Below are positions 1-64,000 of a stretch of 64,000 nucleotides of DNA, piece after piece. This DNA comes from Macrostomum lignano (lineage: Eukaryota). The notes beneath the pieces were generated by a model. It did no database searches and was not told where the DNA came from. It saw only the letters and a list, made by a program, of their open reading frames with translations. Positions within the stretch are counted from its first letter, which is position 1; each line of letters starts with the position of its first letter. Made by a program: the position numbers and the translations under genes. The stretch covers positions 372,001 to 436,000 of the forward strand of contig NIVC01000029.1 of the NCBI GenBank assembly GCA_002269645.1. The letters run 5' to 3'.

Positions 1-13587: not shown

Positions 13588-15990
13588 ATGTGCGTCAGGA
13601 GCATAAATGGTGTGTGTCAGGAACTGCATGTATTGTGTCAGGATCTCGAAGTATTGTGTGTCAGAATCTCAATGTGTGTGTCAGGATCTCGATTTATTGT
13701 GTGTCAGGATCTCGATTTATTGTATGTCAGGATCTCGATGTATTGTGTGTCAGGATCTCGAAGCAATGTGTGTCAGTATCTCAAAGTATTGTGTGTCAGG
13801 ATCTCAAAGTATGTGTGTCAGGATCTCGAAGCATGTGTCAGTACTCAAAAAATTGTGTGTCAGGATCTCAAAGTATGTGTCAGGATCTCGAAGCATGTGT
13901 TTCAGGATCTCAAAGCATGTGTGTCAGGATCTCAAAGTATTGTGTGTCAGGATCTCAAAGCATGTATGTCAGGATCTCAAAGTATTGTGTGTAAGGATCT
14001 CAAAGTATTGTGTGTCAGGATCTCAAAGTATGTGTGTCAGTATCTCGAAGTATGTGTGTCAGGATCTCGAAGCAGTGTGTGTCAGGATCTCAAAGTATTG
14101 TGTGTCAGGATCTCAAAATATTTTGTGTCAGGATCTCAAAATATTTTATGTCAGGATCTCGAAGCAGTGTGTGTCGGGATCTCAAAGTATTGTGTGTCAG
14201 GATCTCAAAGCATGTATGTCAGGATCTCAAAGTATTGTGTGTCAGGATCTCAAAGTATTGTGTGTCAGGATCTCAAAGTATGTGTGTCAGTATCTCGAAG
14301 TATGTGTGTCAGGATCTCAAAAATTGTGTGTCAGGATATCGAAGCATGTGTGTCAGGATCTCAAAATATTGTGTGTCAGGATCTCGAAGCAATGTGTGTC
14401 AGGATCTCAAAGTATGTGTGTCAGGATCTTGAAGCATGTGTGTGTCAGGATCTCGAAGCAATGTGTGTCAGTATCTCAAAGTATTGTGTGTCAGGATCTC
14501 AAAGTATGTGTGTCAGGATCTCGAAGCATGTGTCAGTACTCAAAAAATTGTGTGTCAGTATCTCAAAGTATGTGTGTCAGGATCTCAAAATATTGTGTGT
14601 CACGATCTTGAAGCAGTGTGTGTCAGGATCTCAAAGTATTGTGTGTCACGATCTTGAAGCATGTGTGTCAGTATCTCAAAGTATGTGTCAGGATCTCAAA
14701 GCATGTGTGTCAGGATCTTAAAGTATGTGTGTCAGGTTCTCAAAGCATGTGTGTCAGGATCTCAAAGTATGTGTGTCAGGATCTCAAAGCATGTGTGTCA
14801 GTATCTCAAAGTATGTGTGTCAGGATCTCAAAATATTGTGTGTCACGATCTTGAAGCAGTGTCTGTCAGGATCTCAAAGTATTGTGTGTCAGGATCTTGA
14901 AGCATGTGTGTCAGTATCTCAAAGTATGTGTCAGGATCTCAAAGCATGTGTGTCAGGATCTTAAAGTATGTGTGTCAGGTTCTCAAAATATTGTGTGTCA
15001 GGATTTCGAAGCAATATGTGTGTCAGGATCTTAAAGTATTGTGTGTCAGGATCTCAAAGTATTGTCTGTCAGGATCTCAAAGTATTGTGTGTCAGGATCT
15101 CGAAGTATGTGTGTCAGGATCTCAAAATATTGTGTGTCAGGATCTCGAAGCAGTGTGTGTCAGGATCTCAAAGTATTGTGTGTCAGGATCTCGAAGCATG
15201 TGTGTCAGGATCTCAAAGTATTGTGTGTCAGGATCTTGAAGCATGTGTGTCAGTATCTCAAAGTATGTGTCAGGATCTCAAAGCATGTGTGTCAGGATCT
15301 TAAAGTATGTGTGTCAGGATCTCAAAATATTGTGTGTCAGGATTTCGAAGCAATATGTGTGTCAGGATCTCAAAGTATTGTGTGTCAGGATCTCAAAGTA
15401 TTGTCTGTCAGGATCTCAAAGTATTGTGTGTCAGTATCTCAAAGTATGTGTCAGGATCTCAAAGCATGTGTGTCAGGATCTTAAAGTATGTGTGTCAGGT
15501 TCTCAAAATATTGTGTGTCAGGATTTCGAAGCAATATGTGTGTCAGGATCTTAAAGTATTGTGTGTCAGGATCTCGAAGTATGTGTGTCAGGATCTCAAA
15601 ATATTGTGTGTCAGGATCTCGAAGCAGTGTGTGTCAGGATCTCAAAGTATTGTGTGTCGGGATCTCGAAGCATGTGTGTCAGTATCTCAAAGTATTGTGT
15701 GTCAGGATCTCAAAGTATTGTGTGTCAGGATCTCAAAGTATGTGTGTCAGGATCTCAAAATATTGTGTGTCAGGATCTCGAAGTATGTGTGTCAGGATCT
15801 CAAAATATTGTGTGTCAGGATCTCGAAGTATGTGTGTCAGGATCTCAAAATATTGTGTGTCAGGATCTCGAAGTATGTGTGTCAGGATCTCAAAGTATGT
15901 GTGTCAGTATCTCGAAGTATGTGTGTCAGGATCTCAAAGTATGTGTGTCAGGATCCCGAAGTATGTGTGTCAGGATCCCGAGTGTGTGTC
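13588..15990 (+). repeat. About 21-23-bp minisatellite (GTGTGTCAGGATCTCAAAGTA[TT])n, 2.4 kb
   Basis: Read directly; source of the many CVRISK/VCQDLK pseudo-ORFs. Confidence 0.97.
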
Positions 15991-16787
15991 AGAGCTAGGT
16001 GCCTGACTACTTTGAGCCATACAAAAAATTGACCCTTGGCTATACAACTAAAATGATAAAATTTGTATTCATTTTTAATTTCAAAGCCAACGCCAAAAGT
16101 CTCAAGGGAGCAACGCGAGTCACAAGAGATGGACTCAGCGAGGAAATCTTAGGGAAATGAAAAAGTTACCCGGACTTGACGTCACGTTTCGCTGTCTCGA
16201 TCTCTACTTTCCCCCCAAAGGCGATTCTTAATTTATGAGTGACGCAACCTCTAGCCCGAAATTACGTAATCTTTGTCTTGAAATAACTGAAGAAATCTCT
16301 AAATGAAGACGAGAGTCTTACATATAGAATTTGAAAACTAAAAGCAAAGGAATTAAGAGGCATATCTCAAGTGCTTCCAATGCGGTGCTTGAAACCTCTC
16401 GGCAAATATTCTACCTACACGGGGCCAGTCTAGTAAAGTGAAGAGGGACTCGTGACTTTGTAACCATTATAGCATTTCACCTTGCAGCCCGGAATGAACA
16501 GTCCCTGTTTTGTTTGGGTCAATCACGAGAGAAAAAGTGATTGGCACAATTTTCATCAGAATTCGATTTCTGAACAGTGATGAGGAAAAAGTTGCGTGAT
16601 TGAAGAGAACTCAGATTTTATTTTAATAATTGTGATTCTCCGAGCAGACGGATGTGTAATTGATTGATGGGATTTTTGTTATGCTGGTTGGTTGCACAGT
16701 TGTGAAAAGCATTAAGCAATTATTTTCTAATCTGGCACTGTGACTGACAGTACTCAGAAGCGAGAATGTTAAGAATATATTTTACTT

Positions 16788-17500
16788 GTCTTGGCGCCAC
16801 TTTGTTACTTGTTTTGGCGCCACTTTGACATCTGCTTTGGCGCCACTTTGTTACTTGTTTTGGCGCCACTTTGACATCTGTTTTGGCGCCACTTTGTTAC
16901 CTGTTTTGGCGCCACTCTGACATCTGTTTTGGCGCCACTTTGTTACTTGTTTTGGCGCCACTCCGACATCTGTTTTGGCGCCACTTTGTTACCTGTTTTG
17001 GCGCCACTCTGACATATGTTTTGGCGCCACTTTGTTACCTGTTTTGGCGCCACTCTGACATCTAATTTGGCGCCACTTTGTTACCTGTTTTGGCGCCACT
17101 CTGACATCTGTTTTGGCGCCACTCTGACATCTGTTTTGGCGCCACTTTGTTACCTGTTTTGGCTCCACTCTGACATCTGTTTTGATGCCACTGTGTTACC
17201 TGTTTGGCGCCACTTTGACATCTGTTTTGGCGCCACTTTGACATCTGTTTTGGCGCCACTCTGACACCTGTTTTGATGCCACTTTGCTACCTGTTTGGCG
17301 CCACTCTGACATCTGTTTTGGCGCCACTTTGTTACCTGTTTTGGCGCCACTCTGACATCTGTTTTGATGCCACTTTGTTACCTGTTTGGCGCCACTCTGA
17401 CATCTGTTTTGATGCCACTTTGTTACCTGTTTGGCGCCACTCTGACATCTGTTTTGGCGCCACACCGACATCTATTTTAGGCGCCACTCTGACGGTTTTA
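16788..17500 (+). repeat. About 23-bp minisatellite with TTTTGGCGCCAC core
   Basis: Alternating TTTTGGCGCCACTTTGTTACCTG and TTTTGGCGCCACTCTGACATCTG units. Confidence 0.95.
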
Positions 17501-17971
17501 GCGCCTTACTGTCAGCTATTTCGGCTAGTTTAATATAGTCCACTTGTTTCAGTAGGCACTGCTCACTACACAGAACAGAGTGTAAGGGATTTTAGCAAAA
17601 GCGGTGATTCACATCCATGTTTCCAATCCGAAACAGATTTGTTTTGAAACTGTCTACCCTTATAATCAGATAAGCTGCATCTCGTAGACAAATTCCGTAT
17701 TCGAAATTGCTTAAACCGCACGCACACCCTAGCAACCGATAATTACAGAAGAGAATTTTGTTAGAAAATATTAGAATATAGTCTTTGTCTGCAATAGTTG
17801 CACCCTGTAGAGAGCGTCTGCGTTCCCAGTTTTCTAGTTCGCCGTCGAGTTTCCGGGAAAACTATTTCTTAGATAACGCTCCGTCTCTGTCTGCTGTGTT
17901 TATCAGACTGGAAACGGTTATAAGCCTCTCCAGAATCTTCGCTCTGCTTCATCAATATTCTCATGATGACA

Positions 17972-17975
17972 GCTC

Positions 17976-18040
<65 letters not shown>
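17972..18040 (+). repeat. (CT)n microsatellite
   Basis: Read directly. Confidence 0.95.
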
Positions 18041-18042
<2 letters not shown>

Positions 18043-18239
18043 ATAACAGTCTGTTACCTTCAGTCTTCCAGAAACACTTTTACGACCTTCCACTGACCTT
18101 TGTTGACCCTTAGCTGCGTCGATCGCTTGAATAAGAAGATTGATTAATTAGTCAATTTGGCCAAGTTGGTAAGCTGATTGCGTCATGGATGGCTGTTTGA
18201 ATCAGAAAAAACCTGCGTCCTGAATCTGGAATAACGTGA

Positions 18240-18502
18240 TCCCTGGTTGATCCCTGCTTGATCCCTGCTTGATCCCCGATTGATCCCTGCTTGATCCCAG
18301 CTTCTTGATCCCTGCTGGATCCCTGCTCGATCCCCGATTGATCCCTGCTTGATCCCAGCTTCTTGATCCCTGCTTGATCCCTGCTTGATCCCTGCTTGAT
18401 CCCCGATTGATCCCTGCTTGATCCCTGCTTGATCCCCGATTGATCCCTGCTTGATCCCTGCTTGATCCCTGCTTGATCCCTGCTTGATCCTAGCTTGATC
18501 CC
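18240..18502 (+). repeat. 11-bp minisatellite (TGATCCCTGCT)n
   Basis: Read directly. Confidence 0.93.
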
Positions 18503-18844
18503 TGCCGGTTGCCTGCATAAAATAACAACTAAATTCTGTAAAACACTGGCCTAAGTAAGTCTCTGTAAAATGATTCACAATGGACAAATTCACTTTTGCC
18601 TTCAGCTTGTAGCAACTAAATTCATAACCATATCGAAACCTGTACCCCCAGGTAGAAATAGACAATATATAGTAACATAAAAGTCCTCTACAGACATCCC
18701 AGAATTTTTATTACCTAGTGTAGTAGACGGCAATGACTTACAGAATGCTGCATTCAAATGAATGGTCGCTAAAAATATTGCAGACATTGGCATTCACGAT
18801 AAAAGAAACGAAGTACTAAAATGTAATTTTGAAAGAAGACACAT

Positions 18845-19180
18845 TGGCGCCCACTTCAGCACACAGTGGCGCCCACCGCTTCAGCACACGATGGCGCCCA
18901 CCGCTTCAGCACACAGTGGCGCCCAGTTCAGGACACAGTGGCGCCCACCGCTTCAGCACACAGTGGCGCCCAGTTCAGGACACAGTGGCGCCCACTTCAG
19001 CACACGATGGCGCCCACCGCTTCAGCACACAGTGGCGCCCAGTTCAGGACACAGTGGCGCCCACCGCTTCAGCACACAGTGGCGCCCAGTTCAGGACACA
19101 GTGGCGCCCACTTCAGCACACGATGGCGCCCACCGCTTCAGCACACAGTGGCGCCCAGTTCAGGACACAGTGGCGCCCAA
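18845..19180 (+). repeat. 25/21-bp minisatellite (GTGGCGCCCACCGCTTCAGCACACA)n
   Basis: Same family as 27095-28645. Confidence 0.95.
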
Positions 19181-19655
19181 AAAGACCAAGCCAAAAGCTA
19201 AAAAAACTGCAGTAATACTTTCTGCTCAGTAGATAAACTCTTCGCAGGAAATTTTAGAAGCATTAGCAATAAAACTTTGCGACTTTCACTGGCGCTTTGA
19301 ATCAGTTTTCCTCTCTGAGTTAAAAATGAAATTTCTTCATTGTCAACACCTTATCATTAACTGACTATTTTCTTACCATGCAAACCAAACTGTCAAAACT
19401 GATTAGAACAGGAAAAACTCAAAGAGAAAAAAGTTTCTTGATAAAGAAGACGCCCGCCCACACGCGGACTTGGGGCTTCTCAGCGCGTCTTTCTTTGGCA
19501 GCCAGGAAAATGTAAACGAGCCAATAGCAATCCAGCTAGTGTTTCATTGGCCCCAGGTTCCTAGAACTGTCAACCCAACATTAACGTAACGTTGCAGGCA
19601 TTTTTAAGAGACCAGAAAAAAGGTAGAATTTCTAAGAAAATCTTAAACACTAACC

Positions 19656-21990
19656 ATGACGGCACTTTTTCTGCTTTTAGAATTATTGCTGCTTTTAGGC
19701 AGTAGCAAACTTGCGGTAGGCGCTGACAGTCGCTGCTCTGGGCGGCCCGGCTCGCAGTTCTGTCTGGTTGGCGGCGCTCTGGACGTCTCCTGCTCATCCG
19801 ACACCGCCTCTCTGGTGCTCAAATTCCAGAGCGTCGCCTCCTGGCCAGCGTCGGCCGCCTCTCCCGGTCGGGGCCTCGTTGGCTGCGACTCGGTTGACCA
19901 CTTGAAGGTCACCGGCTGGCAAGGTCCCGAGCTTGAGTCCGGACACACTGCTCAGCTACCGAATCTGTCATCGATGGAGATTCTCGACGGAAATTTAACG
20001 ACCGTTGGGCCCGACGTGTGCGGCAAGCGGCTGCGGCAGCTCAGTCTGGCCAGGAATCGAGTTCGGGACCTCAGCCAGCGAGCTCTGATCGGCTGCGGCA
20101 GTCTCGAGTCGCTCGACCTTAGCGAGAACCGCATCGAGAGGCTGCCGGACGGCCTGCTGGCCGCCTGCGGATCGCTGAGGACGCTGAAGCTGAGCGGCAA
20201 CCGGCTGAGTCAGCTGGGACCCCGGGCTCTGCAGGTGACTGGCTCAGGCTGCCATTTAACTCGTGTTGCTAGGGGGTGCTGGGAGCCCGGGCTCTGCAGG
20301 TGACTGGCTCAGGCTGCCATTTAACTCGTGTTGCTAGGGGGTGCTGGGAGCCCGGGCTCTGCAGGTGACTGGCTCAGGCTGCCATTTAACTCGTGTTGCT
20401 AGGGGGTGCTGGGAGCCCGGGCTCTGCAGGTGACTGGCTCAGGCTGCCATTTAACTCGTGTTGCTAGGGGTGGTTGGGAGCCCAACTGTGCAATTTCTCC
20501 TGAGGAAGAGAGGGGGCACCAGCTACAGAGGGGGCGCCAGCTACAGAGGGGGCGCCAGCTACAGAGGGGGCACCAGCTACAGAGGGGCGACAGCTACAGA
20601 GGGGGCGCCAGCTACAGAGGGGTCACCAGCTACAGAGGGGGCACCAGCTACAGAGGGGTGCCAGCTACAGAGGGGGCGCCAGCTACAGAGGGGGCACCAG
20701 CTACAGGTGGGCGCCAGCTAAAGGGGGGTTAGGATAAAATCTTAATAGAAGGTTGCCATTCATGCGACTCATGCAACTGAGGCTACTTCACCCAGCCATT
20801 TCAAAGCCAAGACTCTGGATATTAAAGCCCCAATCCAATCTGGTTGGACTCCCGCAGGGCGCCGTCAGCCTCTTCGAGCTGCACGCGCTCGGCAACCAGT
20901 TCCGCACCCTGGGCAGCCTCGAACGGGCCTTCGCCTCCAACCAGAGGCTCAGCCTCATCGACCTGCGCGACAACGAGCTGTTCGCGTACCTGCCCGCCTC
21001 CGACGACGGCCTCTGCGGTCCCGAGAACGTCACCGTGCGGCTGCACTTCGCCGGGTGTCCACCGGCTCCGGCGACTGACGCGGCCGTCTGTGAGACGGTG
21101 CGGCGACACCGCTGCTTGGGCAGCTCGGCGCACCTGCTGGTCACCTTCACCAGCTGTCAGGTGAGTCAAGGAATGATTTTGGAGGGATAGAGTGGCTCAA
21201 TGGTAAACGCGCAACGCCCTCGGAGAGCGCACACAAGCGCGTCAATACACAGGGTTTACAGCGGCCCTGACTTTCTAATCCTGTTAGGCATGTACACTCT
21301 CACGGCCCCTCGCGGAATCGACCTGATTGAGACTTATTTTCTCCTCTCACACAGGTTCCCATAGCAACCGAGTGCTCAGTCGTCGTTTCCGAAGTCCGAC
21401 CTCCAGCGGTGGTCGCTCAACAACAGCCGGAACCAACTTCGGTTAACGCAAAAGCAGCCACACCGACTACCCCAGCCTGTCCCAGCGTTGCCACGGCAAC
21501 AGTCGCATCCGACTGTCGATTTTTCACTCGCCTCAGCGAAGCGGCCGTCGCAGCCAAGTCGGATCCAGCCGTGTGGCTGCTGATTGCCCTGGCCGGCACT
21601 GTGCTCTTCGCTCTGCTTCAACTACTCGTCTCTCTTGCCGTCTGTCATCGGTTGAAGCTTCGCTTGGCTCGCCTGCAAGTGCGCGCCGAGCAGCTGGCCA
21701 GAGAGTGCTCCAGCCACCAGTCCTTCTGTCACAACCATCGATCGTCCATGCTATGTAGTCGGCAGTCCGGTCTCAGCGGAGGTCGCATGACCCCTAGCGG
21801 TCGGGGACCTTCGTCTCATTGCGGCGGCATCTCGGAGTTCGGCGACTCGACCGTGCCAACCTTTGCGACACTGACGGCGGTGCACACGATGCCGCAACAG
21901 CCGCTACTGACTGAGAAGCAGGGAGAACCGGACTCTGGCAGCAGCGGACTGCCCGACTCAGAGGAAGTCCCTCATGGAGATCAGGACTGA
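19656..21990 (+). CDS. LRR-containing type I membrane protein, paralog A (about 505 aa, 3 exons)
   Basis: Exons 19656-20234, 20858-21160 and 21355-21990, all phase 0 GT-AG. Signal peptide MTALFLLLELLLLLGSS; LRRs LRQLSLARNRV, LESLDLSENRI, LRTLKLSGNRL, LSLIDLRDNEL; TM VWLLIALAGTVLFALLQLLVSLAVC followed by HRLK. Confidence 0.88.
20213..20483 (+). repeat. 65-bp tandem repeat spanning the exon 1 donor site, 4 donor copies
   Basis: CCCGGGCTCTGCAG|GTGACT at 20221, 20286, 20351 and 20416. Confidence 0.95.
20511..20728 (+). repeat. 18-bp GCCAGCTACAGAGGGGGC minisatellite in LRR-A intron 1
   Basis: Read directly. Confidence 0.95.
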
Positions 21991-22109
21991 GTCCAGGGAG
22001 AACTTCGATTGCAATGGTGATTTTGCTTTGAATGATAAGATTTTGGACAGTTTTTTTCTGTGTCTGATTTCTTCATTGCTGCGTCCGAATGCAAAAACAT
22101 TATCTGATA

Positions 22110-22400
22110 AAGTGTCAGATCAAGTGTCAGATATAGTGTCATATCAAGTGTCAGATATAGTGTCAGATCAAGTGTCAGATATAGTGTCAGATCAAGTGTC
22201 AGATCAAGTGTCAGATCAAGTGTCAGATCAAGTGTCAGATCAAGTGTCAGATCAAGTGTCAGATCAAGTGTCAGATCAAGTGTCAGATCAAGTGTCAGAT
22301 CAAGTGTCAGATCAAGTGTCAGATCAAGTGTCAGATCAAGTGTCAGATCAAGTGTCAGATCAAGTGTCAGATCAAGTGTTTGATCAAGTGTCAGATCATA
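22110..22400 (+). repeat. 12-bp minisatellite (GTGTCAGATCAA)n
   Basis: Read directly. Confidence 0.95.
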
Positions 22401-23039
22401 TCAATTAGAGTATCATGTAGTGTCAGATAGTGTCAGACAGATTGTCAGATAGACTGTTTGATAAAAATGTCAGGTAGTGTGTCAGGCGGGGTCAGTATTC
22501 AGTCATACAGTGTCAGATAATTTTTTTCATGATTTTTCTCTGGCTTGCTCTGAAACAAATATCTTAGCCAATTCATGACTAACATAGCATGTAATGTCTC
22601 CCTGGATATCAATGTAAATCATGTACATCATGTATTCATACTTAAGCGGCCAGCTCGATGCTGTAAAACGTTATAAATGTTTTTTCTCACTACGATTAAG
22701 CATGTATTGTCACGCGAAATAGCCGATGCAACTTCGTATTTAATGCTTTAATAACTTGCAACTCGGATTATTTGATTTTTTTATGTACTGAATAATACCT
22801 AGTCGGAATGAATAGTTTCAAATTTGATGCAACATGAACTTGTTTCTGTTACTTGCAGCGAAATTCGGTTTGCTAGCTTATTGAAACATTGCAATTGTCA
22901 ACGTTTTTATGTAGAAAGAAAATAGATCCTTTAGTATTTGCTCCGACTTCCATAGTGCATCAAGGACTTTAAAGATGATCATTCAGATAAATAGATCAGA
23001 TGGGTCTCATTTGTGTCTGTCAGTGTCTGTATGGAGTTT

Positions 23040-23775
23040 GTCTGGTGTCTTCCAGGTGTCTGTCTGGTGTCTGTCTGGTGTCTGTCTGGTGTCTGTCTCG
23101 TGTCTGTCTGGTGTCTGTCTGGTGTCCTCCGGGTGTCTGTCTGGTGTCTGTCTTGGTGTCTGTCTTGGTGTCTTCCAGGTGTCTGTCTCGTGTCTGTCTG
23201 GTGTCTGTCTTGGTGTCTGTCTTGGTGTCTTCCAGGTGTCTGTCTGGTGTCTGTCTGGTGTCTGTCTCGTGTCTGTCTTGGTGTCTTCCAGGTGTCTGTC
23301 TGTTGTCTGTCTGGTGTCTGTCTTGGTGTCTGTCTGGTGTCTGTCTGGTGTCTGTCTGGTGTCTGTCTGGTGTCTGTCTCGTGTCTGTCTGGTGTCTGTC
23401 TGGTGTCTTCCAGGTGTCTGTCTGGTGTCTGTCTAGTGTCTTCCGGGTGTCTGTCTGGTGTATGTCTGGTGTCTTCCAGGTGTCTGTCTGGTTTCTGTCT
23501 GGTGTCTGTCTGGTGTCTGTCTGGTGTCTTCCAGGTGTCTGTCTGGTGTCTTCCAGGTGTCTATCTGGTGTCTGTCTGGTGTCTGTCTGGTGTCTGTCTG
23601 GTGTCTGTCTCGTGCTGTCTGTCTGGTGTCTTTCTCGTGTCTGTCTGGTGTCTTCCCGGACTCTGTCTGGTGTCTGTCTTGGTGTCTTCCATGTGTCTGT
23701 CTGGTGTCTGTCTTGGTGTCTTCCAGGTGTCTGTCTGGTGTCTTCCAGGTGTCTTTCTGGTGTCTTCCAGGTGTC
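23040..23775 (+). repeat. About 11-bp degenerate array (GGTGTCTGTCT)n
   Basis: Read directly. Confidence 0.93.
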
Positions 23776-24275
23776 TGCTTGGTTCACCTCCGGTATATGT
23801 CTAGCGTTTTCTCTTGTTTTGATACTGTCATCATTTGCAAATGTGTTGAAATCAAAGAAAATTTCTTATTAATTTTCTCAACGTTAGTTTACACCAAGCT
23901 GACATAACAAATGAATTCTAAAATTATCACTGATGCGTCTAGTTTAACCAAAAACACCGCTCCTTATCACTGACAAATCGTGATAAATTTTGATGTTATT
24001 AAAAATGCTTGAATTACGAAGAAACCACTGGCGCCATCGGCTGTCTGGAAGCTGGTAAATTTTTCTAAACAATCTTTTGACAGCCAAAGTAGCCGCGCGT
24101 GTTGCGCAGGGCTTGAAAAAAAGCGGAGGCATCGAACTGCCACACACGAAGCTGCGGCATGGCTGATAAGTAGAGAGAGCGGCTTGACTTCCGTGCACTG
24201 CGGCTTCGTAAACACAAGCGGTCCGTGTACCATCTGGCTGGTGCAAGGGTTTCCGAATGTAGCATCTGGGCAGGG

Positions 24276-25058
<783 letters not shown>

Positions 25059-25644
25059 CAAGTTTCCAATGTCAGGCTTTCCAGGTATCCAGCTATGAAA
25101 TCCATGACACTGGGTCTGCAGATTGGTCAGGTTTATACACTGGGCTGAAGTGTCGCACTGGGTATTTCTTATCTGCACTGGGACTGAATTCGGTGTAAGC
25201 GCAGGTAGTTTTTGTTTTTAGGTTTCAACTATGTGGATTTTTTTACTACAAACAGTGACTGGTGGCTTAGCCTCAGTGTGACAGTCAGATTGTAATAAAC
25301 TTGGCTTGGGCTAGCCAGATAAGAAACCGTTGGCTAGGCTAAAGTTAAAGCTGACTTCAACCTATATATTTCGAGCCATATTCAAAGTGCTTATGAGCTG
25401 TGTTCCGTATCTACCATGGTATACCAGTGCATACTGGATTCGGCCATGTAAACTTTGCACAGACTGCACTGACTGAAGGGAAGTGTTTTGTACCGGATAT
25501 CAACTAGGATAACGATGCATTCCTCTCGTGATTGTCCCGGGTTCGAAAATCCTTGATCCAAGCTAGCTAGGAATTTGAGTTAACGTTTAGTTCCAAATTA
25601 GGGGCATTTTCAGTGCTAAACTAACATCAATTACATAACATCAA

Positions 25645-26638
25645 TTAGTGGCGACAAACTAATTGAGTCATTGTTGCGACAAACTAATTGAGTCATTGTT
25701 GCGCTAAACTAATTGAGTCATTGTTGCGCTAAACTAATTGAGTCATTGTTGCGCTAAACTAATTGAGTCATTGTGGCGACAAACTAATTGAGTCATTGTT
25801 GCGCTAAACTAATTGAGTCATTGTGGCGCTAAACTAATTGAGTCATTGTGGTGACAAACTAATTGAGTCATTGTGGTGCCAAACTATTTGAGTCATTGTT
25901 GCGCTAAACTAATTGAGTCATTGTGGCGCTAAACTAATTGAGTCATTGTGGTGACAAACTAATTGAGTCATTGTGGTGCCAAACTAATTGAGTCATTGTG
26001 GTGCCAAACTATTTGAGTCATTGTGGCTCCAAACTAATTGAGTCATTGTGGCGCCAAACTAATTGAGTCATTGTGGCGACAAACTAATTGAGTCATTGTG
26101 GCTCCAAACTAATTGAGTCATTGTGGCTCCAAACTAATTGAGTCATTGTGGCTCCAAACTAATTGAGTCATTGTGACGCCAAACTAATTGAGTCATTGTG
26201 GCGACAAACTAATTGAGTCATTGTTGCGCTAAACTAATTGAGTCATTGTGGTGCCAAACTATTTGAGTCATTGTGGCGCCAAACTAATTGAGTCATTGTG
26301 GTGCCAAACTAATTGAGTCATTGTGGCGCCAAACTAATGGAGTCATTGTGGCGACAAACTAATTGAGTCATTGTGGTGCCAAACTATTTGAGTCATTGTG
26401 GCGCCAAACTAATTGAGTCATTGTGGCGCCAAACTAATTGAGTCATTGTGGTGCCAAACTATTTGAGTCATTGTGGCGCCAAACTAATTGAGTCATTGTG
26501 GCGCCAAACTAATTGAGTCATTGTGGCGCCAAACTAATGGAGTCATTGTGGCGACAAACTAATTGAGTCATTGTGGTGCCAAACTATTTGAGTCATTGTG
26601 GCGCCAAACTAATTGAGTCATTGTGGCGCCAAACTAAT
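25645..26638 (+). repeat. 25-bp minisatellite (AAACTAATTGAGTCATTGTGGCGCC)n, about 40 units
   Basis: Read directly; the near-constant part contains TAATTG and TGAGTCA. Confidence 0.97.
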
Positions 26639-27094
26639 ACACCTCATACGATAAACTTTAAGCATCTAGAAACGATCAATATTATAGTTTTTTATAAGCA
26701 AAACTATTTTGTTTACTAGAGTTTCACAACTCTGTAGCGTTAGTTTAAAGCTATTTTTGCTTTTACTCAACCGGGTAAGGCGTGTGTCACCGGTTCAAGG
26801 TCAGGTGACCCGGTGGTTAAAAAAGCCGTTACAAAAGAGTAGCAAATGAGCAGCTGTTTCACTATCCTGGCATTTCCCTTTTCCTGGTTTGCGTGACCCA
26901 GCGCTTCGGTCGCAGGGCATTGAGTAGAACAGGCAATATTTAGCACTGATTGATTTATTACCCGATTCTCTAAAATGCTTTGGCTTGGCATTTTTTTTAT
27001 AACTGAACAGGCCATTATTCTTGGCCTGCGTTGCTTGCTGGAGTAGTCTGTGAGTTGCAGAGCCCACCTCCAGTGACTGCCACTTAAAAAAAAC

Positions 27095-28645
27095 TGTGGC
27101 GCCCACCGCTTCAGGACACACTGGCGCCCACCGCTTCAGGACACAGTGGCGCCCACCGCTTCAGCACACATTGGCGCCCACCGCTTCAGGACACAGTGGC
27201 GCCCACCGCTTCAGCACACAGTGGCGCCCACCGCTTCAGGACACAGTGGCGCCCACCGCTTCAGGACACAGTGGCGCCCACCGCTTCAGCACACATTGGC
27301 GCCCACCGCTTCAGGACACAGTGGCGCCCACCGCTTCAGCACACAGTGGCGCCCACCGCTTCAGGACACAGTGGCGCCCACCGCTTCAGCACACATTGGC
27401 GCCCACCGCTTCAGGACACAGTGGCGCCCACCGCTTCAGCACACAGTGGTGCCCACCGCTTCAGGACACACTGGCGCCCACCGCTTCAGGACACAGTGGT
27501 GCCCACCGCTTCAGGACACAGTGGCGCCCACCACTTCAGGACACACTGGCGCCCACCGCTTCAGGACACACTGGCGCCCACCGCTTCAGCACACATTGGC
27601 GCCCACCGCTTCAGCACACATTGGCGCCCACCGCTTCAGGACACAGTGGCGCCCACCGCTTCAGCACACAGTGGTGCCCACCGCTTCAGCACACAGTGGC
27701 GCCCACCGCTTCAGCACACAGTGGTGCCCACCGCTTCAGCACACAGTGGCGCCCACCGCTTCAGGACACAGTGGCGCCCACCGCTTCAGCACACAGTGGT
27801 GCCCACCGCTTCAGCACACAGTGGCGCCCACCGCTTCAGCACACAGTGGCGCCCACCGCTTCAGCACACAGTGGCGCCCACCGCTTCAGCACACAGTGGT
27901 GCCCACCGCTTCAGGACACACTGGCGCCCACCGCTTCAGCACACAGTGGCGCCCACCGCTTCAGCACACAGTGGTGCCCACCGCTTCAGGACACAGTGGC
28001 GCCCACCACTTCAGGACACAGTGGCGCCCACTTCAGCACACAGTGGCGCCCACCGCTTCAGCACACACTGGCGCCTACCACTTCAGCACACAGTGGCGCC
28101 CAGTTCAGCACACAGTGGCGCCCAGTTCAGCACACAGTGGCGCCCACCACTTCAGCACACAGTGGCGCCCACCACTTCAGCACACACTGGCGCCCACCAC
28201 TTCAGCACACACTGGCGCCTACCACTTCAGCACACACTGGCGCCTACCACTTCAGCACACACTGGCGCCCAGTTCAGCACACAGTGGCGCCCACCACTTC
28301 AGCACACACTGGCGCCCACCGCTTCAGCACACAGTGGCGCCCACCACTTCAGCACACAGTGGCGCCCAGTTCAGCACACAGTGGCGCCCAGTTCAGCACA
28401 CAGTGGCGCCCACCACTTCAGCACACAGTGGCGCAAACCGCTTCAGGACACAGTGGCGCCCACCACTTCAGCACACACTGGCGCCCACCGCTTCAGGACA
28501 CAGTGGCGCCCACCACTTCAGCACACAGTGGCGCCCACCACTTCAGCACACACTGGCGCCCAGTTCAGGACACAGTGGCGCCCACCACTTCAGCACACGA
28601 TGGTGCCCACCACTTAAGCACACAGTGGCGCCCACTTCAGCACAG
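27095..28645 (+). repeat. 25-bp minisatellite (GTGGCGCCCACCGCTTCAGCACACA)n, 1.55 kb
   Basis: Read directly. Confidence 0.97.
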
Positions 28646-29637
28646 GACAAACAGGGTGAAGCATTAGCTTTTCTCATTCAAAGGGCAGTCTGTTATCACT
28701 CACTCATTCTCATATGCATCAGTCTGGTCCGTTCGTGCTATCAAATTATTTTTGATAGTTGCGTATGTCCCCACATTATATAGCAGCTGGCATATCACAG
28801 GAGATGCTGGAGTTCGCATCGGTTATATTTTCTTATCTAAGAAGCCTTTCAAAGCAAGTACAAGGATACATAAATGCTAGAAAAAGGAGCAGGTTTGTTT
28901 AAACAGAAGTTTTCAAAAGTGAACACTTATATAATTTTAGCAGTTTTAGCTAGACGAGAAAAAACTGGCCTATGCAACAAGGCACTAAAGGGGAAATGGT
29001 TTTGACTTCTATAAATTCATGCTTTGCTACAGAAATTGCGCAGTCTACGAGTATAGGCTTCTTTTAGAAGCACTAGTATAGACCAGATTATACGTTTTTG
29101 CTTTCTCGATTGCTCTCTTCCACTCTGACTGGTTGCTAAGGCTGAAATAATTGTCTAAAAAGTTTTCAATCTTGCAGCAGTTCTGCGTCACTGCCACCTG
29201 TTTGCAGAAATTGAGCCGAAAACTCTCTGGTAGAAGCACAGGTTAATATGCAAATAAAGCATTCTGGAATTGACAGGCAAGAGTGACACCTTGACCTTCT
29301 TCATTAATATTCAGTCATTTATAATAAGCCAAAAAATAAACTCTACTCAGTAGTCAAGTCTCAAACAGAATTTTTGCTTAAGTATTGAAATCGGGTGCTC
29401 TCTTTCATTTATTTTTTCGAGATAAAAATGACTTGATCAGCTGCTATTCAAAGCACATAGATTGAATAATTTGAACGTATAAAACTGGTCGCTGTTTAAA
29501 TACACTCGCTTAGTATAGTGGCGCCGATTCAAACTCAATAATGTCTACTAAAATATTATAGCAGTTTCCAAGCCAGCAAATTTGCAATCCTTAGCGGGAG
29601 AATCAAACATTTAGTAGTCCTTGTTAAAGAGTTGCTT

Positions 29638-29772
29638 TTCACTGTTTATGGCCCAAACTGGGGTCTGTGGAGCAGCCAATTTGGAAACTCATGTAGACAA
29701 ACACACGGATATGACAGACGATAAGAGATCAGCGACCTACCGCAGACCCCAAGTTGGGCCATAGACAATGAA
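29638..29772. mobile_element. About 135-bp MITE-like element with about 32-bp imperfect TIRs
   Basis: Left TTCACTGTTTATGGCCCAAACTGGGGTCTGTG vs reverse complement of right TTCATTGTCTATGGCCCAACTTGGGGTCTGCG; no clear TSD. Confidence 0.6.
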
Positions 29773-29920
29773 TAGCTAGTCTTCAAGTGCGCCAAGTGCT
29801 TCTGGGGCTGAATTGGCTTGGGAAATGCTTTATTTCAATTATACTAAAACACCACGTGAATAAAATGAGACTAGTCTACAGCATGTAGAGCGCTGACGCA
29901 ATCAACTCCAACTCAATCGA

Positions 29921-32544
29921 TTATTGCAACTGAGTTTCATACCGCCGACCACTTGACTCGGCGTCATCCGCGATAAACAATTCCAGCTGTTGAACTTCAA
30001 CGTGATTCGGGTCGTCGCAATCTGAGGCGCCTTCCACAACCGAGCGGCACCTGCTGTTGCAGCCTGTTCGGCAGTGTGGCGGCAAACTTGCTGTCGGCGC
30101 TAGAAGCGAGTGCCGACTGTACAGAGTCTGGAAGCGTTTCAGTTGCAGGTCGGCTGCGTCGATTCCAGAGCCCAGTAGCGGCTCTCGGCACACCTGCAGT
30201 CGGGCCATCTGCAGCTTCAGCCGATGACAAACCACCAAGGAGGTGATCAGAATGACTAGACAGAGGGCCACACTGCCAGCAAGGCTGTACAGCAGCCAGA
30301 CGCCGTCTGGGTAGAGGCCGAATCTGCGGAGTAGCAACGATTCGATGGAGGATACGTCGGTACCGACTTGAATACTGTTCAAAGTTGGACAGACAGCAGG
30401 CGGTGTTGGGGCCGCAGTCTCTGATTCTTTTCTTGCCGTTGTTGACGCTCTGCCAGTTGGTGAACAGCTTGATCGATGCATGGAATCCAGCGACACCTGA
30501 CAGCTGGTGAAGATGACCAGCAGGTGCGCCGAGCTGCCCAAGCAGCGGTGTCGCCGCACCGTCTCACAGACGGCCGCGTCAGTCGCCGGAGCCGGTGGAC
30601 ACCCGGCGAAGTGCAGCCGCACGGTGACGTTCTCGGGACCGCAGAGGCCGTCGTCGGAGGCGGGCAGGTACGCGAACAGCTCGTTGTTGCGCAGATCGAT
30701 GAGGCTGAGCCTCTGGTTGGAGGCGAAGGCCCGTTCGAGGCTGCCCAGGGTGCTGAACTGGTTGCTGAGGGCGTGCAGCTCGAAGAGGCTGACGGCGCCC
30801 TGCGGGAGTTCAACCAGATTGGATTGGGGCTTTAATGTCCAGAGTCTTGGCTTTGAAATGGCTGGGTGAAGTAGCCTCAGTTGCATGAGTTGCATGAATG
30901 GCAACCTTCTATTAAGATTTTATCCTAACCCCCCTTTAGCTGGCACCCCTCTGTAGCTGGTGCCCCCTCTGTAACTGGTGCCCCCTCTGTAGCTGGTGCC
31001 CCCTCTGTAGCTGGCATCCTTTCTGTAGCTGGCGCCCCCTCTGTAGCTGACACCCCTCTGTAGCTGGCACCCCCTCTGTAGCTGGCGCCCCCTCTGTAGC
31101 TGACACCCCTCTGTAGCTGACACCCCTCTGTAGCTGGTGCCCCCTCTGTAGCTGGTGCCCCCTGTGTAGCTGGTGCCCCCTGTGTAGCTGGTGCCCCCTC
31201 TGTAGCTGGTGCCCCCTCTGTAGCTGGTGCCCCCTGTGTAGCTGGTGCCCCCTCTGTAGCTGGTGCCCCCTCTGTAGCTGGCACCCCCTCTGTAGCTGGC
31301 GCCCCCTCTGTAGCTGGCGCCCCCTCTGTAGCTGGCGCCCCCTCTGTAGCTGGCGCCCCCTCTGTAGCTGACACCCCTCTGTAGCTGGCACCCCTCTGTA
31401 GCTGGCACCCCCTCTGTAGCTGGTGCCCCCTCTGTAGCTGGCACCCCTCTGTAGCTGGCACCCCCTCTGTAGCTGGTGCCCCCTCTGTAGCTGGCGCCCC
31501 CTCTGTAGCTGGCACCCCTCTGTAGCTGGCATCCCCTCTGTAGCTGGTGCCCCCTCTGTAGCTGGCGCCCCCTCTGTAGCTGGCATCCCCTCTGTAGCTA
31601 GTGCCCCCTCTTTTTGAAAATGAGAAATTGCACAGTTGGGCTCCCAGCACCCCTAGCAACACGAGTTAAATGGCAGCCTGAGCCAGTCACCTGCAGAGCC
31701 CGGGCTCCCAGCACCCCCTAGCAACACGAGTTAAATGGCAGCCTGAGCCAGTCACCTGCAGAGCCCGGGCTCCCAGCACCCCCTAGCAACACGAGTTAAA
31801 TGGCAGCCTGAGCCAGTCACCTGCAGAGCCCGGGCTCCCAGCACCCCCTAGCAACACGAGTTAAATGGCAGCCTGAGCCAGTCACCTGCAGAGCCCGGGG
31901 TCCCAGCACCCCCTAGCAACACGAGTTAAATGGCAGCCTGAGCCAGTCACCTGCAGAGCCCGGGGTCCCAGCTGACTCAGCCGGTTGCCGTTCAGCTTCA
32001 GCGTCCTCAGCGATCCGCAGGCGGCCAGCAGGCCGTCCGGCAGCCTCTCGATGCGGTTGTAGCTGAGGTCGAGCGACTCGAGACTGCCGCAGCCGATCAG
32101 AGCTCGCTGGCTGAGGTCCCGAACTCGATTCCTGGCCAGACTGAGCTGCCGCAGCCGTTTGCCGCACACGTCGGGCCCAACGGTCGTTAAACTTCCGTTG
32201 AGAATCTCCATCGATGACAGATTCGGTAGCTGAGCAGTGTGTCCGGACTCAAGCTCGGGACCTTGCCAGCCGGTGACCTTCAAGTGGTCAACCGAGTCGC
32301 AGCCAACAAGGCCCCGACCGGGAGAGGCGGCCGACGCTGGCCAGGAGGCGAAGCTCTGGAATAGGAGCACCAGAGAGGCGGTGTCGGATGAGCAGGAGAC
32401 GTCCAGAGTGCCGCCACCCAGACAGACCTTCGAGCCGGGCCGACTGCTGTGGCAAGTCATCTCAGGCTCAACCGATTGGCTACCGCTCAGCACCAGGGTC
32501 AGCAGCAGCATAAACTGAATCAGCTTTCGCAATAGTCCGGCCAT
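29921..32544 (-). CDS. LRR-containing type I membrane protein, paralog B (2 exons)
   Basis: Exon 1 32544-31951 (MAGLLRKLIQFMLLLTLVLSG...GPRALQ|gtgact); exon 2 30799-29921 open through stalk, TM (VWLLYSLAGSVALCLVILITSLVVC-HRLK) and tail. Ectodomain near-identical to paralog A. Confidence 0.85.
30928..31612 (-). repeat. 18-bp GCCAGCTACAGAGGGGGC minisatellite in LRR-B intron 1
   Basis: Reverse complement of the unit at 20511; about 3 times longer. Confidence 0.95.
31638..31971 (-). repeat. 65-bp donor-spanning tandem repeat in LRR-B, 5 donor copies
   Basis: AGCCAGTCAC-CTGCAG at 31681, 31746, 31811, 31876 and 31941. Confidence 0.95.
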
Positions 32545-33847
32545 TGACAGGTATGGAAAGTTTGAGGAAATTCGAATGCGTCTAAAGCACACAATCAGCC
32601 ATACTGACCAAATGGTAGTTGGAAGTTCTGCTTTTGTATTGAATATCGCACTATATGAGTGTTGGCGAGCTGTTTTTAAGAGTCTGCTTTTCGTCTTGTT
32701 TACTTTCAATGCGTGTTCTTCTTTGAATGCCCCTCGATATTCGGACCTGAGCGCTGTATTCTATGTACACCCTTGGGCCTCTGTCTCTCATCTCTACCCC
32801 TCCCGAACCCTCTCTCCGTTTCTGCTTCTCGGTGTTTCGCATCCAATAGGAAACTGCATTGAGGTTGTGGGTGAGAAAAAACTCTGCTTTCCTTCCAAAG
32901 ACGGTTGTGTGTGTTGGTGTCAGTTTTCGTTGACACTAAATACAATGCCCCCTAATACTGAGGCACTTTTATATTGCATTTAGTGGCAAGTGTGAGCGAA
33001 AAAGCAGAGTCTTCTTTTAGTAGCTAATAAAATAAGAAATAAAACTTACAGCTTGCCTCCAGGGTCCGACAGAGAATCCAGCGCATGAATTCGGGGCCAG
33101 TTGAGTGAAGAGCGGAGGGGGAATATGAGCTAGAGAAAAGAAGAGAGAGAGAGGTGAGAGGAGAGGAGAGAAGAGATGAGATACCTTGAGTAGGTTTCAA
33201 AGTACCCGAGGGTCGAAGTTTGCCGAACCTTAAGCTATTATAAGTATATTTTCTGTTATTATATTGTAACTCTCGGTATTCTTAAAATTGATAATTGGTG
33301 AGTTTGTGTTTCCGGAGGGATATCAAGCAAAAAATAACTTGCAAAAGAACTATTTAGGCTGGCTAAAAAGCAATGTAGATCCCAAGGATCAGAAAAGGAA
33401 GATTTTCTGTCAAAAAAATTAAGCCAATTTAAATGATCAGATATCACATGACTAACGAATTTATCAAAGCTTAAAAATAAAAAAATGCGACTGTTTTTTT
33501 ATTTTGCACAAAGTTCTGCTTTCTTGCATTGTGCTCAATTGGGTTTGGCCATAGACAATTCTGTTGAGACAGTAAAACGTCGCCAAAGCTCTGCATGAAA
33601 GAATATTTTAGAATTTTTCCTGATTCTACCTGAATTCTACCTTTGCATGTTTGAAATTTCTGGGACAGAAATTTGCGATTGTGACCGCGGGTCATTTTGG
33701 TAAACTTGCATTCGATTTATGATTTTCAATTCAATCGTATTGGTATGCTTTGATAAGAAAAAACAGCGAAATTCGACGTTATCAATGATTTATCACCGCA
33801 CAATGAAGTTTACATCTTTCAAATTAGCGATAAAAGTAGTATCGCAT

Positions 33848-34226
<379 letters not shown>

Positions 34227-34733
34227 ATTATATGGCAGATTAGCGTTCAGACCTGAGAGTGCTGCTTAGAGCAGGATGCGGCCCGTGAAACCTGTATTCG
34301 GCCCTCGGGTCCTTTAAAACTTCACAATAACAATCCGGCCCGCTTAAGGTTTGTGTCCCTTTTCAGCTCTCAAAACCTTAAACTCCCCTCTCCTCTCCCT
34401 TCTACTCGTATATCCTCTTCCCTGTCCTATTTCATCTCTCCTCTTTTTTGCCCCCCTCTCTTCGACCATATTTCCATATTTCGACCTCTCCTTTTCCTAT
34501 CTTTCTTCTTTCTTCTGTATCGATCTCCTCACCTTTCTCCCCTCTTTAGGTCCTTGACGTAAAAAAATTGCTGACCTCTGGCTAAGAGCATCAGAAACTT
34601 TCAACTGTTGCTAGTTTTATCCCGGAACTAACAGTTTATCATCTGTTTATCCAAGAATTATCCCCGCTAAATACTAGCAATTAGCGCTTAGCGTCACCAA
34701 TTTTAATCCCATACTATGCAGTACAAAAAATAC

Positions 34734-34740
34734 TATATAA
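34734..34740 (+). promoter_or_regulatory. Candidate TATA box (TATATAA) of the Cys-repeat gene
   Basis: About 90 nt upstream of ATG 34826. AATAAA at 37704-37709 follows the stop. Confidence 0.4.
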
Positions 34741-34825
34741 TCGACTGCTATCAGCTGGATCTGTTTTTAAACTTTACAACTTTGATGATTAGTTTCTCAG
34801 CAAGACTCAAATCTAAATTTTAACA

Positions 34826-37622
34826 ATGCGTGTAGGATGCTTGATGTTGGTTTTTCTGCTTCTGGCAACCAAAGCGATGGGAACTTCCGAGGTAAGCAAT
34901 TTGGTGAGGAGAGGAGAGGAGAGGAGAGGAGAGGAGAGGAGAGGAGAGGAGAGGAGAGGAGAGGAGAGGAGAGGAGAGGAGAGGAGAGGAGAGGAGAGGA
35001 GAGGAGAGGAGAGGAGAGGAGAGGAGAGGAGAGGAGAGGAGAGGAGAGGAGAGGAGAGGAGAGGAGAGGAGAGGAGAGGAGAGGAGAGGAGAGGAGAGGA
35101 GAGGAGAGGAGAGGAGAGGAGAGGAGAGGAGAGGAGAGGAGAGGAGAGGAGAGGAGAGGAGAGGAGAGGAGAGGAGAGGAGAGGAGAGGAGAGGAAAGGA
35201 GAGGAGAGGAGAGGAGAGGAGAGGAGAGGAGGGGAGAGGAGAGGAGAGGAGAGGAGAGGAGAGGAGAGGAGAGGAGGGAGAGGAGAGGAGAGGAAAGGAG
35301 AGGAGAGGAGAGGAGGGGAGAGGAGAGGAGAGGAGAGGAAAGGAGAGGAGAGGAGAGGAGAGGAGAGGAGGGGAGAGGAGAGGAGAGGAGAGGAGAGGAG
35401 GGGAGAGGAGAGGAGAGGAGGGGAGAGGAGAGGAGAGGAGAGGAGAGAAGAGGAGAAGAGACCAGACCAAAAGCAGAATATGTAGCTGTGAACACTACAG
35501 GCGGAGTTCGAATCGCGGTACAGAGACTGCATCCTGCAGGACACGAACTGCCCGAATAACGGTAGCGTCTACAGCTATCAGCGACTCCTACCAACTCTGC
35601 AGCTGATGCAGCGAAAGAAGCCACCAAGAGAGTGCGACTGCAACATCCAACTTGAGAGCTGTGTCAGACGGTGCTTCTATGCCTTTCGACTCCAGTTGGA
35701 CATTGTGGCTGCGGAGTTCAGGGCTGGCAATGATATGGCTAGGCGTGAGGTGAGTTCGACCCTGTCCTGAAGTGTTCGACCCTATCCTGAAGTGTTCGAC
35801 CCTATCCTGAAGTGTTTGACCTTATCCTGAAGTGTTCGACCCCATCCTAAAGTGTTCGACCCCATCCAAAGTGCTCGACCCTATCCTGCAGTGTTCGACC
35901 CTATCCTGAAGTGTTTGACCTTATCCTGAAATGTTCGACCCCATCCTAAAGTGTTCGACCCCATCCAAAGTGTTCGACCCTATCCTGAAGTGTTTGACCC
36001 TATCCTGAAGTGTTTGACCCTATCCTGAAGTGTTCGACCTTATCCTGAAGTGTTCGACCCTATCCTGAAGTGTTCGACCCTATCCTGAAGTGTTTGACCT
36101 TATCCTGAAGTGTTCGACCCCATCCTAAAGTGTTCGACCCCATCCAAAGTGTTCGACCCTATCCTGCAGTGTTCGACCCTATCCTGAAGTGTTCGACCCT
36201 ATCCTGAAGTGTTTGACCTTATCCTGAAATGTTCGACCCCATCCTAAAGTGTTCGACCCCATCCAAAGTGTTCGACCCTATCCTGCAGTGTTTGACCCTA
36301 TCCTGAAGTGTTCGACCCTATCCTGAAGTGTTTGACCCTATCCTGAAGTGTTCGACCCTATCCTGAAGTGTTTGACCTTATCCTGAAATGTTCGACCCCA
36401 TCCTAAAGTGTTCGACCCCATCCAAAGTGTTCGACCCTATCCTGCAGTGTTCGACCCTATCCTGAAGTGTTCGACCCTATCCTGAAGTGTTTGACCTTAT
36501 CCTGAAATTTTCGACCCCATCCTAAAGTGTTCGACCCCATCCAAAGTGTTCGACCCTATCCTGAAGTGTTTGACCCTATCCTGAAGTGTTTGACCCTATC
36601 CTGAAGTGTTCGACCTTATCCTGAAGTGTTCGACCCTATCCTGAAGTGTTCGACCCTATCCTGAAGTGTTTGACCTTATCCTGAAGTGTTCGACCCCATC
36701 CTAAAGTGTTCGACCCCATCCAAAGTGTTCGACCCTATCCTGCAGTGTTCGACCCTATCCTGAAGTGTTCGACCCTATCCTGAAGTGTTTGACCTTATCC
36801 TGAAATGTTCGACCCCATCCTAAAGTGTTCGACCCCATCCAAAGTGTTCGACCCTATCCTGCAGTGTTTGACCCTATCCTGAAGTGTTCGACCCTATCCT
36901 GAAGTGTTTGACCCTATCCTGAAGTGTTCGACCCTATCCTGAAGTGTTTGACCTTATCCTGAAATGTTCGACCCCATCCTAAAGTGTTCGACCCCATCCA
37001 AAGTGTTCGACCCTATCCTGCAGTGTTCGACCCTATCCTGAAGTGTTCGACCCTATCCTGAAGTGTTTGACCTTATCCTGAAATGTTCGACCCCATCCTA
37101 AAGTGTTCGACCCCATCCAAAGTGTTCGACCCTATCCTGAAGTGTTTGACCCTATCCTGAAGTGTTTGACCCTATCCTGAAGTGTTCGACCTTATCCTGA
37201 AGTGTTCGACCCTATCCTGAAGTGTTCGACCCTATCCTGAAGTGTTCGACCCCATCCTGAAGTGTTCAACCCCATCCTGAAGTGTTCGACCCCATCCTGA
37301 AGTGTTCAACCCCATCCTGAAGTGTTTGGCCCTTTCGTAAAGTTCCAGTGCTGGTTTTGATAAACAAAAATAACGAACTCCACAAAATTTGCAGCAGTTT
37401 ACTAATTTCGCCCGTAGCAACATGAATCGCCTTAGGCCTTGCATCCTCGAGGGCAGGAACTGTCAGCAAGTGTATGGCCCGTCGCTCAGCTACATGTCCG
37501 ACTGGTTGCGCTACGAGCTCAGGATTAACTACATGCCTCCGGTGTGTAACTGCGACGTGAACAATGAAAACCGCGGCAGGCCGTGCATGTACGCCATCCT
37601 CAAGTCTGAGGCCGGATTTTGA
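34826..37622 (+). CDS. Secreted protein (about 180 aa) with two homologous exon-encoded Cys-rich repeats; family not recognised
   Basis: Exons 34826-34891 (MRVGCLMLVFLLLATKAMGTSE|gtaagc), 35501-35749 (|gtgagt) and 37395/37398-37622 (NAGNAG acceptor), all phase 0. Repeat motif CIL-xxx-NC ... PP-xx-CxC ... R-x-C-x-YA occurs in exons 2 and 3. Confidence 0.82.
34905..35460 (+). repeat. (GAGGA)n polypurine microsatellite, intron 1
   Basis: Read directly. Confidence 0.97.
35750..37325 (+). repeat. 20-bp minisatellite (GAAGTGTTCGACCCTATCCT)n filling intron 2, with higher-order blocks
   Basis: Read directly; begins at the donor site. Confidence 0.97.
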
Positions 37623-37751
37623 GGCTCTGCAACTCGATGAAAACTTATAATAACCATGCAGTAATTGGTGTAATAACAATCGATGGAAATATTTGGATCG
37701 GGGAATAAAATATTCCTTTAAAAAGCCCTAATGCTATGTATTATTCCTTTT

Positions 37752-38669
37752 GGGAGCACGACAAATGCCCGCAGACAAATTGCCCGCCGAGATTTGCCCG
37801 CGGAGATTTGCCCGCGGAGATTTGCTCGCGGAGATTTGCCCGCGGAGATTTGCCCGCGGAGATTTGCCCGCGGAGATTTGCCCGCCGAGCATCAAAATAT
37901 GCTTTCAGCCAATAGGAAGGAACGGGGGGAAAGGGATGTTAAAAGTTAAGATCCAGCGAGATAAAAATAACTGGCTCAGATTAGCACTCCATTCTATTCT
38001 TTCCTCCATTGACAAGACACAATTGTGGAAAAGTTGTTGCAAAATTAATTTTAGTTTTTTAGTTTTTTCATTTCCCACGAAAAAATCTCAACTGCGGCGC
38101 CAAAAATTGCATCGAGCATGCTCTAGTCTAGGGGGGCATTAGCTACATAGAATATATGTGGCTCACTGATGTGCCGCTATAGAAATGAAAACTTCTCCCA
38201 CAAGAAAAATCTGCATAGAGAAATTTGAAATACAGTTACATGTATACTACAGGAGCAATTTGATTGGCTAAATATTTTTATTAAAAATGACATTACTTAG
38301 CATTGGGTGTTGACAAAACGCAATGCAGGCAAATCTGTCGCTACTCGCGAGGCTACATGTACGAGTAAATGCAGCACTAAAGGAAAAAGCACTGCGGAAA
38401 TCTCGGCGGGCAAATCTCGGCGGGCAAATCTCGGCGAGCAGTTTGTCTGCGGGCAAATCTTGGCGGGCAAATCTCGGCGGGCAAATCTCGGCGGGCAAAT
38501 CTCCGCGGGCAAATCTCGGCGGGCAGTTTGTCTGCGGGCAAATCTTGGCGGGCAATTCTCGGCGGGCAAATCTCGGCGGGCAAATTGCACTGCGGGCAAA
38601 TCTCGGCAGGAAAAGCTCCGCGGGCAAATCTCGGCGGGCAATTTGTCTGCGGGCATTCCTCATGGACCC
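37752..38669. mobile_element. Foldback/MULE-like non-autonomous element with tandem-repeat inverted arms and 9-bp TSD
   Basis: GGG...CCC termini. Arms AATGCCCGCAGACAAATTGCCCGCCGAGATTTGCCCG(n) at 37764-37890 and inverted at about 38390-38657. Flanks ATTCCTTTT at 37743-37751 and 38670-38678. Confidence 0.85.
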
Positions 38670-38701
38670 ATTCCTTTTTGCGGCCTAGTTGGTATGCAAG
38701 C

Positions 38702-39935
38702 TTTTAATTTAATCATGGATACGGAAATCAGACTTGCGAGACTGAAGATTTTCTCGTTGGCATAGCAGAGACTCGTCACGCTTTGCACCAGATCATTGAC
38801 GAACGTCTGGAACCTTGCTGCCATCTAGCCTTCTTGCCCCTTATGGTCCGACCCGTCCAGATGTTAAAACCTGTCTTGTCGATGAAAATCAAGTGAATCT
38901 CAGAGGGGCACAATCCAGTCAACCGCAGTGATTGGATTGAGCCCTGAGGATTGAGCCCTGAGCCCTGAGCTGGGCCTTTTGTCGCGAATGGCACTTTGCA
39001 CCTTGCGCAGCACTTCCAAATAATAGTCACCATTGACTGTCTGGCCGGCAGGAACAGCCTGATCGAAGATGATGCCCTCGCGATCAAAGAAAGTCACATG
39101 CATGATTTTCAGCTGAGAAATGCTCCTTGCAGCCTTCACTGGCCTTGGAGAGCCGGGCCGGCACCAAGATGCGCTCTGCCGCTTCAGTTCAGCCTCCCAC
39201 GACTGCGCCCAAGTCTCATCATAAGCCACGATTCTCTGAAGAAACTGAAGTCCCTCGCGCCTGTGTCTTTGCAGATGAGCTGCGCTGAGAGTTGTGCGGC
39301 AGACCTTCTGCTCCTCTGACAGGATGTGAGGCACCCACTTTGCGCAAATCTTCCTGACTCCAAGATCTTCAGTCAGAACTTTATGGATTGTGTCATGAGA
39401 CACGCCAGTAGACTCAGGCAGCTTCCACCTTCTGCACCAACTGTGTTGTTCGCGCTGAACACGTTCTCTTTGCCGTCAAGAACACTTGCCATCAAGCGAC
39501 GAACAGTGTCATATGACGGGCAAGAGTCTGCCATGGCTCGATGCATGATTGCATATGTGTCTGTTTTGGAGATAGACCAAAAGCAAGGCGTGGAACTTGA
39601 TGATAGTTCGTTTGTCTTCTTTAGAGAAACTTTTTATGTAGAAGATTTTTATGTATTTTATGTAACAGGCACTTAATTATATACCAGGCAGTCGCCTGGG
39701 TTTAGCCGCATTTTGTTACGTAACGTACAAAAATATATATTGGTCAATAAGCAAAACTTTTCTGACAGCCGTCGTACGGACCTTCACTCATAGCCACTGA
39801 GAAATTTTCATCGGCCTATCGCCGCGCTGGTGCTCCCAGCTGATAAAATTGAACTCCGCTAAAATTGAACGAGTGTCGACCATAAGACAGAAAATTTTCA
39901 GTCTCGCAAGTCTGATTTCTGTATCTATAATTAAA
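38702..39935 (-). mobile_element. TIR-bounded element carrying degenerate mariner and Tc1/IS630-like transposase fragments
   Basis: About 38-bp inverted repeats at 38717-38754 and 39889-39926. Mariner motifs KEDKRTIIKFH, CPSYDTVRR, KWVPHIL, YDETW, TVNGDYY (about 39640-38975); separate IFIDKTGFNIWT motif (about 38900-38780). The third-D region was not found. Confidence 0.8.
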
Positions 39936-40585
39936 ATAATCTCCTCGAAATCAGGAGCAATCGAAGTTCATATGTGATAAACGCAGTTTAATTCATCATA
40001 GTCTATGGTTAGAATATCCGAGGCTGCATTTTAACCACAGAATGTGAATTAAACGGCGTTTATTATTTACATAATATATTACTAAACCATACAATCCATT
40101 TCTAGTTGTAAGCTTTTGTCTATGGTCGGAAAGGTAGGAGCCCGTTTGCCCGATTGCCTGATACAAATTTCTGGATTAAACTTAGAGTTACAGATGCACT
40201 TGTGCTTGTAAATTGAATTTAATGTAGTTCAATTCTTTATTTATGCATACGAGTAAGTGGTCAGTTTTTGACCATAGCAACACGCAGTTAATATTTTTCT
40301 AGTATAATATGCTTAATTAAACCAGAAACATAAGTTTTCGAAAGTTTTGCAGTTTCGAAGTTGAAGTTTATTATATTTGAAATTTTCAAAAATTAAACTG
40401 TACCTTAACTAATAACAGGTTTTGTCAATCAGACTAACGTTTTGAAAACTGTAACATTTGCAACACTGTCTGTCGGTCGGGTTGCCAAGAATTGCGTCAG
40501 CGACGGCAGAAGTACAAACTCCCAGTTTTCTCATCCTTCACGCACCTGTGAGGAAAGCAGCACGGTCTTAAGGGCATGAAATCCG

Positions 40586-40917
<332 letters not shown>

Positions 40918-41529
40918 AGTCTAATTGATTGAATTCAGCAGTGCAGTGCGGACTTGTAGGAGCTGCATATGGGTCTAATGCATCTATCACCACCATTTTA
41001 TAGGCAGCCGATGGCTTCCGACCATAGACATCGGTTTTTCATGCAAATACAGTCTGTAAAGTTCTTGTACGTATAGTAAAATCATTTGCCACTGCTTTGT
41101 GCCATAGACCATTCAACTGTTTTTTGATCTGTTCTGAGCTCGCTAGATTTTCAATCTCTCAAGTTTTGCTTCATCGAGAGAGGCGAATTAAGTATTGATG
41201 ACTACATGTAGTGCGTCAGTTTAAATTTACAAAGGCAGGCAGAAAGTTCAGAAAGGCAGAATGCCCATGAGGTACTCGCGTGATTCTATGGCTATTACCA
41301 GTGTCTGCTCTTGTCTGACCTTTACTTGTTATTACAAACTGTTATTGTACCATAGACATCGTGCCGGGTTGTACGATAGACATCACTGTCGAGTAGTGGG
41401 TAGGGTCTTATTTGACTGGAATGAATTTGAATATAGTACTATAGTTTATTTATTGAGAAGCTTGTGAATCGCCAATTTTACACCACTTAAGTCTAACGAT
41501 TGTAAGATTAATTAGAAACACTTTAATTT

Positions 41530-42273
41530 CGGCGGGAAACCCTCCTGCGGGAAACCCTCCTCCTGCGAAAAACCCTCCTGCGGGAAACCCTCCTCCTACG
41601 AAAAACCCTCCTGCGGGAAACCCTCCTGCGGGAAACCCTCCTCCTGCGAAAAACCCTCCTGCGGGAAACCCTCCTCCTGCGAAAAACCCTCCTGCGGGAA
41701 ACCCTCCTCCTACGAAAAACCCTCCTGCGGGAAACCCTCCTGCGGGAAACCCTCCTGCGGGAAACCCTCCTCCTGCGGGAAACCCTCATGTGGGAAACCC
41801 TCCTGCGGGAAACCCTCCTCCTGCGGGAAACCCTCCTCCTGCGGGAAACCCTCCTCCTGTGGGAAACCCTCCTCCTGCGGGAAACCCAACAGGAGGGAAA
41901 CCCTCCTCCTGCGGGAAACCCTCCTGCGGGAAACCCTCCTGCGGGAAACCCTCCTGCGGGAAACCCTCCTCCTGCGGGAAACCCTCCTCCTGCGGGAAAC
42001 CCTCCTGCGGGAAACCCTCCTGCGGGAAACCCTGCTGCGGGAAACCCTCCTGCGGGAAACCCTCTTGCGGGAAACCCTCCTCCTGCGGGAAACCCTCTTC
42101 CTGCGGGAAACCCTCCTCCTGCGGGAAACCCTCCTCCTGCGGGAAACCCTCCTGCGGGAAACCTAACAGGAGGGAAACCGAACCCTCTTCCTGCGGGAAA
42201 CCCTCCTGCGGGAAACCCTCCTGCGGGAAACCCAACAGGAGGGAAACCCAACCCTCCTCCTGCGGGAAACCCT
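41530..42273 (+). repeat. 15/18-bp minisatellite (GCGGGAAACCCTCCT[CCT])n
   Basis: Read directly. Confidence 0.95.
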
Positions 42274-42439
42274 AAAAAACCAGTTATTTTTAATCAGATT
42301 TGAAGGGCTCTTCAAAGATTAAACAGCTAGAGGTGCTCCAGGAGACGTTTTAGCCAGCAGTGAACGACGATGGATAAGCTGACAAGACCCTGTCCATACA
42401 CATGGTGCTCCTCACCATTGGAGCGTTTTTGTGCACAAA

Positions 42440-42560
42440 TGCACAATTGCATCTGATAAACACCTGAATGAAATGTGTCAGAAAACTACTTTGGAATATC
42501 GCAAGCGATTAGAGCAACTTATCGAGAATAACGGAGGCCATGTTGAAGTGTACAACTGAG
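42440..42560 (+). mobile_element. Remnant C-terminus of a Tc1/mariner transposase
   Basis: Translates SDKHLNEMCQKTTLEYRKRLEQLIENNGGHVEVYN*; the RL...NGGHxE ending is typical of this superfamily. Confidence 0.5.
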
Positions 42561-42730
42561 ATGGAATTGAACCGATTTAGATAAGACTACAGACTGCAAT
42601 AAAATCCAATATGCGTACCATCTTTTAGTAAATTTCAATGTTATTTGGTATTTGGTAGATTAACACTACTAGTGATGGAATCTGATGGATCAGAATTTCA
42701 TGGAAGAAAGAAATAAGAGTTGTATAGCCA

Positions 42731-42915
42731 TATGGGTTGTAGCCTAGTGGGCAGAGCGTCGGACTCACGACTGGAAGGTCGGGGGTTCAATTCTCGACCC
42801 ACTCGGAACAACCCCTCCTTGGACTGAACAGCCGTACGCAGCCTTCAGATGCGCCGCGCAATAGCTGCGGCTGAGCTGTCGGTTGCACATCTGGTCATTA
42901 GAGCAGGTGTAACGA

Positions 42916-42953
<38 letters not shown>

Positions 42954-42968
42954 TACTACTACTATTAT
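42731..42968 (+). mobile_element. tRNA-derived SINE with (ATT)n/(ACT)n tail
   Basis: A box TAGCCTAGTGG at 42740-42750, B box GGTTCAATTCT at 42784-42794, about 120-bp non-tRNA body, simple-repeat tail from 42916. Confidence 0.75.
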
Positions 42969-43528
42969 AATCATTATTATGGTGATGACATACTCTTCGC
43001 ATAGGTGCTAGAAAACTGAGAGATTTCTATCTTGTTTTTGCAGCGAAGTCTGCATAGCATCCATTGAAATTCATAAGTTCAAGATCAACAAGATAATGGC
43101 ATAGAAAGCATCAAAGCTATGCAATGTGAACTTGTTATTTTATAATTTATTGCAGTCTTCTTTCGTCACATGCTAGCTGATGCATGCACTGAACCCGCGG
43201 TGTATATCCGAATATACAAAATTTGATTATCAATTTAGCCCATACCCTGATATTGAAGTGACCCTGTACTAAACCTTCGCAAACCTTCTGACCATGCAGT
43301 AAACATTTTAATACAGAAATATCCGCGATAAATACATGTATAATTCTAAATATAGTAACTCTTTCAAAAACATTCTTTCCTTCAGAGTTCCATCAAAAAG
43401 CATAAATACGTGGATAAAGCACCCGCAATCAAACGGTTGCAGACCTTGGCCCATTATTATCTCGTTCTCAATAATATTAATAACGAAGAACCACCGCCTT
43501 CTGTCCCATTTATTTAAACTGTTACAAT

Positions 43529-44854
43529 ATGAAAGGATATCATTTCGAAATATTCGTCAAAGACCTCATCGACGAAGGTTACCTCAGTAATGATATTAGC
43601 ATATCTGCCTACTTGAATGATACAAGCAAAATTGGAGAGAGCAACCTGAAGCTTTACGACCCGGATAATTTGTATTGCTCTGTGAACCAGACTTTGCTTT
43701 CAAACTGGCAATGGCTTCTTGGCGGCAGTCCATCCAATGTTGAGTCGCTTTTGTGCGTTGGAATAAAGAGCTTCGTGTGCAAAGCAAGACACATTTCCTT
43801 GTTCCCAGCGGTGGAGGAGGTGATGATGGCGTTCAATACTGTGTTTGCAGTCGCCAACCTCCTGACTCTGGCGATCTGGTGCCGTTTCAAGGAGCCGAAG
43901 CCGCAGACGCCAACTAGACCAGAGGTTGGCATTCAATTGCTGCTCCTTCGGTTCTTCAGCGCTTTTAGTCTAGCAGCTTGCTTCGTGTACATTTTTTTTG
44001 GTTCATCGCCAGTTACGACCGTCAACTCGGTCGCGAGTGCCGTGATTATAAGCGTAGCGCGTTGGATCGTCGTGGACACTGCCACAATATTTATGTTCTT
44101 CACCAAAACGAGCGCCGCATTCAGTCTAATTACTGCCACCTTTTTAATTGAGTACTCGCATCCGGGACAGAAACTGCTGCTTTTCACTACCAAAAAGAGA
44201 GCCCTAGCTGCATTCTTTGTATTGTTCGTTACTTTGCTGCTGCTGTCGTTCGCGATGTCCACAATTTATGGCTACATTTACTGTCCAAACGAAGATTCAT
44301 TGCTCAAAATGAAACTAAGAATTTCGCATCGGTTACATGAAATTCTCTACGACCGGATGAACATCCTACACGCTGTCCTATTGGTGCTCAGCGTCATTTT
44401 GCTCATCGTGTTCGCCTCCAAGCGTTGCTGCGCGTGCTGCCGCTGTGATGGCAGTTACACGCATAGCGAGTCGCGTGCCAGTGAATCTGTAGCTTACCTG
44501 ACTCAACTGGAAGACTCTGAGCAGTCTGAAAGCGAGGCTAACGAATCCGCGGTTGTACTGCAGGCGGGAAATTCTTCAGAACTGCTGGCAAACGAACTGA
44601 GGCGACTGATATTCTGGCAACAGGTGGTGCTAGTGCTTCCTCAATTAGTTTTTATCGTCAAATTTCACTCTCTTAGACTAGTTGAGAATAGCTTTGGTAA
44701 GTTCCAACTTATTGGCTTTGGTTTAATTGCTGCCGAAGCACTGTTCGTTGCCGCGATGCCAGTCGTGACTCCAATTGTCAGTCCGACATTTCGCAGAGGT
44801 TTGGCTTCTGCTACGAACGAAGTGAAAAATTATTTGCCTTGTCGTCTGCCATAG
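43529..44854 (+). CDS. Intronless divergent seven-transmembrane (class A GPCR-like) orphan receptor, 441 aa
   Basis: Seven hydrophobic segments. TM1 ANLL (GN-like), LIEY at the TM3 end (DRY position), LP in TM6, MPVVT at the NPxxY position, helix-8-like SPTFRR. Long N-terminus with N-x-T sequons; acidic third intracellular loop. Confidence 0.78.
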   Translation: MKGYHFEIFVKDLIDEGYLSNDISISAYLNDTSKIGESNLKLYDPDNLYCSVNQTLLSNWQWLLGGSPSNVESLLCVGIKSFVCKARHISLFPAVEEVMMAFNTVFAVANLLTLAIWCRFKEPKPQTPTRPEVGIQLLLLRFFSAFSLAACFVYIFFGSSPVTTVNSVASAVIISVARWIVVDTATIFMFFTKTSAAFSLITATFLIEYSHPGQKLLLFTTKKRALAAFFVLFVTLLLLSFAMSTIYGYIYCPNEDSLLKMKLRISHRLHEILYDRMNILHAVLLVLSVILLIVFASKRCCACCRCDGSYTHSESRASESVAYLTQLEDSEQSESEANESAVVLQAGNSSELLANELRRLIFWQQVVLVLPQLVFIVKFHSLRLVENSFGKFQLIGFGLIAAEALFVAAMPVVTPIVSPTFRRGLASATNEVKNYLPCRLP

Positions 44855-45359
44855 TGGATCGAGTGTCGGCTATTGCTTCGACGGAACTGTGTTAACAATT
44901 TGAATTGAACTTTAATAGTTCAATAGTGATCGATGAACATTAATAATTATTGCAATTATGTGCAACACTGTTAACTATATATTCAGAAAGTTAAACCATT
45001 ACATCTGATCTTTTTTTCCTGAAATTGAATCTTCATTTTTTCATTTTTTCCATAAACGATTCTTTGTCTCGTGTTTTATTACGCTCGTATGTGATGAAAA
45101 ATATGTTTTTTTCTGATATTCGGCACATTACACTGCATGAATTTTAATTTTTAACAGCCTGTTTAAATACAGAGAAAAACAAAAATTACTGATTTTAAAT
45201 ATTGCCAAATTTGGTTGTTTGAGTACTATTCAGCTCTTGAGTTTTTTTGTGTTAGAGCTAATTAATTACACTGGCGTATTATTGTGATCATGAGTTGGCG
45301 ATAAGAAACAATAAAAAGTCACAAGTTCCAAAGCTCAAGGCAGTAAAAGGTGACATTAA

Positions 45360-45490
45360 GCTCGGGGGGCGCTAGAATGGCGCTAGTGGACTCGGGGCTC
45401 TAGAATGGCGCTAGTGGACTCGAGGGCTCTAGAATGGCGCTAGTGGACTCGGGGGCGCTAGAATGGCGCTAGTAGACTCGGGGTGCTAAT
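45360..45490 (+). repeat. About 30-bp minisatellite (GGGGCTCTAGAATGGCGCTAGTGGACTC..), 4 units
   Basis: Read directly. Confidence 0.9.
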
Positions 45491-46644
45491 TGACCCCATA
45501 CTTGATTGCTGCAACGGCGCTGGCAACCGTTTTCTGACCCAACCCTGTGTCTTCTGGCGTGTCAGCACTCGATGGTAGCACTGAAGCAGCTCCCTGGTGC
45601 CATTAAATGCGGCCCAATTTTCGAGACTATCGGAGGAGTCCATATAAAGGATGAATTCCTCCACGATTACTCAACCAGGCCGTACTTGTTAGTTCGGCCA
45701 TACCTGAAAATAATTCGAATGAATTACCACCCGTGCTATCGATGAGTTACAGAAAAGCAGATGAAGATTTATGTTGCATATTCTAGTACTGATGCGGCTT
45801 ACTTGTTCTGTTAGCCTATGGGCATGGCACACATCTGTGTCGTTAAATAAGTCGGTCGGTAATGGCAGACACCCGCAGGTGCGCTTGAACGATCCTTGCT
45901 GTACTGTATGACTTCAATCAAACAATCCTGATTTGAGCCGAAGAATTGTTCCGGTTCTTAAAGTTACCAGGCCACGAGAAGTCCATCGTGCAGGTGACAT
46001 CCGGCAGATTGTCACTGCACGGTGCGAATTCGCGGTTCACCAACCCCTACGGTTTCAGTGGCACCCTGGCTGAGGTTGTGGCCGTACGGAGCCAGGAAGC
46101 CGGAGGTCATGTCTGGCCTGTAGCAGCTGTTTTGGCACCGAAGTGGAGCAGGAAAGTGCAAAGGTAGCGACTGGTTTTCCAGTGCTTGGTTGCCTAAATG
46201 CAGTTTCAAGGGAGGTCTGAACGGTTCATTGTTGACGAATGGGATGCGAGAACGCCAGTACATGCACTACAGAACTTGCTGGACCGCGGTTGGACCTATA
46301 GTGTCTGCGAATGCGCAATTCCTCAAACCACGGCCCAACCGCCTCGTCACCTTTGTGGGTTTGTAAGGGAAGGTGGCGAAATGTAGCTGGGCTTTGGCCG
46401 GTATAACAAGCTGACCCCGGCAGGCAGGACGGCGGTTCCAGCAGACCCGAAGATGAATTGTCCCTGAAAAAGCGGGAAAGCAGTTCAAAGGGATGAACTT
46501 CAAAGGGATGCTAGAAATGAACTTGTGAATGAGTATATGGGACGACGGCTCAAAATCCTCCTTTAAAGGTCGTTTCCATAGCAAGGTCGTTTTTTTTATT
46601 TAGTCACCATCGGTCCGACCTAATGTTTTATGATGTGGGCCTAC

Positions 46645-47403
46645 TGTGACAGTGTGGTTTGTTAAAGGCATGTACCATATCGTATTCATTATTTGCACGC
46701 ATACCGTACTACTTGTAGTCATTAATTAATTTTTAACAATATTCTATACGTATTAATTTTGCGCTTATGTTATTTTTGTATTTGTAGTTATCCATAGATA
46801 GCGTTCTTTCTTCTTCTTCTATCTTCTATATTTCTTCTTCTATATACATGTAGTTATCTATAGTAAGTATCTGTAGTTATTTGTAGCCTCGCATGTATTT
46901 ATTATATTATTTGTATTTCATGCATATCGTGTTTACTTCTCGTGAAGTTGTTCATATCTATGTACATGTATTTACTTTGCAGTAATTCTAGCACGATATG
47001 TTATATGATATGATTTGTACATTGCGCCTGCATATGGGGGGTTTGTCTGATTAGCTAGGCTTGTTTATCAAGTTTTATCATGTTTACATGTTTATTATAA
47101 ATATACGCTTGCAGTCAACGGCCGCAATTTCTCACTTCTCTGCTCGCGGCCCCTTAGCCATCCTCATGCTGGCTTTCCTCGCCCTCACAATTATAAGTTT
47201 ACCATTCCGCCGCCTAGCTTGGCCCCACCAATAGATCGGACAGGGTCCCAACCGCGGCCTTCGCAAGGCGCAACCAGAGCCCATCTCACCAAATTACATT
47301 ACGCTAGTGTTAAATCGCGGCTGCTGCAGATCTGGATCATTGACTCTCAATCAAATTAAATTAAATTATCTGCTACACAAAGTCTTCCGCCTTACTCGTC
47401 ACA
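46645..47403 (+). mobile_element. Solo LTR (759 bp) with 4-bp TSD CTAC
   Basis: TGTGAC...GTCACA termini flanked by CTAC at 46641-46644 and 47404-47407; homologous to 48905-49535. Strand assignment is arbitrary. Confidence 0.85.
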
Positions 47404-48904
47404 CTACTCTTGAATAAATATGCATCGCAAAAATTATTAAATTATTGATAATTACTTACTTTTGTCATGTCAGTCCTTAATCGGTGTTTTGAGGTGGTAG
47501 GGGCAATTGCAAATGGCCGCCGCAGGGGAGGAGTTCCTTACCAACGGAAATAGTTAGAAAGGCAAAAAAGAATGATACTTTTAAAAAAACTAGTAAATTT
47601 TATACTCTTTACTTTTTAAAATCTAAGTTGACTTGGTTCCTGGTTTGTTACGATAGAAAAAATCAACCATTATAAGTCTTTTTGTTTTTTGTTATTCGTT
47701 CTTTAAAAAAACGATCATTTTTCAAACTTCAACCTTTCCAAGAAACAAAAACAACGCCTTCAACGCCGACTAACAAAAGAACGCATGACGCGCGTGGCCA
47801 TGCCTAAAATTTTAAGATAGTAATTTTTAGAGTGTGTTGGGTAGGGTTGCTCGCTTAACAACAATTAAGTAGAGTTAATTGTTTTAGTGTGTTAGTATTG
47901 ACATTTTGTTACTGTTTATTAATAATTCTCACTGAGCACTGAGCTCTTGCCGGTTGTGAGTTACCACAGAAATAAGAGCTTAGTCTTGGTAGATAAAATA
48001 CTTTTTTGTTACTATTCTATCTTTCATTTGCATAAAAAGTTATGTGAAAACTCAGCAAGGCATTGCAAAGCTATGAATCATGATAGAAATTTTGGAAACT
48101 TTTGGGATTAGGCCTAACATCAATTGTAGCATAGGCAAAGTCTATAAGTGATAGCAGGCCTAGATAGCTACTATAGCACACTGATCTATACTAAGGATAC
48201 CTTAGCCCTTAAGCTGCTTCACCAGCCATCTTACCTAGAGCATTTCAAAGATTTTTCCTTGGTAAGAAGTAAGGCTAATGGGCCTATACAATCCTGAGCC
48301 TGAGGATTTAGGTGATTTGGCTTAAAAAATCATTGTCATTCCTAAATGTTTTAGGATAATAGAATTATCCCTAAAAATTGAGGTTGCTATAAACTTTGAG
48401 ATGTTTGGATTCAACCCACTTTGGCAAAGGAATTTTAGGCAAAGGTCAAAAATGGCAAAAAATACTTGCAGTGACCATTTCGTCGAAAGCTAGCCATTTC
48501 AGCAAACAATTAATTAAAATTGATCAATTTCAGCAAAGAGTTAGGTCTATTAGAGAGTGCAATTTTAATTTGAGTAAGTAACAAATTAAAAAAATTAGTG
48601 TCTAAATGAAACAAACAATTAAAATGAACAAATTTGGCAATTAAAATTGACTAATAAAATTAAAATTTGTTTGCACTAAAACAGTTAAAGTAAAATTAAA
48701 TCTACTCATTCACATTGTCATTATACATGTATCACAATCAAAAAGTTTGGGTGCATTTAGGTGACTTAGTGACTATACTTCTCCAACAGGCTCTTAGTTA
48801 AGCGCAGACCTAAGTGGTGCTCTTGCCACAGATCTAAAACACATATATGTGCCCAGCATCCATCAGCATCCAACCTGTCCAAACCAGACAGGTAAAATGG
48901 CCAT

Positions 48905-49535
48905 TGTGACAGCGTGATTTGTAGAAGCATGTATTGTATTTCTTTATTTTCATATGCATACTGTATTCTTTCATTTATTTTAACAATATTCGTACGTATT
49001 ATTATCGCGCCATTTTTACTGTTAATTGCTTTGGTTTTGTAGCCTTGTATGTATTTATTCTATCATTTGTATTTCATTCATATCGTTATTATTTCTCGTA
49101 AAGTAGTTCTACCTATGTACTTGTACTGACGTATGTTATTCTTGCATGATATATTTATCGATTAATTTGTACATGTACATTGCGCGCCGCGTGGGGGGGT
49201 TGTTTGTCTGGGTTTTGGATTAAGGGTGTTGTTGTTATCTGTTTACCTTTAAATATATGCTTACACTACAGTCAGCAGCCGCTCTCGCCCTTCCCCTTGC
49301 TTCGCTTCTCGACCTAGGCTCGCTAACCCTTAGCTATGACGCTGTCTGGCCTCCTTACACCAACTCTTCTGCCGTCTACCTTGGCACACCAATTAGTTAA
49401 TTAACTGATCCAGCAATTTTAAGTAGCACTAGCAAAAGTCTAAGGGTTGAAGCGGCTTGCCGATCTGCTAATTAATTGTGAACTATCTAAATTAACCGCT
49501 ACACAAATCCGTCTTTATTCGCCTTATTCGTCACA
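48905..49535 (+). mobile_element. Solo LTR (631 bp) with 4-bp TSD CCAT
   Basis: TGTGAC...GTCACA termini flanked by CCAT at 48901-48904 and 49536-49539; diverged relative of 46645-47403. Confidence 0.85.
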
Positions 49536-50199
49536 CCATTGGCCAAGGTAAGTTGCAAAATCAAAAATGCAAAAAATGAAAAATTGGGAGAAGAAAAAAG
49601 TAGAGGAAGAGAAAAGGAAAAAAGGAGAGAGAAGAAAGAGAGGGTAAAGAAAAGAGAAAAAGAGAAAGAGAAAAGGAAAAAAGGCAAGAAAAATCATATA
49701 CAAAGACAAAATGCAAAGTGAAAATTAAATAGCAATTAAGGGAACTAAGTTGCAATCAGGAGAAACTAAGTTGCAATTGGGAGAAACTAAGTTGCAAATC
49801 TAGACAAAACTAAGTTGCACTGGATGGGTGAAATTTTGAGGTTGGGCATATGTCTAAAAATACATAGTTGCGCTTTCACTATGCTTTGTGCTGAAATTGT
49901 TGCAACTGTCCTTGTGGCAACTGTGCTTGTGCCATCAGCTGAGTATCTACAACAATGAGTTGCCCTTCCTTGTGCAATAGTCAGACAAGAATGTAAAATT
50001 AAAAGCTGCCACATTGAGCCTAGTAGTTAAGCCATTGATGCCAGCCTTCTATGTCATTGTTGGTTCAGATAGAGCAGTTGTAAACAAATATTTCATTAAT
50101 GCTCTAGACAGTACCATTCAACTATGTGTCCTTGAATTAAATTGTTCATAGAATGTCAATGTACATGCAAGTCAGGAAAATGAAAGCAAAGGCAAACAT

Positions 50200-51568
50200 T
50201 CGCATTTTATCTTTGATAATACAAAATTATGAAATTATAATTTGTTAGCCTGGGCACCTGTTGGCCAGAGGCACTTCAGGAGATGCTGCTGCCTATTGGG
50301 TCCTGTGCCAGGCTGTGCTTGAATTTGCAGGTCCAGTAGTCTGGATGAAGCCCTTGATGGTTAACTTCCTGATTTCCTTGAATGGTGCAGTGAACATGTT
50401 GAATGGCAGTGGCATTTTTGGTATCAATAAAATACACCATCTTTGTACCAGATGCCTTTCTGACGACGTACTTCACAGCAAGCACACTGCTGCTTCGCAT
50501 GAAGGCACAGTCTGGAGCGGGCATGGCCAGATCTCTCAGTTCAACGGGGACACTGCAGTTTGCACGCACTGTGCAGGTCAGCAGTGTGCTGTGATGCAGC
50601 AGGTAGTCTGCTAGGCGATGCAATCTGAACCAGCTGTCGCAAACAACATGGTAGCCAAGGTCCAGTACATATCGGCATGTCTCAACTAGCACCTTCTCGC
50701 TCATCAAAAGTTGGCGGTGTCAAAGTTGGAGCAGTCATAGAAGCCTAGTAGACTGCTGATCTGCTGAAACCTGTCTCTTGGCAGACATGCTTGCTGCTGG
50801 AAGAATGGCATAGAATAGAACTCGCTTTTAGACCAATAGTGGGTCACTTCCGGTTTTTTTACTACTCCCATATAAAGGGACATTGCGACAAACTTTGATA
50901 TCTCATTTATAGTGACATCCTTCCAGCTGGAAAATCGCGATGGTAGCTGTTCATCCTGAAGATCTTCGAACTTGCGCCACGCTCGAGCATTTGTCCAGTC
51001 ACACAGCTTCTATAGCAATTCGGGTGTCAGAAACATTTGGCTAAAAGCTACTGGATCTTTGTCAGTGTTCTTGGATTGCGGCAAATCTGGATTGACACCT
51101 GGCATGCCAAGGAACTCCGGGTCCTAGTTTGGCTTCTGATCTTGGCCAGGGTGGCATGCATGCCAAACATTGGTTGCACCATGGGCAGCGGCCAAGCCTT
51201 CATCTACCTCTTGCATTTCTATGCCTCCTTGTTCAGTTTCGTCCTCATCATCAGTGAAAAAACTGTCATCTTCTTCTTCAAACTTGGGATCAGTATCAGT
51301 ATCAAAATGCTCCGCTTAAGCCATAATGACAATAAATAGTGTTAAAAAATTAAAAAGGACGTTAATAGAAACTGCTCTAGCTTAACAACTGAGCCACAAG
51401 CTGTACAAATACAATCCAAAAGTTTCAAAGCCTAAATACTTAGTAGGAGCTGCTACCGCAAACTAAAGACATGTCAGCCAAAGATTTAAAAATGTTCATG
51501 GCCTGCAGGGCAGGCCAAGCTGCAAACTGTGTTATAGCATGAACTCATCAATGCAGTCTAGGGGTTAA
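50200..51568 (-). mobile_element. Degenerate, internally deleted piggyBac transposon
   Basis: TTAA-CCCCTAG terminus at 51568-51558. Acidic N-terminus, then WTNARA, WKDVTINE, LYMGVVKKP, HYWS, PRDRFQQI (with stops), joined to GYHVVCDSWF...LADYL...TCTVRAN. The second terminus was not found. Confidence 0.8.
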
Positions 51569-52129
51569 GCACTAATGTAATAAGTGAGTATTATTTTCAT
51601 ATATTCACGTATATAGTCGCATTATGTTGTTATTATATGATAGGATTAGTAGCTAAGATATATAGAATTATAATTTTTAGACCTGTCTAAATAATTAATT
51701 GACCTACAATATTATTCTTCATACTTGTATTTTTGTTGACAGACAAGTTATAAAAACAAAAAAATTCAGCTAGACATAATGCTACTTTGAGTTTTCACAA
51801 CTTTGGGCTATTTTATTGAAATAAAAAACTATATTAAAATGAAGATTTCACTATGCATATGTATATAAACTACAATAGAGAGACACGCTGTGCATGCTAA
51901 ATTAAAAGAATGCTAATCTTCACTGCCTTAGATCAAATGCAATCATTGTTCTTGGTGCATTTTTTACAGGAAATTGGCCTCCAAAAATACACAATCTTTG
52001 AGTGTAGCATCCTGATACACTGCTAGTGGTCCTCAATAGAATTTTAAAAGCTGACAATAACTAGCAGTTTATTTCTATTCTTGGCCAATTTGTTGACTTA
52101 AAAATTAATTCTTCTGTTTAAACTAAGTG

Positions 52130-54180
52130 ATGAGCAGCCGAGCCAGCAAGCGGCAGTCAGTTGTGCAGGCGGATCAGCCTGAACTGGATCGTCAAGTTGC
52201 TGCAGTGCAGCACTTGGACACGTGCTGCAAAGAGATCTGCTCCGGCTGCAAAACTGCTTGTCAATCGTTGAAGAAATGTGCTCCAGCCGAGTGGGAGCTG
52301 GTCATGGGCCTGATGCAGCATTCTGATCAGTTTCCGGAACTACAAAGCTGCTTGGACCAATGGCAAGGCTTGGTTCGGGCTAAAGAGCTGGCTTATGACC
52401 AACTGGCCAATCATATCACTAGATTTGTGGCTAAGCCCATGGCTCAACTGCAGAGAATTCAACCATGTGTTGCTCGACAGGTCAGCTAAGATAAATTTTT
52501 TAATTCTGGGATATTTTTGCTTCGGAATTTTTCAGTGGATTTGTTGATATTGGGATTTTTAATAATGGGATCAGTGAATGTTTGGTTTTTCATATGATCT
52601 GTGAATTTTGGGATTTTCAATGAGATTTGTGAATGTTGAGATTTTTAATGGGATCTGTTAATGTTGTTATTTTTAATGGGATCTGTTAATGCTGTTATTT
52701 TTAATGGGATCTGTTAATTTTGGGATTTTTAATGGGATCTGTTAATGTAGGGATTTTAATGGGATCTGTGAATATTGGGATTTTTAATGAGATTTGTGAA
52801 TGTTGTTATTTTTAATGGGATCTGTGAATGTTGAGATTCTTAATGTGTTCTGTCTCTGTGAATTTTGGGATTTTTAATATCTGTGAATATTGGGATTTTT
52901 AATGAGATCTGTCTCTGTGAATTCTGGGATCTGTGAATGTTAGTATTAAAAAAAGAATAAATAATAATTCAACGAACCCGACTCAGGTAAAGCGCCGGGA
53001 GCGAAAGCAGAGCGAGGAGGCCAGCCTGGAGAGCAACCTGGCTAAGGAGGAGGCCAAGAGCGGCACTGCCGGCAGTCGAACCGGGAAACGCTTAGCAGCT
53101 CTGGCTTATCTGCGCCGGGATTTGGAATCCACAAAATCTCAGTTGGCTCAGCTTAATGAGGCTTTGCTTACCGATCTGCAAGCTTTGCAGGTAAATGCGT
53201 CTGACTTATCCTCGCGCCACGAACCCCTGGTTCGAATCCGTGCGCGGCAATTATAATTAAGGCTTGTGCACAGAGATACAAGTGTCAGATATGATTGTCA
53301 GACAAGTGTCAAGATAAACTAGTGTCAAAGATGATTGTCAGACAAGTGTCAAGAGAAACTAGTGTCAAAGATGATTGTCAGACAAGTGTTAAGAGAAACT
53401 AGTGTCAAAGATGATTGTCAGACAAGTGTCAAGAGAAACTAGTGTCAAAGATGATTGTCAGACAAGTGTCAAGATAAACTAGTGTCAAAGATGATTGTCA
53501 GACAAGTGTCAAGAGAAACTAGTGTCAAAGATGATTGTCAGACAAGTTTCAAGAGAAACTAGTGTCAAAGATGATTGTCAGACAAGTGTCTATAGAAACT
53601 AGTGTCAAAGATGATTGTCAGACAAGTGTCAAGAGAAACTAGTGTCAAAGATGACTGTCAGACAAGTGTCTATAGAAACTAGTGTCAAAGATGATTGTCA
53701 GACAAGTTTCAAGAGAAACTAGTGTCAAAGATGATTGTCAGACAAGTGTCTATAGAAACTAGTGTCAAAGATGATTGTCAGACAAGTTTCAAGAGAAACT
53801 AGTGTCAAAGATGATTGTCAGACAAGTGTCTATAGAAACTAGTGTCAAAGATGATTGTCAGACAAGTGTCAAGAGAAACTAGTGTCAAAGATGATTGTCC
53901 GACAAGTGTCAAGAGAAACTAGTGTCAAAGATAATTGTCAAATGAAATCCACCCGCAGGCCGCTCGTCCCGACTACGCGAGGCCCTGCGTCAGAGCCCTG
54001 GCCCAGGCTGAGGCTCAGCACTTCGACCAGCTGGCTCAGCTGTGCGCTCGCGTCAGCGACTGTTTTGCAGCCGAAGAAGATTTTATTTGTTTAACCGCCG
54101 ACTCCTACGCTGAGATGACCAAGGATCGATTGAAACAGATTCGGGCGCTGAGTATTGTGGCCGATACAACCGATTCTTAG
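52130..54180 (+). CDS. BIN3: Bridging integrator 3-like BAR-domain protein, 258 aa, 3 exons
   Basis: Exons 52130-52480, 52987-53190 and 53959-54180, phase 0. Helical BAR-like sequence; C-terminus RLKQIRALSIVAD matches the BIN3 LRALSIVAD ending; size fits BIN3. Confidence 0.8.
52500..52935 (+). repeat. Degenerate about 29-bp array (GGGATTTTTAATGGGATCTGTGAATGTT-like) in BIN3 intron 1
   Basis: Read directly. Confidence 0.85.
53278..53945 (+). repeat. 40-bp minisatellite (AGTGTCAAAGATGATTGTCAGACAAGTGTCAAGAGAAACT)n in BIN3 intron 2
   Basis: Read directly. Confidence 0.95.
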
Positions 54181-54344
54181 GCCTTTGTTTAGCCTTTTTC
54201 AATCAGAAAAAGACCGACTCCTTTGTCTTGAATGAGATTTTCTTTCATTATTGAAAGGCAGTGATTTGTCTGTAATTTATGTCACCGAGTCTTTGACACT
54301 TAATGCTTAAATCTTAAAAATAAATCTGAGTTGTGTATACCTTA

Positions 54345-54790
54345 ACTCCTGAGTTGTTTGTACTTTAATCCCAGAGCAGTTTGTACTTTAATCCCAGAGC
54401 CGTTTGTGCTTTAATCCCAGAGTTGTAGGTGCTTTAATCCCAGAGCCGTTTGTGCTTTAATCCCAGAGTTGTAGATGCTTTAATCCCAGAGCCGTTTGTA
54501 CTTTAATCCCAGAGTTGTGGATAATTTAATCCCAGAGTTGTGGATAATTTAATCCCAGAGTTGTGGATAATTTAATCCCAGAGTTGTGGATAATTTAATC
54601 CCAGAGTTGTGGATAATTTAATCCCAGAGTTGTGGATAATTTAATCCCAGAGTTGTGGATAATTTAATCCCAGAGTTGTGGATAATTTAATCCCAGAGTT
54701 GTGGATAATTTAATCCCAGAGTTGCGGATAATTTAATCCCAGAGTTGTTTGTACTTTAATACCATTGTTTGCCCTTTATCCCTGAGTTGT
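54345..54790 (+). repeat. 23-bp minisatellite (TTAATCCCAGAGTTGTGGATAAT)n
   Basis: Read directly. Confidence 0.93.
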
Positions 54791-55842
54791 GGATGCCTAA
54801 ATGCTTTAATTAAACTATTAGGCGATTTTAAAAATTGATCTCAAATCTCAAAATAAATATATTTAATTTTATTCAATATAAATGAGACTATGGTATGAAT
54901 AAGCAGTTGTACATTTTTTTTTCATTTAAGTTAACGAATTTTTGTAACTTTTGACAAAATTTCAGTTTTTGCTACTGCGAGTAGTTTTGTTTCACTATTG
55001 CTAACAACGTGATCTACGTGTATGTATTGTTTCTGTTATTTTCCGTCAGTATCTATCTACCCAGATAACACATGTCTTTATACTCCAATTAAACAGATTT
55101 TATACAATATATTAGTTTGATTTTATTTGCTAGTTTTAAAGATTAATATAAAACACTTTCTATTGTTGATTTTGCTCAAAGTTGACTAAAACAAAGCCGA
55201 AAAGTTGAAACGGTTTAATTTAGAAAAATTGTTCGATATCTTCGTTCGTTAACGATCGAAAGTTTAAGTTAATGGTGGATTTTGCAAGCACGATTGACTT
55301 AAGTGTCTGAAATGTTTTTCGTATTTAGAGAAGACGATACATATAAAACATGTTACATAACATTATATTACGTAATGTCGTGAATGTTGAGGGTGTTATA
55401 CATAGATTTGAAGAATTATAATAGTTTGTACTTCTCACTTACATAAAGCGTAAAAGGGTATTAAATCAGCAAAAAATCTTAGGGCCCAAAAATTCATATA
55501 AAAATGAGTTGTCAGCCAATATCCGCAAGTATCCATATTAGTACATGCTAAACTACAGTTAAATCTGCTGAGTAGTTTATATAGTATATAGTACTAAAAA
55601 GCTAGAACAGGTTAAAGAAAATAAATAAAGCTTCCATGCTGTGCATGTTAAAACTAAATAAAAAATCGATTGTGCCCTGATCGCACCAATAAAAAATCAT
55701 TTTACGTTTGTCATAAACTAGCTACTATACTAGTACTTATTTCTAATTTGGGAGGAAAATGAGTGATTTGAAGTCGTCGATAGAAAATAGCAACTCGTAT
55801 TAATCCTACCGCGCACAGCAGTGATTGCGCTGCACTGACTGC

Positions 55843-56458
55843 GCTGCAGGGGGTAGGAAAATGTGGGGCTCAGCAGCGATAAAATGGGGCTTGCGCTGCA
55901 GGGGGGTAGGAAAATGGGGTGGGGCTCAGCAGCGATAAAATGGGGCTTGCGCTGCAGGGGGTTGGAAAATGGGGTGGGGCTCAGCAGCGATAAAATGGGG
56001 CTTGCGCTGCAGGGGGTAGAAAAATGGGGTCGGGCTCAGCAGCGATAAAATGGGGCTTGCGCTGCAGGGGGTAGGAAAATGGGGTGGTGCTCAGCAGCTA
56101 TAAAATGGGGCTTGCGGTGCAGAGCGTAGGAAAATGGGGTGGTGCTCAGCAGCGATAAAATGGGGCTTGCGCTGCAGGGGGTAGGAAAATGGGGTGGTGC
56201 TCAGCAGCGATAAAATGGGGCTTGCGGTGCAGAGCGTAGGAAAATGGGGTGGGGCTCAGCAGCGATAAAATGGGGCTTGCGCTGCAGAGTGTAGGAAAAT
56301 GGGGTCGGGTTCAGCAGCGATAAAATGAGGCTTGCGGTGCAGAGTGTAGGAAAATGGGGTGGTGCTCAGCAGCGATAAAATGGGGCTTGCGCTGCAGGGG
56401 GTAGGAAAATGGGGTGGGGCTCAGCAGCGATAAAATGGGGCTTGCGCTGCAGGGGGTA
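55843..56458 (+). repeat. About 55-bp G-run-rich minisatellite, about 11 units
   Basis: Unit GCGCTGCAGGGGGTAGGAAAATGGGGTGGGGCTCAGCAGCGATAAAATGGGGCTT. Confidence 0.95.
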
Positions 56459-56631
56459 TGAATATGAAATTAGGGGTGGTTTTGACGTTGATAGAAAATC
56501 ACTTGGTCGATAAAAGCGTTATACAAAGAAATAGTTTGTTATAATAAAATAGACTATAAAATTGCTCGGTGCGGCTTCTCTAGTCTTGTGTACACTGTTC
56601 CACTTCGATATTGATTATCAAAATAAAAGAC

Positions 56632-59621
56632 CTATTCATCCTTGTTTCTGCTGCGCTGTTTCCGTCGCGCCGCTCGCCGCGTCACGGCGTCTAAACCGGC
56701 GCCGAACTTTTTTGCGGCCAAGCCGGCAAAGGCGGCATTCAAGCCGGAGAAAGCTGCCAACGCTAGCCAAGATGTGGCTAACCAGAATATCGATGTCGCC
56801 ACAAAGACTAGCCAAGCTATTAAAAAAATAATTAGCCGAATTCGACAGGCAAACGTTGGCGAGCAAGCCTCGGTTGGCTCTAGGCTTTGATCTCCGCTAG
56901 CCAGATCCGAAGATTGATAAATGTTATTACAAAGACTTAAGTCTTTGTCGCGCCACAATTTTCGTAACCAATCGGCTGCTCGTTCGGCGTCCATCGGCAC
57001 CGAGCTAGCCGGATGTCGGCGAACTCGCCACGCGATGCCGGCTGGAAGTTGGCCGCGCAGAAATTTCAGCTCGCTACTCGGCGGCGGAGACGAATTGGCA
57101 TCGATGAAGTCTTGCGTCAGATCGTACACGGCGTCTAGGCGGTCTGCGATGCCAGGTTAAGCAGGTTTTACTGCGGTTAGTACAAGCCTATAAGTTAAAT
57201 ATGTGGTAGCTGCAGAGTACATGTACAAGGCAACGTACGATGTACCCTCACAGCAGATGTAACGCCACCTTCACAGCAGATTTGGCGCCACTTTCACAGC
57301 AGAGTTGGCGCCACTTTCACAGAAGAGTTGGCGCCACCCCAACAGTAGATTTGGCGCCACCTCTAACAGAAGATTTGGCGCCACCCCCAACAGCTGATTT
57401 GGCGCCACCCCCAACAGCAGATAGGGCGCACACTTAACGGCAGATTTGGCGCCACTCGTAACAGAAGATTTGGCGCCTCCTTCACAATTGATTTGGCGCC
57501 ACCCTCAACAGCAGATTTGGCGCCATCCTCACAACAGATATGGAAGCAGCTCTTCAGATACCATCTTATTCCCAATCCCTCACTGTCAAAGTTATTTATA
57601 CTAAGTCAAAGCTATACACATATACATGTACCTCCTAGTTGCTGTCGCAGATGCACGAAGCCAAGGGTTCGCGGCTGAAGTACCCGCTTTAGAGGCGCCA
57701 GGCCCTCTTTCTCGGCGTAAGCGTCGCTTTGAGCTTTCGTGTGTGGCGTAAAATTCGTGCCCTCTGGGAAGATTAAAATCTGGAAATTTGGCGAAGAAAC
57801 AACTTTTCTGCATTCTCTACTCTTGTTTTTCACTTTCGTTCTTCTCTTAAACTACTTCAGCGCTGACTTATTCATTTAACTACTGTCTTGTCTACTCTAT
57901 TACTGTCTTGTCTACTCTACTACTGCCTTGTCTACTCTATTAATGTCTTGTCTACTCTACTACCGTCTTGTCTACTCTACCGCTGTCTTGTCTACTCTAC
58001 TACTGTCTTGTCTACTCTACTACTGTCTTGTCTACTCTATTACTGTCTTGTCTACTCTATTACTGTCTTGTCTACTCTACTACTGCCTTGTCTACTCTAT
58101 TAATGTCTTATCTACTCTACTACCGTCTTGTCTACTCTACCGCTGTCTTGTCTACTCTACTACTGTCTTGTCTACTCTACTACTGTCTTGTCTACTCTAC
58201 TACTGTCTTGTCTACTCTATTACTGTCTTGTCTACTCTATTACTGTCTTGTCTACTCTACCGCTGTCTTGTCTACTCTACCGCTGTCTTGTCTACTCTAC
58301 CGCTGTCTTGTCTACTCTACTACTGTCTTGTCTACTCTACTTCTGTCTTGTCTGCTCTACCGCTGTCCTGCTTACTCTGCTACTGTCTTGTCTACTCTAC
58401 CGCTGTCTTTTCTACTCTGCTACTGTCTTGTCTGCTCTATTACTGTCTTGTCTACTCTACCGCTGTACTGCTTACTCTGCTACTGTCTTGTCTACTCTAC
58501 CGCTGTCTTTTCTACTCTGCCACTATCTTGTCAACTCTACCGCTGTTCTGCCTACTCTGCTATTGTAATGTCTGTTCTACCGCTGTCTTTTCTATCCTGC
58601 CACTAATTTGTCTACTCTGCTACTGTCGTGTCTACTCTACCTACTCTACCCTTGTGTACTTTTAACATAACAGTTTAAGGTATATACTTTACCAGTCTAG
58701 CAGATGTATCATGTAATCTACCCACGTCAATCTCATTTACCTCTGACCAGCTCTTGGACGAATTCATCTCATCCAAAACTGACATAATTTAATTATCAAA
58801 TGTGCCACAATTTCACCTACCGAATTCAACGCACCTGAGTTTTACAGCCAACGATATTAAAATATTCAACGCATTCCGTAATGTAAGGCCGGTCATGGTC
58901 CCAGGCCCGATGCAGAAACATGTAGTGCGCTGCCTGCATGGCCCAACCAGGGCCTGGCAAATTCTTCAACTCGTGTTTCATTATAATCTTCAACGTAGAT
59001 AGGCAGCCAAATCGCATTAACAAATACCAGATGTACATCCAGTCCAATCGACTTGGATGATTCATAATTATGATTGCGCAATCGCGTTTATCGATTGAAT
59101 CGCCATAGTGACGAAACTTTAAGCCAAGGAAGAGTTCCATTAAAGCCTATGATGTTGATAAGAAATTATGTCTGATTGTTTGAGTTTGTTTGACTTCTAA
59201 TTATTTTGATCAAATGAGATTTTAGTGCTATTCTGGGGGTCTTTGACTATCTTGACTCGACCGCCTCCTAGATGGGTCCCCCATTGTATTTCTTCGTTTT
59301 TTATAGCCAAAATTTAAACAACATATTTTTGTCTTCAGGGGGCACCACCTATTTATTTCTTTTTAATAAAACTTGAAACTTAATAAAATTGGTCTTTTTG
59401 TTAACTGAGACAAAAAGTAAATTAAGCTAAAAAAGCAACTTACAGAGGCAAAGGTCAGCCATGCAGCAATTAGTGAGTCCATTGCAAAGCGAAATAGTTT
59501 AGGTGAGATGGCCAACAGCCATAGCAGGGGGCCCATTAGAAAAATGCACCCAAAATAGCTGCTTAGAAACAATAAAAGAAAGAATATAGCAGGAGCAATA
59601 TTAAAAATTTTTATTACGTTG
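56632..59621 (-). CDS. LCLAT1: Lysocardiolipin acyltransferase 1 (AGPAT family); first coding exon unresolved
   Basis: Phase-compatible exons 59621-59444, 59146-58835, 57779-57632 and 57143-56632. Acyltransferase motifs IMNHPSRLDW, PGWAMQAAHYMFLHR, LIFPEGT, VLQPRTLGF, LDAVYDLT. Confidence 0.9.
57255..57535 (+). repeat. About 21-bp degenerate array with GATTTGGCGCCAC core in an LCLAT1 intron
   Basis: Read directly. Confidence 0.9.
57880..58650 (+). repeat. 20-bp minisatellite (TACTGTCTTGTCTACTCTAC)n in an LCLAT1 intron
   Basis: Read directly. Confidence 0.95.
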
Positions 59622-61101
59622 CTGAAAAAAAATTGGATCGAGCACTTTAATGATAAAATTATAAATTGAAAAGCTACTCATGAAATTCTTTCTATTAGTT
59701 TTAACTAATTATAACTAACTTGGGTGCTTTTTAAACAATAGCATAATTGATAAAGATATTGCATATGTCTTTAACAAGGCAGTTTAGGCCTATAATAAAT
59801 CTAATATGATACATTTTAGCAGTAAAGATAAAATTTCGAAAATGAGATTATACAATATACTAAACCTAAGTTTAAGCTTATCTAAATTATAAGCTTCAAA
59901 TCTAAACTATTGTCGTATTGAATGTAAATAGAGCAAGATAATAAATTGTTCATCAGAAACTTAACTCAAACCAATGATTTTTTCATCAGTTGTAACATGT
60001 CACTCAAAATAATAGTAGTATCCAAAAAACTCACACTGTGTTTCAAATTGTTGTACTTGTTAATCTAAAAATTAATGCAAAAAGAGACCACACGTGTCAC
60101 TGAATTATAAAAAAACTAACCCTAACCTCATATAATAAAAATTACTCAAACCTACCCTTGTAACAACACTTACTCTGATATAAGTAAGTATGATCAAGCG
60201 AAAAAATTTAACTCTAAGAGTCTGAAGTTATTCATTAACTCTTACTCAATAATTACTCTTCATGCAATAAATATTATGTTCATATACTAGGCCTATATCA
60301 TCATATCTTATGGTTACAATGACACATTGGACATAGAGCCAGTCATGTTTATGAATAAATAGCTTTGATCCCATGAATAAGTGAGACACCAAATACCATC
60401 TGGCAATGGCAATTGCCAAAATGTTTCAAGTTATATTATAGATAATTATATAATTATATTCTTACAAGTTACAACAATTTCAACAAAAAACTTCGACAAA
60501 AATTTATGCTAAATATTCCTTAAATGATAAATCTCGATTGCATCAATCCACATTCGATTGAGTTAATTCCAACCAGGACAGGTAGTCTAAAGCATGCGTG
60601 TTTTATTGTTCATGTATAAACTAAAATGTTAGAGATTTGGAAAGTTAAAAACAACAGTACGCGATAACTCTAACCGCAAATTTAATCAAAACGACTACAA
60701 CAAAAACTGTCTTTTGCAAACGCACTGCTGGTTTGGAAAAAATAAAATGCTAAAATAATTACAATTCCAATGTCTCTGATGCTTGGTATTAAAGCATCAA
60801 AAGTGATAATTTTGCGCGCCATTTTGCATTATTAGAATGTACAGTAGATCGTGCAAAACAGAGTCTTGTTACTTAGCTTGATATATATAATTATAGATAT
60901 AAGCAGTATAAGCATTATATCTATAAATAATATAGAAATAAAAATAGTATAGATTTTTTATTTTAAAAAATATCATTTTTTACTATAAAAGATATCATTT
61001 TATTAAAAGTTTGTATCGATCAGTTTTTCATCCTTGAATACATGGTTTATGCTGACCTTTATATCAATTAATTCATTCATCAAAAGTGTATTTTTATTGA
61101 A

Positions 61102-64000: not shown

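Follow-up and report, generated by a model that had tools for sequence, protein, structure and literature searches.

Genes A and B of Macrostomum lignano are most probably old paralogs (probability roughly 0.85) in which the A ectodomain module has replaced its counterpart in B by non-allelic gene conversion. The pair lies in a 64,000-nt stretch of contig NIVC01000029.1 (hereafter the window). Across the ectodomain the history of the genes is unlike that of their flanks, and the grouping of sequences in this segment conflicts with the grouping in the flanking segments. The initial annotation had proposed that gene conversion homogenised the ectodomains and left the signal peptide, stalk, transmembrane (TM) segment and tail diverged; segment-wise site patterns at two loci strongly support that proposal.

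Gene models and protein architecture

Gene A (forward strand, 505 aa) and gene B (reverse strand, 490 aa) encode single-pass leucine-rich repeat (LRR) membrane proteins and lie tail to tail, separated by a 7.9-kb spacer (Table 1). The gene models bear out the convergent paralog pair of the initial annotation. The spliced translation of gene A matched NCBI PAA93353.1 (Mlig002333g1) exactly, and NCBI PAA93354.1 (Mlig014032g1) was the gene B model plus a 61-aa 5' read-through. Gene annotation in M. lignano rests on RNA-seq (PMC5730564). A search of the searchable literature for the gene identifier returned no mention.

Table 1. Features of the A/B gene pair, in window positions.
Feature	Positions	Strand	Content
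Gene A exon 1	19656-20234	+	signal peptide codons 1-29 (diverged from B), N-cap, LRR1-4
Gene A intron 1	20235-20857	+	65-bp array, 18-bp minisatellite, unique 3' part
65-bp array, A	20213-20483		repeats the final 21 nt of exon 1 together with the GT donor
18-bp minisatellite, A	20509-20728
Unique 3' part of intron 1, A	20715-20857		143 nt
Gene A exon 2	20858-21160	+	LRR5-6 and Cys-rich C-cap; ends ...TSCQ
Gene A intron 2	21161-21354	+	no counterpart in gene B; tract ends at its first 3 nt
Gene A exon 3	21355-21990	+	Pro/Thr-rich stalk, TM, cytoplasmic tail of ~115 aa, TGA stop
TM/juxtamembrane remnant of old A/B homology	21570-21695	+	matches 30302-30177, 66%
Gene B exon 2	29921-30799	-	LRR5-6, C-cap, stalk, TM and tail, all intronless; TAA stop
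Gene B intron 1	30800-31950	-	65-bp array, 18-bp minisatellite, unique 3' part
18-bp minisatellite, B	30929-31611
65-bp array, B	31638-31972
Gene B exon 1	31951-32544	-	own signal peptide codons 1-34, N-cap, LRR1-4
Tract, A arm (probable donor)	19743-21163	+	codons 30-294 and intron 1
Tract, B arm (probable recipient)	30494-32442	-	codons 35-299 and intron 1

Read-through of intron 2 in gene A led to a stop codon; gene B continued in frame at the same point. A cryptic B intron following the CAG codon was rejected, the sole GT..AG candidate seen by eye being 47 nt long and breaking the frame. Downstream copies of the splice donor within the 65-bp array were rejected as donors for the main product because 65 nt shifts the frame. 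Gene A carried 4.2 copies of the 65-bp unit and 12 of the 18-bp unit; gene B carried 5.2 and 38.

From their sequences, both products would be type I membrane proteins in which a signal peptide and N-cap precede six LRRs; a Cys-rich C-cap and a stalk rich in Pro and Thr then lead to a TM segment and a tail that carries no known domain. Pfam LRR_8 was matched above the gathering score (E = 5e-19 for A and 1e-18 for B), and six LxxLxLxxNxL units were counted. Hydrophobic segments occurred only at aa 1-20 and ~365-390, corresponding to the predicted signal peptide and TM segment (~aa 367-390), and AF2 placed a helix from residue 365 at low confidence. Cysteine clusters flanked the LRRs; UniRef names read "LRRNT" or "LRRCT domain-containing", and no Pfam LRRNT or LRRCT match was obtained at E <= 0.1. 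Pfam returned LRR families only, with no TIR or other signalling domain. Both tails were ~100-115 aa long. Neither contained a match to an ITIM, ITSM or ITAM, the tail of A contained no tyrosines, and Lys, Arg, Asp and Glu were absent from the TM segments of A and B.

When 1.84 billion representatives were searched with a profile of the stalk, TM segment and tail, every relative came from M. lignano. The B tail used by itself as a homolog query retrieved nothing, B itself included, which probably reflects a word-index limit. The best match outside Macrostomum was TRIL (~40% identity over 18% of the query), and the others reached 29-39% over 18-26%. On these searches, A and B appear to form an orphan family confined to Macrostomum.

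A near-identical tract bounded by diverged sequence

The two arms of the tract were 97% identical, unique intron 1 sequence included. The initial annotation had drawn this stretch at 19743-21160 and 32442-30497 with intron 1 inside it; this was confirmed, and the true end lay 3 nt past the CAG codon, at 21163/30494. The inverted match was split into two arms, both at 97% (741 nt, 19743-20483 / 32442-31702; 509 nt, 20655-21163 / 31002-30494), because the copy numbers of the intron 1 tandem arrays were unlike in A and B. Over the 143 nt of unique sequence at the 3' end of intron 1, A and B differed at 3 sites. The coding part held 21 differences in 795 nt and no indels, and its silent sites were homogenised (dS 0.024). 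The ectodomains had been called nearly identical, which held at the DNA level; 14 residue differences were left in the protein, for 95% amino-acid identity over 265 residues.

Of the 642 coding sites aligned beyond the tract, 355 (55%) differed between A and B. A maximum chi-square scan located breakpoints at codons 30 and 294 of A (chi2 = 510; maximum of 100 permutations = 20). Past the tract, DNA similarity was confined to the 126-nt TM/juxtamembrane segment. The tail codons were near saturation; homology of the tails was recovered by tblastn (E = 6e-12) at 29% protein identity, together with the VWLL..LAG..VCHRLKL..ARLQV motif. These results agree with the earlier description of the signal peptides and of the parts following the CQ codons as diverged yet homologous. 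On GC-biased conversion the values pointed both ways: GC3 was 0.82 in the tract and 0.58-0.62 in the tails, but the GC content of the converted intron was only 47%.

An independent contig carried a second copy of the locus (L004), where intact genes A'' and B'' again converge and show distinct differences of their own. In non-coding sequence the loci diverged by 3-7%; the spacer orientation was unchanged and the tract boundaries were equal in both. A first related locus (L001) ended within an expanded 25-bp satellite, short of any B copy. No annotated counterpart was found for a 441-aa ORF next door (43529-44854), so it was not possible to walk from this ORF to B'. L004 and L001 may each be a homeolog or a divergent haplotype.

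Using the four sequences A, B, A'' and B'', informative sites were sorted by pattern. Outside the tract there were 331 sites with the orthology pattern (A with A'', B with B''), none grouping by locus and none with a cross pattern. Inside the tract there were no orthology sites, four locus sites and one cross site. The 331:0 ratio outside set against 0:4 inside argues for gene conversion, and not for conservation or misassembly.

Tract dS was 0.024 for A-B, resting on 5 synonymous differences, and 0.049-0.064 for all other pairs, resting on 10-13; B-B'' tail dS was 0.078. Gene A was most likely the donor. This direction is suggested by the conservation of the A-type protein between loci, by the lack of a common derived state in the B-types, and by an intron segment of ~55 nt in which B has the A-type version and B'' differs. 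At least two conversion events appear to be needed. The older would be about the age of the split between the locus copies (A''-B'' dS 0.057), and the younger would be limited to the window's locus (A-B dS 0.024), the grouping by locus in the tract resting on only four sites. The single cross site in the coding sequence and a 9-nt intron block with the same pattern point to a history more mosaic than a plain A-to-B overwrite.

Most plausibly, a break in one inverted copy was repaired from the other copy without crossover. The overwritten module would begin at mature residue 1 (codon 30) and extend through intron 1 to where exon 2 ends. Conversion would stop where homology stops, namely at the A intron missing from B on the 3' side and, on the 5' side, at signal-peptide codons that were already too diverged. 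Following each reset, replacements would build up in the B ectodomain at least as fast as expected under neutrality, with the B tail and the whole of A under constraint.

Constraint on A-type and B-type ectodomains

Nonsynonymous to synonymous changes in the ectodomain numbered 32:7 in the B-types and 2:10 in the A-types. By branch the counts were 1:3 (A), 1:7 (A''), 14:2 (B) and 18:5 (B''; Fisher p = 7e-5). The dN/dS of B-type ectodomains was ~1.2-1.3 pairwise and ~2.6 on the B branch, the latter from the 14:2 counts. It was 0.14 for A-type ectodomains and 0.24 for the B tail, which is thus constrained. B-type ectodomains were the least constrained part of the gene, and tract and tail differed in the B-B'' comparison (Fisher p = 0.009). 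In a spectrum-corrected test the B-type replacement excess gave P = 0.03 and the A-type deficit P = 0.0002; the B-type excess over 1 is only marginally significant, which leaves room for relaxed constraint.

Substitutions were placed on the repeats by LRR motif register. An AlphaFold model from a three-sequence alignment was too poor to use (mean pLDDT 45). Six of the seven A-B differences in the LRR region fell at predicted solvent-exposed concave-face positions. Such positions received 9 of 15 B-type LRR replacements against 25% expected (P = 0.004 for a six-position set, 0.07 for the classical xxLxLxx set). The enrichment was significant for B alone, and B'' alone gave P >= 0.16. Three positions (56, 60 and 205) had undergone independent replacement in B and in B'' (P = 0.05).

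Alternative readings and related systems

Two readings dispense with conversion. Much stronger purifying selection on the ectodomain than on the rest of the protein would fit the low A-type dN/dS, but synonymous sites and unique intron sequence were homogenised as well, the 331 orthology sites outside the tract had no counterpart inside it, and in the B-types the ectodomain is where constraint is weakest; this reading has a negligible chance of being correct. Collapse of one ectodomain onto the other, or copying from a redundant haplotig, deserves mention since redundancy and a high repeat content are documented for the Mlig_3_7 assembly (PMC5730564). Such an artefact is very improbable: A and B are separated by 21 substitutions, an intron block and unequal numbers of array copies, a single 1.39-Mb contig holds both arms, and an independent contig has the same convergent pair with its own differences.

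The remaining readings concern why conversion recurs. It is possible, on balance doubtful, that the pattern is a neutral by-product, with a relaxed B ectodomain and frequent conversion between inverted repeats that lie near each other and contain minisatellites prone to recombination, and no adaptive pairing. The two tandem arrays within the tract, the mostly GC-to-AT changes in B (as fresh mutations would be) and a B-type dN/dS marginally above neutral are in keeping with this; the constrained B tail, the intact ORFs of B and B'', the concave-face enrichment and the three positions hit twice speak against it. The initial annotation had read the pair as "same sensor, different output". A converted ectodomain joined to distinct tails stands; the 14 residue differences, the B-type dN/dS of at least 1, the lack of a tail signalling motif and of any tie to immunity do not fit, and "paired receptor" may serve for A and B as an analogy. 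That they are true paired receptors, sensing one ligand and signalling differently, with selection keeping conversion so that B tracks A, is unlikely. The distinct tails, signal peptides and upstream DNA around a homogenised ectodomain, the purifying selection on the B tail, the equal tract boundaries in both loci and the vertebrate precedents (Siglec, KIR, CEACAM and NKG2 pairs; PMC5701461, PMC3210942, PMC2832619) would suit it. Against it are the absence from the two proteins of an ITIM, ITSM, ITAM, charged TM residue or signalling domain, the divergence of the ectodomains at predicted ligand-contact positions between resets, and a stalk, TM segment and tail with no relatives outside M. lignano among the representatives searched. 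More speculative, and quite improbable, is a scheme in which A would be a conserved "master" receptor and B, with its different tail, a decoy or counter-receptor. The binding face of B would diversify under pressure from pathogens or hermaphrodite sexual conflict and be periodically reset from A by directional conversion, as an invertebrate LRR analogue of vertebrate paired receptors. If true, a donor-acceptor design would have evolved here independently.

Domain-limited conversion of A and B has several parallels. Concerted evolution is described for the paired leukocyte receptors Siglec-11/16, Siglec-5/14, CEACAM1/3, KIR and NKG2 (PMC5701461, PMC3210942, PMC2832619). Shared with these are neighbouring paralogs, conversion confined to the ligand-binding exons and their introns, a distinct TM segment and tail, and recurrent, directional events. 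The leukocyte receptors have Ig or C-type lectin folds; A and B, in contrast, have an LRR fold, lack an ITIM, ITAM or charged TM residue, come from a flatworm with no known homologous signalling adaptors, and have a recipient that diverges fast between events. In the vertebrate TLR1/2/6/10 family gene conversion is combined with positive selection (PMC3125219). These are also type I receptors with LRR ectodomains, encoded by neighbouring paralogs in which converted segments are interspersed with diverging ones and selection acts on surface residues of the LRRs; unlike them, A and B have no TIR domain and only six LRRs, and belong to a Macrostomum-restricted orphan family. LRRC15, LRRC32/GARP, TRIL and GPIb-type proteins share the signal peptide, capped LRR block, stalk, TM segment and short tail with no enzymatic domain, but the similarity is one of generic LRR repeats only and makes a claim of orthology impossible. 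Inverted repeats and palindromes undergo arm-to-arm gene conversion via non-crossover repair. The A and B arms likewise are inverted, a few kb apart and ~97% identical, with a spacer orientation constant between loci; unlike those of large palindromes, they are internal 1.4-2 kb parts of each gene, flanked by old diverged homology.

The A/B locus is a clean new instance of a process already well known, and neither a new mechanism nor a new kind of system. It offers a compact, well-resolved case of domain-limited, directional and recurrent gene conversion with an asymmetry between donor (dN/dS ~0.1) and recipient (~1.3 or more). It also calls for caution in annotation and read mapping in the redundant M. 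lignano assembly. Transgenesis and RNAi make M. lignano genetically tractable, and the recent duplication of its genome provides replicate loci within one genome; the A/B locus could therefore serve studies of conversion and diversification in non-vertebrate receptor genes.

Gene models and related loci

Genes A and B are convergent on contig NIVC01000029.1 (about 372001-436000) of Macrostomum lignano assembly Mlig_3_7, and their stop codons are separated by 7.9 kb of satellite-rich DNA. The Mlig_3_7 annotation was built from RNA-seq transcript assemblies (PMC5730564), and the two models therefore imply transcription, with multi-mapping in the shared part as a caveat. Both proteins began with a hydrophobic stretch and an N-cap that contains Cys, followed by six LRRs (Pfam LRR_8, E about 1e-18 to 5e-19) and a C-cap rich in Cys; next came a stalk rich in Pro and Thr, a single TM segment and a tail of ~100-115 aa.

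A homolog search found proteins with the A/B ectodomain in M. lignano only, and a profile of the C-cap, stalk, TM segment and tail, run against 1.84 billion representatives, found no relative outside M. lignano. The A/B family is an orphan; the PDB and database matches (IGFALS, LRRC15, LGR4, TLR3, LRRC32, TRIL) reflected generic LRR similarity. Another A-type gene, P0009 (Mlig005206g1), came to light on contig NIVC01002739.1 in a cluster look-up. The locus on that contig (L004) contained both genes intact, A'' of 505 aa and B'' of 489 aa, convergent like A and B and with the same introns and arrays. Contig NIVC01000100.1 (L001) contained A', and its locus sequence stops before any B copy. Divergence between L001 and L004 was about 1.5%, and each was 3-7% from the window in unique non-coding DNA; L004 is thus either a homeolog or a haplotype with deep divergence. 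Two 1-bp deletions in A' exon 3, relative to A and A'', truncate the annotated protein (Mlig009071g1, 427 aa) and represent an indel error of the assembly or, alternatively, a null allele.

Both window copies of a ~3 kb duplication matched one single stretch in L001 and in L004, which suggests that the segment is single-copy there. The intergenic 25-bp array was >4 kb in L001 and much shorter in L004. The 441-aa ORF had no Pfam domain and no protein-database homolog except itself.

Features of the window and of the related loci (window positions unless a locus is named)
Feature	Position	Strand	Remarks
Gene A	exons 19656-20234, 20858-21160, 21355-21990	+	translation identical to annotated 505-aa Mlig002333g1
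Gene B	exons 32544-31951, 30799-29921	-	490 aa; Mlig014032g1 without its 61-aa 5' read-through
Inverted arms	19743-20483 / 32442-31702; 20655-21163 / 31002-30494		each 97% identical (repeat finder)
Converted exons	coding parts of 19743-21160		GC3 0.82
Intron 2	21161-21354		194-243 nt in A, A', A''; absent from B, B''
A-type exon 3	21355-21990 (A); L004 11614-12249 (A''); L001 11612-12250 (A')		
65-bp tandem repeat	20213-20483 (A); 31638-31972 (B); L004 about 20400-20530 (B'')		across exon 1/intron 1 junction; copies: A 4.2, B 5.2, A'/A'' 3, B'' 2
9-nt cross-pattern block	about 20500-20508 (A); about 31613-31621 (B)		CTGAGGAAG in A and B''; ATTTTCAAA in B and A'/A''
18-bp minisatellite AGAGGGGGCGCCAGCTAC	20509-20728 (A); 30929-31611 (B); L004 about 19110-20360 (B'')		G-rich, in intron 1; copies: A 12, B 38, B'' about 70
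25-bp satellite GTGGCGCCCACCGCTTCAGCACACA	27096-28635		between A and B
Array related to 25-bp satellite	18839-19179		short; upstream of A
~3 kb tandem segmental duplication	about 5120-8650; about 8660-11665		contains (ATAG)n and 21-bp satellite
Putative mariner/Tc1-type transposase ORF fragment	38900-39403	-	recognised by eye
441-aa ORF	43529-44854	+	intronless; putative multi-pass membrane protein, by eye

Gene conversion of the ectodomain tract

The initial annotation had described a sharply bounded, near-identical ectodomain tract that includes intron 1, and each of these points was borne out. The break between the two inverted arms was only a copy-number difference of two tandem arrays within intron 1, and the unique 3'-terminal 143 nt of this intron had 3 differences between A and B. 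The uniform divergence that had been named as contradicting conversion was not seen in the A versus B codon alignment, where 21/795 sites differed inside the tract and 355/642 outside. In a two-breakpoint maximum chi-square scan, the breaks fell at codons 30 and 294 of A; chi-square reached 510, while 100 permutations gave no value above 20. At its 5' end the tract began with the initial codons of the mature protein, and its 3' end lay within 3 nt of the position of intron 2, an intron of A that B lacks; tract limits were the same for A'' and B''. Beyond the tract, DNA similarity was confined to 126 nt of the TM/juxtamembrane region (66%). The tails were diverged (29% protein identity) yet clearly homologous (tblastn E = 6e-12), with the motif VWLL..LAG..VCHRLKLxxARLQV in common, as first described. 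Intron 2 is a gain or loss between paralogs, exactly at the tract edge.

Site patterns among A, B, A'' and B'' showed that the ectodomain module and the remainder of each gene have different histories. Of the sites outside the tract, 331 supported orthology (A paired to A'', B to B'') and none paired by locus or crosswise; inside, orthology was supported by 0 sites, locus by 4 and the crosswise pairing by 1. Gene conversion, initially considered probable, is established, and mere conservation is excluded by these patterns. An assembly artefact is very unlikely because a second contig has this gene pair too, with differences of its own. Heteroduplex extension probably halted where homology is lost; selection against conversion of the tails could also have limited the tract.

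GC3 in the A/B tails was 0.58-0.62, lower than in the converted exons; GC-biased conversion does not clearly explain this, because the converted intron was just 47% GC. The 65-bp unit repeats the 3'-terminal 21 nt of exon 1 plus the GT donor, giving 2-5 identical candidate donors per gene, and only the first keeps the frame. The 18-bp minisatellite is a possible break-prone site within the tract.

Timing and direction of conversion

Tract dS was 0.024 for A-B, 0.057 for A''-B'', 0.064 for A-A'' and 0.049 for B-B'' (B-B'' tail, 0.078). These values suggest that the window pair was homogenised later than the separation of the two loci, and that the last homogenisation of the L004 pair roughly coincided with this separation, implying at least two conversion events. 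Silent A-A'' divergence was 2/168 sites in exon 3 versus 13/213 in the tract, the former also below the flanking non-coding 3-7%; these counts are small.

The donor was most likely A, since the A-type protein was almost the same at both loci (dN 0.009), while B and B'' each departed from the A-type, differed between themselves (dN 0.063) and had no derived state in common. The unique intron segment gave independent support: in its first ~55 nt, B had the version of A, A' and A'', and B'' was quite different. A simple A-to-B overwrite leaves unexplained a cross pattern at tract codon 231 (GAC in A and B''; AAC in B and A'/A'') and at the 9-nt block, which lies in the short stretch separating the intron arrays. 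The cross pattern suggests either an exchange between loci or a reciprocal patch exchange by way of the tandem arrays on both sides.

Evolution of the B-type ectodomain and comparison with known receptors

Within the tract, nonsynonymous and synonymous changes numbered 1 and 3 on the A branch, 1 and 7 on A'', 14 and 2 on B, and 18 and 5 on B'' (B-type versus A-type, Fisher p = 7e-5). Corrected for the observed mutation spectrum, A-types had 2 replacements versus 8.3 expected (P = 0.0002) and B-types 32 versus 26.5 (P = 0.03). B is not a decaying gene, because B-B'' dN/dS was 0.24 in the tail versus 1.28 in the ectodomain (8:11 versus 35:10; Fisher p = 0.009). It is the B ectodomain that is unconstrained or diversifying. 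Exposed-position enrichment was not significant in B'' alone (P = 0.16 or higher), and P was 0.07 for B plus B'' under the classical xxLxLxx set. With a predefined exposed set, 9/15 B plus B'' replacements were at such positions versus 25% expected (P = 0.004). Of the seven LRR-region residues that differ between A and B, six were at x7, x8 or x10 of LxxLxLxxNxL, positions 56, 60 and 205 were altered independently in B and B'' (P = 0.05), three states occurred among the four genes at positions 37, 56, 60, 157 and 205, and D111N plus N113S shifted an N-glycosylation sequon. Although counts are small, this replacement pattern leans towards diversifying selection on the predicted binding face, with relaxed constraint as the less likely reading.

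In Siglec, CEACAM, KIR and NKG2 pairs, conversion of the ligand-binding exons of neighbouring receptor paralogs is domain-limited, recurrent and often directional (PMC5701461, PMC2832619, PMC3210942), and in the LRR-bearing TLR1 family it is combined with positive selection (PMC3125219). The A/B locus resembles these systems at the DNA level. The further proposal of a paired receptor (same sensor, different output) failed where it could be tested: unlike paired immune receptors, A and B had no ITIM, ITSM or ITAM in their tails and no charged TM residue, the A tail had no tyrosine at all, and a Pfam search found no TIR or other signalling domain in either protein and no domain of any kind in either tail. 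The motifs that define paired receptors are absent, and such a function is unproven. The A/B locus adds a case to a known conversion process, and its donor-recipient asymmetry is instructive.
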